Source: a virus
Taxonomy: Duplodnaviria > Caudoviricetes
IMG/VR virus record: IMGVR_UViG_3300037067_006113
Span: 1-64,000 of that record
Strand: one strand, 5' to 3'
Length of the DNA stretch: 64,000 nucleotides
This document shows positions 1 to 64,000 of the stretch, one piece after another. A program made the translations under genes and the position numbers. The notes below the pieces were generated by a model. It was not told the origin of the DNA. It did no database searches and worked only from the letters and a program-made list of their open reading frames with translations. Numbering within the stretch: position 1 is the first letter of the stretch; each line of letters opens with the position of its first letter.

Positions 1-8
1 ATGTAATA

Positions 9-476
9 TTAAGGTTGTTTTTGTGATTGATCACCAAAAAATTCAGGAGCAACACCTGGAGAAACTACTACCATTTTACTTACTAAATCACCTGGTAATT
101 TTGAGGCAAAATAATCTCTATGCCATTCACTAACTACAAATATCTTATCGACATTTGGATATCTCAATACATCATCTAGATAAAATCTATTTACCCAATT
201 AATAACCTTTTTAGCATTATATCTAGAAGGAAAGTTCTCAAATCCAACTAAAACATCTTCCTCTTGTGGAACATAATCTTGATATTTTAAATATTTTACT
301 TTTCCATAGTAATCAGGAAAGTTGCAGTTAATATACACTGATACTTCATGACCTCTTTCAGATAATGCCTTGGCGGTTTGAATTATAACTGTCTCAGCAC
401 CACCAACCCCAATATTCTTTTCTGTGTGAGGATTATAGGCTAGTTTTCCATGTCCATCATAAAATGTTATTTTCAT
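9..476 (-). CDS. Glycosyltransferase family 4, N-terminal domain only (possibly frameshifted)
   Basis: GGAET...LSERGHEV and VVSEWHR motifs of the GT-B N-terminal domain; stop falls at the interdomain linker at the window edge. Confidence 0.7.
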   Translation of the reverse strand: MKITFYDGHGKLAYNPHTEKNIGVGGAETVIIQTAKALSERGHEVSVYINCNFPDYYGKVKYLKYQDYVPQEEDVLVGFENFPSRYNAKKVINWVNRFYLDDVLRYPNVDKIFVVSEWHRDYFASKLPGDLVSKMVVVSPGVAPEFFGDQSQKQP

Positions 477-712
477 ATATTTATTGGAATAGAGAATCCA
501 ATCCTTATTTTTGCCATTTCAGGCACATTAAATCGTAAAGTATCAAACCAGAAATATAAATGATAACCATTAAGTCTGTTCAGATTTTGAGAATAGCCTA
601 AACTTAGAAAAAATAAACAATCCCATTTAGTTCTTTTAATGTTACGGAATCTAAAAAATTCTATTCTTAAACCCCATTTAAATAATCTGTAATTAAAGTG
701 TAATTTGTTCAT
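473..712 (-). CDS. Hypothetical protein
   Basis: 79-aa ORF with 4-nt overlaps with both neighbours. Confidence 0.5.
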   Translation of the reverse strand: MNKLHFNYRLFKWGLRIEFFRFRNIKRTKWDCLFFLSLGYSQNLNRLNGYHLYFWFDTLRFNVPEMAKIRIGFSIPINI

Positions 713-1377
713 ATTTTCTGTAATATAAAATATTCCTTTCCATTAGAACGTGTATCCTTAGGAATATTAATAATTTTATAATTAAAATTATATGCTAAAC
801 TTTTTATTTCGTCTAGTTTCCAGTAAGTCATATCTACAGCTGGTTCTGGTTCATAAGGTATTGTTTCATGTTTTTCTCTAATAGGAATTTGGAAAACAAA
901 ATAACCTTCAGGTTTTAGAACACGAGAAACAGATGCAAAATAATCAATTACCATATGTTCGGAGCAATGTTGCAATACAGCCACACTAAAAACTAAATCA
1001 AAAGAAGAACTTTCAATTATTGAAAACCCGCCATTTTCTTCTAATAGACACATATATTCTATATTAGTGATTTCTTTTAATCTTTCATGAGCTAAAGTTA
1101 ACATTCCAATGGATATATCTACTGCATAAAGTTTTTTTACTTGTGGCGCTAGAAATTCTGTCATTCTTCCTGCCCCGCAACCTAACTCAAGCATTACTTT
1201 GTTATTTAATTCAATACTAAATTTAGATAAATAGTCTTGTAAATGGTTAGTCCAACTGAGTCCGCTCTTTTTGAAATCAGGATCTAATTCGTACCCTTGT
1301 GCAAGATAACCGCACCAATTACTTCCTTCAGAAACTTTATTCCATTGTTCTTGTAAATCATTAAATTGTTTTACCAT
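709..1377 (-). CDS. Class I SAM-dependent methyltransferase (paralog of 2063..2728)
   Basis: LELGCGAGR motif I, AVDIS, FDLVFS, RVLKPEG. Confidence 0.9.
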   Translation of the reverse strand: MVKQFNDLQEQWNKVSEGSNWCGYLAQGYELDPDFKKSGLSWTNHLQDYLSKFSIELNNKVMLELGCGAGRMTEFLAPQVKKLYAVDISIGMLTLAHERLKEITNIEYMCLLEENGGFSIIESSSFDLVFSVAVLQHCSEHMVIDYFASVSRVLKPEGYFVFQIPIREKHETIPYEPEPAVDMTYWKLDEIKSLAYNFNYKIINIPKDTRSNGKEYFILQKI

Positions 1378-2057
1378 ATAACCTCTTTCGGTACTTCAGC
1401 AATTGTAGATTGTCCGATAAACTTTTTTAATATCTCTTCATCTGTTATTTCAGAGCGATACACTTCTCCAAACATACCACAATCATTAATCCATTTAGTT
1501 CTCAATCGTTTAATATCAAGTAAATTATAATGTACGATACCAAATATTGACCAAAACATACCTTCACCACCACCAATATAATTTTCGTTTCTATCACCAA
1601 TCCATTTAGCATATTCTTTTAAAGCCAGTCTCGGGTGATATATAAATGGGTGAAAATCTGGAGTAGTTAACATATGTTTTTCGTCATAAACCAAATTCAC
1701 ATATTTAAAATGGATATGGTGAACATTTGGAGTGGTTTCTAACGATTTTAAGAAATATTTAATATTCAAAGATAGATTTTGTGTAACAACCTCATCTGTA
1801 TCTAGAAATAGTACCCATTTGCCATTCGCCTCGCTGTTTAGGAAATTTCTAAAGTTAGCATTATTTCGATAAACCATATTTTCAACTATATACACTCTTT
1901 TCGTATATTGTCTGACTATTTCCAATGTCTTATCAGTAGAACCAGTATCTAAGTAAAGAATTTCATCAGCAAAAGGTTTTACACTTTCTAATACTTTACC
2001 TATAGTATTTTCATTATCTCTACCAAATATAACAACCGATATTAATAAGTTATCCAT
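1371..2057 (-). CDS. Glycosyltransferase family 2 (paralog of 2710..3405)
   Basis: DEILYLDTGSTD and LDTDE (DxD) motifs. Confidence 0.88.
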   Translation of the reverse strand: MDNLLISVVIFGRDNENTIGKVLESVKPFADEILYLDTGSTDKTLEIVRQYTKRVYIVENMVYRNNANFRNFLNSEANGKWVLFLDTDEVVTQNLSLNIKYFLKSLETTPNVHHIHFKYVNLVYDEKHMLTTPDFHPFIYHPRLALKEYAKWIGDRNENYIGGGEGMFWSIFGIVHYNLLDIKRLRTKWINDCGMFGEVYRSEITDEEILKKFIGQSTIAEVPKEVIW

Positions 2058-2062
2058 TTTAT

Positions 2063-2728
2063 TTATACTTTCTTAAATAAGAAAAACTGATCGTTCATAT
2101 CCTTTGGAAAATGAACTATCTCAAAACGATTCTTTTCCGCTAAATCTCTTATTTCATCCAATGTCCAGTAAACCATATCAACAGCAGGTGCATCATTACA
2201 TGGAGCACATTTATGAACTTCGGATGATGGAATTTGGAAAAAGTAATACCCACCATTTTTTAATATTCTTCTACCATCTTGGAATAATCTTTCTACCATA
2301 TCTTCTGGTGTATGTTGAAATACTAAAAAACTAATAATTAAATCCACACTTAAATCACTAATTACTGAATAATCACGAATAATACAAAGAGGCTCAATAT
2401 TTTTCTTATCTCCTAATCTTTGGCGTAATCTTTTAAGCATTTCGGCTGAAATATCAACAGCTTGAACATGTTTAGCGTCTTGAGCAATAAATTCCGTCAT
2501 TCTACCAGCACCACAGCCAAGTTCTACTACTACTTTATCTTTCCAATCAACATTATAAATATTTAGAAATTCTTTTATCCACTTAGTATTACTTTCACCT
2601 GATAATCTAAATGCTTCTTCTTCATTAAATCCTTGAGCAATATAATCTCTAAAATACTCGGTTTGTGCCGCTATATCCCAATCTTCTTTTAGTTTTCTAA
2701 AATCTTTTGTTAGGAATTGGTTAACCAT
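2063..2728 (-). CDS. Class I SAM-dependent methyltransferase
   Basis: VELGCGAGR, AVDIS, RILKNGG. Confidence 0.9.
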   Translation of the reverse strand: MVNQFLTKDFRKLKEDWDIAAQTEYFRDYIAQGFNEEEAFRLSGESNTKWIKEFLNIYNVDWKDKVVVELGCGAGRMTEFIAQDAKHVQAVDISAEMLKRLRQRLGDKKNIEPLCIIRDYSVISDLSVDLIISFLVFQHTPEDMVERLFQDGRRILKNGGYYFFQIPSSEVHKCAPCNDAPAVDMVYWTLDEIRDLAEKNRFEIVHFPKDMNDQFFLFKKV

Positions 2729-3405
2729 GTTACACCTTTTGGTAAATCAAATACTGGTGCATTATGAGCATAAAGATCAGCTAATTCTTTATCTGGTAGG
2801 TCTTTAGCCCATTGGCGACCCTCTTTAAGGTTTCTTAACCTATCAATCATTAATAAATTGAAATGAATTAAACCAAATATATCCCAGAACATTCCTTCAC
2901 CTTGACCTTTAAATTGTTCGTGTGGTGTTCCAACCCATTCAGCAGTTGTACGTTTATATAATCTCGGATGATATAAAAATGGGTGGAATTCAGAATCACT
3001 AATAAAATGTTTCTCGTCATATATTAATTCTGCCCATTTAAAATAAACAAAGTTAATTGGTCTGTATATATATTTCAAGAAATATAAGAATCCTTTAATC
3101 TTCTGTGCTAATTCATCGGTAACAACTTCATCTGTATCAACTGCTAATATCCACTCCATTTCAGATTTACCAATTAGGAAATTCCTGCAATAGGAATAAT
3201 CTATAGGTGATACTTCTTGAATAAATATTTTATCAGTATATTTTCTTACTATTTCTACAGTACTATCGGTAGATCCAGTATCTAAATATACTATTTCATT
3301 GGCAAATGGTTGAACACTTTTAAGTGCTTTCTCAATGCAATCTTCATTGTTTTTACCAAATATATTTACTGATATTCCTATGTCATTAAATACTGTGTCT
3401 TTCAT
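2710..3405 (-). CDS. Glycosyltransferase family 2
   Basis: EIVYLDTGSTD and VDTDE motifs. Confidence 0.88.
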   Translation of the reverse strand: MKDTVFNDIGISVNIFGKNNEDCIEKALKSVQPFANEIVYLDTGSTDSTVEIVRKYTDKIFIQEVSPIDYSYCRNFLIGKSEMEWILAVDTDEVVTDELAQKIKGFLYFLKYIYRPINFVYFKWAELIYDEKHFISDSEFHPFLYHPRLYKRTTAEWVGTPHEQFKGQGEGMFWDIFGLIHFNLLMIDRLRNLKEGRQWAKDLPDKELADLYAHNAPVFDLPKGVTWLTNS

Positions 3406-4328
3406 ATTTCTTTCATTGCTAAATTAAATGCTTTATTCCAACCGTCTCTTGATAACTTTGGACTCCAAAACTTCTTAATTGTATTTTGTGCATTTTTACC
3501 AATTTCGTAACATCTGTCCTTATCTTCAAGTAGTTCTTTGGTTTTCTTGACCATTTCCTGTAGATTCCAAGCATATATTATATTATTTTCTTCTTCATTG
3601 AAATACTCTTTATAGACATTAAACCCAGTTCGAAGTGCAACTACTGGCATTCCCACACCCATTGCTTCTAAAGGACTTCTATCAAGTTTCCAAGCACAAT
3701 TAAAATATACTTGGTGATCTTGTAATATTTTAACCATATCCTCCTCAGTATTAATAGATTTAGCATTTGGAAAGTCATTATCGTCTTTTGCTATTACCTG
3801 AATTGGAAGTTGATAATACGCGTCTTTCAATATATGAAATCCTTTCAATTCTGGACCCCAACCACTAATGGCTCGCGTAGCAATAGTTATACCCATTTTC
3901 TTTGTTGGGTTATATCCTTTGAATATTTCGGTATCTATTGGGTGTGGTCTAACTATCGGTGTTCCAGCACTCCACATATCCGCTTCTTCGTCACTCCAGT
4001 AACAAACAGGTGTATCTTTTATAAGATTTGCTAATTCTTTTGGTTTATCCCATTGTTGTGGTACTTGGTCAATATGTAATACGCACGGTTTTCCATGTTC
4101 CCATACTGCATTTAATCTTTCATAAGTAACCGCATACCCAACGTCAATAATATCCCAAGGAATTTCAGGCCAAGGAGTAATCTTTACATTATCAGGAAAT
4201 TGTCTAGTAGGTTTAAAATTATTGTCAACAACATAAAAAGTGTGTTCGGGAAGAGTCTTATACATATAATATTCGCAAAAGTCGTGGTAGCGTTCCATAA
4301 CAATATTTAGTGGTTTTTGATTTTTCAT
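3402..4328 (-). CDS. Glycosyltransferase, GT-B/family 4-like
   Basis: SPLEAMGVGMPVV motif and C-terminal IGKNAQNTI..F helix. Confidence 0.8.
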   Translation of the reverse strand: MKNQKPLNIVMERYHDFCEYYMYKTLPEHTFYVVDNNFKPTRQFPDNVKITPWPEIPWDIIDVGYAVTYERLNAVWEHGKPCVLHIDQVPQQWDKPKELANLIKDTPVCYWSDEEADMWSAGTPIVRPHPIDTEIFKGYNPTKKMGITIATRAISGWGPELKGFHILKDAYYQLPIQVIAKDDNDFPNAKSINTEEDMVKILQDHQVYFNCAWKLDRSPLEAMGVGMPVVALRTGFNVYKEYFNEEENNIIYAWNLQEMVKKTKELLEDKDRCYEIGKNAQNTIKKFWSPKLSRDGWNKAFNLAMKEI

Positions 4329-4945
4329 AATTCTATTTTAATAATTGTATAAGGTTTAGTAACATTATCATCTACACCCCATTGGTCAGATCCATATGCT
4401 TTTATTCCTTCTATGTCCCCAAATACTTTTGAAACAGCTTGATAAAGAGTATAAAAATCGAAATGAACCTTATGCCATTTATTATTATCAGTGTGTTTAA
4501 TATCGTTTGGTGTACTAATATAAATAATTCCATGTTCGTTAATTACCTCTTTTATATTTTTCAAAAGGATTTCAGGATTGCTTACATGCTCAATTGTTTC
4601 AAAACATGTGATTACGTCAAACTTTTCATGTTTGTGATTACTAAGAGGTTTATCTTCTTCTAAGTCTCTGATCTCTAAACAACTGTCACATTTATATGGA
4701 TATGTTTTTGCTTCATTTATTGCTTCTTCGCTGTAGTCATACCCAGATACGCTTTTAGCTAAATAAGACATTAGATACATACCATAACCAGTTCCACATG
4801 CTATATCTAATACATCTTTTCCAACTACACTATCCATCGCCATTATATATCTAATCAAATGCTCTCTAATAACAACAACTGGAACTAATGGATCATTCGC
4901 AAACCTAACTCTCTCTATAGCTTCATCTTTTTCTTCGTCTATCAT
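4325..4945 (-). CDS. Class I SAM-dependent methyltransferase
   Basis: EHLIRY, VLDIACGTGYG, FDVITCFETIEH, ISTPN. Confidence 0.9.
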   Translation of the reverse strand: MIDEEKDEAIERVRFANDPLVPVVVIREHLIRYIMAMDSVVGKDVLDIACGTGYGMYLMSYLAKSVSGYDYSEEAINEAKTYPYKCDSCLEIRDLEEDKPLSNHKHEKFDVITCFETIEHVSNPEILLKNIKEVINEHGIIYISTPNDIKHTDNNKWHKVHFDFYTLYQAVSKVFGDIEGIKAYGSDQWGVDDNVTKPYTIIKIEL

Positions 4946-7254
4946 AATGGTTTGAATGCCTCCACACCTAAACTATTTGGGTGCATTGGTGTTGGTTTTA
5001 TCAACTGCACTCTAACAAAATTAACTCTAGACAACATAACGTCTATAGATTGAAAATCATATCCCCATTTGAACATATCTAATTCGGCATCAGATTGACC
5101 GTATACTTCTTTTAACAGTTCTTCTTCTCGTGTTGAAATGATATTTCTAAAAACTTTATTTAAGTCTGGAACATAAAGTTCTAATCTACCACCTGGTTTT
5201 AAACACCTAAACCATTCTTTTAAGGCAACTTCAGCTTCAGACTTAGAAAGACAAGTAATCATATATGAACTACATATATCTGTTAAGGTATTATTTGGAA
5301 ATGGTAAAATTCGAGCATCATTGTTATATCTAATATGGCTTAACCTTTTTAGGTCAACTTGTGAATAATCTTCATGTAATGGTCTTTCACCACCGCCAAT
5401 TTCTATTTTCTCTTCATGATTTATTCCTGTTAAATCTGGTGTCATATCTATTTTTGGTAAACTATTTATTCTACTTATATGCCACTTGGCATCAAATCTT
5501 TTTTTATTTTCTTCAGTAACCTTATTAAACTTATTCTCATCCTCTTTCTTTAATAGAATTTGTGACATACCCTCAAAGTGAATAAGTTTTGCTTCGTGAT
5601 TTATTACTACTTTAAACCCTTTTTCTCTAATACTCAAGCACAAGTCGATATCTTCATAATACCCTCTAATATATTCTTCATCAAATCCAGCAAGTTCCTT
5701 TCTTATCAACATACATGCGCCAGTAACAGATTCGACTTCTTCTATACCTCTACGTGGTACTTTTTCATGGTGTTGGAAACGTCCAATATGTTCTAATTGA
5801 CCACTTTTAAATGTTACTCCTGCATGTTGTATTTTCCATATTCCGTTTTCGTCTTTATTAAAATATAATCGCGCTCCTACAATACCAACTTCAGGTTTAT
5901 TTTCTAATACATCTACCATTCTTTCAAGCCAACCCCATTGTGGAATTGTGTCATTATTTAAATGGCAAATATATTCTTTAGTCGCTATTTTTAATCCCTG
6001 ATTATTTCCAGTAGCGAAACCCATATTTTTCTCATTATGAATCGCCTTAATATTTGGATATTTACCTTGTAATTCTTGAATAACATTCCATGTATCATCT
6101 TTTGAAGCGTTATCTATTAAGATTAATTCAAATCCTTCAGGAGTAACTTCATATAATCTATTAACACAATCTTTGGTAAACTGTGAATTGTTCCAACATA
6201 CCATAATTATCGATACTTTATCGGTCTTAGTTACAATTGAGTAAAATTTCTTTCTCATAATATCTTCGTCGAATTCTTTACTTCTTTCAATAGCGGCTTT
6301 AGACTTTTGTTCTAGTATCTGTGGATTATTAATTAAATATAATGTTCTATTTTTTAGTTCTTCAGTATTATTTATCAGATAACCATTAATACTATCGTAT
6401 ATAATTTCGGGTTGACCACCAGTATTTAATACAACTGGAACACAACCAGAAGCCATAGATTCAACCGTAGTCATACCAAAATGTTCTTGAGCACCTATCT
6501 CATTAGGTAAACTAATACCAGTTATATGCCAATAAATACTTGATTGACCATATAACTCCTTAAGTTCTTGAAATGAAACCCCAGTATGGAAAACTATTGG
6601 ATATCCCGTTGCCATTCTATATAATTCTTCGTAGTATGATTGATCTTGTATTTGACCAACAATGTGGAATGTCCAATCTTTCACACCACTATCAACCATT
6701 TCCTTAAATGCAGTAATCATTTGCCTATGACCTTTATCAGCTTCTGGTACTGGTGGTGTAATTCTACTTACATGAATAATACTTTTGGTTTTTTGTAATG
6801 GTGTAAACTGTGAAGTCATAATAGGTGGATATACCACATCAATAAGTTCCTCTGGTCGTTGCCATTTACTAATAATATTCTTTTTTGTATATTGAGAATT
6901 AGCTAAGAACCTATAATCGTATAGTGGAAAGTAAAATTGAGGAAAGAAAACTAACATATACTTTTTAAGTGCATTAGTTTCTTCTGCTCTCCAATGTGAT
7001 ATATTTAAGAACAAATAATCGTACTTGTTACCACAACCTTTCGCGTATGGCAAAAATGTTAATCCTTCGGTATCTAAATGAAGAAAAGTTTGCATCCATT
7101 CTTTTGATTTTGGATTTCCTGGTACATTTACCTCAACATCATAATATCTTTTTAAGTACTCAATAAATTTAAAGGAATGTACCGTACCACCACCTAGTAG
7201 ATCGTAATGATCGTTGAGTACACCACACTTTATTCTTTTAAAAAAATCATTCAT
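4942..7254 (-). CDS. Trifunctional GT4-GT2-methyltransferase fusion protein
   Basis: EHFGMTTVESMASG (GT4); IDNASKD, LNNDT, TGACML, YYEDIDLC (GT2); C-terminal EIGGG...CLKPGGRL (methyltransferase). Confidence 0.9.
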   Translation of the reverse strand: MNDFFKRIKCGVLNDHYDLLGGGTVHSFKFIEYLKRYYDVEVNVPGNPKSKEWMQTFLHLDTEGLTFLPYAKGCGNKYDYLFLNISHWRAEETNALKKYMLVFFPQFYFPLYDYRFLANSQYTKKNIISKWQRPEELIDVVYPPIMTSQFTPLQKTKSIIHVSRITPPVPEADKGHRQMITAFKEMVDSGVKDWTFHIVGQIQDQSYYEELYRMATGYPIVFHTGVSFQELKELYGQSSIYWHITGISLPNEIGAQEHFGMTTVESMASGCVPVVLNTGGQPEIIYDSINGYLINNTEELKNRTLYLINNPQILEQKSKAAIERSKEFDEDIMRKKFYSIVTKTDKVSIIMVCWNNSQFTKDCVNRLYEVTPEGFELILIDNASKDDTWNVIQELQGKYPNIKAIHNEKNMGFATGNNQGLKIATKEYICHLNNDTIPQWGWLERMVDVLENKPEVGIVGARLYFNKDENGIWKIQHAGVTFKSGQLEHIGRFQHHEKVPRRGIEEVESVTGACMLIRKELAGFDEEYIRGYYEDIDLCLSIREKGFKVVINHEAKLIHFEGMSQILLKKEDENKFNKVTEENKKRFDAKWHISRINSLPKIDMTPDLTGINHEEKIEIGGGERPLHEDYSQVDLKRLSHIRYNNDARILPFPNNTLTDICSSYMITCLSKSEAEVALKEWFRCLKPGGRLELYVPDLNKVFRNIISTREEELLKEVYGQSDAELDMFKWGYDFQSIDVMLSRVNFVRVQLIKPTPMHPNSLGVEAFKPL

Positions 7255-7264
7255 ATTATTATGA

Positions 7265-7450
7265 TTATAACTTATCGTTCAAAGATTTAAGAAGTGCTTT
7301 TTGGCATCTCTTTGACGGATTAACTTTATCAGTTTCTATCAAAGAAATATATGTTTGAGTATAACTAGAAAGTTCAGCCAATTTTTGTTGACTTAAATCT
7401 TTCTGTGTTCTTAACTCATATAAGTATTTTCCAAAGTTTTTATCTTCCAT
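7265..7450 (-). CDS. Cro/CI-type (HTH_3) transcriptional regulator
   Basis: LSQQKLAE...QTYISLIE...PS pattern. Confidence 0.85.
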   Translation of the reverse strand: MEDKNFGKYLYELRTQKDLSQQKLAELSSYTQTYISLIETDKVNPSKRCQKALLKSLNDKL

Positions 7451-7454
7451 ATTT

Positions 7455-8000
7455 TTATATCCAATTAACGTCTTTAGCTACATTCTTATCAGTTCTCAAT
7501 TGAGCTTCTGCTTCTTTAGTTGGTGTAGACGAACCACCACTATCTCTATCATTAACTAATTTTCTAATTTGTTCACCTATAGGTTTTGGTTTAAGTAGTA
7601 TTGGAGTATCTTTCATTGATTCGTTAGCTTCAGCAATAACTTTTTCAACTTGTGGTGGTACCGTACCTGGTTGTCTATTTGTCGGCACTGCGAGTCTAGC
7701 AACTGTTCCTGGAGCATTTACTCTAGATTGATAACCACAATTCGGACAATTATATGAGGAATTATCAGGATTGAAAAACATTCTTTCTTCACAATCTGGA
7801 CAAAACTGTTCTGGATAAAGTACTCGTTGAACTAATTGGAATATCTGCTTCTTTAACTCAACCTCATCTTTGTAATATAAATCAACAACTCTATCAATTT
7901 TCTCTTTTAAAGTTAAAATTGGTTTTTCAGCTATTTTTGGTTCTTCTATTTCTTGAAATTTAACCGTTCCTTTTATATTAGTTGTTTTATCTTCTTTCAT
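7455..8000 (-). CDS. Zinc-ribbon hypothetical protein
   Basis: CPDC...CPNC. Confidence 0.65.
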   Translation of the reverse strand: MKEDKTTNIKGTVKFQEIEEPKIAEKPILTLKEKIDRVVDLYYKDEVELKKQIFQLVQRVLYPEQFCPDCEERMFFNPDNSSYNCPNCGYQSRVNAPGTVARLAVPTNRQPGTVPPQVEKVIAEANESMKDTPILLKPKPIGEQIRKLVNDRDSGGSSTPTKEAEAQLRTDKNVAKDVNWI

Positions 8001-8029
8001 AAACTTTTCCTTATTTATTAATTATTATA

Positions 8030-8356
8030 TCACCCAATTGGTAAATGTGCATCTGGATCATCAATTGCATCTACCATACGGTGAAAGAACGCGTCATAAT
8101 CCTTTTCACTTTTCTCTTTGGCTCGTTCCTCACGATCCTTTTTATCACTTGGAACCTTTTTAGTAATAGAAACTACAGTACCAGTAAATTGACCTGGATC
8201 GAGTTTTATATTATCTGGAAGTATAGATTTACGGAATTCTGGTGAATTATATTTAATAGCCACCTCATCAACAATAGCAAAAAACTTGCCATTAATAAAT
8301 AACTGAACAGGTGTTTTAATTGTCATATCCATATTAGTTAACTCTAAATCCACCAA
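8030..8356 (-). CDS. Hypothetical protein
   Basis: 108-aa ORF in the operon direction. Confidence 0.55.
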   Translation of the reverse strand: MVDLELTNMDMTIKTPVQLFINGKFFAIVDEVAIKYNSPEFRKSILPDNIKLDPGQFTGTVVSITKKVPSDKKDREERAKEKSEKDYDAFFHRMVDAIDDPDAHLPIG

Positions 8357-8525
8357 TTACTTTAGTTTTCTTTCCATATCCATGAGCGGCCTGACCTTGT
8401 TCATTGGCTTTACCTCTGGCTCGTTCTCTACCTTCTTTATCTCCACACTTATATCTATATTTCTTACCATGACCACCCCAGCGACAATAGCAGCCTTCTA
8501 CATCTGACGAACATCGTGTTGGCAT
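8334..8525 (-). CDS. Small basic Cys-containing phage protein (start MPTRC)
   Basis: AAGGAG RBS before the ATG at 8525; MPTRC...CRWG..GKKY. Confidence 0.6.
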   Translation of the reverse strand: MPTRCSSDVEGCYCRWGGHGKKYRYKCGDKEGRERARGKANEQGQAAHGYGKKTKVIGGFRVN

Positions 8526-8548
8526 ATTTATTTCTCCTTTAGAAATTT

Positions 8549-8728
8549 CTAAACTATTTTCTTTAAGTGGATAAATTGAATTGGTGAATACCAATCCTCT
8601 CCAAGTTTAACTATAGCACCATTTTCTACAATAGTCGTGATTTCTCCAGTTAAACCAACTTTATCTACTGGACCTTTAATAACTAACACCTTATCGCCTT
8701 TTTGTAAATCAGACTTTTTTAGTTTCAT
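8549..8728 (-). CDS. 59-aa KOW/SH3-like protein (not in the ORF track)
   Basis: MKLKKSDLQKGDKVLVIKGP...GEI translated by hand; fills the gap between two ORFs. Confidence 0.6.
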   Translation of the reverse strand: MKLKKSDLQKGDKVLVIKGPVDKVGLTGEITTIVENGAIVKLGEDWYSPIQFIHLKKIV

Positions 8729-9196
8729 ATGTTAATTCTAGTTCCATATCATCGGAAGCTTCTATACCATTTAATTTAATCCATATTTCTTTATGTGTCA
8801 TGTAATACAATATCATTTCCATTGGTGTCTTAAATTCTTTTTTAGTAAATTTCTCTATTTGATTAACTACAAGTGGAATTTGTCTAGTTAATAAACTAAG
8901 TACTTCAGACATTTCTCCAAATACAACTCTTCTATCTTCTCCAGTATCTGGATCTTCATATATAAATACTGCTTTTTTAATATGTTGTTTATTTACTTTC
9001 ATTTTGATAAATTTTCCAAGAAATCAAGTATTTCATTTGTTTCACTTGGTATATTATTTACAATCATTCCATAACCACTTGTTGGATAATTGTCTTTAAT
9101 CCAATTACCATCACAGTTTTTGTAATATTGTTTCAAAAAATCCTTTATTTTCTTTTTATCTAAAAAATTCATAGTTACTTTTTTCCTAATGCCCAC
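8709..9196 (-). other. Two hypothetical ORFs (8709..9002, 8999..9196)
   Basis: Overlapping start/stop coupling. Confidence 0.55.
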
Positions 9197-9912
9197 CTAG
9201 ACATATATAAAGTAAAATTTGCACCTTCTGAAATATATCTACCGTCAGTTCTTGATTCATAGTGGTATACAAGAGCTTTCGGCTCATAATAAATATTCAT
9301 ACCTTTTTGTCTTACTTTTTGGGCTAAGTCCATATCTTCCCATCCACAAAAATAAGATTCATCGAATCCACCTATTTCCTCATATAAGGTTTTTGGAATT
9401 AAAAGACAGGCTCCTGTAACGGCAAATATAGGTTTCCTAATATTAGCAGGAGGGTAATCCATAGGTTTATTGAAATAAACATGGTCTGGCATTCCATTAG
9501 CATGTTCTATAACTCCCGCGTGTTGTATGGTTCCTTTACCTGGATGAATTAGCCTTGCGCCGACAATACCAACTGCCTTTTCTTCACTAAAGACATTCAT
9601 CATAGCAGATAACCAACCTTTAGTAACAATAACGTCATTATTTAGGAATAGTAGAAAATTTCCTTTGGCAACTTTAACTCCTTGATTATTGGCAATAGCA
9701 AATCCATTATTCTTCTCGTTTCGGATATATTGACCATTCATCTTATATTTAGAAGTAGTAATAAATTCTTTAGTACCGTCAGACGAAGCATTATCTACAA
9801 TAATAAGTTCAAAAGGCCAATCATCAGTATTTAACTCAACAGAGTCCATCATTTGCCTAGTGAACTCGAGTTTGTTATAAACTGGAGTTATTATTGATAC
9901 TAAGTCTTTCAT
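9175..9912 (-). CDS. Glycosyltransferase family 2
   Basis: VDNASSD, GFAIANNQG, LNNDV, TGACLL, WEDMDL. Confidence 0.92.
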   Translation of the reverse strand: MKDLVSIITPVYNKLEFTRQMMDSVELNTDDWPFELIIVDNASSDGTKEFITTSKYKMNGQYIRNEKNNGFAIANNQGVKVAKGNFLLFLNNDVIVTKGWLSAMMNVFSEEKAVGIVGARLIHPGKGTIQHAGVIEHANGMPDHVYFNKPMDYPPANIRKPIFAVTGACLLIPKTLYEEIGGFDESYFCGWEDMDLAQKVRQKGMNIYYEPKALVYHYESRTDGRYISEGANFTLYMSRWALGKK

Positions 9913-10367
9913 TCAATGATTTCTCCTTCTACTGCCTCTTGTTGCGATTTATCACCACTTGGAAGCATAAACCCACGTTTCTCCATAAATTCAAAGTAAG
10001 TTTGACCGTCTTGTGTAGCCATATAAGGTAAGAATATCTCTTCCATTTTTACCATTTCTGTATCTAACATAGCCATTTGAGCGGCAATCCAATCATGAAT
10101 ATTCTTCCAACCAGTTCTATATGGTTGTAATTCGTCTTTATATCGTACTCCATCATTCTTAAATACCTGTTTAATCTTCTCAATTCTTACTGGTAATTTA
10201 ATTGGTAATAAACCATTTGGAGTTTGAACAGTAAACATAATACCAGTTGCTAATCCGCTTTCATAATCAAACATAATTTGTTTAGCACCATGAGATACTA
10301 GCATTTTTTGAATGTTGTCAAATATCCTATAGATTTGCATACTTGACGTATAATTTTTTAATGGCAT
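9909..10367 (-). CDS. Phage hypothetical protein (start MPLKNY)
   Basis: MPLKNYTS...RTGWKNIHDW...EEIFLPY; resembles a widespread phage family from memory. Confidence 0.7.
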   Translation of the reverse strand: MPLKNYTSSMQIYRIFDNIQKMLVSHGAKQIMFDYESGLATGIMFTVQTPNGLLPIKLPVRIEKIKQVFKNDGVRYKDELQPYRTGWKNIHDWIAAQMAMLDTEMVKMEEIFLPYMATQDGQTYFEFMEKRGFMLPSGDKSQQEAVEGEIIE

Positions 10368-10517
10368 ATTATGTTGTCGTATACTCAAAAATAATAATAT
10401 CACCCTTGTTATTCATAATATGAGTTCCATTATCTTCATGAGTAACTAAATACCTATCTTTTGATAACTTTGTTGTGATAACTAATCGTTTATTTTTATC
10501 CATACACAATCCTTCTG

Positions 10518-11705
10518 TCATATTTTTCTCCTTGCTGCTGGTTGAGCGTCGTCTTTTAATAAAATTTCAAAGCGATCTAACATTTGTTTAGCTACTTTTT
10601 CTGGTGTAAGTTTTTCAGCAAACTCTTTGGCGGCTTTTCCATATTCAGCACGTTTCTTATTATCTTTTAACAAATCAACAATAGCATTTTTAAGATCATC
10701 TGGGTGTCCAATCCAATACTTAGAACCGTCTAAGTTATATGCGTATGTGCGTGGTTCTACTAACACTCCTCTATTCAGTACAACCTCGCGGACTGCCGAG
10801 TGGTTGAAGCCGATCGAAGGTACGCTCGATATGCCCGATTCCGTAAACGGAAGTCCAAAACCTTCTCCCCATGAGGGAAGAATGTTTATATCTGCAAGGT
10901 TGTACTGAATATTTAGAGCGTCATCATCAATTGGTCCTCTATTCATAGAACGTGGAAGTAATACATAATCAGTTAATCCTAATTCAGCTACAAAACGATC
11001 TAAATCATATCCATCAATCTTATTTTCATCTGTTCTAGTATTGGATATTCCAGAAGGTAATATTAAGACAGTATTTGGTAGTTCTTTTAATATTTCTTTA
11101 AAAGCATCCAATAATATTGGTACATTCTTTCTTTGTTGACCTCTGGCATTACAAATAAGAACATTAAACTCACTCAATTTATATTGAGCTTTTAACGCCT
11201 TCTTATCTTTTATTTTATGGAATACTTTAGGATTAACTGCTGGGTAAACTACCTCACCCATTAATCCTGGATTGACCATCTTACAATTTATGGCTGCAAA
11301 ATGAGAATAGAAGAAACAATAATGCATCCAGTTAAGTGATTCTCTTGAATAGAAATCTAATGGATCACTATCTAATGTTCCCCAGTGTACCCATTTAAAT
11401 GTTCCTGGATGAGCTAAGGTGAATGATATTTTTGGAAGCATGAAGAAATCTTGAACTGTTAAAACAATATCTGGCTTAAAATCATCTAGAGCAAAATGGA
11501 GTACTTCTTGTGCATAATAATCTTTAACATCGTCTAATTTAGTGTGATAAACTTGAATATCATTATCTCTAGGATAACCATTATACCCAAGTGCAACTTG
11601 TCTTACTTCATGTCCTGCTTTCTTAAAATGTGGAATTAAATCTCTTATTGCTCGTGCAAAACCAGAAGTGAATTTATAATAATCTCCATAAATGAGTATT
11701 TTCAT
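10518..11705 (-). CDS. Glycosyltransferase family 4
   Basis: SGFARAI, RKNVP, GEGFGLPFTES. Confidence 0.92.
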   Translation of the reverse strand: MKILIYGDYYKFTSGFARAIRDLIPHFKKAGHEVRQVALGYNGYPRDNDIQVYHTKLDDVKDYYAQEVLHFALDDFKPDIVLTVQDFFMLPKISFTLAHPGTFKWVHWGTLDSDPLDFYSRESLNWMHYCFFYSHFAAINCKMVNPGLMGEVVYPAVNPKVFHKIKDKKALKAQYKLSEFNVLICNARGQQRKNVPILLDAFKEILKELPNTVLILPSGISNTRTDENKIDGYDLDRFVAELGLTDYVLLPRSMNRGPIDDDALNIQYNLADINILPSWGEGFGLPFTESGISSVPSIGFNHSAVREVVLNRGVLVEPRTYAYNLDGSKYWIGHPDDLKNAIVDLLKDNKKRAEYGKAAKEFAEKLTPEKVAKQMLDRFEILLKDDAQPAARRKI

Positions 11706-11773
11706 GTTTTTTCAATAACCTAACTATCAACCAAATTGGATTATATATTATTTAATATATTCCGTCAATGTTT

Positions 11774-12347
11774 TTATATTTGTTTCCAACCACTATTAGA
11801 CTTGGTTCTAAATATCCTATTTTTATATTCTATAGAATTTACACTACCTGGTGGGTATTTTTTATTACATGTTTCAATCGTATAGATTGCCTTTTCATAT
11901 GTGGATATCTTTTTCTTGATTACACCTTCAAACTTTAATCCAGGATATTCTTCTAAGGTATAAATTACTTTATCACCTTCTTTAGGTGAACCAATCATTG
12001 CTAGTAAGTTATCTAATTGTTTTATTTTTTCTTCACTCTCCATTTTGTTTTAATTCCTTTTTAATTTTCTTTTCCCATAACTTTTTGTCTTGTTTTGATA
12101 ACTTTGACTCTTGAACACAAATACCTTTTGGCACCCCTTCCTCTACACACTTGGTACACCATTGATCTTTACCATAAGAGGTATAAACATTAATTCTTGT
12201 ACCGTCTGCTCCACGACCAAAAAATGGTTCTAAACAATGTGGACAATAATTAGGATTTATATACATGACATTCTGATTAGCGCGCTCAAATCCTTGTACG
12301 GAAGTATTATCTTGATCTTGTAATTGAATATGTGGTGTTTGTATCAT
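11774..12347 (-). other. Two hypothetical ORFs (11774..12043; 12033..12347 with CxxC pairs)
   Basis: ORF track; coupled directly downstream of rtcB. Confidence 0.55.
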
Positions 12348-12348
12348 A

Positions 12349-14478
12349 TTATCCTTTTATAACACCAAGCGGAGTTAACTCAACTGAAATTTCTATTAAA
12401 TCTTTTTGATTATCCATAACTTCTTCTATCGGTTTATATGCTCCAGGTGCTTCATCAAGATCTCCAATACTTCTAATACCATGAATTACACCTTCCATTT
12501 TCTTTTGTTCTTCCTCGAGATTTAAATTATTTTTAGCTTGGTTTCTACCCATTTTTCTTCCAGCACCATGCGAACATGACATAAAAGACTCTGGATTTCC
12601 TAATCCTTTAACAATATAGGATTTGGTTCCTTGTGAACCTGGTATAATACCAATTGTATCCTTTCTAGCTAATGTTGCTCCTTTTCTATGAATCCATACA
12701 TTTTCACCAAAGTGATTTTCTAAAGAGGCATAATTATGAGCAATATTTATAAAGTCATTTGCTAACGCACCTGTTTCCTTGTTAAATAATTCAAATATTC
12801 TATCCATCATTAGTTTTCTATTGGCAAAGGCAAATTCAACACAGTATTGCATTTCGTCTAAATAGTTTTGCCCTTCGTCTATATCTAATGGTAAAAATGC
12901 TAGATCCCATGATTTAGGTACTGCGGAATGCCATTTTTCATTTAGTTCAATTGCTAACTTATTATAATAATTAGCTACTTTTAATCCTATATTTCTTGAA
13001 CCTGAATGTATCATTATCCAAATATGACCATCTGAACCTTTTTGTATCTCAATAAAGTGATTTCCTCCTCCAAGAGTTCCTATTTGACTTAAAGCACTTT
13101 CGTATTGTTCGTCAACTACTTTCATTGGATATTTTTTATCAGGCATTAATAATTTATCTTGTCTTTTAGATTGGTGATTAAATCCAACAGGTATAACTTT
13201 TCTTATTTCACCCATAATCTTTTTAAGAGTTTCGGTATCAATTTCTGTTAAAGAAGTTTGAACCGCACACATACCACAGTTATGAACGAAAACACCAGCA
13301 TTCAATGCAAAATTGTGGTATTTATCTACGTACAGACAATATACAGGTTTAGTTTCTTGTATAGTCTCTACGAAAGCAACTTTATGATTATTATGTTCTT
13401 TCCTCTTGTGGTTATATAAGCCTATATAACTCTTTATTTTCTTACCGCAAAGTTCGCACGGATAGTACTTGTTTGCTAGTTCCTTTGACTTTATTTTACC
13501 CTTTGTAGATGTGTTATAGGCGGTAAGAAAAGGTTTTCCTCTTTTACCGTTTTCTGCTACCTTAAACAAGAACTCAGACCTTTTTTCTTTCATATATTTA
13601 ACTATGTTATTTTTACCTATCTCCTGTTTCTTTGTTAGAAATTCTTTATCTTCCTTTATTTTCTTTCTAATACCAGCTATTCTCTTTTCTTCAAAGTCAG
13701 CAGATTGCCAATAGCTATTTCTTTCTGCTATAGATCTATGAAATTTAGAATGGTCTTTGTTACCCATAAACTTCAGATTACTAGGATCGTTGTTCTGTTT
13801 GTTGAAATCAGAATGATGTATAATTGTCTTTTGATTTTCGTAACTAGGTATTTCTCCTAAACTTCCTCCACGAGCTATCGCCCAATGGGTTTTTTGATAA
13901 GATTTAGTTCTAGGATTATAAACTTTGGTATACCCATCTTTATCACTAGTAAAATCTAGATACAAAGGCATCAAAGAGTCCCCTTCTTTTAAGTCTTTTG
14001 CCTCTTTATAAGTACCATTTCTTAGCATAAATTTATGGTCTGGCGTGCAAGTAATTGGTTCTGTACCCTTTATATCTAGATATATATTCATCAGTCCTGC
14101 ATCTTTTCTGGTCATCATAGCTGTAGCTAATCCTGCACAGATATTACCTTCTTTATTGAGTGAATATACGTAAAAAGGGTCTTTTCTTTTCGTTAGGTTT
14201 TCTAGAGTATCAACCGTTCCATCTAGAAGTCTGACTTCCGTATTACCAACAAAACACCCTATATCAACCCCCACGGCATTTGGGATTATGACACCTTTAG
14301 TGGCCAATACTCCACCAATAGGCATACCGTAACCTTCATGTGAATCTGGCATAACGGCTATATGTTTGAAAGCGAATGGAAGATTTGCAAGGTTTTTTAC
14401 TTGCAATTCAGCACCATCTTCTAAATAGTTAAGCCACAATTTTATTGGTAATTTTTCTGTACTTATTACTCTATTCAT
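12349..14478 (-). CDS. rtcB: RtcB RNA ligase interrupted by an intein
   Basis: MPDSHEGYGMPIGG, AVGVDIG|C, GTLGGGNHFIE, HSGSRNIG, HRKGAT, SCSHGAGR, DEAPGAYK. Confidence 0.96.
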   Translation of the reverse strand: MNRVISTEKLPIKLWLNYLEDGAELQVKNLANLPFAFKHIAVMPDSHEGYGMPIGGVLATKGVIIPNAVGVDIGCFVGNTEVRLLDGTVDTLENLTKRKDPFYVYSLNKEGNICAGLATAMMTRKDAGLMNIYLDIKGTEPITCTPDHKFMLRNGTYKEAKDLKEGDSLMPLYLDFTSDKDGYTKVYNPRTKSYQKTHWAIARGGSLGEIPSYENQKTIIHHSDFNKQNNDPSNLKFMGNKDHSKFHRSIAERNSYWQSADFEEKRIAGIRKKIKEDKEFLTKKQEIGKNNIVKYMKEKRSEFLFKVAENGKRGKPFLTAYNTSTKGKIKSKELANKYYPCELCGKKIKSYIGLYNHKRKEHNNHKVAFVETIQETKPVYCLYVDKYHNFALNAGVFVHNCGMCAVQTSLTEIDTETLKKIMGEIRKVIPVGFNHQSKRQDKLLMPDKKYPMKVVDEQYESALSQIGTLGGGNHFIEIQKGSDGHIWIMIHSGSRNIGLKVANYYNKLAIELNEKWHSAVPKSWDLAFLPLDIDEGQNYLDEMQYCVEFAFANRKLMMDRIFELFNKETGALANDFINIAHNYASLENHFGENVWIHRKGATLARKDTIGIIPGSQGTKSYIVKGLGNPESFMSCSHGAGRKMGRNQAKNNLNLEEEQKKMEGVIHGIRSIGDLDEAPGAYKPIEEVMDNQKDLIEISVELTPLGVIKG
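13279..14256 (-). mobile_element. Intein (326 aa) with HNH homing endonuclease and C2H2 zinc finger
   Basis: Begins CFVGNTEV, block B CTPDHKF, ends HNFAL..GVFVHN before Cys+1; HHSDFNKQNNDPSNL (HNH); CELC...HKRKEH. Confidence 0.92.
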
Positions 14479-14498
14479 AATATTTCCTTTTAATTAAA

Positions 14499-14528
14499 CT
14501 CCCTCTTGATAGTCAAATCCAGAGGGAG
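14499..14528 (-). terminator. Hairpin in the rtcB leader (terminator/attenuator-like)
   Basis: CTCCCTCT/AGAGGGAG stem followed by TTTAATT on the - strand, 20 nt before the rtcB ATG. Confidence 0.55.
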
Positions 14529-14627
14529 CAAAATGCCTACTTTTTACCAGTACGCCTAATTCTACACATAAGAAATTTTAATAACCAATTAGTCAATTTG
14601 ACATTCTTAGGTTTAGAATTTTCCTTT

Positions 14628-14822
14628 TTACTCATCGTCCTCTAGACCCTCCTTTCCTAAAGTCTCGACGTCATTAATAACAAATCCTTCTTTAACTAAG
14701 TTGTTGACTTCAGAAGCAATTGCCTGTGTGTTGTCTGTATTGTCGCTATCAATGACTTTAGTCACTACACCACCTTCGTCAGAACGTGGATCATATACAC
14801 TGATCAGCACAATAGTTTTCAT
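14628..14822 (-). CDS. Small acidic hypothetical protein
   Basis: GAGGAGGT RBS; TATAAT just upstream. Confidence 0.7.
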   Translation of the reverse strand: MKTIVLISVYDPRSDEGGVVTKVIDSDNTDNTQAIASEVNNLVKEGFVINDVETLGKEGLEDDE

Positions 14823-14854
14823 GTCTACCTCCTCTAATATACATTATAACCCAT

Positions 14855-14996
14855 GTTAAGAACTAACCCGAGGAGGTGTGTGCCAGATACCCTGACAACC
14901 AGTTCCCATATAGGTTTAATCCTATAACCCTGGTGGTATCACACCCTACCCGCCGAGTCGAACGGCAGATATATCCTCTACAGGTTAATTCTTAAC
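14855..14996 (-). ncRNA. Structured RNA A: three-way junction with a canonical T-loop hairpin
   Basis: 14-bp terminal stem; TCTGCCG-TTCGACT-CGGCGGG; nested GGTGTG/CACACC, GATACC/GGTATC, ACCAG/CTGGT, TATAGG/CCTATA. Confidence 0.65.
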
Positions 14997-15000
14997 TAAA

Positions 15001-15231
15001 TATCTATAAAAAGCAGAGGGCAACCAATTGCCGAGACAAGGATTCACAGTTCGATCCCTTTCGGGGTTAAACCCGTATGTCTGACTGTGTACATATGACT
15101 ACGGTCTTAACCTTGCTACTCGTATAGTCAGGTTGCATGGTTACAAGATGTTGCCTTGTAGCAACAACCTACTGTTATATCTCAAACAGTAATGTCTACC
15201 TTTTTCCAATCACCCCTGCTTCTTATAGGTA
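15001..15231 (-). ncRNA. Structured RNA B: expanded tRNA-like scaffold with pseudoknots
   Basis: ~19-bp terminal stem; tRNA-Leu-like 5' GCAGGGGTGATTGGAAAAAGGTAGACA; split T-arm GCAAGGTT...GAATCCTTGT; core shared with RNA C. Confidence 0.7.
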
Positions 15232-15270
15232 AGGTAGGCCGCCGTAGTTAAATCAGTTTCCTACCTTACC
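15228..15270. repeat. Perfect 11-bp inverted repeat between RNAs B and C
   Basis: GGTAAGGTAGG ... CCTACCTTACC. Confidence 0.8.
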
Positions 15271-15286
15271 AAGCTTAATTTACCTT

Positions 15287-15653
15287 GCAGATACCTAGTT
15301 GGCAACCACTGCCAAGAGGCAGTCACGCGAACTGCCTTAGTAGTTTTAAGTCCTCTACAAGACGGTGCGTTTTTGTTTAAAGCGATTTGGATTCAACAGA
15401 GAATAAACTCTAATCCACTCTTTCTCTCACTCGTATAGTCCAGTTGCACGATAAGATTAGTAATCACGACTTACAGGTTTCTACTTTGTTTAATCAAGAG
15501 GCAATAAGAACACCTCACTTTATGCCCATGCGTGTTAGGTTTGTGTTTATCCGATTAGTTCTTTTTCACGGTATAACACTGGACGGCAAAGCCCCGTTTC
15601 TTATCTCACCTATAGCAGTCTCTTTCCGCCACAACTAAATACCTACTATCTGC
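15287..15653 (-). ncRNA. Structured RNA C (~367 nt), homolog of RNA B
   Basis: Terminal pairing GCAGATA..TAGTTG/CAACTA..TATCTGC; 5' GTGGCGGAAAGAGAC; 18/20 core identity with B; H-type pseudoknot at 15340-15363. Confidence 0.65.
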
Positions 15654-15758
15654 TTATCGGTCTTCTAATACCTTAACCTTAATTAAAAAGTTATGTTTGC
15701 CTTATTCTTCGGCAAAAACCTATAAGCAGGTAACAAGTGTCTAACTTTACTAAATGAC

Positions 15759-15977
15759 TTATTTAATATCTATTTCACAAACATATTCTATTTCATTTAA
15801 AGATTCGCCCTTTTTGTAACCATATTTTTCCATTTTTTCTATTGCTTCATTAGCACAACTTGCAAGAATATGGTAAATATTATAACTTTCCCAACTTGGT
15901 CCTCCATCCATTGAGGTTGAGATTTTAAAGACTTTTAGTAATTTCTTTTTTACTTCTCCTATTTTTTCTACTTTCAT
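15759..15977 (-). CDS. Hypothetical protein (start MKVEK)
   Basis: AGAAAGGA RBS before the ATG at 15977. Confidence 0.55.
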   Translation of the reverse strand: MKVEKIGEVKKKLLKVFKISTSMDGGPSWESYNIYHILASCANEAIEKMEKYGYKKGESLNEIEYVCEIDIK

Positions 15978-16121
15978 AATTATCCTTTCTTCAATGCAAA
16001 AATCAAAATTAATAATATTGTAATTGCTATATGAGTTGAAAACCAACCCCATAAAGCAATACCTATAGGTATACCAACCTGTGCTAATATCCAACTTAAA
16101 ACAACTATTAAAAGCATATAT

Positions 16122-16631
16122 TTATCCTTTCAAAACTTCGTAAATTCTCTTCGGTTTATAACCTACAGAATCAACAGATACGTCAAAGTGTCTATCAGTA
16201 GGTTTTTCTCCCCTATGCTCATTTCCATGTAAGTGTCCATGTATATTATACCAATTATCTGGTAAGTCTAAGACTGGTTCATGTGTGAATATTACTGTTT
16301 TGTAATTATCATATTTATCTTTGAATCTTCTATATATTGGCTCAATTACAGTAAATCCACAATCTTTATACCACTTTTCACTTGCACCATCGTGATTACC
16401 ACGTATCATATATTTCTCACCGCGTAATTGGTTACAATACTCTATTGTTTTCTCTTTATTAACAAAACTTAAATCACCTAAGAATAAAACACTATCGTGT
16501 TTACCCACAACTGCATTCCAACCGTTTATTATTAATTCATTATAATTAGGTGGACGTAATGTCAGGTTACACAGATTTTCATGTCCAAAGTGAAAATCAC
16601 TAATTACAAACCATTGTTCAGTTAGTTTCAT
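16122..16631 (-). CDS. Calcineurin-like metallophosphoesterase
   Basis: SDFHFGH, LGD, GNHD, HEP, HGHLH. Confidence 0.92.
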   Translation of the reverse strand: MKLTEQWFVISDFHFGHENLCNLTLRPPNYNELIINGWNAVVGKHDSVLFLGDLSFVNKEKTIEYCNQLRGEKYMIRGNHDGASEKWYKDCGFTVIEPIYRRFKDKYDNYKTVIFTHEPVLDLPDNWYNIHGHLHGNEHRGEKPTDRHFDVSVDSVGYKPKRIYEVLKG

Positions 16632-17277
16632 ATGATCTTAATATAAAGTCTTCAATCCAATCAAAGTCTGGTTTAAATTTATACCCTGTCTTATTAAGAC
16701 TTTCAGCAAGTTCGAATTGTGCAATTGTAAATCTTTTTGAAAGTTCAGGTATTAACTCATTTCTCCAATTATATTTAACGTCTAATAGAAAATCTCTATT
16801 CTTAGTTACAATAGGATTGAAGTCCCCAGTTTCTATAAGTTGTTTACCTTGTTCCAATACCCTTAAATAGGCAATAGCAAATTTAGGAGTCCTTGCGTCA
16901 GGTGTAAAAAGGTTCATTTTTCTGTATTGACTTTCAGCATATCCTTTATGTGCGTCATAAATATAGTGGCTATCAAGAAACTTTTGTCTATTGGCCTGTA
17001 GTTCTTCACCAATTGGTGTGTTTTCTCTTACCATATTTGACCATAATATTTCAAGGATTGTGGCATTGCCTTTTGTAGCATATTTACAGAATTCTCTAAG
17101 TTCGTGGGCAGTATTGTCTTCGTCTCCTTCAACCCATGAAGTATTCTTTTGTTTCTTAAAAGGTGAAAGAATCTCCTTTAGAGAGTGCATAAATATACCT
17201 CTAATATCATAGTCAGAATTCTCGTTATTTAATTTATGTAGTCTTGAGCCAACTACGACTGATAACACAGTTTTCAT
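16618..17277 (-). CDS. DNA polymerase beta-superfamily nucleotidyltransferase (YcgL/RlaP-like)
   Basis: VVGSRLHKLNNENSDYDIRGIF, ELREF, GNATILE. Confidence 0.85.
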   Translation of the reverse strand: MKTVLSVVVGSRLHKLNNENSDYDIRGIFMHSLKEILSPFKKQKNTSWVEGDEDNTAHELREFCKYATKGNATILEILWSNMVRENTPIGEELQANRQKFLDSHYIYDAHKGYAESQYRKMNLFTPDARTPKFAIAYLRVLEQGKQLIETGDFNPIVTKNRDFLLDVKYNWRNELIPELSKRFTIAQFELAESLNKTGYKFKPDFDWIEDFILRSYETN

Positions 17278-17283
17278 ACTGCT

Positions 17284-17312
17284 ATTATATCATACTTTTA
17301 TGTAATAGTTAA
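17284..17312 (-). promoter_or_regulatory. Sigma70-type promoter for the RNA-repair island
   Basis: TTAACT-17-TATAAT with extended TG, directly upstream of the NTase ATG (near-leaderless). Confidence 0.6.
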
Positions 17313-17315
17313 TAA

Positions 17316-20300
17316 CTAAATTTCGTTATCGACAAAATCAAATAAAATACTGTCCATATCGTTCTTTAATTTATCCAAATAGGATAAAGTAATACTTCTT
17401 TTTATATCCTTTCGTTGAATATTATTAACAGTAGCTGATAGACAGCTTTTAAGATTTCCTAGTCTAATAGTTAATGACGCTATTTGTTCTTTAGTACATA
17501 GTGGTTCTGTATCTTTAGGTCTTATTTTCATTTAATTTTCTTCTTTCAATTTTAATATGTTTGGTGACACCACCAATTATAACTTCTACCATTACCTCAC
17601 TATCCTTTAGGTGATATTTATGAGGTCTTTTTTTCCACTCACTTATTATATTCATTATTAATAATTTCTTCTTCTATTATTAGAGAATGCGTTTTTAATT
17701 TTATGAGCCGCTAACTCAATTAAACCAACTTTTATTTGCTCATTTTTTAAAAGTTTTCCAAATGAACCAATAGTAATTTCTTCACGGGCTTTCTTCATTA
17801 AAGTTGGAATTTCAGTAACTTTTTTCCCATTCAACTCTTTATCACCCATAGATAATGCTTCTTTAATAAAGGTCATTTGTTTACGGTAATTAAGTACTAT
17901 ATCCTGTTTATCGGTCTTTGGTCTATTATCAACTTCAGATACTATTATAGATAGATTTTCTTGTTCGTTCATGTTATTTAATCTCCGATAAAATTTTTAC
18001 TATCGCGAAATACTCTGGATTTACGACTTTATTAATCGAAAGTGTAAGTAACGGAAGAGTTTGACCTAATACAAAAAGACCTATGAAAAGTCCTACTATG
18101 AGTACCAATACTTTATCTGGTAATGTATAGTTTTCTGGAAAGGCCTTTTTAATCAGCATGTCTAATATCATAGCTATAGCCATACTTCCAAATACTAGAG
18201 ATAATATACTAGCAATTCCAAGCATTCCTTCTACTGTTTGCTGACGTACAAGAATCTCATAAATATGTACTGCGGTCGTTCCTACGGCAGTTGCAAGTCG
18301 TTCTATAAACTGCGTGGAAGTTTCTATTAACTTTTGTACTACTTCATTCATACAATTTTCCTTTCAACTAAATACTTTAAACTTTAGTCTTACTTTCCTT
18401 TCTCTTTAGTGCTCTCTCGTGTGAAACTATTTGATCTCTCTTATGTCTATTTTGCACAGCTTCTTTATGCATCTTATAATGGGATATCTTTTTGACAATT
18501 TCACCTATTTTTATAAAATGAAATCTATCAGCCTTTTTTATTTCATCGTCGTATTTTCTTCTATTTTTGCTCATACTGATTTTTTCTTTCGTATAGTAGA
18601 TTGTTCATCTAATTTTATACGTTCAACTGTTTTATTTAATATATTTATTTTCCTTTGTATTGGTTGCTGACTAAAACCCATAAAAGTCATTTCCCATAAA
18701 CTGTAACAAAATGCATCTAAATAACTATCAGTTGTTTTAACTGGCATGCCAAGCCATATTTCCCAACGAGTAAATTCTATGGCGTACTTAATATTGTCTT
18801 TTGTATCTAAAGCTGATATATCTGATTTCTTAGGCACTAAAATATAATTTGATTTTATCGGTTTTAACTTCCTAAGATCTTTTAGTACTTTAATATATCC
18901 ATCAAAACTCTTTTGTTGGTCTGGATATATTTTAAAAAATCTTTCCATTATCTGTTTGTCTGTATATTTGTCTAAAATGTCTTTTAATCGTTTCATCCTT
19001 TTTTCTCCTCGCTTGAAGGTTTAATGTAGCCATTTTCGGCTAACCATATAAGCATTTTGGCTCTTGCGTCTGCTTCTGTTTTTGCTTCAAATGTATAGTC
19101 TAGCATTTTTTCTGAACCACACTCCCAATAACCACCAACATGCTCACTACCGAAAAACAAATGTTTAATTTCTTTTTTGGTGCTTAAATCTAACGGGTTT
19201 GGCAGTAATTCCCCAAGTTCGGCTACTGTATAGGCGGAAACAAATTCCTCTGGAGAAGTTTTCTCTATATCTTTGAACTTAGGTTTTAGTAACTTTTCTA
19301 TATCTTTATTCATTTTCGGTGATAGATCTCTTACCTGCCAGCTTAATTTCCATCTAACCCAATAAAACAAACTATCTTGCGGGAAACCGAGTTCCTTTAA
19401 GCGTTTAGCGTATTCTAATGAGCAAACTTGATTTTCTAATTTCATTTTTTATCTCCACCTAAATTTTTACCACGTTGCATCATCTGATTAATATTTAGTT
19501 TAGTTACTTTGTTAATGATTTCATTTAATTTAAGAACTATTGGTGTTAAACCACTTGTATTAAATGCTTCGTAAACTATCTTTTCTTTAGTTTCGTTGTC
19601 GTAAATCTCTACTGTAAATAAGAATCTATCTTTATTCATTTTTTCCTTTCACTCAAATTTTTACTATCTAATATTTCGTCTATTTGATCAACGATAAAAC
19701 CATACCTATGAATATATCGGCTTCCAACAACTGACTGCATTCTTAAATTCTTATAGTTCAATGTTCTACATTCACACATTTTTTGTATGCACCAATTAAT
19801 TTCTGATAATAACTTTGAAAAGTACCAAATCCAAGATAGTAACCATATATAAAGATATACATGTAAATCTACTGTCTTAAAAGACATTTTTATATATTTT
19901 ACTTTCACAATCTTTCCTCCTCACTCAAATTTTTACCATGCACATTACCGATGTGGTCTTCGGTGTCATTTTCTCCGTCCAAATCCCTTATTGCTCTTTT
20001 AATTTCTTTGTCTAGTTTTTTCTGTTTTAACTCCATATAAACTTTTTTGTTATATTGTATGTCTCGGATGTCTATTAAAACATCTAATAAAGAACGAAGT
20101 ATTGGTGAGTAATCAGGAGTTACATTACAACCCTGCAAACTGGTTGCACGAGCCATTATTTTCTCTTTAGTCCGCATTTGCTTAGTTTTGGATGTTTCTT
20201 GCTTAGTTTTGGTCATTTTGTTCTTTCTCGGTAGAACGTGTTTGTTCTGATTTACGCTCTACAGGTTCTATAGTTTTGAGGGTTTTAATTTTAGAGATTG

Positions 20301-21844
20301 CTAGTTCTAACTGTTCCTCACCCTTATAGAAACCTCTGCCAAATTCGGTAGTGTTACCGTCTATACAATCTACAATACAGCTCCTCAATGTTTCCAACAC
20401 CTCATCTATTATAGCCTTTCTTATTCTTTGGTATCTCTCTTCACGCATAAATGGCGAATTATTAATAAAATCTTCTTCGGCTTCTTTTCTACCTAACAAG
20501 TATGTTTTGTCTTTTATCTTGTCTACATCTATTACAGCGTTACGGGATTGAATGATAAGATTCTGCATAAAAGAGTACATTTTATCCGTAATATCGTTAC
20601 CTTCTATATCAAGTATTTCCCCACAAGTTACGCTATATTCAAATTCTTTTTTTATTTCTTGTATATCTTTATCTTGCATTATTTACCTTTCTCCACACTA
20701 CTTGTGGTTGGTTTATCTATATTTTTCATTTTAGACTTGGTAGTGTCTTTTTCTACTAACTGGTTAAGTATTTCAATCAAATCATTTATCTTTATCCTAA
20801 TCATATTAATTTTTTGTGCTTTGACATCTCCGAATAGTTGGCTAGGACTAATGCTCCAAGCTTGATTGTTAAGAAATTCGGTTCCCCACACTCCGTTGTT
20901 GTATTCAGCTATTTTATCTATTTTGCTCATTTATCCTCCTGTTCTTTGTTGGGTTGGTTGTCATAGCGTTCTAAATAATCATCTACACAAGAATCTATTT
21001 CTTCAAATACTTCTTCTTTATTTAATACTTCCTTTTCTTCTCCAAAGGCATAATGTGTAAAGAAGCTCTTTAGTTTACCCACAAAGGCTAGAATATGAAA
21101 ATCTATTATGGATTCTTCACTAACACTTTGGGTTTTCGTAGGAAAGTTTCTAACAATATAAAGTTCAATTTCATTTTCAATTTGCTCTAAGTTCTTTTCA
21201 TCAAAATACTCACCCTGCTTTATGAACTCATAAAAACCTCTAATTGTATTTTCATCTACACTTTGAGTGGGAGTAGTTTTCTCAATCAATCTTTTAATAT
21301 CGCCGATTAACTTAAAATTCTCGGCAATTCCGTAACCTTCTAATAATTCCCGTATAGTTTTATTTAATTCACTTTCCATTCTTTTCCTTTCCTGAAAGCA
21401 AGAACATATATACTAAATTAGTTAATATACCTCCTGCTATAAATCCGAATATAAATATATCAAAGTTAGTCATTAACCAATAAATTTTGTATAAAATTAA
21501 GGTTATTGCTAACAAGACGAAAGTAAAGAAAACCCTGTCAAAACCGTTCATTCCCCCTCCTTTTCAATAACTTTTGCATTTTGGTTTTCCTTTCGTTTTA
21601 ATGGAATCACTATGTGAGCATAATCAGGGATATCTTCAAATTCTGGAATTGCTGAACTTAATACCTTCATCATATTAGTTAAAGAATTTCGTATTTTCAT
21701 TGTTTCAAACAACTGTGGGGTGTATCTTTTCGCCTCTGATAATAATGCTAGTAGTATATGAGCCTCGTCCACACCTATAGCCAAAGTGTATCTTTTGGTT
21801 TTATAGTTTTGACTGCCTATGATTTCTTCTTTTAAAAACTTCAT
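17316..21844 (-). other. Run of ~14 small, tightly coupled phage hypothetical ORFs, some membrane-spanning
   Basis: ORF track; ATGA-type overlaps; no recognisable catalytic motifs. Confidence 0.6.
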
Positions 21845-21918
21845 ACATTCCCCCTTATACTTATAAAATTAATTTTCATATTCCAATGGCTACCATAATT
21901 AGCCACTGGATATAGAAA

Positions 21919-22515
21919 CTAATTGAACTCGACCCAATTTCCTTTAGTACAATCATTGATTGTTCTCATTCTGAACTGGTTTGTCCAAAATCCAATGGTC
22001 GTTCCTATTCCTACTTTTTCGTGACCATCATTAGTTAAAATAATTTTGAACGGATAAACTCCTTTTGCCCAACCAAATTGAAGTTCTACTTTATCTCCAC
22101 CAACAGCAGACCAATATAAGGTAGAGTCTTTTTCATTAAAACTTGCCCATGTTACATCAATAGGTTTTTTAGCATGGCATCTTTTATCCTCTGTAAATAT
22201 TCTATTTGTAACACATGATTGACCTGGTACTGTTCTTGTTAATGATTCGTCCCATGCTGGTATTACAGTTTTCGTTCTATGTTCAAAATGTATATGTTTT
22301 CCTGTTCCTTCTAATCTGCAAGTATCAGTATCATGAATATTACAAAATGTAGTATCATGCCAAGGTCCATAATTAGTTACCGCATCATGGTGTACTGTAT
22401 AGCCCTCTGTTCTAGTAGTTGATTCACAGGTAACAACTTCTTTTGCTAAAACTTTTTGTGTTACTAAACTAAAACAAATAAAGAATGTAAATATTACTAA
22501 TAAATATTTGTTCAC
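21919..22515 (-). CDS. Secreted Cys-rich hypothetical protein
   Basis: N-terminal signal peptide ending VLA; several Cys residues. Confidence 0.6.
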   Translation of the reverse strand: MNKYLLVIFTFFICFSLVTQKVLAKEVVTCESTTRTEGYTVHHDAVTNYGPWHDTTFCNIHDTDTCRLEGTGKHIHFEHRTKTVIPAWDESLTRTVPGQSCVTNRIFTEDKRCHAKKPIDVTWASFNEKDSTLYWSAVGGDKVELQFGWAKGVYPFKIILTNDGHEKVGIGTTIGFWTNQFRMRTINDCTKGNWVEFN

Positions 22516-22715
22516 AAACTTTCACCTTCTTTCGATATTTAATAAATTAATACTTAGTTATTATATTCAATTCTATAAAATTCAGTTTCCATTTCATTCG
22601 CGTCTATAGATCTAAATGCGAGTAAAACAGCACCTAATACAAGTAAATATCCTAATATTAGATATATTACATCTGTAACTATTTTAATTATTGTAGTAGG
22701 TTTATGTTTCATATT

Positions 22716-23252
22716 TTACTTAATTTCTCTCACTAATTCTGGCTGTTGAGTTAGTTTCAAGGGCTGATCAACTAGCATATAATCACCACGCCATTCAACG
22801 TACACATCTTCAGTGGTAAAGAAAAATACTGCGTCACCATTAGAACCATATGAACCGTCTATATCTGGCGAGGATACTACAAAACAATCTGTACTCATAT
22901 TGTCACCACATTGAGCACCAAATCTATCAACAAGTTGCTCTGTAGTGGTTAACATTGAATTAACAGAACTAACCTTACCTTTAATGGTATAAAATGCCAT
23001 TACTTTTCCATAGTTCACTAAATAAATATATGAAATCTTATCTTCGGAATTAAAGGCTTCTAATCTTCTAACTAGGTTCTTTCTTTCCTGTGAAGTCTGT
23101 AGTTGTGGCACTGGTACAGCCTTCAATAATCTTTTCTGATTATCTTCTGTAGCTTGTGCTTCTTGTTTTTGTGTTCCGTTATCTCCAGTACAAGCAGTTA
23201 ATACAAAAGGTAATATAACTAATAATGGTATAACTAATAACTTTTTATTCAT
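22716..23252 (-). CDS. Phage lipoprotein
   Basis: Lipobox LTAC; DGSYG motif. Confidence 0.75.
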   Translation of the reverse strand: MNKKLLVIPLLVILPFVLTACTGDNGTQKQEAQATEDNQKRLLKAVPVPQLQTSQERKNLVRRLEAFNSEDKISYIYLVNYGKVMAFYTIKGKVSSVNSMLTTTEQLVDRFGAQCGDNMSTDCFVVSSPDIDGSYGSNGDAVFFFTTEDVYVEWRGDYMLVDQPLKLTQQPELVREIK

Positions 23253-23253
23253 A

Positions 23254-23697
23254 TTATTCTAATCCTACGAACATTGGCAATTTGTCCGAAAATATATTAC
23301 GATTAGCCATTTTTGCACGAGCATTGTAATCGGCTACTAAATCTTCTTGATGGTTCTTCAAACCTAATACAATAGTTTGTAATCTTGCATCTTCATTTTT
23401 ATCTTCAAATGTCCATTTATCTCTAGAACCTGAGGATAGTTCAAAATTGTCTAGAGTAAGTTGAGCGTTATTGATTTTGGTTTTATTAGCTTGAATATCT
23501 TCATATTTTTGCTTAAACCACTCATAATTATAGATTGCATTATCAGGATTATAAGTTTTCTCTATGACGCCATAATTCATTTGCACCTTTGATCCTAGTT
23601 TAAATAATGGTAATGCTACTATATTCAATGCCACTAATGTATAGCCAAGAACAAAGTATCCTGCTATAACACCAAAAATTAATAATATGTATTTCAT
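23254..23697 (-). CDS. Membrane-anchored phage protein adjacent to the lipoprotein
   Basis: N-terminal TM; NYEWF...YNA. Confidence 0.7.
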   Translation of the reverse strand: MKYILLIFGVIAGYFVLGYTLVALNIVALPLFKLGSKVQMNYGVIEKTYNPDNAIYNYEWFKQKYEDIQANKTKINNAQLTLDNFELSSGSRDKWTFEDKNEDARLQTIVLGLKNHQEDLVADYNARAKMANRNIFSDKLPMFVGLE

Positions 23698-23725
23698 ATA
23701 ATTCTCCTAATTAAATAAATAATGA

Positions 23726-23762
23726 AGGGCAGTACGATGAATATTCGTAATGTTACTGCCCT
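23726..23762 (-). terminator. Hairpin downstream of the acidic micropeptides
   Basis: AGGGCAGTA/TACTGCCCT stem followed by a T-rich tract on the - strand. Confidence 0.55.
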
Positions 23763-23770
23763 CTACAATG

Positions 23771-23863
23771 TTAGTACCCCTCTGAGCACGATACTTCATT
23801 ACAGGCTTCTTGTTCCTCCTGTGAGAAGTTACTGTCGGTATCTTCGTCTCCAGGATCTACCAT
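23771..23863 (-). CDS. 30-aa acidic micropeptide MVDPGDEDTDSNFSQEEQEACNEVSCSEGY
   Basis: AGGAGGTGA RBS; translated by hand. Confidence 0.55.
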   Translation of the reverse strand: MVDPGDEDTDSNFSQEEQEACNEVSCSEGY

Positions 23864-23900
23864 TGTAATCACCTCCTCTTTCTGAAATATTTTGTGTTCG

Positions 23901-23969
23901 TTATTCTGATTGTCGTTCCAACCCCATTGGATCATACACTTCTGGTAGTTCTACAGTTGGATCAAACAT
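23901..23969 (-). CDS. 22-aa acidic micropeptide MFDPTVELPEVYDPMGLERQSE
   Basis: AAGGAG RBS; translated by hand. Confidence 0.45.
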   Translation of the reverse strand: MFDPTVELPEVYDPMGLERQSE

Positions 23970-24085
23970 TTTCGTCACTCCTTTTAAGTCTCTTTTTTAT
24001 TGGTTCAAGTATTAAATACTTACCAACTTTTACTCTTTTTCCTTTGTTAACTTTCCATTTAAAGTTAAATCGCATTCCTTTATTT

Positions 24086-24322
24086 CTATATATTAAATCC
24101 TGTTAAATATAATACTACTATCATAAATACAATTATTCCTAATAAAAAGGCAATAAAATTATCTTTAGCACTTGAAGTATTTTTGCAAATTTGGTTATAA
24201 ATTTTATCAACAAAATGGTTTATAACTCCATTAACATTATATTTATTTACACCGTTCCAGTCGTAATTCATTATTTCTATTACTATTGCTCTTATTAGAT
24301 CTTCCTTACTAGGTTTTTTCAT
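24086..24322 (-). CDS. Small membrane protein
   Basis: C-terminal TM helix. Confidence 0.55.
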   Translation of the reverse strand: MKKPSKEDLIRAIVIEIMNYDWNGVNKYNVNGVINHFVDKIYNQICKNTSSAKDNFIAFLLGIIVFMIVVLYLTGFNI

Positions 24323-24328
24323 AGTTTA

Positions 24329-24403
24329 TACCTCAAAACGGTAAGTCACGCATAAATAATGTAAAACATTATAAATAACCGCCTAACTTACCATTTCAAG
24401 GTA
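24329..24403 (-). promoter_or_regulatory. Long RNA hairpin downstream of clpP
   Basis: 18-bp stem whose three non-Watson-Crick positions are all G-U on the - strand. Confidence 0.6.
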
Positions 24404-24412
24404 CAATATTAT

Positions 24413-25078
24413 TTATTGTTGACTCCTTGCTATATCCACAATATCCCACATATATGGTTTACGAATACTAAAATCAGGATCAACCATTTCAGGTCGTTTA
24501 ATTATTTTATGTACAATACCTAACTCTAATGCCTCTTCAATTGGAAACCATTTTTCTTTACCACTCTTAAATATAGATAACCAGTATTCTGGTGTAGTTC
24601 GACCGCCAGTTTGGGAGGCAAGAAACTTAGCCATTTTTGATTGAGCTTGTTTAGTATATTCAAGACGATCTTCAATATCTGGAAGTTTATCCGACATACC
24701 AAATCCAACTGAGTGCATCATTAAACATGTATTATCATGAGCAATACGTTCTTTACCACCCATAAATATAATAAATCCACCTGAGCATACATTAGCAAGT
24801 GCAATAGTCTTAACTGGACATGACATAGTCCCCATAAGATCTGTTGCAACTATAGATTCGTAAAATAATCCACCATTTGAATTAATAGCTACTGTAATTG
24901 GTAATACTGGGGATTGTTGCTCTAAGTCAATAAGACTGGCATATAATAACTCAATTAATGAATCGTCAATATTGCCGTTAATCCATATTTCACGCTTCTT
25001 TAATCGTTCTTTGAAGTTTTCAATTTTCAAAGATCTATTATCATTAATTGGTAATGGCATTGGTATTTGATCTGTCAT
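24413..25078 (-). CDS. clpP: ClpP-family serine protease
   Basis: INSNGG, catalytic Ser in VCSGG, MMH, EALELGIVH. Confidence 0.85.
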   Translation of the reverse strand: MTDQIPMPLPINDNRSLKIENFKERLKKREIWINGNIDDSLIELLYASLIDLEQQSPVLPITVAINSNGGLFYESIVATDLMGTMSCPVKTIALANVCSGGFIIFMGGKERIAHDNTCLMMHSVGFGMSDKLPDIEDRLEYTKQAQSKMAKFLASQTGGRTTPEYWLSIFKSGKEKWFPIEEALELGIVHKIIKRPEMVDPDFSIRKPYMWDIVDIARSQQ

Positions 25079-25088
25079 TTTTATTTTC

Positions 25089-26746
25089 CTATTCTTTAAT
25101 TTTCTTATTTGTTTTCTTTTCTTTATTTTCTAACAATACATTTATATCTTCTTCTGTATTTCCTAATAGTGTTTTTAGATTTTCCAATATTTCTTTAATC
25201 GATTCGTTAGTTTTTGATTGGTCGTCACTAATTTGTTGAACTATCAATCCCATAACTTTTTGATTATTGATTATGGCCAATAACACCCTTCCTACTTCCT
25301 GAAAGTTATATTGAGCTGTTGCATTGTGCCTACTAATAGATAATGGTTCATTAGGATCACCAGATATTGGAGCTGGCAACTTAATGTTTAGCAATGGTTT
25401 ATTTTGCTGTAATTCCTCTTCATTTGTTTTTGGTGTTTCAACTTTTTCTATTGGCATTTGTTGGTCTCCACTTCAACAGGTGTTCGCCTTCAGAAGTATC
25501 TGAACTTAAACAATCTATTTTGTATATACTAGTTGTATTACTATAATAATACGGAACCTCATATGGCTTCCATCCACCGTCAGGATTTGTTCTCCACGGT
25601 TCTTTTGGTAGTACATCTGGTGTAGTTGGTATATTTGGTATATATGGAACTAGCCTTTTTGCTCCTTTTTGCATTTCTTCTTGCATTTCTTCAATCTTTT
25701 TCAATAGTTCGTCATTATCAATTTCTTTTTTGGTTAATGATCCTTTTATTAACTTTTTATTGCATTCTGGACACAAGTAACTAATTTTATCTTTATTTGT
25801 CAAAATTATCGCGTCTTTAAATGCAATTTTCTTCTTACAACTAACACATTTAACTTCTCGATTTTGACCAATTCCTAATTTTTCAGCTATTTTTTCTAAT
25901 TCTTTTAATCTATCGGTTTTATTCATTTTAATTATAACCTCTTTGGAACATTTCTATAGAATTTGTATACCATACTAATGTATATTTCATTCTCATAACA
26001 TTTGGATCGGTCTCGACATTAAATGTATTAATTTTCTTAGAATATAGACCTATTGCTCCTGGTTTCTGTAAAATTTCTTCCAGATATTCTAGTATCAAAT
26101 CTATATCTGTCGTACTATCATTTGTACCCTCTCTAAATGTAGCTAATAATTTATCTAGTTCTTTTTTTCTATCTACCTTCATGGTCTTTGACCTGGCCAT
26201 TTTGTACCTTTGGCAATACAATCTGGACACATATAATAGTGTATCTGTTTCATTACTGCTGGTTTATACATTTTCTTTCCATTAATGACTTTAATAATAC
26301 CCTTTTCAACCATTTCTAATCGAATTTGGTGCATTCCTGTAGTTGTTTGATTACCGCAGAAATTACACTTTACCATTGGCATTACTATTTCTTCTGTTTC
26401 GTCAATCTTATGCTGGTTTGGTACTATTATCTTGTTCATTTTTCTTTTCCTCTGGAGATACTGTCGTTACTGGTGTAGCACTTCCACCAAATGGGGTAGT
26501 AACTGGTTGATCTGGTATACTTTCAAGATACCAAACTAATACATAAAGTCTCTCACCAACTGAATAGGCATTTCTACCATTTAAAAACCTCTTTTTATTA
26601 TCAATGGTTTCAAGAAAATTGTTAACTTCTAAGTCAAAATTGGAAACGTCAGATTCATTTGGATTTTTAACAGAAATGAAAGACTTTGTTTTCATAAATG
26701 CGTGTACAGTTTGTTGGTTTGTATTGGGTACATTTGGTGTTTGCAT
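25089..26746 (-). other. Five hypothetical ORFs downstream of the portal (two with CxxC pairs)
   Basis: ORF track. Confidence 0.6.
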
Positions 26747-26805
26747 AACTTTTACTCCTTCTTAATAAATTAAACTAGAACTAATAATCTCATTAAACAT
26801 TTAAT

Positions 26806-26834
26806 ATTATATCATGTTTTTAATAAAGTTTCAA
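26806..26834 (-). promoter_or_regulatory. Sigma70-type promoter
   Basis: TTGAAA-17-TATAAT with TG extension. Confidence 0.7.
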
Positions 26835-26837
26835 GCA

Positions 26838-28439
26838 TTATTGACCTTGACCGTCAGAAGGTCTCTTTGGTTCTGCTACTCTATCATCATTATTAGGATT
26901 TGCGTCACCAGGTTTACCACCTGGTTTAATATCCGCTGAATCTGGTGCAGATTGATCACTTGATCTACCAATAGCATCTTTTATCTCTATTAAGGAATCA
27001 TTCTTTGAACCCATTAAATAGAACTTATTTGCCCATGCTTCTTCTATTGGAAGTAGACCGACGGCAATTCTAGCGTCATTGAATGAGTATAATCCTTTAG
27101 TCCAACCAGTCATAAAGTCTCGGCGAGAGGATTCTGCTTCTTCTAATCCAGCTGTTCTAAAGTCAAATTTCCATCCTTCAATATGCAATCCATCTTTAAT
27201 TATTTCTTGAGTAATTTTTTGAGATATTAGTTTTCGCAATATAAATATATTCGATAAGTAGAAATATCTTCTACCTTCGGCACTTGAGGCACGATTAGCG
27301 GATTCAGGAAAACCTATCATGAATAACGGAACACCAAATTGTCCAGCCACTAACTTCAAACCATAATTTAGAAGTTCTAGATAGGCCATATCCTGTGGTG
27401 TAATACCTAGTGCTTTAGCTTCAGCACCTTTAAAGGATACTAATGTTTTTCCTGCATTATGTGGACCTTGATAGTTCTTTTCCCAAAATGCTGATACCGC
27501 CTCTGCGTCTGCTTCAATAGAATCTTTAGGTAAAATTAGTTGAAGTGGTGGTCGACCTCCATTCTTCAAGATATTTGTATTATAAGTTAATGCTCTCATT
27601 AAAAGTTGTAGCATAGCCATGTTATCTTCTAGTACAGCACGTCCATAGAGATCGGCTCGTCTATGTGGTCGTTTGATATGGCATATTTCGCTTTTTGTAT
27701 ATATGATTGATTTATTCGATTCTGTAGTTTGTTTATAACCAGCTTTTTGTAGAACACCTTTTTTCTTTAAGTCAGCGTCAACTAAAATCGACATTTTAAC
27801 TGGATCTAAATTATAAAGTTCAGCCAATGTCGTTTCTTTCTTACCTTTGCTACCTTTAGTTGGTACTTTTTCCATATACCAGTTTCCATAACCAAGATAG
27901 TTTTCTACACCTACTTGTATTAATGTTTCTATTGTATCGTCTGGATTTGGTCTATCAAAGAAGTCAATTAATCTTTTAAGATCTGATCTCTTTCCTTTTA
28001 TACCACCTACCTCAGGTTTTATAACATATCCACCTCCAATTACAGCGTCGCGAATACGAAATGCACTTGGAATTGAACCTGGTGAATCTGAATATAATAT
28101 ACCTAATGTGGAGTAATTTTTACCAGAACTATAGTCATTGGCACTGAATGTATCAGTAGGACCAGAGGTGGATATATATTTACGAGAGGCGCCAAACTTT
28201 CTATCTAACGCTTTTACAGTTTCGAGTGACCAATCTTTTCTAGCCGCTTCTAATGCTTTATTAACCTCTTTTACTACTTCTTTATTATATTCGGTTTTAA
28301 GACTCTGAGTAATACTATCCTTGATTTTCTTGAATTCAACGTCTTGTTGTTTCTTCCATACAGATTTTTCGATCTCGATTTTCTGTTTTACGTTATCACT
28401 ATTAAGAACAGATTTTTCAATAATTTTAGGTAATTTCAT
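26838..28439 (-). CDS. Phage portal protein
   Basis: RPNP, YGNWY, LDP, YGR, NGGRP, NAGK, DMAYLE, FGVP, NDARIAVGL; downstream of terminase. Confidence 0.92.
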   Translation of the reverse strand: MKLPKIIEKSVLNSDNVKQKIEIEKSVWKKQQDVEFKKIKDSITQSLKTEYNKEVVKEVNKALEAARKDWSLETVKALDRKFGASRKYISTSGPTDTFSANDYSSGKNYSTLGILYSDSPGSIPSAFRIRDAVIGGGYVIKPEVGGIKGKRSDLKRLIDFFDRPNPDDTIETLIQVGVENYLGYGNWYMEKVPTKGSKGKKETTLAELYNLDPVKMSILVDADLKKKGVLQKAGYKQTTESNKSIIYTKSEICHIKRPHRRADLYGRAVLEDNMAMLQLLMRALTYNTNILKNGGRPPLQLILPKDSIEADAEAVSAFWEKNYQGPHNAGKTLVSFKGAEAKALGITPQDMAYLELLNYGLKLVAGQFGVPLFMIGFPESANRASSAEGRRYFYLSNIFILRKLISQKITQEIIKDGLHIEGWKFDFRTAGLEEAESSRRDFMTGWTKGLYSFNDARIAVGLLPIEEAWANKFYLMGSKNDSLIEIKDAIGRSSDQSAPDSADIKPGGKPGDANPNNDDRVAEPKRPSDGQGQ

Positions 28440-28527
28440 ATATTTTAAAGGTTTTCTACAAAATTCAGAGCGAAAATTGCTCTTTACATAAAAATAATAC
28501 CTTTTTCACAGAATAATGCAATAGATA

Positions 28528-30198
28528 CTATGCTGACTTTCCACCAATCATAAATCCTCTTCCTGGTGTACCTTGACCAGCGTGGTAGCAAACCCCAGCT
28601 ACGGCATCAGAAATATCTTTTCTACCGTTTCTTGGGTGGTCTATTTTACTTCCTTTTACCTCTTCTAATTGTTTTAATTCATTACAGAATTCTTTGTAAT
28701 AGTAATAATCTAATCGGTTGTCCAATAATGCACCTTTAAGAGTATAGTATGCTTCAGGGTTACGATCGATAGATAAAAAGTCAGCATTAAATCCAGCCGA
28801 TTTTAATGTTTGAACTGAATCTACTGATTGCCAACCGTCAAAGGTTACAAGAGATATATTATAACCAATATCTCGAAGTCTATATATAATTTTTCGTATA
28901 TCTTCGAATTTAATTTCGTCCTTTGGTTTAGATTTAATCTGCATCATAAGATCAATGAATATCTTAGGTTTCTTTTCCATTTTACCTTGTATACTTTTAA
29001 CTTCAATCCAACCAGCAAATTTACCCATAGCAAGTCCAGCATAATCACCTTTTCCGTCACGATTTAATCCTAAGTCAATATGTATAAATCGTTTATCTGG
29101 ATCATAGTTAGGACTACTTTTAGCATTCCAAAACCATGAAAAGAAATCACCAGTTTTAGGATCTATAGGATTACTTCTATTATAATTAGCATTGTGATCA
29201 ATAATATCTGGATCATTAAAGAATCCTTGAATAGCCATTGACGGTTGAGCACCATAATCACGCATTGCACGTTCAGGGTTCTGTCTAAACTCATCTTCGT
29301 ATTCAATTGGAACTCTAACACCTTTTAAGTTAGGCAAGTAATCTCCTAAATCAAAGAACTCACCACAATATGATTCTGGTGGCATTGCTTCCCATAGTGG
29401 TATTCTTCTTCTAAATATTTTTGGATTGGTTTCTGCTTCTTCAAACTTACGTTCAGCAAAGTCATATACATATCTAGGTGACGTAATAATAAATACCTTT
29501 CCTTTACCAAAGAAACGGGATCGAATTCTTTTTTTAATCTGGTTATAAGATTCTTCAGCGTAGTCCTTATCTTTTGTTAATGTGTGAAATGAAGCTTCAT
29601 CAATAACAGCACCAAATATATTGTATCCTAATGGCGCCTCTTCATTTGAACCTAACGGAAGAATATATAGGTTTTTTGGCATTCTTATTTTAGATTTAAT
29701 TCTTGGATCTGGTGGATAGAAAGTTTGAAACCATTTATTATTATCCATTCTATTTTTGATTTCGCCAAAAACAACGTCTTTAGCTTGATTAAATGATTTT
29801 GAAATGTTAATAAAGGCAATTTTAGTACCTTTAGCCATATGAAAATACTCTTGTGGATTTCTCAAACATAGAAGACGATATATTATATAAACAATAGCCA
29901 TTGAACCAACATAGGATTTTCCTGATCCTATTCCAGCTATATATAACGCTTCTTCATATTTTCCTAGATTCTCAAATTCTTCAAATGTAGTACCACTATC
30001 AAATATTTCTATTAATAGTTGTTTATTCTTCGGTCTCGGTTGGTCCTGATCGCTCACAAAGTTCGAGTTCTCCAGAAACTCCTTCATTGTCACTGGCTTG
30101 TGCTGGTATTCTGGGTGTATCACCAGAAACTCCAGCATCTCCAGTTCCGTCTGACTCACGCTTTCCAAGAATTTTACGAATTGTGGTGACAATTGCAT
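28528..30198 (-). CDS. terL: Terminase large subunit
   Basis: Walker A GIGSGKS, Walker B AVIDEA, ITSP, nuclease HIDLG, FDGWQS, DHP..GRKDISDA; GAGG RBS before the ATG at 30198. Confidence 0.92.
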   Translation of the reverse strand: MQLSPQFVKFLESVSQTELEMLEFLVIHPEYQHKPVTMKEFLENSNFVSDQDQPRPKNKQLLIEIFDSGTTFEEFENLGKYEEALYIAGIGSGKSYVGSMAIVYIIYRLLCLRNPQEYFHMAKGTKIAFINISKSFNQAKDVVFGEIKNRMDNNKWFQTFYPPDPRIKSKIRMPKNLYILPLGSNEEAPLGYNIFGAVIDEASFHTLTKDKDYAEESYNQIKKRIRSRFFGKGKVFIITSPRYVYDFAERKFEEAETNPKIFRRRIPLWEAMPPESYCGEFFDLGDYLPNLKGVRVPIEYEDEFRQNPERAMRDYGAQPSMAIQGFFNDPDIIDHNANYNRSNPIDPKTGDFFSWFWNAKSSPNYDPDKRFIHIDLGLNRDGKGDYAGLAMGKFAGWIEVKSIQGKMEKKPKIFIDLMMQIKSKPKDEIKFEDIRKIIYRLRDIGYNISLVTFDGWQSVDSVQTLKSAGFNADFLSIDRNPEAYYTLKGALLDNRLDYYYYKEFCNELKQLEEVKGSKIDHPRNGRKDISDAVAGVCYHAGQGTPGRGFMIGGKSA

Positions 30199-30748
30199 AT
30201 CTATCTTCCTCAGATAATTGTTGAACTTCAATTGCAAACTTAGCTACTTTTGCTTCTGCATTGACATTAACATCAAGTAATTCAGGTTGCTTTAATCCTT
30301 CAAGTTCAATTCTTTTATTTAAAATTGCTAATGACGTATTAAGGAAACTATTTTTAACAGTACCTTTAGCGTCTAAATACTGTCTTATTGCTTGATTATA
30401 CAGGAACTTTAATTTATCAAGTATTTCTGCTCTCACTCCAGGTATATCAATATCAATGGCTGAATCCTCCTGTTTGATTGAGTCCATATCATTTTTTACT
30501 GTCCATTCTGAAACTGTAAGTTCAACTCTTTCACCAGTAGCTATCTTAATACCTTTTTGTAAAAATAATACAATTTGGTGAGCTTCGTACCCCATTCTCA
30601 TAAGTTCTCTGACTTTACCCCTACGTAGTGCAACCTTATTTACATCTTCAAGTGATTTTATATTTGGTGCGGAAGATATTAGACTAGTTGGATCTGGTAA
30701 TAGATTTTCGAGTTCAGTAGATTTAGACATATTATAATATTTTACCAC
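30023..30748 (-). CDS. Putative terminase small subunit
   Basis: Immediately upstream of terL; N-terminal HTH-like RRGKVRELMRMG...SEWTVKND. Confidence 0.6.
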   Translation of the reverse strand: MVKYYNMSKSTELENLLPDPTSLISSAPNIKSLEDVNKVALRRGKVRELMRMGYEAHQIVLFLQKGIKIATGERVELTVSEWTVKNDMDSIKQEDSAIDIDIPGVRAEILDKLKFLYNQAIRQYLDAKGTVKNSFLNTSLAILNKRIELEGLKQPELLDVNVNAEAKVAKFAIEVQQLSEEDRYAIVTTIRKILGKRESDGTGDAGVSGDTPRIPAQASDNEGVSGELELCERSGPTETEE

Positions 30749-31278
30749 TCATAACCACATTTTGGACATTTATTTATTGGATTTGGATTTCCATTTTCTA
30801 ATTTCTCTTTTTCCTCTTCACCAATATCCATTATTGTGTTTAGAATTGCATTTATTTCCTCATGAGAAAATCCAAGAATTTCTGATTCTGGTATTTGATC
30901 TTCTTGAGTTAGTTCATATAGGATTTCTGCTAATTGATCAGTATCCCATTCCCCACTAATTTTATTTAGTGCAAGATTTAATATTTTCTCTTTTTCTTTA
31001 GTAACATTTACAAATACAACTGGAACTTCTTTATATCCAAGAGATTTAGCAGCTTCAAACCTTTGGTGACCACCAACAATAGTCCATACTTTTTCTTCTA
31101 AGGTAAATGAGGAATCTTCACGAAGATTAACAACTAACGGTTCAACAAAACCAAATTCTTTTAGTGAATCTTGTAATGCTTTGAACTCAACAGTATTAAT
31201 AAATCTAGGATTGTAAGGTGATTTATTTAATTTTTCTATCGGTACCATTTCCTGTAAAAGATTGTTTATTTTATCCAT
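30742..31278 (-). CDS. ParB/Srx-like domain protein
   Basis: YNPR, SLKEFGFVEPLVVN, VGGHQR, LNKISGEWD; C-terminal CPKC. Confidence 0.88.
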   Translation of the reverse strand: MDKINNLLQEMVPIEKLNKSPYNPRFINTVEFKALQDSLKEFGFVEPLVVNLREDSSFTLEEKVWTIVGGHQRFEAAKSLGYKEVPVVFVNVTKEKEKILNLALNKISGEWDTDQLAEILYELTQEDQIPESEILGFSHEEINAILNTIMDIGEEEKEKLENGNPNPINKCPKCGYEW

Positions 31279-31302
31279 AATTTTCTCCTTTTTAATTCTA
31301 CA

Positions 31303-31641
31303 CTAATTAAATCTATCTTGTGAGTCTTTTTCACGTACGAAATCAAGTAACTTGGCAAAGAAGTTAATATCAATTACAACTAACTTAGTTTTCTTATTCC
31401 ATTGTCGAAGTATAAGAATAGCATTATCCTTTGGAGATTTACAGTATTTCTTCTTTAATTCCTCATAAAGACTAAAAGTTTGGAATCTTTTATATCGTTT
31501 GGTATCTACTTTGAAAGAGGGAAAATCTGGTACGTCAACGTCAGTATTCTTTTCACCATATGAAATACGCCATATTCGTTTACCACGAAGTTCTTTCGCT
31601 ACTGTTCGTTCTAATGCTTTCCATGCTTTCGATCTAGCCAT
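31303..31641 (-). CDS. PD-(D/E)XK nuclease / Holliday junction resolvase-like
   Basis: WKALERTVA...DV...VDTK. Confidence 0.6.
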   Translation of the reverse strand: MARSKAWKALERTVAKELRGKRIWRISYGEKNTDVDVPDFPSFKVDTKRYKRFQTFSLYEELKKKYCKSPKDNAILILRQWNKKTKLVVIDINFFAKLLDFVREKDSQDRFN

Positions 31642-31792
31642 AACCTTGTTTTATTTTTTGGTGGATTTAGGTTTGATCATACCAAGAGTTTTCATAGCCT
31701 CGAATACTTGAGTTGGTGCAATACATTTAAACTTTGAGTTCCTAAATACTTCCAACCATTTTATTGCTTTTTTTATATTCATATATTAAACC

Positions 31793-32068
31793 TTATTTTT
31801 CTGAAAGTTCCTTTTCTTTTTCCTTAGCCCAATTAATAGATCCAGAATAAAAATTAAAAAACGGTAACATTGTAAATAATAACTTGAATATACCTATTTT
31901 AACACCTCGACCCTTCTCATAATCATAGTATTTTAATATCTGGTTATCTTCTAATTTTTTAACCCAGTGTTCAGGATTATTAGTATACTCATAGAAGAAT
32001 CCCCAATCAGAATTGGAAACTTTCATTGGCATAAAAATAATATGTAATTTTGGTAATTCTATTTTCAT
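31793..32068 (-). CDS. Hypothetical protein (start MKIELPK)
   Basis: The longer ORF-track start overlaps tRNA-Pro, so the ATG at 32068 is used. Confidence 0.5.
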   Translation of the reverse strand: MKIELPKLHIIFMPMKVSNSDWGFFYEYTNNPEHWVKKLEDNQILKYYDYEKGRGVKIGIFKLLFTMLPFFNFYSGSINWAKEKEKELSEK

Positions 32069-32073
32069 ATAAA

Positions 32074-32151
32074 TGGTCGGAGATACAGGACTTGAACCTG
32101 CGACCCCTCGGTCCCAAACCGAGTGCTCTGGCGCCACTGAGCTAATCTCCG
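32074..32151 (-). tRNA. tRNA-Pro(TGG)
   Basis: Cloverleaf; CTCGG-TTTGGGA-CCGAG; GTTCAAGTC; CCA. Confidence 0.93.
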
Positions 32152-32154
32152 ACA

Positions 32155-32343
32155 TTGATAACTGAGTGCTGTGGAGGAGGAAAGTCATTATCTAGAATGA
32201 ACCTTCTCAAGTTTACGAGTAGAGACTTGAATGGTAATTCTTTTACGTAAACAACCTATCTTGTCCTCTTTCGTTAAGAGGCGACGATAGTACCTTATCC
32301 CTCTACTAAAGGATTATTCAGTCACACAACACTCAATTGTCAA
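32155..32343 (-). ncRNA. Structured RNA D: class II tRNA scaffold with every arm extended
   Basis: 19-bp terminal stem; TGACTGAA..AAGGTA D-arm with an inserted hairpin; extended anticodon-position and T-position helices; no CCA. Confidence 0.65.
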
Positions 32344-32349
32344 AGTTTT

Positions 32350-32423
32350 TGGCTGGCACGGTGAGAATCGGACTCACATCCTTCGGTTAACAGCCGATCA
32401 TAATACCATTATACTACACGCCA
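32350..32423 (-). tRNA. tRNA-Asn(GTT)
   Basis: ATCGG-CTGTTAA-CCGAA; GCCA end; T-loop GTCCGATTC. Confidence 0.88.
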
Positions 32424-32436
32424 TTACTTATTTAAA

Positions 32437-32510
32437 TGGTTCTGGCGGAAAGATTCGAACTTCCATCTGCTGATCCAAAGTCAGCCGTGCTACCCTTACA
32501 CCACCCCAGA
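32437..32510 (-). tRNA. tRNA-Gln(TTG)
   Basis: GCTGA-CTTTGGA-TCAGC; GTTCGAATC; CCA. Confidence 0.92.
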
Positions 32511-32549
32511 TCATTGGTTGGCGTAATTAGTTGCTCTGTTGATTTATAT

Positions 32550-32624
32550 TGGAGGCCCAGAAGGGAATCGAACCCTTGCATATTGGTTTTGCGAACCTGT
32601 CTGTTTCCACTTCAGCACTGGGCC
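32550..32624 (-). tRNA. tRNA-Cys(GCA), atypical anticodon arm
   Basis: GGCCCAG/CTGGGCC acceptor, U73-CCA, loop TCGCAAA, weak anticodon stem. Confidence 0.8.
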
Positions 32625-32675
32625 TTATTTCAGACTCAGTACAACAGTATTCTTCTGATAAACCAATTATGCTTT

Positions 32676-32867
32676 TCATAATGATAATTCTAATCTTTTT
32701 ATTATTTCGGTCAAATGCTTGTTGCTCTGATTATTACGGAATGCTTTTTGCAAACGTCGAAGTTTATTCTTTTCTCTTCTATGTTCGCGACGGTATCTTT
32801 CACACTTAACTTTGTTCCTTCCGTACTTCCTAGTGCCACCATGACCTACTTTGATATGCTTGGACAT
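32676..32867 (-). CDS. Small highly basic protein inside the tRNA cluster
   Basis: AGGAGGTG RBS; R/K-rich. Confidence 0.7.
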   Translation of the reverse strand: MSKHIKVGHGGTRKYGRNKVKCERYRREHRREKNKLRRLQKAFRNNQSNKHLTEIIKRLELSL

Positions 32868-32928
32868 GACTTGCTCACCTCCTAGTGAGAGTTGTCTTCA
32901 ATTAATTTTGACAACTATGCCGTCATGT
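32864..32928 (-). promoter_or_regulatory. Three-way-junction leader that sequesters the RBS and start codon
   Basis: ACATGAC/GTCATGT, AGTTGTC/GACAACT, CTCAC-TAGGAG-GTGAG. Confidence 0.65.
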
Positions 32929-32960
32929 TTAACTCCTTCATATCATAAATTTATAAATAT

Positions 32961-33049
32961 TAGCGCTGCAAGGTCCAGATTCGAACTGGCATTTCCAGTG
33001 GGGTTCTTGCGAACAACCCACTAGTGTCCTACCGCTAGACGAACTAAGC
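32961..33049 (-). ncRNA. tRNA-Glu-like element E with the anticodon loop replaced by a GNRA-capped hairpin
   Basis: TTCGTCTAGCGGTAGGACA D-arm, GCCAGTTCGAATCTGG T-arm, 20-nt insert in place of the 7-nt loop, ends GCTA. Confidence 0.7.
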
Positions 33050-33052
33050 ATA

Positions 33053-33126
33053 TGGAGCGTCTAAGCAGACTCGAACTGCTGACTGCTACTTGGAAGGTAG
33101 CTAGTTTGCCTCTAACCTATAGACGC
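33053..33126 (-). tRNA. tRNA-Gly(TCC)
   Basis: GCTAC-CTTCCAA-GTAGC; TCCA end. Confidence 0.92.
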
Positions 33127-33132
33127 ACATTA

Positions 33133-33314
33133 GGTGAATAACCATGCTTTTAAGTTTAGGTTACCACCTTAATTCCTATCTTACAGGTCTTACGACCATC
33201 GGACGCACTTTCGTGGTAAGGACCGATATTCCTCGTTATTACTTTGATCTCTTTAGTGTCGGACTTAGGGTTTTATTTCGCACCCAGTCTGCTATACGCA
33301 GTTTTTCCCTCACC
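33133..33314 (-). ncRNA. Candidate structured RNA F between the two tRNA-Gly genes
   Basis: GGTGAG/TTCACC closing pair, GACTGGGT/ACCC..AGTC, CTTAC-CAC-GAAA-GTG..GTAAG; no credible ORF. Confidence 0.45.
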
Positions 33315-33326
33315 GAACTATAACAT

Positions 33327-33400
33327 TGGAGCGGAATACGAGAATCGGACTCGTGTTTCTTCCATGGCAAGGAAGCGTTGTGCCATTCAACTAATCCCGC
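33327..33400 (-). tRNA. tRNA-Gly(GCC)
   Basis: CTTCC-TTGCCAT-GGAAG; TCCA; T-loop GTCCGATTC. Confidence 0.9.
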
Positions 33401-33403
33401 AAA

Positions 33404-33478
33404 TGGTGGAGCCAAAGAGATTTGAACTCTTAACCTTCTAGTTGCAAGCTAGTTGCTCTGCCGTTGAGCTATGGTCCC
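33404..33478 (-). tRNA. tRNA-Ala(TGC)
   Basis: G3:U70 pair, loop CTTGCAA, ACCA. Confidence 0.92.
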
Positions 33479-33481
33479 ATA

Positions 33482-33555
33482 TGGCAGGAACGGAGAGAGT
33501 CGAACTCTCAGTCACGGTTTTGGAGACCGTTGGTTTGCCTTTAACCGACATTCCT
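33482..33555 (-). tRNA. tRNA-Trp(CCA)
   Basis: ACGGT-CTCCAAA-ACCGT; GCCA. Confidence 0.93.
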
Positions 33556-33616
33556 ATAGTGCCGTAAGATAATGTGTTGCGTTTAAACGAACTATTTATC
33601 TAAAACGGCGAATCTA

Positions 33617-33645
33617 ATTATAACAGAATTACTCTATTTTTTCAA
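33617..33645 (-). promoter_or_regulatory. Promoter of the tRNA operon
   Basis: TTGAAA-17-TATAAT with TG extension. Confidence 0.7.
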
Positions 33646-34617
33646 GTTTGGAATATTGTTGATAGTATTGTTTAATTTTATAGTCACAATACCACTCGAT
33701 ACTTTCACGAGTTTTATTAGGCATTACACAAGAACTACCTAAAAGTTTTTCTAGAGAAGAACATTTAGATAAGAACTTATACAGAGTTATTGTTTTCTGT
33801 GGTTCGGTTTGATTCCTCATCTTTCAATAAAATCGGTGGTATCTTATCCCCATGTAAACAACTGTCTACATAGTCTTCAGATACTTTTAAGAATTTATTT
33901 TTGGAACCACAGTTAACGCAACACTCTAAGTTGCGATCAGAAAATTCATTATATAACTCGCCAGTCTTTATAAGAATATTTGCCTCCCCAATACTAATTA
34001 CATAATGAATTGTGCCACAATTTTGACACTCAACATATTGAAGATTTTTTAATGAGTCTTCCATAATATTTATTCAACCTTTGCTGTTTCAACTTTTTCT
34101 TCTGGTTTCTTCTCTTTTTTGATTGACTTTAATGATTGTTGTTCAGTTTTACTTTCTACTTTAGGTTTTGAGAAACCTTCTTTTGGATCGGCTAATACAA
34201 AGTGTTGAATCTTATCGCTGATTATTAAAGTTTCAACTTTCTCTACGCGAACTCCATTTTTAGCAAAACTTCCGAGAGCTTGGTTTAACTTTTTAATGTC
34301 ATCATACTGATATAGTTTCATTAACTAAACACCTCCGTTTCTATCAAATAGTTTATATGTTATATAAAAATATAGCAATACTATTTGAATATATCTTCGG
34401 ATATGACTGGTTCATCAAGTTTTGGAATCATTGCACCTTCTAGTACTTCTGGAAATTCCTCACTATATACAACAATTTTGAAATTATTAGTAAGAGTATC
34501 GTATTGTACTCTTACAGCTTCGGCATCATTAGGAAATTTATTCTTAATAGCTCTTTTACATAATTCAGCAACAATTTGTGCTGACATATCTATATACTTA
34601 ACTTTTGATAATTTCAT
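33629..34617 (-). other. Four small hypothetical ORFs (33777..34064 has a zinc ribbon)
   Basis: ORF track. Confidence 0.55.
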
Positions 34618-34921
34618 ATATGTTTCTCACTATTACATCTTTACTAACAAGACCGTTTGTTTGGTTAATAAGTTTCTTATTCTTATCTAAGAATATAAGT
34701 GTTGGAATGCTCATGACATTATATCTTAAGGCGATATTTTGACTAATATCAACATTGACCTTAAATACAGATAATTTATCCTTATATTCTTCTGAAATCT
34801 CTTTTACTATAGGGGATATTGATTTACAAGGACCACACCAATCTGCGTATATATCTATCAAAATTGGAAGGTCGGTTTTTTCTATCTCCTTATCAAAATT
34901 TTTATCATCTAGTATGATCAT
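34598..34921 (-). CDS. trxA: Thioredoxin
   Basis: WCGPC active site; cis-Pro SIPTL. Confidence 0.95.
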   Translation of the reverse strand: MIILDDKNFDKEIEKTDLPILIDIYADWCGPCKSISPIVKEISEEYKDKLSVFKVNVDISQNIALRYNVMSIPTLIFLDKNKKLINQTNGLVSKDVIVRNIYEIIKS

Positions 34922-35300
34922 AATTTTTTACCATTCTGGATACTTTTCTAAATCAGTACCTTTTACACCAATAGTTAATATATCTCTTGTCGGAACTCTA
35001 TATGATTTTCCTGTCGTAATAAGAATTATCTTCTTATATTTACCAAATATCTTTTCTAATTCTTTTAGTGTTTTCTGACCTTCTGGTGTATCCCATTTAG
35101 CTTTTATTTTTTCCTTTTCAGTTTCATTCATTTATCTAATAAGAAATTGATAACTTCTTCTAACTCTAAAACTGCTTTTTTTATACGGTCGATCTTATCC
35201 TCTAGTGGTTTAAATTCACTTGAATCTGGTAAAACAGGGATTTCTCTTTCCTTAATTTCAACTTCTATTTTATAAATTGATCCATCTTTATTTTTGAAAA

Positions 35301-35600
35301 TCATTTTTTCTCCTTAAAAAAGGCAAGAAAGTCATTTTTATCTAATACTATAACTTCTATGCCAGTTCCTAACTGAATTGATAAACAAGGTAATTTTCTG
35401 CACTTTAACGCTTCAGTATTTATTTTATTCCAAATATCTTCGGTAATTGAGTAGCTTTTCTTATCTGTTGTTTTACAGTCAATTAAAAACTCTTCGGTAG
35501 AAACGTCACCAGGTGCAAACCAAAAACCACCACTTCGTGGTTTTAGTTTACCACGAAATAGTGATTTGTCTTTATTTTCCTTTTTTTGCCACTTTTTCAT
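35301..35600 (-). CDS. Holliday junction resolvase-like PD-(D/E)XK nuclease
   Basis: PRSGG..PGDV...IDCK; next to ssb and recA. Confidence 0.75.
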   Translation of the reverse strand: MKKWQKKENKDKSLFRGKLKPRSGGFWFAPGDVSTEEFLIDCKTTDKKSYSITEDIWNKINTEALKCRKLPCLSIQLGTGIEVIVLDKNDFLAFFKEKK

Positions 35601-36072
35601 CTTCTCCTAATATATCATCTACATCTCCAAGATCTAGATCATCGAAATTTATATCACTTAAATCTGTATCGTCTTGTTTTGTTTTCATTGCTGGTTCTGG
35701 TGGTGTAGGTTGATCACTTCCATCTGATTGATTAGCCGATTTTTTATTATCTAGTAATATCATTTCACTAGCAACAATCTCAGTTATATTATGGTTAGTA
35801 CCATCCTTATCTTTCCAAAGTCTGTTTGATATTCGTCCTTCTAAATATACTTTAGAACCTTTAACTAAATATTGAGATATAATCTCACCCAATTTGCTCC
35901 AAGCAATTACTCTGTGGAATGTAGCTTCTGTTTTAGTCTGACCAGTGCTATCTTTCCAATCTCTGTTTGTTGCTACTGTGAAAGAACAAACTGCTGTTCC
36001 AGCTGGTGTATATCGTAACTCTGGATCTTTAGCAGCATTTCCTATAAGTGTTACTTTGTTTAAACATTTCAT
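35572..36072 (-). CDS. ssb: Single-stranded DNA-binding protein
   Basis: LNKVTLIGN..KDPELRYT, FTVAT, KGSKVYLEGR; acidic tail. Confidence 0.95.
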   Translation of the reverse strand: MKCLNKVTLIGNAAKDPELRYTPAGTAVCSFTVATNRDWKDSTGQTKTEATFHRVIAWSKLGEIISQYLVKGSKVYLEGRISNRLWKDKDGTNHNITEIVASEMILLDNKKSANQSDGSDQPTPPEPAMKTKQDDTDLSDINFDDLDLGDVDDILGEDEKVAKKGK

Positions 36073-36291
36073 ATTTTTACCTCCTTTCTGTTTTCAATTT
36101 CTGATAATTCTCTTTCCCATTTTGCAATATCTTCCCTAGCCTGTTCGCTGTACATTTCATGATCTTTATATGCTTTAGTTAAGTTTATATGTAGTTTTAG
36201 CCACAATGTTCTTGGCATTCTATCCCATGATTTTCTATTAATAGAGCCATATAAATAACCAAATTCAAAGAAATTTAAATGTATGTCTATA

Positions 36292-37281
36292 TCACTTTTT
36301 TTCATTGACTTTTTCCTTCCATAATTTCATTAAATCTTCTTTAAAGTCATTATTAGTTCGGACTTCGTTTTCTAGTTCCTCTCTACCTTGAAATGTTTTT
36401 CCAACAACGTCATAGTATGAGGCGCGACGTATTATTTTGTTTTGAATCAACAACATTGATACTAATTCATCAGCTTCATCAAAAACTACTTGTGGAGTTT
36501 TAATATCCATATCTGGGTGATAAAACACAAAATAACCGTCTCTATACGGTGGACATACTTTGGATTTAGAAACCTTAAATTTAACTTGTTGTCCTATGAC
36601 TTTTTTATTCTCTTCTATTAAGTCACCTCTTGTAACTTCTACTCGTAATGACGCATAAAATCCTAATGCACGACCACCAGCGGTTATATTTGGATTACCA
36701 TATAAAGTTGGTTTTTCTCTGATTTGATTAATAAAAAGTATTAATGTTTTATTTTTAGCAGCCTTACCAGTAATCTTGCGAAGTGCTTTACTCATAAGTC
36801 TTGCATGAAGACCAATGGTTTGTTTTTCTATAGACTCATCCAGTTCGTATTGTGGAACAAGAGCAGCTACACTATCTACAACAATAAGTGAAACGTTACT
36901 ATCAAGTAGTTTATAAATAATATCAAATACTTCTTCTCCAGCTGAAACTTGAGATATGATTAATTCGTCTGGATTAATACCAATATGTTTTGCAAAGTCA
37001 GGATCAAAGGCGTTTTCAGAATCTAAGTAAACAACACTTTTACCTAACTTTTGGAATTCAACTACAGTTCTAAGTGCTATTAGTGACTTGCCCGAAGAAT
37101 AAGGGCCATATAATTCAACGGTTCTCCCAAGAGGCCAACCACCTCCAATACACCAATCTAAATATGGAGATCCAGTTGATACTCGATCAATAGATATTGT
37201 TGACATATCTGTAATTACACCAATAGTATTTTCGCCAAATTTCTTATTCAATTCTAGAATTGTCTTTTTAAGATCAGTCAT
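36292..37281 (-). CDS. recA: RecA/UvsX recombinase
   Basis: GPYSSGKS, VVDSVAAL, ARLMSKALRK, FINQIR, GGRALGFYAS; ATG at 37281. Confidence 0.95.
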   Translation of the reverse strand: MTDLKKTILELNKKFGENTIGVITDMSTISIDRVSTGSPYLDWCIGGGWPLGRTVELYGPYSSGKSLIALRTVVEFQKLGKSVVYLDSENAFDPDFAKHIGINPDELIISQVSAGEEVFDIIYKLLDSNVSLIVVDSVAALVPQYELDESIEKQTIGLHARLMSKALRKITGKAAKNKTLILFINQIREKPTLYGNPNITAGGRALGFYASLRVEVTRGDLIEENKKVIGQQVKFKVSKSKVCPPYRDGYFVFYHPDMDIKTPQVVFDEADELVSMLLIQNKIIRRASYYDVVGKTFQGREELENEVRTNNDFKEDLMKLWKEKVNEKK

Positions 37282-37531
37282 AAAGAGCTGGTGATTGTGA
37301 GGCATACATTCTTGCCTTTAATTCTTGAGAATTAGATATATACCTCTGTAATTGTTCTTGTTTAAAATAATCTTGTATCAATAATGACCTATCGTCGAAA
37401 TCTTCAAATATAAATTCGGCCCTCTTACTTGTTCCCCATTCTATATCTATGACATTATGGTTATTCATCATTAACCAAACAGCAATATAAAAATTTGTTG
37501 TTCTATACATGTTTTCTTCTTTTGTTTTCAT
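37274..37531 (-). CDS. DUF5659-like phage protein
   Basis: YRTTNFYIAVWL...FIF...LKARMY pattern recognised from memory. Confidence 0.55.
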   Translation of the reverse strand: MKTKEENMYRTTNFYIAVWLMMNNHNVIDIEWGTSKRAEFIFEDFDDRSLLIQDYFKQEQLQRYISNSQELKARMYASQSPALYD

Positions 37532-37569
37532 AAATATCGCCTTAACATTTAATTAAATTTTATATTAAA

Positions 37570-37598
37570 ATTATATACTATGTATGTTTCTTTCTCAA
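37570..37598 (-). promoter_or_regulatory. Sigma70-type promoter of the recA-ssb operon
   Basis: TTGAGA-17-TATAAT. Confidence 0.65.
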
Positions 37599-37946
37599 TC
37601 TAATCCTTTTGGATTTTGTCATTTTTACTAATAATCGTAATCTTCTTTTAGTTTGTTCACTTCTCCTATAATTCTGAAATGTCCTTTCACCTTTCTTAAA
37701 CCTATAGGCGTACCCTAATTCCAGGTTTTTGTATGTACCTTTGTTATACACTGCTTCTTTAAGTTTGGCACGGACAGATTCTCCAATTAAAGGTTCCTTG
37801 AGGTTAATACCCCACTTAATTTTGTATTCTCGTGTAGTTATTTTGTGGTGTCTAGTTATATGACGCGCTAATGCTCTATACCACCTACCGCATTCTTCAC
37901 AGCGGTGTGCGTCAATTATTGGATCGTAATCAGGTTTTCCAAACAT
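37578..37946 (-). CDS. Ros/MucR-family zinc-finger DNA-binding protein
   Basis: CEECGRWYRALARHITRHHKITTREYKIKWGI. Confidence 0.8.
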   Translation of the reverse strand: MFGKPDYDPIIDAHRCEECGRWYRALARHITRHHKITTREYKIKWGINLKEPLIGESVRAKLKEAVYNKGTYKNLELGYAYRFKKGERTFQNYRRSEQTKRRLRLLVKMTKSKRIRLRKKHT

Positions 37947-38006
37947 ATTATTATAATGTTAATTTACTCTATAGAGCACCCTATAGCAAGGTGCTCAAAG
38001 AGTCAA

Positions 38007-38405
38007 TTAAAAACCGCGACTTGTGCCACCTCCAGAGAACATACCTCCTCCAAAACCACCAAATCCTCCTCCAAAACTACTACCACCAAAGATTGGTGTA
38101 GAAGGTACTGAAGGTATTGAAGGTGTATAGTGGAAGAAATCACTATCGTCGTCTTCGTTCTTATCTTCAAACCATTTATCTAATTTATCTCTAAATGTTG
38201 GTTTTTTTGGTACCTCACAATTCAGACAAATTGCCTCCTTAGTTTCTGGATTAGACAATCTAAGTCCTAATCTTTTAAGAGTAACTAAGTCACCAGGTGC
38301 TATTTGATCTGCATCGATATTGACCATTAAATGACCGCAGTCATTACACTTAATGACTTCTACATTCTGTTTTTGTAATTCTATTAAATCTCCTACTTTT
38401 GGCAT
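38007..38405 (-). CDS. Zinc-ribbon protein ending in a TPM/YgcG-type Gly-rich tail
   Basis: CNDC, CLNC; FGGGFGGFGGGMFSGGGTSRGF. Confidence 0.7.
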   Translation of the reverse strand: MPKVGDLIELQKQNVEVIKCNDCGHLMVNIDADQIAPGDLVTLKRLGLRLSNPETKEAICLNCEVPKKPTFRDKLDKWFEDKNEDDDSDFFHYTPSIPSVPSTPIFGGSSFGGGFGGFGGGMFSGGGTSRGF

Positions 38406-38406
38406 G

Positions 38407-38958
38407 TTATTTTTTCACCTCTTTACTAATTGCTTCGACTCCTGATAGAGCTCCACCATTCCAATCATTATTTCTTAAGAATGGAACAACAGATTCGTCA
38501 AGAATTCTTCCAGCTTTAGCGTCATTAATTACTTCTTCAAGACCTCTTCCTACTTCAATTCTGACTTTTCGATCTTCGGTTACAATTAAAAAGATAATTC
38601 CATTATCTTTTCCCTTATATCCAGGCTTCCATTTATCAGCTAATTTAATTGCATATTGTTCTACACTTAGTGGTTGAGTAGTTTTAACAGTTACTACTGC
38701 CACCTGAGCTGTTTGATCAAGTGCTTTTAAATCAGATTCAATCTTTTGTTTAGTTTCTTCCTTTAAAACACCCGACAGGTCAACTACATAACCAGTAGGT
38801 TCGGGCAATACCAATCCTTGTTGCACTTTAGTTTCATATTCATTAAAAGAAGATATAGGTTTTGAATTTCTAATTACTGCCGCTGATATTGCCATTCCGA
38901 ATACTAATACAAAAGCAACTACAATTAATAGTTCAACTAATGAAAATCCTTTTTTCAT
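38407..38958 (-). CDS. TPM (DUF477/YgcG) domain protein with a prepilin-type N-terminus
   Basis: KKG|FSLVELLIVVA; YVVDLSGVL, QVAVVTV, DNGIIFLI, RIEVGRGLE. Confidence 0.88.
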   Translation of the reverse strand: MKKGFSLVELLIVVAFVLVFGMAISAAVIRNSKPISSFNEYETKVQQGLVLPEPTGYVVDLSGVLKEETKQKIESDLKALDQTAQVAVVTVKTTQPLSVEQYAIKLADKWKPGYKGKDNGIIFLIVTEDRKVRIEVGRGLEEVINDAKAGRILDESVVPFLRNNDWNGGALSGVEAISKEVKK

Positions 38959-38959
38959 A

Positions 38960-39550
38960 CTATTTCACCTCCAAATCTACTTTAGGAGCTTGGCTAGCAT
39001 CCTGTGTCTGAACCGTAAATAATGGCTTTTCTAAAAAATTAAATACTATAGCTAAAACATTTTTTGGAAATCTCTTAATATCAATATTGTAATCTCTAGT
39101 AGCTTCATTATATCTTTCACGAGCTACAGTTACTCTATTTTCTGTTCCAGCTAATTCGTCCATTAAACCTTTAACAGTTTGGTCAGCTTTAAGATTTGGA
39201 TAATTTTCCATAATTACCATTAATCTAGATAAAGCACCTTCGAGTTGAGAAGTAGCTTGAACTTTATCTTCCGAACCCATTGGAGCGTTAGCATAGTGAG
39301 TACGAGCGTCAGCAATATCTTTATATACCGCCTGTTCATGTGCCATATATCCTTTAGTGGAATTAGCAAGATTCGGAATTAAGTCATAACGTCTTTGATA
39401 TTGAGTTTCAACCTGAGACCATAAAGTTGATACAGTTTCTCGTTCGGTAACCATTGAATTATAGGAACCAGTTACCCAAGAAAATAACGACATGCCAAAT
39501 ATAACAATAGCAACTAATACAGATAAAATAACTATTTTTGTCTTACTCAT
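38960..39550 (-). CDS. lemA: LemA family protein
   Basis: WSQVETQYQRRYDLIPNL, ENYPNLKA, ELAGTENR..AR..YN, FPKN. Confidence 0.95.
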   Translation of the reverse strand: MSKTKIVILSVLVAIVIFGMSLFSWVTGSYNSMVTERETVSTLWSQVETQYQRRYDLIPNLANSTKGYMAHEQAVYKDIADARTHYANAPMGSEDKVQATSQLEGALSRLMVIMENYPNLKADQTVKGLMDELAGTENRVTVARERYNEATRDYNIDIKRFPKNVLAIVFNFLEKPLFTVQTQDASQAPKVDLEVK

Positions 39551-39568
39551 TCTTATTCACCTCCTCAA

Positions 39569-39943
39569 TTAATAACCTATCGACTTTAATAAATCTATTC
39601 TTTGAATTTGTAAATCCTCGTCTTCTTTATTAACTCGGTCTAATAAAGTTTTGTATACTTCCATATTTTTATTGCTTTTCTCAAATGACGAACGAACAAT
39701 ACGATCCGAGTATTCAATTCTATATGACGTATTTCTATATAATTTTTCGTCGATTGATTTAATTTTTAACCATACAAGGTCGTGGTCACAGTTATTAACT
39801 ATGACTTCTTTTGGAACTTCCTTGGTAATAGTTTCTGTTTTACTTTTTGGGGCAATGATCATTCCTAGTAGGAATGCACAAAATATTACAACTATTGTTC
39901 TAGTCATACTCCATTTTTTATCTTCATTATATATATTATTCAT
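39569..39943 (-). CDS. Membrane-anchored hypothetical protein
   Basis: N-terminal TM; first gene after the promoter at 39964-39992. Confidence 0.6.
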   Translation of the reverse strand: MNNIYNEDKKWSMTRTIVVIFCAFLLGMIIAPKSKTETITKEVPKEVIVNNCDHDLVWLKIKSIDEKLYRNTSYRIEYSDRIVRSSFEKSNKNMEVYKTLLDRVNKEDEDLQIQRIDLLKSIGY

Positions 39944-39963
39944 AATTCTCTATTAACTTGTTA

Positions 39964-39992
39964 ATTATACACTAATTTTCTGTTTTTTGCAA
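39964..39992 (-). promoter_or_regulatory. Promoter of the lemA cassette
   Basis: TTGCAA-17-TATAAT. Confidence 0.65.
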
Positions 39993-40646
39993 TTTGTTTT
40001 TTAACTTATAGCGTCTTATCTTAATAAGAGCATTGCCAATGGCTAGTTTAGTCATACCAAAATGTTCGGACAATTCTTTATAGCTCATTCCTTTCTCTTT
40101 AAGTTCTAATATATTAGTATGTAGATTTAAAGTTTTATAATATAAACCTGGATTGTTATATCTAAATTTCCAATAATGTTTTTGACTGCAAAAAGAATGT
40201 TTACCATTTTTATATTTTCTATACCAATATGTATGAAATGGAGAATATTGTTTATTACAGTAACTACAAGTTAACATTCCTCGTCTTCGACTGGCGGCAG
40301 CTCTTTTTCTACAACGTTCAGAGCAATAAACCCACCTTCCGTTTGCATTATGGTTATATACTTTTTTACCACAAATTTTACATATAAATCTAAGTGCATT
40401 AAGTTTATTCTTTTTCTTTTCAATCATTTTTTTATGTATTTCCTCTTGTCTTCCGCTTGAATGACCTAGAACTTTTCTTACAATTTGTTCGGCTCTTTGT
40501 CTAGAAAAACCATATCTTTCTCCTATTTCCTCAAACCTCATTCCTTCATTAAATAGGTTGAATATTTCTATATCCCTTTTTGATATTATTTTTCTATTTT
40601 TCATATTATCGGCGACCCTTTCTTTTATCACTAGTTTTGATTTCAA
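39972..40646 (-). CDS. HTH (sigma70 region 4-like) plus zinc-finger DNA-binding protein
   Basis: FEEIGERYGFSRQRAEQI; CKIC..YCSERC; CSYC..FCS; C-terminal HTH. Confidence 0.7.
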   Translation of the reverse strand: MKSKLVIKERVADNMKNRKIISKRDIEIFNLFNEGMRFEEIGERYGFSRQRAEQIVRKVLGHSSGRQEEIHKKMIEKKKNKLNALRFICKICGKKVYNHNANGRWVYCSERCRKRAAASRRRGMLTCSYCNKQYSPFHTYWYRKYKNGKHSFCSQKHYWKFRYNNPGLYYKTLNLHTNILELKEKGMSYKELSEHFGMTKLAIGNALIKIRRYKLKNKLQKTEN

Positions 40647-41325
40647 TTACTCTGCACATTTCCATAATACGCGAAACAATCCTATCACCAAGTCTTTCTG
40701 ATAATTCGGATAAGGAATGATTACTAGTAATTATTGTTGGTTTCATATTTCCGTATCGTTCGTCAATTAATATATACATGGTTTCGGCTACCCACTCACT
40801 CGCTTTTTCAGCACCTAAATCGTCTAATACAAGAACTGGTAATTTAGCTAATCGATCAATAATAAGTTCGTTCTCGTATCCTTTACCGTCAAAATTTGCC
40901 TTAAGAGATAATAATAGTTTTGGTACTTTAACAAATTGCACACCTTCTACTTCCTGTGCAACCATAACTGCTAAATGTGTTTTACCAGTTCCAGCAGGTC
41001 CAAACAAATATAATCCTTTACCTTTATTTTTAATAAAGTCCAATATTGCCTCATATGCTTTTTTATTTCCGTCTTCAACTTTAAATTCAGGCAATTTCCA
41101 AAATCGTTCGTCTATACCAATATTAATAAATCGCTGAATTATTGATTTACATTCTTGGTGTATATCAGTTGCTACCCAATTATCAAATTCCCATTCTGGT
41201 TCGACTGGTTTATCACAAAAGGAACATTTATTCGGTTGTGGTTTTGGTACTTTAGATTGTTTATCTTTCAACAATGTCATCGTACTTTCCCTTTTCTGCT
41301 TGATCAGGGTGCTTATATCCTCCAT
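40606..41325 (-). CDS. DnaC/IstB-like helicase loader ATPase
   Basis: GPAGTGKTHLA, LVLDDLGAE, ITSN, DRIVSRI. Confidence 0.92.
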   Translation of the reverse strand: MEDISTLIKQKRESTMTLLKDKQSKVPKPQPNKCSFCDKPVEPEWEFDNWVATDIHQECKSIIQRFINIGIDERFWKLPEFKVEDGNKKAYEAILDFIKNKGKGLYLFGPAGTGKTHLAVMVAQEVEGVQFVKVPKLLLSLKANFDGKGYENELIIDRLAKLPVLVLDDLGAEKASEWVAETMYILIDERYGNMKPTIITSNHSLSELSERLGDRIVSRIMEMCRVIEIKTSDKRKGRR

Positions 41326-42037
41326 TGATACCTCCTTTGTTTTTTAAGTAATTTGCTTTAGCTATATCTAAATCGCGGAATTTTTCAAATCCCCGTATTA
41401 AAAAGTCATACAATGGCCATTTGTATTTAAAGAAATACTTTTCGTCATTAAGGATTTCTGCATAGTTATCAATGGTTGTTTTAATATCTTCAATTGAATA
41501 TCCTTCGGATAATCTCCCATTGATATGTTTCTCAATTCTTTCTCCTGTTGTACCAATTAAACTTTTGTGTTGAATAATATTTTTTGAATTCCAATGATCC
41601 AAAACCTGTATATATGTATCCTTTATATTATTATTATTTATACTATTATTATTTGGTAGGCGTTTTCGCCTAGTCTCACTTGGCGTTTTCGCCGAGTCAG
41701 AGTAGGTGTTTTCGCCTAGTCGGGTTTTCATCTTTCTGAATGTACCACCACTAGACTTAATAGTAAATTCAGCTTCAATTAAATCCTTATTTACAAGTGT
41801 GCTAACTGCTTTACTTATCCTATCAGAGTTTCTATCAAATATTTTTCCTAACTGCTGATTACTAAAATAAAACATTTCGTTACATGAGGTTGTATAATAT
41901 CTGACAAATCCATAAATCTTAGTTTCTAAATCACTCAATTTATATTTATTTTGAATGTATATATAAAACGGTATAAATTCGGGTGCATATATATTTGGTA
42001 GATTTTCCTGTACTTTTTCTATAACTATATCTTTCAT
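41261..42037 (-). CDS. Phage replication initiator (lambda O-like, N-terminal wHTH)
   Basis: FYFSNQQLG HTH, low-complexity NNNSINNN linker, upstream of the loader, internal iterons. Confidence 0.8.
   Translation of the reverse strand: MKDIVIEKVQENLPNIYAPEFIPFYIYIQNKYKLSDLETKIYGFVRYYTTSCNEMFYFSNQQLGKIFDRNSDRISKAVSTLVNKDLIEAEFTIKSSGGTFRKMKTRLGENTYSDSAKTPSETRRKRLPNNNSINNNNIKDTYIQVLDHWNSKNIIQHKSLIGTTGERIEKHINGRLSEGYSIEDIKTTIDNYAEILNDEKYFFKYKWPLYDFLIRGFEKFRDLDIAKANYLKNKGGINGGYKHPDQAEKGKYDDIVER
41659..41721. repeat. Three 17-bp iterons (putative replication origin)
   Basis: GGYGTTTTCGCCKAGTC at 41659, 41682 and 41705 (23-bp period), next to an AT-rich tract. Confidence 0.85.
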
Positions 42038-42366
42038 ATTTTTGTATTTAATGATTCTGCCTTTATCTTTTGTAGGATTTTTTCTACTTCAGATTCAGCA
42101 GTAATTTCAATAGACTTTATATCATTCTTATATTTAACAAATTGTAAATCGTAGCAAATTGGGCAATATTGGTCGGGATAGTCACCAAACTCATTAGGAT
42201 CGCTATGGTAACATTTGCTAAATGTTCCACTACATATGTGCCTACCACATCGAACGCACTTGGACATGTAACTACTTTCTTTACCACAAATATCACATAC
42301 ATATACTTCTTTTTCAACTTCTCTAGCTTTTTGTGCGGGTATAATTACTGTTTTTGTTTTAATCAT
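42034..42366 (-). CDS. Cys-rich zinc-binding hypothetical protein
   Basis: Multiple CxxC motifs. Confidence 0.6.
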   Translation of the reverse strand: MIKTKTVIIPAQKAREVEKEVYVCDICGKESSYMSKCVRCGRHICSGTFSKCYHSDPNEFGDYPDQYCPICYDLQFVKYKNDIKSIEITAESEVEKILQKIKAESLNTKI

Positions 42367-42372
42367 ATTTAA

Positions 42373-42451
42373 TATATGGGGCTTGCGTCTTATCCTCCAA
42401 ACATAGGAGTGGATAGATATTGGTTCGTTACCTACACCAAAACCCCATATA
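42373..42451 (-). promoter_or_regulatory. Three-way-junction RNA element upstream of the replication genes
   Basis: TATATGGGGTTT/AAGCCCCATATA closing stem with two inner hairpins. Confidence 0.55.
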
Positions 42452-42464
42452 GATTTAACTTAAA

Positions 42465-43331
42465 CTAATTAAACGGTATATCTTCAGTCGTTTCTTGGTT
42501 TTGTTTAGCTTTACTTTGTTGTTTAGGTGATCTCATGGATATAGTTCCATTTATATCAACATCATCAACATTATATCCTTTACAGTCTTTATTAGATCTC
42601 CAATTCGGACATGACCAGAAGATTCCACTTCCGTCTTTCCTTTGAAGTAAAGACATAGTTGCACCACAATTAGGACACTTAGGAGCAACTTGTGTAGGAT
42701 CCATACCATATTTAGCCATTAACTCTTGTTGAGTTGGATATTGGTTTCTTGGTGCACCACTAGATTGAGCAACTTGACTACGAGTTTGGTTTACAACTTG
42801 AGGTGTTAATTGTTTAACATGACCTTTTTTAATCCATTCAGTAATCATTTTTGCTACCATATCACTTGGAAATAACTGATTAAGTGCGTTACGTTGAGCT
42901 TTAGACATAGCCTTTGCTGACGCAAATCTGTCTTCAACTTCACCACCGCTTCTAGTTTTCATCATAGTATATCCGCGAGCCATACCCCATGAACCGATCT
43001 TTCTCAGTTTATCGTAAGCATATGCTGCGACATCAATAAAACCATCACCTGGAATAACTTTTAAATCCTCAGTTACTGTCATATCAGTAATTCCATTGCG
43101 ATTTAATTCCCACCAAACAGCTTTAGTCCCTTTCCAGCTCAATCCAGTAATATCTTTACCAGTGGCTCTATCAGGAAATGAATAAACAAATGTTTCCATA
43201 TCTTGGGGACTAAGTTTACCTTCTAGTTCGTCAATCATTTGAACCTCGTCAACCGAATCCATAGCCTCATAGGCTGTTAATTCAGTTACTTCAGTTTCAG
43301 GCGTTTCGACTTTATTTTCTTTATTTGACAT
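42465..43331 (-). CDS. Putative ssDNA-annealing protein with a C4 zinc ribbon
   Basis: AMSKAQRNAL, CPNCG..M..R..FWSC..C (topoisomerase-type zinc ribbon), SSB-like EDIPF tail. Confidence 0.55.
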   Translation of the reverse strand: MSNKENKVETPETEVTELTAYEAMDSVDEVQMIDELEGKLSPQDMETFVYSFPDRATGKDITGLSWKGTKAVWWELNRNGITDMTVTEDLKVIPGDGFIDVAAYAYDKLRKIGSWGMARGYTMMKTRSGGEVEDRFASAKAMSKAQRNALNQLFPSDMVAKMITEWIKKGHVKQLTPQVVNQTRSQVAQSSGAPRNQYPTQQELMAKYGMDPTQVAPKCPNCGATMSLLQRKDGSGIFWSCPNWRSNKDCKGYNVDDVDINGTISMRSPKQQSKAKQNQETTEDIPFN

Positions 43332-43350
43332 AATTTCTTTTCACCACCTT

Positions 43351-44322
43351 TCAAACCTTAAATTTAGAGAAATCTATCTCATTATATTTATTAATTATCA
43401 AATCAATTATGGATTCAATTTTATTTAAAACATACATATAATATTCATGTGTTGCAGTTGGATCATTAATAGTTTTAGTAACTAATGGATCCTCTGAAAA
43501 GAACCTAAAGGAATCAAAGTTATATAATATATTTGCAGCAACCATTAATGGAAGTGAGTCCTTTTCGAGTAATGGTGTTATGCCACCAGACGATATATTG
43601 TCGATTGTTTTAGCAAAAAATCCTGCTGATACCAGTTTTTCTATAATCGTTTGGAATTTAGCACTTCCTTCATTAAATTGTTGAAAGTTAGATTGAGCAA
43701 GAAAATCAGATAAACTTTGTTCTTTGTTTGTTTCCATTCCAGGACAAGATCCTTTAGCGTCTTCTTGAAATATCCACGTATCTTTAGTTTCTTTGGTATC
43801 TTTATTTATTTCCTTAATTCTACCACACGGAAATAAACGACAGATTAATGGTCTATCTCTGTGAACTGCACATATCCAACGATCAATAGAAACTCCGTCA
43901 ATATGTTTTAATAAACTTTTTGGATCTATTTCATATTCTTTTTTAATTTCTTCTAATTGTTTGGGATCTTTAACAATTTCTTCAATTCTCGATATTACGC
44001 TTTCTATTTTCATAGCAGGTGACAAGAATGGACATTTACTTAGTTTTTCTGTATCCTGTTCAAAATTGAGAATAGCAACTGGTAGACCAGAAGAAGGACC
44101 AATATATATATCGACGAATTTATTTTGGATTATTTCTTGAGTAGTCATTCCTAGAGCATGTCTAAGACGAATCATATCATAGCTATTAATTAGAATATCG
44201 TTTTTGAAACAACATTTTCCACACATTGTACAGTCAAACTTAATCTTATCATTCATATTAATGGTTTTTTGTTTACCAGACTTAATGTCTTCTACAAGGT
44301 TTTTTTGCTCTTTTAAATTCAT
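43351..44322 (-). CDS. YkgJ-family CxxCxxCC (Zn/Fe-S) protein
   Basis: FDCTMCGKCC, CPFL, CAVHRDRPLICRLFP. Confidence 0.85.
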   Translation of the reverse strand: MNLKEQKNLVEDIKSGKQKTINMNDKIKFDCTMCGKCCFKNDILINSYDMIRLRHALGMTTQEIIQNKFVDIYIGPSSGLPVAILNFEQDTEKLSKCPFLSPAMKIESVISRIEEIVKDPKQLEEIKKEYEIDPKSLLKHIDGVSIDRWICAVHRDRPLICRLFPCGRIKEINKDTKETKDTWIFQEDAKGSCPGMETNKEQSLSDFLAQSNFQQFNEGSAKFQTIIEKLVSAGFFAKTIDNISSGGITPLLEKDSLPLMVAANILYNFDSFRFFSEDPLVTKTINDPTATHEYYMYVLNKIESIIDLIINKYNEIDFSKFKV

Positions 44323-44345
44323 AATTCTCCATTAATTTTCAATTA

Positions 44346-44374
44346 ATTATATCATAAAGTAATTTAGACCTCAA
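44346..44374 (-). promoter_or_regulatory. Sigma70-type promoter
   Basis: TTGAGG-17-TATAAT with TG extension. Confidence 0.65.
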
Positions 44375-44907
44375 TGTCTTAATCCTTTAATTTGCAGAAT
44401 TTTACCAAATACAAAACCCATTCTTTCCATAATACTTAAAGGAACAGCTTTACAAACAGTTGTATATTTTGTTCCATCTGGCTTTTGGTTTATACTTTCA
44501 ATTGTTTTTAATGACCAAAAGTATGAGTTTATATCTTTCACCCACTCTTTTATCTTTTGAGCATATAGAAACCATATTCCTTTAGTTGGAAATAGATACG
44601 CTAATAATGTACTTTCCGAATCATATATCCAACCTTTTCTACCAGATTCTTTGTTACTTAAATACTCAATTAAAATGTCATCATAATCAACCCGTCTCAC
44701 TTTCTCGTCAATTATTTCCACATTACCATTATTAAAGTGTAAATGAACATCATGACCTTTATACTGTAATTCTTGGTTATTAATAACTTCTATTTTATTC
44801 AATCCTCTAAAGTACGTTTTATATAACGCATTGAACCTGTTTCGACTTCTTTCTTCAAAGTCTTTATCCTGTTTGTAATTGCGATATATCGGTAGCATTT
44901 TTGTCAT
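44371..44907 (-). CDS. Putative PD-(D/E)XK restriction-like endonuclease
   Basis: QYKGHD...IDEK...ILIE...GW; overlaps the MT-A70 gene. Confidence 0.6.
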   Translation of the reverse strand: MTKMLPIYRNYKQDKDFEERSRNRFNALYKTYFRGLNKIEVINNQELQYKGHDVHLHFNNGNVEIIDEKVRRVDYDDILIEYLSNKESGRKGWIYDSESTLLAYLFPTKGIWFLYAQKIKEWVKDINSYFWSLKTIESINQKPDGTKYTTVCKAVPLSIMERMGFVFGKILQIKGLRH

Positions 44908-45859
44908 TTCCCCATGTTGTCCACCCTTGACGTGTCGTTCTAGCAAAAAGTTCTAAGTATTTACCATTCGGACATAGTCTTTCTATAAGTGAATAGTAAT
45001 AGTCTGGTTTCTTACTGTGGCTTGTTCTCTGTTCTCTATATACTGAACTTTCCCTAACTGATTCTGGTGGTGCGGGATATGTTCCTTTAACTCCAACTAA
45101 AAGTAACTCATGTTGTCCTCTTGCCCAATATCCCATTCCAATAATTTCTTTATCCCAAATCATATTAGTTTTGTATTCAAATCCCCATGATTCCATAACC
45201 TTTAAAGCCTCACGTAATTTTGGTGCTGTAGCCCATAAAAATAAAACTGCATTATCAGCAGAAGGAATCTGTAATTGCTCAATATCATTAACTTCCATTG
45301 TAGGATATTGATTTTCAATTTCTCTTTCAGCAGTTTCAGAAAAATCATATTTCCAAGGTGGATCAGCATAAATTACGTCAAACTCCCCATCTGGTAAATC
45401 GTTTGGTGACAATTGTCTTAAGTTATATTTATATTCTTTGACCATTTTTCTAATATCGCGAGTTGATAACTTATTCTTTTCAGCCAAATCTAATATTTTA
45501 TCTTGTTCTTCTGGGTCTAAATATGCTACTTCTGTATGATCTTTAAAATCTAAGTCATCACGCCGGCGTGACAACTCAATATGTGCAGCTACTGAAGCAA
45601 AGTTTCTAAGGGTTCCATATGCAAAATCGGTTTCATCCAATGCTTGGCTATACTTTTCCCCATATTTATTTTCGCCATAGTTAAGCCAATCCCCAAGCCA
45701 AAAACCAACTGATTTATTTATATGTCTTAAGAAGATTCCACAGTTTTCCCAATCTTCAAATGTCGGATTTCCTATTGGTTCTAAACCATTTTTAAGTAAC
45801 CTAAAACTCGAATATTCAATACTTTTATCTTTCGCTAATTTAGTAATATCATTAGTCAT
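44864..45859 (-). CDS. MT-A70 family N6-adenine methyltransferase with an N-terminal extension
   Basis: FDVIYADPPWKY, YPTM, LFLWAT, WGFEYK, HSKKP, LELFAR. Confidence 0.92.
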   Translation of the reverse strand: MTNDITKLAKDKSIEYSSFRLLKNGLEPIGNPTFEDWENCGIFLRHINKSVGFWLGDWLNYGENKYGEKYSQALDETDFAYGTLRNFASVAAHIELSRRRDDLDFKDHTEVAYLDPEEQDKILDLAEKNKLSTRDIRKMVKEYKYNLRQLSPNDLPDGEFDVIYADPPWKYDFSETAEREIENQYPTMEVNDIEQLQIPSADNAVLFLWATAPKLREALKVMESWGFEYKTNMIWDKEIIGMGYWARGQHELLLVGVKGTYPAPPESVRESSVYREQRTSHSKKPDYYYSLIERLCPNGKYLELFARTTRQGWTTWGNDKNATDISQLQTG

Positions 45860-45864
45860 ATCGA

Positions 45865-47022
45865 TTATTTCCTTTCTTTTATTAGACCTAATTTATTAAG
45901 AATGGTAAGAAGATTTTTAACCACAAAGTCAATCTCTTCTCTTGTTGTATAACGACTTAAAGATAACCTTAAACTACCTTTAATCCATTCCTCCTCTAAG
46001 TCCATAGCATCTAGTACATGAGATACTTCTATACTACTTGCTGTACATGCTGAACCAGAAGCCGAAGCGATACCTTTTTCTGATAATAGATTTACTATAT
46101 CTTCCCCATTCAAATCTTTAAATGCAAAAGAGGCTATATGTGGAACGCGTTGTGTTAGGTGACCAGTTAATATAACATTAGGAACTTGTGCCATACTATC
46201 AATTAATATATTTCTAAGTTCGGTGATTTTATCATTATGACTAAAGTCAATCATTTCAATAGCCTTACCAAGTCCTACTATGTAAGGCACATTTTCTGTA
46301 CCAGCTCGTAATCCAAATTCCTGACCACCACCGTCTTGCTGTCTACTCATTGGTGTTCCATATCGTACATACAAAGCACCTATACCTTTTGGTGCGTGTA
46401 TCTTATGTCCAGTAAAAGATAATAAATCAACACCAAGGTGATCAACATTACAATCTAAATATTGGATAGCCTGAGTAGCATCTACATGAAAATAAATTGG
46501 AGAGTGCGTTATATGATTTAACCTTGTGAGCATATCCCCTATTTCTTTTATTGGTTGGATTGTTCCTACCTCATTATTGACATACATTACTGACACTAAA
46601 ACCGTATTTGGTTTAATTGCCTCTTCAATATCTTTTACCTTGACCATTCCATATTTATCAACTGGAACATACGTAACTTCTGCATTAAGGTGTTTACACG
46701 TTTCTAATACAGCTTTATGCTCAATTTGAGTAGTTATTATATGTGGTTTTTCATACGGAGAAGTTATAGACTCTATTAAACCTTTGTGTGCTAAGTTGAT
46801 AGATTCGGTCGAACAGGAAGTAAATACGATTTCATAGGGTTTTGCACCTAAAAAATCAGCAATAATTTTCCTTGCATTCTCTATACCTACTTTAGCCTTA
46901 CGACCCCATGAATGTGGCTCGGAAGCATTACCATACTTTTCCATAAAATATGGTTTCATAGCATTAAATACTTTTTTATCTACTTGTGTAGTAGCCGCAT
47001 TATCTAGATAAACTTTTTTCAT
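45865..47022 (-). CDS. iscS: Cysteine desulfurase (IscS/NifS group I)
   Basis: YLDNAATT, EHKAV, NNEVGTIQP, HVDATQ, GHKIHAPKG, RAGTEN, SGSAC. Confidence 0.95.
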   Translation of the reverse strand: MKKVYLDNAATTQVDKKVFNAMKPYFMEKYGNASEPHSWGRKAKVGIENARKIIADFLGAKPYEIVFTSCSTESINLAHKGLIESITSPYEKPHIITTQIEHKAVLETCKHLNAEVTYVPVDKYGMVKVKDIEEAIKPNTVLVSVMYVNNEVGTIQPIKEIGDMLTRLNHITHSPIYFHVDATQAIQYLDCNVDHLGVDLLSFTGHKIHAPKGIGALYVRYGTPMSRQQDGGGQEFGLRAGTENVPYIVGLGKAIEMIDFSHNDKITELRNILIDSMAQVPNVILTGHLTQRVPHIASFAFKDLNGEDIVNLLSEKGIASASGSACTASSIEVSHVLDAMDLEEEWIKGSLRLSLSRYTTREEIDFVVKNLLTILNKLGLIKERK

Positions 47023-47421
47023 ATTTCTGGATTCTTTAAGTTCCTAATAGGAATTAGACTAATTTCCTGTAAGTCAAACTTTTTTATTATTAATGTTCCA
47101 TTCTTATCTATAGTTGACTCCTGAATAATCCCACCTATACCAAAGCAAAAATCAGGTGTAATAGGAATTGGACAATCTAAATTCATATATCCAATAGGTT
47201 TACCATCAAAGTTTTTGGTTACTGGTATTGTTTTATTCATGTTTGTTTTACCTTCTTATCATTTAAATACTGGAGTTCTTTCAATATTTCTAGTAGAACC
47301 ATCTGTTCAAACTCTTCTTTTGAGTTATTAACAAATACTAACTTAAGGAACTTTCTTTGAATGTGTTTCCAAGGAATTCTGTTTTTCTCGAAGCTTTCCT
47401 TTCTAGTCATTGGTTTAGTTA

Positions 47422-48147
47422 TCATAACATAGCCTCCTGCAAATAGAACCTTTCTGCTGGCAATTCTACAGCAATTAAGTTAGTTCCTAATTTATTAGCA
47501 CAAACAGCGCCGTCTAATCCTATTTTGTTTTTCATTATAATTGGTTGGCCAAATTTACCCCACTGTGCCTTATAGGCAGGAGTATGACCAAATATAATCT
47601 TTTTACCCCAATCATAATCACTATTTATAAAGTCATCTCTAGCCCAAAGCATAGCATTTATATAAGTTTCATTTAATAAATGTTTTTCTATAGGTAATTT
47701 AGGTACTAATCCTCCATGCACAAATACATAATTATCATTCCAATATAGAAATTTAGTTTCTTTAAGTAGAAAATTTAAGTGATCTTCAGGAATTCCTTTT
47801 CTAACTGACTCTGATAAACCATATGATCTTAATGTATCTTTTCCGCCATTATAGAGAAAACAACTCCATTGAATATCCTCTTGATATTTCTGACCATAAT
47901 ATACCCAATTTTTTAAAATATCCTCGTGGTTGCCGTATAAGAATATCCAATGAGGATATTGCTTATGCCACTTAATTAATTGATCAACTACTTTATTGCT
48001 ATCAGGACCTCGATCCATATAATCACCCATAAATACAACTATATCCTTTTCAGGTTTTAATCCTGCCTTTAGCAGTTTTTTATATAGAGCCATTAATTCG
48101 CGATAACAACCGTGAATGTCACCTACCGACCACACTTTATCTATCAT
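47422..48147 (-). CDS. Ser/Thr protein phosphatase (NinI-like metallophosphoesterase)
   Basis: GDIHG, GDYMDRGPDS, GNHE, FVHGG, FGHTP. Confidence 0.92.
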   Translation of the reverse strand: MIDKVWSVGDIHGCYRELMALYKKLLKAGLKPEKDIVVFMGDYMDRGPDSNKVVDQLIKWHKQYPHWIFLYGNHEDILKNWVYYGQKYQEDIQWSCFLYNGGKDTLRSYGLSESVRKGIPEDHLNFLLKETKFLYWNDNYVFVHGGLVPKLPIEKHLLNETYINAMLWARDDFINSDYDWGKKIIFGHTPAYKAQWGKFGQPIIMKNKIGLDGAVCANKLGTNLIAVELPAERFYLQEAML

Positions 48148-48414
48148 ATTATTTTTCCTTTTTCCTAGACGATCTTATAGATTTAATCTTTGCACGAAGT
48201 AGCTTATTATCTTCAATTCGCATTTTATCAAGACAATTTGGCGCGAATTTCATAAAGGACATTAATCGTACTTTGTCTATTACGATTTCTTTATTATTTC
48301 TAAGATCAACAAGAGCAACTTTATGTCCACGAAGTTCCCACCTATAATCTAGAAGTTTTCTTACTAACATATATGCCTCCTAACTGAGCTGAGTGTAAAT
48401 AATTACACACTTAA

Positions 48415-48507
48415 CTAATACTTCTTTTTTCTTTTAAGTCTTTCGCGTCGTTCTTCTCGTTTCTTTCGACGTACAGAAGCCGACATACCACCTTTTCTTT
48501 TACCCAT
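48415..48507 (-). CDS. 30-aa very basic peptide MGKRKGGMSASVRRKKREERRERLKRKKKY
   Basis: Translated by hand; fills an intergenic gap. Confidence 0.45.
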   Translation of the reverse strand: MGKRKGGMSASVRRKKREERRERLKRKKKY

Positions 48508-49253
48508 ACTACCAGTGTTGTATCAAATAAATAACTATTACAAACGGAAACCAAATAGGAGAAAATATTACGATTAGTACTCCTATTACGAATATAAATG
48601 AACTAATAATTGCAACTACTGCTACTATTAATTCAACTAAACTTTTAATTATACTTTTCATTTAACAATTTCCTCATAAATAATAGGGTGATTTTTAGTA
48701 GTCATGTTTTTATCTAATACCAATACCATTGTTTTACATTCCCCTATATCACAAAAGGTCAGTTCAATTGTCAATAATTTTTTATCTTGTATCTTTTTTT
48801 CCTTGAAACATCCTGCACGTAGTGTCATTCCACCAAACCGACTAATTGTTCCTAATAGATTTGCTTCAACTTTTAAATCCATATTAAGTATTTCCTTGTC
48901 TCTTTTTGATATCTTCAATTACTTCTACAGTAACTGAACTTAACCCATATACTTTGAAACTATGATACCAACTCCAAATATGGAAAATACCACTTGGATA
49001 CTCACAATCTATACGTAATGATTGTGTCCCTGGTGCTACTGGTTCTCTATACATAAAATATATATCATCACAGAAAGCACAAATTTCCATATCTTGATTA
49101 GATTTAACTCCAACTACAGCAATTATTGTATATCCACTATCTTTATGTTTCTTCCTAGTCGGTACAATATATAAGGTATCGTAAACTGTTTCGTTATGAA
49201 AGAGATTTTTTATAACTGGTAAAGATAATAGATTTTTCTTATTAATATCCATA

Positions 49254-49784
49254 TTACTTCTTAAATCTAATAGTTAATATTCTATCTTCTCTTTCTTTAG
49301 CACCTACTGGTATATTACCTGTTTCCTCGATATGTTTCTTAGCCTTTGTTATATCAAGACTTGGCTTAACTTCTTTTATAAATTCCTTACCAAGTATACT
49401 TAGAACAGCGTCAGGATCAATAATATCAATCTTTGTTTGTAATTTACTAACTGATACAGTAGCAATATCTGGTAATGATAATGTTTTACCTCCTTCAGGA
49501 GTTCTATCTACTGCTGGATCAATTAACATTGCCTTTTTAACTTCTTCTTTTATGTGTTGAATGGTACTTTCTTTAGATTCAATTACTTTATCAACGTCTT
49601 CAGTTATTTGCTGTCTATATGTCTTTAGTTTGATAACTTTATCCTCCATGAATTTGATAGCCCATAAGTATTTACGGTAAGCTATCAATCCTTTACCAGT
49701 TTCAATGGGTTCTACTTGAGGTTCTAGTTCAGAATCCATACCTACAAATTCGGATATAACTTCGTCATATTCTTGGTTTTCCAT
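49254..49784 (-). CDS. Gam/Gp157-like coiled-coil protein
   Basis: Coiled coil followed by TLSLP..TVSV, EFIKEVKPSLD, IPVGA. Confidence 0.6.
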   Translation of the reverse strand: MENQEYDEVISEFVGMDSELEPQVEPIETGKGLIAYRKYLWAIKFMEDKVIKLKTYRQQITEDVDKVIESKESTIQHIKEEVKKAMLIDPAVDRTPEGGKTLSLPDIATVSVSKLQTKIDIIDPDAVLSILGKEFIKEVKPSLDITKAKKHIEETGNIPVGAKEREDRILTIRFKK

Positions 49785-50750
49785 TTTTTCCTCCTAATCC
49801 TATAAGTTCTAACAAATTATTACCTATAAGTGTCCAATTTATTATTTGATCAAATTTCTTTAATATAATTTCATGACCTTTTAACGCATTTTTATATGTG
49901 GAGTAGCGGTGCATAAATGCTGTATTTGAATTAGTATCAAATACAATTGTTTCAAATAATAGAGGATTTCCTTTACCTATAAAATTGTGGTCTATACCTA
50001 AAAATACAGTAGATATAAAGTATCCATTCATTAATTTATCTTGTTTTACTATTCTTTCTTTTTTCTGTAAAAAATTCGACCAATCTATTATTGTGGAAGG
50101 TACCATATTCTTTTTACTATCAAGAGTATAAAATCTTATAGAATATCGTTTTCCAACATCAAGTTTTTCAATTGCTTCTCTCATGCTTTTTGCTGTATCT
50201 GCTTTTATATTATCTATTTCTTTCTCGGTTATTTTTTTACTTGTTGAGGTTCTTTCAATCCATATACCTTCATATGGTTGACCACACTCACCAGCAATCT
50301 TTTTATCAAGTTCGTCCATTCTATCCATAACTTTAGTTTCGTCAGTTGTTTTTAGTTCTTCTACAAAACTTCTTTTTCTAGTTGAAAGGTTAATTTCATA
50401 AATTTTCCAACTATTTTTATATTTCTTAGCAATTAAACCAGTATCTAAACTCATTTTTGATCCTTTCCTATTTTATTAAATTCTTTTCTTTTATCACGTT
50501 TAATCATAACTACAGGTGGTTGTCCTAATCTATCCATCATTTCATTAAGGAAATCTACTTTATGTTGGGGTTTCCACGGAGTATTAATTACACTATCAGT
50601 ATCTATAATCTTAATTCCAAACTTTTTTTCGGCCCAATCAACAAAATCTTTATCACTCAATTCACTAAGAGATAGATTACCCCAGTTTCCATTTGGTAAT
50701 TTTGCTCTAATGAATATGTAATCTAAATCTTTAATATTATATTTAAACAT
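49765..50750 (-). other. Two phage hypothetical ORFs (49765..50454, 50451..50750)
   Basis: ISTVFLGIDH..PLLFET motif familiar from phage hypotheticals. Confidence 0.6.
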
Positions 50751-50780
50751 ATGTTTCTATTGGACTTGATTAACTATTTA

Positions 50781-50809
50781 ATTATATCACAAACTAAGTT
50801 AAATATCAA
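50781..50809 (-). promoter_or_regulatory. Sigma70-type promoter
   Basis: TTGATA-17-TATAAT with TG extension. Confidence 0.7.
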
Positions 50810-52223
50810 CTGACTGTAGCTCTTGGTATGTATCGGATATAAGTTTTAATTCGGTATTAGATCCATCTATAATTGTTGAATGAACTTTAATGTTTTTTAA
50901 GGCTTCCTTATTTATACTAACGCGGTCTTCCCCATCAGTAATAACCATAATTTCCGACTTTTCAAAATCTTCTGGTGCCTTATGTATGTCGTCAATAGCA
51001 GCCAGAATTGCACTTTGTATACTTGTACCACCCCCAGAATATGGATTTCTAACGAGTGTGTCACACAACTTTTGTGCGTCTTCTTTAGTTTTGACTTTAA
51101 TTACCTGACCTGGACTATCATCAAAGAACCGTAAGAAATATGTGGAACCCTCTGATATTGCCTGTCTAACTAATGCTAAAGCTACACCTGAGGCATATAT
51201 ATTCTTTTTACCTTGCATACTTCCAGATACATCGATTAGTAAATATAACGATTGCCTCTTTAATCTTCTAGATTGGTAATCTCTTACTAATAATTCTTTA
51301 CGTAATAATTTCTGCATAAATATATCGTCATCGTATGCATATTGTGTTGGAACAAGTTTTAATATCTCCATAGGATTATCTATATTTTTAACTGACATTT
51401 CATTATCAGGAAATGGCACGCTCTCAAGTACCTCGTCGCGACGATATTGTTCAGTAACTTCCTTAATTCTAGCAACATAAAATATGTCCATTTCACGACT
51501 TGATAACTTATTGGCAATCTTTTTAATAATATCCATAATATTACCAATTTTAAGATCCTTATGACCAATGCCAGCATGTTTATTAAGATAATCTTGCAGA
51601 TCTTCTGAATCAAACAAACCACTTTCAATGGTTTTTTCTATTTGGTCGACGTTCTTACGAAATTCTGTCATGTCTATAGGTAAATTACCTTCATCGGCAC
51701 TAGTACCTTGTTGATCTTCTGATTTTGAACTCTGACGTGGTTGTTTTTGATTTTGCGGTTCGTTTTCTTGATTTCCGTCTGTTGAGTCGTCTTCGCTATC
51801 TTCCGACTGTTCCTCGTCATTCTGTGACGTCTGGGACGGTTGTTGTTGAGGTTGTGCCTGTTTGGGTGGCTGAAACATATTCAAAAACACTCGTAAAGCT
51901 TCCATTGGATCAAGTTTATTTAGTTCGAAAAACAGTTTAGATATTATAAAGTATCTAAAAAATCCTCGTATCTTATTATAAAAATCTACATTTTTCATTA
52001 AATCGCCAAGTTTAGTTAAGGTATAGAGACTTCTTACATCCTTAAATATCTCCCAGAAGCTCTTTAATAATCTTCTTTTACTGATTTTCTCTTTGAATAA
52101 TGCATATGCGTCTTCAGCAAAGTCAGTAGCTAATGTCATATCTTTAACTTGGTTCATTTCGTCAACCATTTGGAATATTTCATTTCTTTCTTCTTCAGTT
52201 AATTTGGATTTAGTTATTCTCAT
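50799..52223 (-). CDS. vWA (ViaA/CoxE-like) domain protein
   Basis: MIDAS DVSGSM, GGGT, VITDG; acidic/Gln-rich linker. Confidence 0.88.
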   Translation of the reverse strand: MRITKSKLTEEERNEIFQMVDEMNQVKDMTLATDFAEDAYALFKEKISKRRLLKSFWEIFKDVRSLYTLTKLGDLMKNVDFYNKIRGFFRYFIISKLFFELNKLDPMEALRVFLNMFQPPKQAQPQQQPSQTSQNDEEQSEDSEDDSTDGNQENEPQNQKQPRQSSKSEDQQGTSADEGNLPIDMTEFRKNVDQIEKTIESGLFDSEDLQDYLNKHAGIGHKDLKIGNIMDIIKKIANKLSSREMDIFYVARIKEVTEQYRRDEVLESVPFPDNEMSVKNIDNPMEILKLVPTQYAYDDDIFMQKLLRKELLVRDYQSRRLKRQSLYLLIDVSGSMQGKKNIYASGVALALVRQAISEGSTYFLRFFDDSPGQVIKVKTKEDAQKLCDTLVRNPYSGGGTSIQSAILAAIDDIHKAPEDFEKSEIMVITDGEDRVSINKEALKNIKVHSTIIDGSNTELKLISDTYQELQSVDI

Positions 52224-52505
52224 TTGGTTTATCCCATTCTCCTAGACTGGATTTAAATTTACTTATACTCTTTCTTGACATTTCTTGGTGTTTTGTAAGT
52301 GCATCTTTGTATCCTTTTTCAAACTCAGAACCTATAAGGATTCCAAATTTCTCTGAGTCAAATAATGTTTCTATGTACATATGTCCTGTTGATTGAAAAT
52401 AATCAAATGCTAATTTTCCTAATTTATAACTTCCTTCTATTAAGGAGTAATGTTCCTTCATTATTTTTTCATGTAGTATTTTAGTTTTATTTTTACTCAT
52501 ATAAT

Positions 52506-52946
52506 TTATGGATAAAATACATAACAATAATCGAAATATTCTCTTACTAATTTACCACTATCCTGATTATGCCAAGGCGGTACATAATTACAAATGCCAA
52601 ACTTCCGTTTTGTATCTGCAAAATCACCTTTCCATTGTTTTAAAAACTCTTCCGTGGTCATATTATAGAATTCACACCATTCTTTTGGCGCGAATACTTC
52701 AAACTCTTTCCTTTGAACGGGATTAATCATTATATACTTTTTATGATTTCTGAAGAACCAACTTTGGAATCCATATCCACAACCTAAATCTACAACTACC
52801 CAATCTTTAGGTATAAGTTTGGAAAGGTAATAATAGGTATCTGTGAAACCTAAAAATGATCCGTCAATATCACCACTATTTGCTTCTAATATCTTAATTA
52901 CCTGATCTTTATATTTCGTTTTTATTAGTGTTTTATACAAATCCAT
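52506..52946 (-). CDS. Short SAM-methyltransferase-like protein
   Basis: VVDLGCGYG. Confidence 0.55.
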   Translation of the reverse strand: MDLYKTLIKTKYKDQVIKILEANSGDIDGSFLGFTDTYYYLSKLIPKDWVVVDLGCGYGFQSWFFRNHKKYIMINPVQRKEFEVFAPKEWCEFYNMTTEEFLKQWKGDFADTKRKFGICNYVPPWHNQDSGKLVREYFDYCYVFYP

Positions 52947-54402
52947 GCAATTATTTCTTATTATTTTTTAGTAGATAATTAACTTGCCTTATATCTAGTC
53001 TGGATAATACATTTAATACTAAGTTAATAATATGTTGGAGTTTAATGTAAGGAGTTCTTCCTTCGTCCTCCATATATATTAGAGATACAACTCTCTGTAG
53101 CCTTATATGTTTCTTTTTATTAAACATATAGTAAGTGACTGCAACTCCAAAAATATAACTTAATATGGCAACTATACATATATAAATTATGTTCATAATT
53201 ATTCTCCTTTAATAACTTATTTATACGATTGTCCATTCATTTTTATTGTCATTAGTTCTTGTGCAAGAAGTTCGGCTAAGTTGTTTAATTGTTGTGTATC
53301 TATATCCATTGTTAATATTCTATCTAGAAGTTTTGGCACTTCTATATTGAGCCAATCTATGATCTCAGGGTTAACTACTTTAATTTCCTCTCTTGTAATA
53401 CCATCATCCAATATATTAGTATGAATTGTGCCAAACCTATTGATATAAGAATCAATAAAATAACACCGCAAACTCTCTCTTATTATATATTTTTTAGTTC
53501 CGTCATTCATGTTTGTCTCCAACTTTATCTATAAAAAAAATAGGATACTTAGACCTTACTTCTTCTATAGATAGTTCGCTACCGAAAATGTAAACAGCTT
53601 TATTTATTTCTCCAGAATAAACAGTCTTATCTAATAAAGTAAACACTTCGGGATTTGTCAATGCTACCCCTACCCTCGACATACCTATTTTGAAATCTTC
53701 TTCAGTAGGTTTTGGTACTACATTTCCTTTAAAGGAAGAGATTACAGTTATGGAAGTGTATGAATGATACTTTTTCATATTTTCTCCTTTAATTTTTCAA
53801 TCATAGTTGCCACCTCTTATTCTCCTTTAACTCGTTTTCTTTAAGAGGATCCAAAGCTACTGTATTCTTTTCTAATTCTAATAAATGAACAACAATTCCA
53901 GTACTTTCAATTATTTTTGTACCATAGTGTTCTATAACTCTCCAAGGTATGTCCTGACCTGTAAGCACTAATACAAATACGCGTTTATCCTCTTTAGCTG
54001 TAGGGGTTACTAACGCCCACATATTAACAGATTCGTTTTGTATACCAAAATCGATAATATCTGCCCCCATGGGTAACCTAACTATTTCTGGTTCACTGTA
54101 ATATCTTAAGTTATATTTATATATTTTTTTCATTTTTCTTTGGTTTTCTATAATTTATTATATTAGTTCTTTAGTGTAATCACCTAACGCTTTTAATATA
54201 TATTTGGTAGCTTGTTTTCTTTCTTCCCCTTTAATATTGGCATAATGCAAACTATCTAATAAATAACGCAACATTCCATTTGCTATAGTCTCAATCATTG
54301 GCTGATAGGTTTCTTCTTCCATTAATTTTATTTTTGCCTTTTCTTTTTTTTGATATTGTATGCTCTTAGATTCTCTAGCAGAACCCCTTTTATATGTTTT
54401 TC

Positions 54403-55638
54403 TCATAGATCTATAACCTCACCTTCTATTGCCTCTGTTTTTCCATCTCCAAGTTTCTTTGTACTTGATCGTCTAAATAGTTTATCTCTATTAGTAGCAA
54501 CTATTTCTTGCATACGTTGTAATAATTCATTTCTTTTATTTGTTGTTTTTGGTGTCGGACTATTCATTCTTTGGATTGATAAAATATCTTCACTAAGTTT
54601 ACGCATTTTACTTAAGAATTCTTGGTCACTTAATGTGTCGAAATCTATTGGCATTTCGTTAATTTCCTTTTCAATTTCTTCCAAATCGAATAATACCTGT
54701 CTTTCTTCTTCAGCTTTACCTACACATTTCTCATACACAGCGTCAAATATTTCTTCCTCAATTCGTCTGTTAACAACACATAATATATATCGTAATTCTT
54801 CAAGATCAGAGTAAATAACTTCATCGCGACCATTAAGCAAAGCAGCCGCCTTTAAAACCTTTAAAGCTTTATTAGCAGTTCGTGGGGATATATACTTTTT
54901 ACTTTCTTTAGTAAATTCTTCAAGGAAATTATCAAACGTATCAATAATAGCTTTTGGAAATGTAACTGACTTTGGATCTTTGACTAAATTGGCACATTCT
55001 TTTAGTTTGGCTATAGTTAATATCTTATTTGGTATAAAGTCTGGTTGGTCAATATAATTTTGATAAATCTTAGTTCGGTCACCTTTAGCTGTGCTTGGAA
55101 CTACGTCACATTTGAATACAATACGGTCAAGAATAGCTTGAGTGACTTCGTTTTCACGTTGGTAATTAGAGGTAACAATTGCTGTATGAAGTTTAGCTTT
55201 AACCTGTTGAGAACCTTTCATCCATGTTCTTTCATTCAATACACCTAATAAGGAACGTAGTAATACGTCAGAAGCGTCAAAAAACTCGTCTAGGAATGCA
55301 AAATCAGCGTCCAAAATTGAGTTATTAGTATTGTGAACAATATTTCCTTTTTTAAGTTCAATAATATTTAGAGGTCCAAAAACATACTCCTCAGTTGTCT
55401 GTTTTGTTAAATGAATTTGGAAAAGTGAGGCACCTTCAATTACCGAAAAAGCATTAGTTGCAAATAAACTCTTAGCAGTACCAGCAGGACCCATCATAAG
55501 CATATGTTCTTGTGTGAGTAATGCATACATTAACTGTTTAGTCTCGCGTTCACGGTCAACTAATCCAATAACGTCACTATTAAATAAATCACTATCAAAT
55601 AATTTAGTGGGAACTGTGGATTTCTTTTTCTTTTTCAT
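54403..55638 (-). CDS. MoxR/RavA-family AAA+ ATPase
   Basis: GPAGTAKS, FAFLDEFF, LLGVLNER, AILDR, ISPR, AALLNGR. Confidence 0.92.
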   Translation of the reverse strand: MKKKKKSTVPTKLFDSDLFNSDVIGLVDRERETKQLMYALLTQEHMLMMGPAGTAKSLFATNAFSVIEGASLFQIHLTKQTTEEYVFGPLNIIELKKGNIVHNTNNSILDADFAFLDEFFDASDVLLRSLLGVLNERTWMKGSQQVKAKLHTAIVTSNYQRENEVTQAILDRIVFKCDVVPSTAKGDRTKIYQNYIDQPDFIPNKILTIAKLKECANLVKDPKSVTFPKAIIDTFDNFLEEFTKESKKYISPRTANKALKVLKAAALLNGRDEVIYSDLEELRYILCVVNRRIEEEIFDAVYEKCVGKAEEERQVLFDLEEIEKEINEMPIDFDTLSDQEFLSKMRKLSEDILSIQRMNSPTPKTTNKRNELLQRMQEIVATNRDKLFRRSSTKKLGDGKTEAIEGEVIDL

Positions 55639-55717
55639 AATTCTCCTATATCAGTATCAATTTAAATTTTCTTTATTAAATATTATATCATTTTTCAGGC
55701 AGAAAAACAACAGTATT

Positions 55718-56542
55718 TTACATGCAGTATGTTCTTGCCATCCAGTTTTCTATACCGCCATGGCTGATACTGAACATCATGGCTTGTATACTTGCCTCTG
55801 TATCAGTTCTTAGATCAATCTCCTCTAATCCCATTTGTTTTCTATGACCTAAAAAAGTAGCTAAATGATATTGGCATACTCCTTTAGCTGCTCCACTGTC
55901 ACCAACCACCTCGTCACGACCACCAGACTCATGATAAATAATACAATCCATTAGTCTTATATCCTCAACTCCATAGATAGACGCATATTTAGCAACTAAA
56001 TCTTTAACTTCAGTTGGCAAATTCTTTTCTGCATTGTTTCTATTAGTTATTATTGATTGTTGGTGAGCGTATATTGCTTCTTCTTTAGCTTTGGCTTCTA
56101 ACTTAGAATTTAGTTCTAATATTTTATCTTTTAATTCTTGAATTTCTTTATCTTTATCTTTGATAAATCCTTCCTGAACTTTAATTACTTTAATTTGGTT
56201 TTCTGACTTATAAGTTGCTATGTATTCATATCTAAATTGAAAAAGTACAATACTTATTGTAACTACTAAATAGATAAAAGTTACTATTAAGACATAATAT
56301 CCGCTAACCTCACTTTCCCCAAACCTTTGTATTCTATCCTTAATTTGTTTAATAGTGTATTTAGTTTTCTTATATAACCAAAGTATAAAAAGTACAACTT
56401 TAGTAAGAAACTTAAATATCAATATCAATACTTTCTCTACTATCTTCTTTATTATCCTTAATGTTGCTAAAAATAAACCTTTAATTATTCGGCCTATTCT
56501 TCGCCAATTTATTCGTATAAGTGGATCTTCTGCCTTTTTCAT
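55718..56542 (-). CDS. Membrane-anchored lytic transglycosylase (SLT/lysozyme-like)
   Basis: TM plus coiled coil, then CIIYHESGG...GVCQY. Confidence 0.75.
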   Translation of the reverse strand: MKKAEDPLIRINWRRIGRIIKGLFLATLRIIKKIVEKVLILIFKFLTKVVLFILWLYKKTKYTIKQIKDRIQRFGESEVSGYYVLIVTFIYLVVTISIVLFQFRYEYIATYKSENQIKVIKVQEGFIKDKDKEIQELKDKILELNSKLEAKAKEEAIYAHQQSIITNRNNAEKNLPTEVKDLVAKYASIYGVEDIRLMDCIIYHESGGRDEVVGDSGAAKGVCQYHLATFLGHRKQMGLEEIDLRTDTEASIQAMMFSISHGGIENWMARTYCM

Positions 56543-57307
56543 ATAATTTATGCTCCTCGTTTTTTAGCCAATAACATTTTGTCAATAATTATACGAGCGT
56601 ATTCCATGCCACTTGTAGTGGCTAATTGAACAGTATCGTATTGGCAAGGTTCAAACCAAATATCTATACCGTTGTGTCCTTTTATACCAACTTGATATTT
56701 GTGACCTTTCTTTCTGACAATAATGTCATTACCTTTATAATTAAATAACTTTTCTTTTTCCATCATTATTACCTATTAATTTTCTCAAAATTTCTTGACT
56801 TTCACATAATGTACATTCGGTTACTACTTCCACAATTCTCGCATTTGGGTTATATGTAATTTCAACACCACCAGTTATTGGAATCTCCTTTCCATCTATT
56901 AGAACTCTGTAGTTTCTGAGTTTAGTAGTATATTTCATATTTTTATAGTAATTACTGCCTTAACTGGTTCTAATATAGGATCTGGAAAATTGTCATTCCA
57001 AATCATATAACCACCACCACGGTAAACATATTTATATGTGTCTTTTAAATATTTACTTACAGTATTGTTGGTATTAATATATGTTCCTTTTATATGTCTA
57101 ATCGCCATACCTTTATCATTGTAAAGTAAAATTTTCTTTTTATCTTTAATGTCACTACACATACATAAATATTTAGATGATGCACCTTTCACAACTGCTT
57201 TATGCAATTTATCCATAACAATCCATACATTTTTCTTATATATCGTTGTACCTTCAAGCTTATCTGCAATTATATCTAATTCTTTTAATCTATCTTTATC
57301 ATTCATA

Positions 57308-57607
57308 TTAAAATACAGGTCTATAACCTTTTCTTTCTTTATCTGAAATTAATCTTTCCAATTCTCTCTCAGCATCGTATTTATCTTGAAAAATCAGTTC
57401 CATACGTTGACCTATTGTTCCAATTAAACCCCAACGTCTTACTAGAATATATGAAGTAATATTTCCTTTTTTGTCTTCTTGGATATCAGCAGCCCAGAAC
57501 TTATTATGTTCTTCTGATTTGTTCTCCCAATAAATTGGTCTTTTACTTGGTAATATTACCACCATACATTTTCCTAAATTTAACTCTTTATATAATGTAC
57601 CATTCAT
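57308..57607 (-). CDS. WGR domain protein
   Basis: HNKFW...RRWGLIGTIGQ...KERKGY. Confidence 0.85.
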   Translation of the reverse strand: MNGTLYKELNLGKCMVVILPSKRPIYWENKSEEHNKFWAADIQEDKKGNITSYILVRRWGLIGTIGQRMELIFQDKYDAERELERLISDKERKGYRPVF

Positions 57608-58265
57608 TATACTGCAAAATTACCTATATCACTGCGTACATGATCACAAAATAAGCATTCTCCTAATCCTTTTAATATATCTAATCGTGTCCATTTTCCA
57701 CATCCACAATGACCGGCAACATAACGAACTATTTTTGCATTAGTTATACTAGGAGATAATTTCTTTACTTCTTCCAAAGCTTTAAAAGCTTCTTCTTCAC
57801 TATGATATTCTCCAATCTCACCGTCATTATGTTTTATCCACCATACATATTTTCTCATTTTGCCTCACTCTCTATTGGTGTACATTGGTGACTTTCATGA
57901 TATATTTTATAGGCACGTAACAGTTCAATAGACTTCTCATATTTATTAGATAGTTCTTGATATCTATTTAATGCATATGTTCCTATACCTAACGTTCCAA
58001 TTAGCACACCGAATAGGAAATACATAGTTGATACTAAAATTAACATTTTTATATTCATAATTTTTTACCTCCTTTACTTTTAAAACAACCACCAAATCCT
58101 AAATATCCAAATTCGTCTATCGTCGCTACTATTGCGGCTATACCTACTAATACAGCTACTTCAAAGTTAAAGAAGTGCCTAACTACTAAAAGTACTGATA
58201 TATTAAGTGGAAAACTTAAGTAACTTGCAACTATATATTTATTTATTTTCATATTTTACCTTCTA

Positions 58266-58823
58266 TCATTCATCAAAATTTGTACTAATTTCTTCTTCTT
58301 TAGATCCGTCTATTCCAAACTCTTCTTTTAATTTATTACCCCATGAATTGATTATTTTATTATTAATGTTATCTATTTTGCTGTTCTCTTTCCAACACTT
58401 TGTAATTCTAGCCATTTTAGGTCTAACAGGATAAATCTTACATAAGTTGCCTTTTCCTAAGAAAATACATTTCCCTTCATTATAAGTTCTTCTAGCTGGA
58501 ATAAATTTACCTGCTAAATCTTTAATATTTACTCCTACAGGTTTAAGAAAATAAATATTTCCAAATGGTTGCTTATCAATAGCATAATACTTATGTATCA
58601 ATTCATTCGGTGTAAGTTTCAAGAATTTAGCAACTTTTTTTAATTCTGACAGAGTAGGTATACAAGATCTACAATGGCAACAAAAACCACATTTAACACA
58701 ATGATCTACTCCTCTCAAAGAGGCTGGTTTTAATCTCTTTCGCAGTGATTCTAATTTGTCATATGTTTCATGTTGTAAACGTAATCCATCTGCTAGTGTA
58801 GATAATAAATTAAACATCTCCAT
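58266..58823 (-). CDS. YkgJ-family CxxCxxCC protein
   Basis: CVKCGFCC, CIFL, CKIYPVRP. Confidence 0.8.
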   Translation of the reverse strand: MEMFNLLSTLADGLRLQHETYDKLESLRKRLKPASLRGVDHCVKCGFCCHCRSCIPTLSELKKVAKFLKLTPNELIHKYYAIDKQPFGNIYFLKPVGVNIKDLAGKFIPARRTYNEGKCIFLGKGNLCKIYPVRPKMARITKCWKENSKIDNINNKIINSWGNKLKEEFGIDGSKEEEISTNFDE

Positions 58824-59241
58824 TTAAATCCACCTCTTTTTCTCTTTCAAACCAGGCATCTGGCAAATTTAATTCTAAAAACTGACCTGCCTTATTAAAA
58901 TCTCTATATATCCATTTCAATATTACATTTCTCGGTGTCTTATTTGATATTTGATCTCTTAAAGTCTTTAGTCTTTCAAGTTTACCGAGCCATACGCGAT
59001 TAATCATATTAACTGCTAATTTACTATCCGAAAACACACATGCTACGTCTGTTTTTATATTCTGGTTTATCCAATCATATGCTTTTTCAATAGCTATGAA
59101 CTCAGCTTCATTATTTGTATGGTCACCAATATTTTCATGAATAATGACCTCATTTTCATATACTACGCATATTCTCGCGCTTTGATTTGCTTTTCCATTG
59201 TTATATGCTCCACCATCTACATAAAGTGTATGTATTTTCAT
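58810..59241 (-). CDS. Ribonuclease HI-like protein
   Basis: YVDGG, TNNEAEF, SDSKL, WIYR. Confidence 0.85.
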   Translation of the reverse strand: MKIHTLYVDGGAYNNGKANQSARICVVYENEVIIHENIGDHTNNEAEFIAIEKAYDWINQNIKTDVACVFSDSKLAVNMINRVWLGKLERLKTLRDQISNKTPRNVILKWIYRDFNKAGQFLELNLPDAWFEREKEVDLNGDV

Positions 59242-59843
59242 GATTTATTTTCTTTCTTATGCTTTTCCATATATATTTTATGATATCTTTTATTTGCTTC
59301 TCTTTTTTTATTTCTCCAATTTTCATCATTTTCCCACTTATTGTGATAATAATTTCTCATATAAATCTTTCTTCCTGGAAGGAAATGGTACCACCATTTT
59401 CTATAGCATTTTATGCACATTCCTCTAGATCTGTCTTTCTTCTTTGTTATATCTTTATGGCAAACACTGCACTCTTTAGGATATAAAACACTTCTTATAC
59501 TATTTTTAGTTCTGTTTTTTCTGGTCAAATAGTTCTTACAGGCAACACAATATCCGCGTGAATGATTATTTTCAGTAAGTGGTCTATTACATGTTTTACA
59601 ATTTTTACCAAGCCAGGAACTCATATCATGAGGAGATTTTACTCTCTCTGGTATTCCGCTCTTTTTAACAATTTGTTCAACTCTTTGCCTACTTATGTTG
59701 TTTAACTTGCCAGTTTCAGCATATGATCGCGTTATTTTAAAATCAAATAATACTTTATTTCTATCGCATTTTATTTTATAAGTCATATCGTTTTTCTCTT
59801 TTCTTTCTATTAACCCAATCAGATATGTCAAACTCAGTTTCAA
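59238..59843 (-). CDS. HTH plus zinc-finger DNA-binding protein
   Basis: ISRQRVEQI; several CxxC and RGxC motifs. Confidence 0.65.
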   Translation of the reverse strand: MKLSLTYLIGLIERKEKNDMTYKIKCDRNKVLFDFKITRSYAETGKLNNISRQRVEQIVKKSGIPERVKSPHDMSSWLGKNCKTCNRPLTENNHSRGYCVACKNYLTRKNRTKNSIRSVLYPKECSVCHKDITKKKDRSRGMCIKCYRKWWYHFLPGRKIYMRNYYHNKWENDENWRNKKREANKRYHKIYMEKHKKENKS

Positions 59844-60084
59844 AATCCGATTGAGGTAACTTAGCTACAAAATCGTATTTAAATGTATGGTGAAATCTTA
59901 CGGCGGTTTCTCTATCAGTAACTGTCAACAATAGAGCTAAAGCAAGCTGTGAAGGTCCTGAACCGTGATAGCCCCATAAAAATCCATCAGGACTATGGTT
60001 AATAACCATCTGACTTCTAACAGGTGATAATTCCTTACCGTCTACTTTAACTATTTGTGTTTTATATGTTCCTTGTATTTTCAT
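59776..60084 (-). CDS. DUF6166-like phage protein
   Basis: NHSPDGFLWGYHGSGPSQLALALL. Confidence 0.75.
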   Translation of the reverse strand: MKIQGTYKTQIVKVDGKELSPVRSQMVINHSPDGFLWGYHGSGPSQLALALLLTVTDRETAVRFHHTFKYDFVAKLPQSDFETEFDISDWVNRKKREKRYDL

Positions 60085-63000
60085 TTAATATTAACAGTAT
60101 TCCATAACCAACTTGCATAGGTTAATTTATTACAACCGTTACATCTTTCATTATCAGCTCCGTTTGCGTGTATACCACAATCTTCTTTGCAATTACATAT
60201 GGAAAGTTTTATTCTTGGATAGTTGTCTATAGTATAGAAATATCCTTCGTCTGTTTTTATTATTCTTGCTAATATAAGTTCTTTACTATTCATGTTTTCC
60301 ATTATTCGTTATCCTTTTTAGTAATATCCTCTCTCTTAAAACAATTAGTTTTTAATTCTCCCCATTGTTCTTTTCTTTCACTTTCACAATACCATTCTCC
60401 TACTCCTGGTATAGATTTTATCTGTACGTATCTATCAGGCATATAAAATAGATAACGGAATAAAACCACTACACCAGTAACAATTACTATTGTTGTTATT
60501 ATTGATACAATTATTGCTACGTTATTATTATCGTCGTGCATATTATTTTCCTTATAAACGAACTTCATAACAAGTTTTAAAAGTAGGTTTACCAATTCCC
60601 CATTCTTTGTATTGGTTACAAAATAGGCTTCTATCATTATAAAAGTCCCCACTATTTATTGGTGCCGATATGGCAAGACAGACAGCCACACTAATTAGTA
60701 TTACTATAAATACTATGAGTATCCAAGCTTCTTTCATATTATCTCCATATAAATTTATTACTTTTCATTGTTAAATTTCCTATTAATTCTCCAAGCTTCT
60801 TAGTTGTCACTATTTATATAATCTTCGTAAGACAACTCATTAAAAGTTATTTTTTTTCCTACTCCAACTTTAATAATATTATTTTCTACCTCTATTTTTC
60901 CACTATCTGATCTGTTTTCTCCTGCCCAATAAATAACCCCAGACAACTTAATATCTTTTGGTGCAAAAAAGTTTTCAATTAACCAATGTAACCACTCAAC
61001 ATAACTATAGAAGTTTTCACTCCCGTCCCATCGTAAATGTTTCCCGTCTTTAGTTATTTCCCATTGGCAATAATAATCAGGTTTAGACTTATCATTTCTG
61101 TGATCTGCTTGGTGTATTTTTTCAAACTTATTAAATTCATTGAGAGTAACTTGGCGACTCAAATTTAACTTACCTTCAAAATTAGTATTGTAACCCATAA
61201 TATAATTCCCCCTTAAATTTATTACTTGGTTGATTTCTTACAGCCTCCTTTTTCACGAACCTTTAAAGCAACCCATGCTTCATCTGTCTTAGTACATACG
61301 TTATAAGAAAAACCTGCTATAGACGGTCTATCAAACTCATCAGGTAAAACTATATCCCAAAATTTTCTTCTCTCCTCCCATTCTTTATAAGAAACTCTTG
61401 AAGGCTTATCAGTTTGATTTTGATAGTGATAATCGGTTAATTCACCCTTAAAAACTCTACGTCTTAACTTGTCACTCACACCGAAAAACTGAAGATAAAT
61501 TTCCCCATTAACAGGAAACGCTACAGCAGAAGTTTCTAGATTAAATGGACTTCTATACCCTTTTAACGTTTCTTCTTGTAGTTTGTATAAGATTTCTAGA
61601 TATGTCATATTTTCTGTATACAAGGCGAGCTCTTTAGATATTTCCTCTATAAACTCTATTCTTAGTTGTTTGAGTTTACCTAGTAAAACCTCAAAACTTG
61701 TTCCATTCCATTTATATGCGTTATATATTTTAGTGCTCATTGGTTTTTCCTTTCACAGCAACATTGCTGGCGAGTGTATACTTGTTCTTTATTCATTTAC
61801 TTTTCCTTTTCTGAACTTAATAAATTGGCTTTGAATTGGTCTTTAAGACTGACTATACTTTCTAAATTAAAGCGAGGGTTTTTAAGCAGCCATACCACAA
61901 ACTCGTCTAATATATCCATACAGGCTTTAGTTTGGAGGGCGGAGAGTTCTTTAATCAATTCTTTATAGTATTCCTCTCTTTGGAGAACAGAACAGTAACT
62001 ATCGCTATACATAGAACTTGCATGAATACCATTATTATTTAAGACTTCTTCTATTTCCTCATTAGTTTTACCCTTTCTTAGATATTTTGCTTCTTCAGGT
62101 GTAACTAGAAATCCGTATGGAATGTTAATACCATCTTTAACCATTAATTTTATGCAGTTCCTTATCATTAGTTTATTTTCCTTATATTAAACCAAATACT
62201 CTTGCTCCAATAATTAAAAGAAACACAATAGTAAAATATCTAAAACAATGTTCATTAATTATAGAAAGTAATATAGCTATAAGTATCATTGCATAGTAAA
62301 ACCAATTCATACATTCCCCCATATAAATTTATTACTCATTGGTTGGATTGCTTTCAGCATATTAAATAAATATTCTTTCCAACCGGCGAATTTAATTCCC
62401 CATTACAAGTGCTATCTAAAAGGTTTCCATAATTAATTACAGATGTTGCTAAAAACATTTATTTCCCCTCCTCCGGTGTAGTTTGTTGAGAGAGATAATC
62501 GGGTATTATTTTGTCCAACTCCTCCAAGCAACTACCGCAAAATTTTTGGTCTTTTTCATCTCTATTAGAAAAATCAAATTGACTACAGTATTTTACAAAC
62601 CCCTCAACCGCTTCCCTTTTTATTTTTCCCTCATCAAGATTTAGGTAGGGTAAGAAGAATTGCCAAATGTCATTGAACCTATTAACTTCTTGTGCGTTAT
62701 AGATTGCACCAGTTCCCTTTTTTCCTTTACCACCTACCTGATTTCCTCTAAAGTCAAAAAACTTTGCGAATTCTTCCTTCACTTTTTCCACATCGATCCT
62801 TTGGATTATGCTAGGAGTAATTTTCTCAATTATCTTTTGTGCTTGTCGTTCTATCAACAGTTCCGAAACTGCGGTTGTTACACCCATTGCTTCTTCTTCC
62901 GCTCTTAGTATTTCTTTTATTTCCTCAACCCTAGTGGTTTTATTTAATTGTTCTTTAGCTTTGTTGGTCATAATTTTTTATTTATATAATTAAACCTTAA

Positions 63001-63987
63001 ATATTGTTTCTTTATTTTCTGGATCAACCATTTTCTTGAAAGTATCTATTATTGGTTTAAATCTTTTATCTTTTTCAAGTTCTTCCTTAGACATTCCTTT
63101 CATTTCTTCCATAGTTTTCTCAAATTTTTCTGCGACTGTTAATGGTTTTTCGCCAGTAACTAATCCTTTAACAAATTCCTTTGCCTCTTCTGGTACAGAG
63201 AACTCTATATACGCATAAGTACAATCAAAATCATCATCATAATCACGAATATAGTTAGGGTGCTGTTTTAATATATCAAACACCCAAAAGTATCCTTCTC
63301 TATTTCCGCCACCATTTCTTGTATATAAAATTATCTTTGAACCATCCTCATTTAGGTAAATATCTCTAAATCTTCCTGTTGGATATTGTTTATTCTCTAT
63401 ACAATTATGAATGTATGTTTCTCCTGCCTTTGTCATGCCTTCGTCATATGGAATCCACTCTTTTGGATAACTAATTCCTTTATCATTATCTAAATCTAAT
63501 ATCTGTTTTAATATTTCTGCTTGTGGGTTCATCCCATGTAGCATATTATAAAGACTCATAATTCCTCCAGTCTTAACTTATTAGTTACTTCTTTTAATTT
63601 TTCTATAACTTCAGGACTATCAAATAATTTAGATTTAACAGCTGATTGAATAGATAACAGTATTTCCATACTTTTAGCTTCAATATCTGTTTTCAATCGG
63701 TCAAACGAAAACCATATAAACATTGGATTTCCAAATGTATATGTTTGGGTTATACCAGTAATTTGACCGCGTTTATCTATATCTTCAATTTTCTCAACGA
63801 CACAAATGACCCCAGCGTGTGCCATATTTTGATATATAGTATCGCCGTCGCGTTTGATTGTAACTTCAATATTCGTCTTTTCTGATACCTGTTCTCCTGA
63901 TTGGTTATATATTTTATTGATACCAGTCGGTTTTGCCTCATTGCCTTTTAATGTTTGGTATTCATCTTCAAGGTGCTCTCGTTCCAT
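60081..63987 (-). other. Run of early-type phage hypothetical ORFs
   Basis: MGYNTNFEG..YCQW..WDG, MSTKIYNAY..YHYQNQTD and MSLYN..RFRD..YTRNGGGNR..DDDFDCTY motifs. Confidence 0.65.
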
Positions 63988-64000
63988 AATTACTTTTCTA

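Follow-up and report, generated by a model that had tools for sequence, protein, structure and literature searches.

A LemA-TPM cassette in phage-like contigs with the YgcG-type glycine-rich tail on a separate protein

Analysis of a complete 115-kb viral contig, which bears portal, UvsX-like and DnaC-like genes, identified a three-gene cassette in which the parts of the cellular LemA-YgcG module are distributed differently among the polypeptides. The stretch of that contig analysed here, called the window, spans 64,000 nucleotides. The three genes run on the minus strand in the order LemA, TPM protein and Zn-tail protein. The TPM protein is anchored at its N-terminus and ends with its TPM domain; the glycine-rich tail that closes a canonical YgcG protein is found instead at the end of the third product, the Zn-tail protein. 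The triad of LemA, short TPM protein and Zn-tail protein occurs in 24 distinct metagenomic loci. We propose, with moderate confidence, that it represents a conserved phage accessory operon that rebuilds the LemA-YgcG (TPM) envelope module in split form.

Genes and domains of the cassette

A first-pass annotation of the window had described a phage module at positions 38007-39992. All of its open reading frames were found there, on the minus strand (Table 1), and the viral gene content and completeness of the 115-kb contig agree with its assignment to a phage. The orphan membrane protein encoded ahead of LemA has no family match in Pfam, NCBIfam, PHROGs or PADLOC and no homologue at any of the related loci. 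The PADLOC models of anti-phage defence match none of the four proteins of the putative operon. Against deposited phages, the region as a whole shows no similarity, the Zn-tail protein yields no tblastn match, and the TPM protein yields distant matches only.

Table 1. Features of the cassette and its flanks, listed in the direction of transcription; coordinates are those of the window.
Feature	Coordinates	Strand	Remarks
Promoter-like site, TTGCAA-17 nt-TATAAT	39964..39992	-	upstream of first gene of putative operon; 10/12 consensus matches
Orphan single-pass membrane protein, 124 aa	39569..39943	-	first gene of putative operon; outside conserved cassette
LemA	38960..39550	-	N-terminal TM helix and helical LemA domain
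TPM protein, 183 aa	38407..38958	-	N-terminal anchor and TPM domain
Prepilin-type leader, M-K-K-G	38947..38958	-	predicted cut after Gly4
Hydrophobic N-terminal helix, residues 5-28 (F+1, E+5)	38875..38946	-	membrane anchor; modelled helix 7-28
Tether, residues 29-52	38803..38874	-	disordered; length varies between relatives
TPM domain, residues 53-183	38410..38802	-	chain ends here; no C-terminal TM, no tail
Zn-tail protein, 132 aa	38007..38405	-	
Zn-tail N-domain, residues 1-69	38199..38405	-	two CxxC pairs; invariant motifs LMVNID, SNPET
Amphipathic helix and acidic run, residues 70-91	38133..38198	-	modelled helix 71-80
Disordered linker and YgcG-type Gly/Phe tail ending SRGF	38010..38132	-	tail core 38010-38090
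Long RNA hairpin without U-tract	37959..38010	-	begins at stop codon of last cassette gene

The LemA protein scores 176.6 bits against PF04011 (cut-off 26.2, E 3.5e-52) in a match running over profile positions 2-148 of 149, and it matches the Thermotoga maritima LemA structure 2etd with E 1.3e-41. Its hydrophobic stretch covers residues 6-27, and a single N-terminal helix is likewise present in each of 17 aligned cassette LemA proteins, an alignment with 34 invariant columns.

Residues 58-179 of the 183 in the TPM protein match PF04536 at 134.3 bits (cut-off 22.1, E 3e-39), covering profile positions 1-124 of 125. The chain stops four residues past this match, its last element being the helix 166-182 of the domain, which bears out the annotated claim that the protein ends right after its TPM domain. 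With neither a C-terminal transmembrane segment nor a Gly-rich tail on the same chain, it departs from the canonical YgcG/UPF0603 architecture. The fold is modelled at pLDDT above 95 over residues 53-183, and the conserved TPM motifs are intact in an alignment of relatives. The best structural match is BA41 (5anp; E 3e-12, rmsd 1.7 Å, TM 0.86 by target), and 7tbr, 2kw7, 3ptj, TLP18.3 and Psb32 are matched as well.

The N-terminus of the TPM protein, MKKG followed after the predicted cut by FSLVE and an unbroken hydrophobic stretch, fits the classical pattern for prepilin cleavage and methylation. G4 (-1) and E9 (+5) are invariant in 25 aligned relatives, and F5 is nearly so. The class III (type IV prepilin) motif noticed in the first pass is thus well formed by sequence, although the prepilin models fall just short of their thresholds (PF07963, 15.9 against 21.2; TIGR02532, 15.4 against 16.3); many close relatives carry a precomputed PF07963 call. 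Only one ORF in the 115-kb genome has a prepilin-type N-terminus. The model lacks the rest of a pilin, in which a long alpha-1 helix packs against a beta-sheet head; it consists of a 22-residue helix, a tether and the TPM fold, and no pilin appears among its fold matches at E <= 0.001. Residues 30-45 of the tether have pLDDT below 50, and the corresponding alignment columns are gappy and unconserved. The leader region also shows a weak match to pilins of Patescibacteria, which we do not count as evidence on the host.

The Zn-tail protein has CxxC pairs at residues 20-23 and 60-63, and no transmembrane or other hydrophobic segment and no signal was found in it, in agreement with the earlier description of a Gly-rich tail detached onto a TM-less next ORF with two CxxC pairs. 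Its N-domain is modelled at pLDDT about 80 and has invariant residues C20, M27, N29, D31, G38, D39, S51, N52, P53 and T55, and residues 93-131 have pLDDT below 50. Counted from the C-terminus, the tail has Phe at -15, GGG at -14 to -12 and again at -8 to -6, Ala at -5 and Phe or Trp at -1. This C-terminus-anchored profile is the same, position by position, as that of canonical TPM-TM-tail proteins, and within the phage genome a Gly/Phe tail of this kind is found in the Zn-tail ORF only. Of 77 members of the Zn-tail family, 68 have an acidic run ahead of the tail, against 5 of 56 among canonical TPM tails.

No Pfam, NCBIfam, PHROG or PADLOC match was found for the Zn-tail protein. Fold searches with its model reached a best Foldseek E value of 0.4 and a best VIA Z of 3.0, FYVE-type entries being weak (Z 2.1-2.6), and an ESM Atlas search with the protein gave chance-level scores. 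The family comprises about 45-50 clusters or representatives among 1.84 billion proteins, in which no fused forms were found; all members stand alone. Since about 10 of 45 representatives lack the cysteines, the fold does not require zinc. Judged by sequence, the Zn-tail proteins make up a new family with few members.

The first pass had also given the cassette its own promoter and a downstream hairpin. A consensus match is indeed present upstream of the operon, but the region holds 15 such matches where shuffled sequence holds 15.9 +/- 3.7; because these sites are no commoner than in shuffles, this one is a candidate only. The hairpin is real and strong, with a stability of -22.6 kcal/mol (z = -6.6) equalled in 0 of 200 shuffles. 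The scan for intrinsic (Rho-independent) terminators made no call, and no run of T follows the hairpin.

Distribution of the split and canonical forms

The contigs that hold the 24 triad loci are classed as viral by IMG/VR call and by flanking genes and are not isolates. In about a dozen loci checked the flanks are phage-like, with genes for D5 primase, PolB, RNA ligases, RtcB and SNF2 helicase. The TPM protein is short and tail-less in 22 of the 24, and the spacing between its gene and the Zn-tail gene ranges from -11 to +7 nt in 15; the genes are for the most part translationally coupled. For the scans of viral sequences, a single TPM sequence as query yielded nothing and alignments were used instead; with the whole Zn-tail alignment the glycine pattern drowned out the other matches, and the scan was rerun on the N-domain only.

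Cellular genomes present a different picture. All TPM proteins at 44 loci of species-representative genomes and in 401 Patescibacteria are canonical long forms. The canonical operon of lemA with a TPM-TM-tail gene is widespread, being found in about 12% of the 401 Patescibacteria genomes sampled and in many other phyla. The Zn-tail domain gave two borderline per-genome matches in the 401 Patescibacteria (E about 4e-4), neither of them in a cassette, and was not found in 401 genomes from the phylum to which the Bacillota MAG locus L003 belongs. The split architecture, which might have proved common in host chromosomes, was not found in those searched. For LemA together with TPM or YgcG, our literature search found no functional study.

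Proposed role and alternatives

In the arrangement we favor, the LemA and TPM domains would lie on the outer face of the cytoplasmic membrane, and the Zn-tail protein would be cytoplasmic, on the side where the tail of a cellular YgcG protein should lie. An N-anchored TPM protein cannot place a C-terminal tail in the cytoplasm, and the tail would consequently be supplied in trans, where it may serve as a docking peptide for a cytoplasmic partner. The class III signal of the TPM protein would probably be cut by the prepilin peptidase of the host, as one of several interchangeable devices for export and anchoring. The cassette is probably expressed with the neighboring replication genes. An action on membrane or envelope homeostasis of the host during infection, the weakest step of the scheme, is suggested by analogy with TPM proteins that are auxiliary subunits of membrane complexes and with the PspA-SamGHI system of Bacillus subtilis. 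The cytoplasmic parts of LemA and of the TPM protein, only 3-5 residues long, weigh against communication between a cytoplasmic Zn-tail protein and these two. Likewise, neither an SPFH protein nor PspA was found encoded in the 115-kb phage, which weighs against a SamGHI-like reading. A three-chain prediction of LemA, TPM protein and Zn-tail protein scored 0.67, and a control in which LemA was replaced scored 0.70; the scores speak neither for binding nor against it.

The Zn-tail protein might act on its own as a soluble decoy or adaptor, competing for or capturing a host reader of LemA-YgcG tails and so tuning a pathway of envelope stress or membrane repair. We rate this as unlikely, although several observations are consistent with it. 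The tail has the form seen in cellular YgcG proteins, tails of the canonical kind are present in candidate hosts, and the Zn-tail family is small and found in phage-like contexts only. At two loci (L052 and L079) the Zn-tail protein stands beside a complete canonical TPM-TM-tail protein, and it is therefore not just the half that a split gene would lack. At two others (L049 and L069) extra mini ORFs, each with a TM segment plus tail, follow the Zn-tail gene. However, no organism is known to possess a reader of the tail, and the coupling to a tail-less TPM protein in 22 of the 24 loci would equally fit a subunit of the phage's own complex. We are similarly doubtful of the view that the Zn-tail protein is a phage invention that frees the YgcG tail from the membrane as a soluble decoy or adaptor for a cytoplasmic host reader, possibly membrane-repair machinery of the SPFH/PspA type. 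If the decoy interpretation were true, the phage could control the envelope-stress response during infection, and a binder of the near-universal LemA-YgcG tail could for the first time be sought with a tractable bait, the Zn-tail protein.

The first-pass annotation had looked to the host type IV pilus. By that account the TPM protein, cleaved by the prepilin peptidase of the host, would enter the machinery of the pilus or a related type IV filament and either decorate the filament or block its assembly, leading to superinfection exclusion or altered attachment. Phages are known to achieve exclusion by disabling type IV pili. The TPM protein has a complete class III signal, in which G(-1) and E(+5) do not vary within the prepilin-type subgroup, and the closest relatives of the TPM protein (64-72% identical) nearly all retain the leader. 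No Peptidase_A24 (prepilin peptidase) gene was found in the phage genome, so that any prepilin processing would fall to the host, and pilins tolerate bulky extra modules, as in PilB of Streptococcus sanguinis (PMC8179133). Set against this, only six of the 24 cassettes have a prepilin leader; the remainder have plain anchors or Sec signals, among them the syntenic sister phage (L050/L071), whose signal is of the Sec type. The wider clade of short TPM proteins also includes members with lipoboxes. On the TPM tree, where the short TPM proteins form a separate clade, at least 9 to 16 switches of leader type are counted, and members with a pilin-type leader have sisters with plain anchors or lipoprotein signals. 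Some lineages retain decayed prepilin motifs in which position -1 is Ser or Ala. The model has no pilin head domain and finds no pilin folds, and entry into a pilus would leave LemA and the Zn-tail protein unexplained. On the grounds of the leader counts, the repeated switches and the missing head, we regard entry into or jamming of the pilus as an improbable function for the cassette. The comparison of relatives shows, at the level of sequence, that a class III signal is interchangeable with Sec, lipoprotein and plain anchors for tethering one and the same ectodomain; the prepilin leader seems to be an exchangeable anchor rather than a means of entering the pilus. Such interchange is a caution against taking every protein with a class III leader to be a pilin.

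An enzymatic role, in which the TPM domain would be a putative extracytoplasmic phosphatase or nucleotidase with LemA and the Zn-tail protein as accessories, strikes us as highly improbable. Phosphatase/nucleotidase activity has been reported for the TPM protein TLP18.3; TLP18.3 and Psb32 also have structural-subunit roles, in photosystem II assembly. The conserved motifs of the domain are intact, and for its closest solved fold, BA41, ATPase/ADPase activity is cited in PMC11237479. Nevertheless, several TPM proteins without metal or nucleotide binding are structural subunits, AscF is a TPM protein in such a role (PMC13456599), and the catalytic residues of the TPM family are not defined.

The first-pass annotation itself raised the possibility of an assembly error. 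That the split reflects such an error, a sequencing error or the recent decay of a canonical TPM-TM-tail gene into a pseudogene can be excluded with near certainty. Nothing was found in favor of this reading: contigs from three studies are identical across the junctions (record 15 of Contig X3, from an independent landfill assembly, spans both gene junctions with 0 differences), the split is shared by 22 diverged loci with TPM identities of 37-57%, and the Zn-tail N-domain has no counterpart in YgcG proteins.

If the cassette is, as we favor, a LemA-YgcG module rebuilt in split form, its repeated retention in phages provides a natural dissection of a widespread operon, with the tail placed on a soluble protein of 130 residues. 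The split form points to a tail that functions as a module of its own on the cytoplasmic side, and the Zn-tail protein is an easy bait for the partner of the tail. LemA-TPM modules also join the accessory genes found beside replication genes in landfill and groundwater phages.

Comparison with known systems

Like type IV and modular pilins, the TPM protein has a short leader of basic character, the residues Gly (-1), Phe (+1) and Glu (+5), and a hydrophobic helix. It differs from them in that it has no pilin module, scores below threshold against the pilin HMMs and has a leader that is exchanged among its relatives. Superinfection exclusion through a block of type IV pili is known for the phage proteins Tip of D3112, Aqs1 of DMS3 and PfsE of Pf. 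Their targets are PilB or PilC, reached from the cytoplasm or the membrane, and they are not known to resemble pilins. The cassette shares with them the character of small phage accessory proteins and a possible link to the pilus, but is not known to resemble them in sequence or architecture.

The cassette shares with the canonical lemA-ygcG operon its two families (PF04011 and PF04536) and the tail motif; the order of the two genes is usually the same, and translational coupling is frequent. The canonical YgcG protein is built as signal, TPM domain, TM segment and Gly-rich tail, whereas the phage TPM protein is N-anchored and ends after its domain. The canonical tail is part of the TPM chain, and the phage tail belongs to a TM-less protein with a putative Zn-binding N-domain and an acidic linker. 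Unlike canonical lemA-ygcG, the triad has been seen in phage-like contigs only.

In the PspA-SamGHI (YdjGHI) membrane-stress system, SamH has an outer TPM domain, SamG has a cytoplasmic Zn finger, and SamI combines an SPFH domain, a stretch of low complexity and a Zn finger; the outer TPM protein and the cytoplasmic Zn-finger proteins recruit the SPFH protein and PspA (PMC8581546, PMC13713150, PMC11237479). What recalls the phage loci is that a membrane protein with its TPM domain outside the cell works together with an SPFH protein and with cytoplasmic proteins that carry zinc fingers and low-complexity stretches. A gene for a flotillin-like SPFH protein lies one or two genes past the Zn-tail gene in loci L066, L068 and L091, which must be counted as one observation because they have an SNF2 helicase in common and probably represent a single lineage. 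SamGHI has no LemA, and the phage has neither PspA nor an SPFH protein. SamG is integral to the membrane and combines an NTF2-like domain with a pair of zinc ribbons, whereas the phage Zn-tail protein has no TM segment. Judged by the arrangement of these parts, the resemblance is an analogy of layout, not membership in the PspA-SamGHI system.

Gene organization of the cassette

The putative operon comprises four co-directional genes downstream of a promoter-like site, encoding an orphan membrane protein, LemA, a short TPM protein and a Zn-tail protein, the last joining a CxxC-bearing N-terminal domain to a YgcG-type Gly/Phe tail without a transmembrane (TM) segment. Gaps of 1 nt separate LemA from TPM and TPM from the Zn-tail gene. 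The first-pass annotation had described LemA, a TPM protein with a prepilin-type leader, and a detached tail on the next ORF, and this layout is confirmed. It had also proposed a separate promoter, for which a promoter-like consensus match is present and nothing beyond that match, and a downstream hairpin, which is indeed strong (-22.6 kcal/mol, z -6.6) and runs from the last stop codon. The 124-aa orphan protein has no family match in the libraries searched and no homologue in the related loci. The phage LemA matches phrog_1383 (E 2e-20), which PHROGs labels 'virion structural protein'.

Features of the cassette, its flanks and selected related loci (L numbers)
Feature	Position	Strand	Size	Remarks
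Small regulator	39972-40646	-	224 aa	sigma-70 region 4 / Mor-like HTH motifs; Cys-rich zinc-finger-like stretches
Orphan single-pass membrane protein	39569-39943	-	124 aa	first gene of putative operon
LemA	38960-39550	-		PF04011, E 3.5e-52; PDB 2etd, E 1.3e-41
TPM protein	38407-38958	-	183 aa	PF04536, E 3e-39, residues 58-179
Zn-tail protein	38007-38405	-	132 aa	two CxxC pairs, amphipathic helix, acidic run, disordered Gly/Phe tail
Hairpin, extended	37959-38010	-	52 nt	starts at Zn-tail gene stop codon; no U-tract
Ros/MucR-type zinc-finger protein	37578-37946	-		one also after cassette of sister phage L050/L071
Mini ORFs	L049:6889-7128; L069:1378-1593		71-79 aa	after Zn-tail gene; TM helix, acidic/Gly linker and YgcG tail only
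Flotillin-like SPFH proteins	L068:6807-8090; L066:6441-7736; L091:4970-6259		427-431 aa	one or two genes after Zn-tail gene
Cys-less Zn-tail protein	L047:6821-7252			longer N-terminus

The parent IMG/VR virus record is 115,271 bp long and rated complete by CheckV. The window is its first 64 kb, in which all genes lie on the minus strand and GC is about 31%. Its portal, UvsX-like, DnaC-like and DnaD-like genes identify the virus as a tailed phage; it has eight tRNA genes. The cassette sits within a replication and recombination block, and two small regulators flank it. The stretch is present in metagenome runs of landfill and groundwater samples, drawn from several studies.

The split arrangement and the Zn-tail family

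The separation of TPM domain and tail is not an assembly error: Logan contigs from three studies cover the cassette junctions with 0 differences, one of them (contig X3 record 15) not being a possible source of the window, and the same split occurs in 22 diverged loci. Scans of viral and metagenome collections, using TPM and Zn-tail alignments, yielded 24 distinct loci with a Zn-tail gene. In 22 of these a short tail-less TPM gene lies directly upstream, preceded in most by LemA, contig reach permitting, and in 15 of the 24 the TPM to Zn-tail spacing is between -11 and +7 nt. Two loci (L052, L079) carry a canonical TPM-TM-tail protein together with a Zn-tail gene. The flanks examined, those of about a dozen loci, are phage-like, with D5 primase-helicase, PolB, RNA ligases, RtcB, SNF2 helicase, methylase and Cpn60. 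Synteny with the present phage is seen in a single contig, L050/L071; the cassette therefore moves among phages of unrelated background. An SNF2 helicase is encoded upstream in all three loci with flotillin-like SPFH proteins; these proteins have an N-terminal TM segment and an extended stretch rich in Ala and Glu.

Nor is the architecture common in host chromosomes, as far as these were sampled. At 44 TPM loci of species-representative genomes, lemA-adjacent TPM proteins are nearly all long, ending in a TM segment and tail, and a Zn-tail gene follows none of them. Among 401 sampled Patescibacteria genomes, about 12% have the canonical lemA and TPM-TM-tail operon, a TPM with a prepilin leader is absent throughout, and the Zn-tail domain gives two marginal matches only; it was not found in 401 genomes from the phylum of the Bacillota MAG locus L003. 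These negatives rest on samples and are valid for the genomes searched. Patescibacteria canonical tails (L101-L130) end in GGGGASGSW, and one such locus, L126, contains a tandem pair of TPM genes. As a form of the LemA-YgcG module, the cassette is new and associated with phages.

When aligned from the C-terminus, the tail of the Zn-tail protein shows the same residue profile as the tails of 56 canonical TPM-TM-tail proteins, with F at -15, GGG both at -14 to -12 and at -8 to -6, A at -5, and either F or W at -1. The structural model (pLDDT about 80) places the first Cys pair in a knuckle that follows a strand and the second where a helix begins, which resembles a treble-clef finger more closely than a classical ribbon. 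An exhaustive profile search of 1.84 billion proteins found 50 representatives of the N-terminal domain, none fused to TPM. Some 45 of them stand alone, with lengths of 70-180 aa; of these, about 35 have the tail and about 10 lack cysteines. The Zn-tail protein is a new small protein family. Genes of a Cys-less subgroup (L047, L084, L085, L088), whose products are extended at the N-terminus, lie 190-280 nt after TPM and are not coupled to it; in L047 a 90-aa ORF occupies the gap.

The leader of the TPM protein

The TPM protein begins M-K-K-G|F-S-L-V-E and continues into a hydrophobic helix, in keeping with the classical prepilin cleavage and methylation pattern, and is the sole ORF in the phage genome with such a leader. 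Curated prepilin HMMs score it slightly below threshold; G(-1) and E(+5) do not vary among 25 relatives. Its AlphaFold model has a helix at 7-28, a disordered tether (pLDDT <50 at 30-45) and a TPM fold (pLDDT >95) that best matches BA41 (5anp, rmsd 1.7 A); the significant matches include no pilin.

The leader had suggested that the cassette enters or jams the host pilus. That function is not borne out, since only 6 of the 24 cassettes have a prepilin-type leader, the others having plain signal-anchors or Sec signals, and it is swapped repeatedly for other anchors on the tree. Lipoboxes are present in the wider short-TPM clade. In a tree of 160 TPM domains, short forms group away from most canonical long forms, and leader type changes 16 times, versus 28 with shuffled labels; at least 9 of the 16 changes are forced by well-supported branches. 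Prepilin-type TPMs have plain-anchor or lipoprotein forms as sisters (for example P0005/P0011 and P0050/P0072), some lineages keep the helix with Ser or Ala at -1, and in the syntenic sister phage the signal is of Sec type. By sequence comparison, the prepilin leader is an interchangeable anchor; because it is swapped among relatives, the conserved trait would be the tethering of a TPM domain at the membrane's outer face rather than entry into the pilus. In the subgroup to which the present phage belongs, the motif is well kept and the phage genome has no prepilin peptidase gene, so cleavage by a host peptidase is likely. A pilus-related role, limited to this subgroup, is at best a side possibility.

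Predicted topology and likeness to membrane systems

Signals and composition suggest that the LemA and TPM domains would face outward and that the Zn-tail protein would remain in the cytoplasm, the side on which the cellular YgcG tail would lie after its TM segment. An N-anchored TPM protein cannot bring a C-terminal tail into the cytoplasm, which would explain a tail on a separate protein.

Most TPM proteins characterized to date, among them Psb32, TLP18.3 and SamH, serve as auxiliary subunits in membrane complexes. AscF, another TPM protein, is a subunit of a mycobacterial supercomplex (PMC13456599). The cytosolic SPFH protein SamI of B. subtilis is recruited by SamH, an outer TPM protein, together with SamG, a membrane protein of the zinc-finger type (PMC8581546, PMC13713150, PMC11237479). 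From the auxiliary role of TPM proteins, this layout and the SPFH genes near the cassette, it may by analogy be a module for envelope or membrane homeostasis carried by the phage, in which the tail would serve as a docking peptide. It is unlikely that the soluble tail acts instead as a decoy or adaptor for a host reader of YgcG tails. The cassette differs from SamGHI in that the present phage has neither SPFH nor PspA, and any such partner would therefore be the host's; it resembles SamGHI in the flotillin-like SPFH gene found near the Zn-tail gene in three related phage loci.
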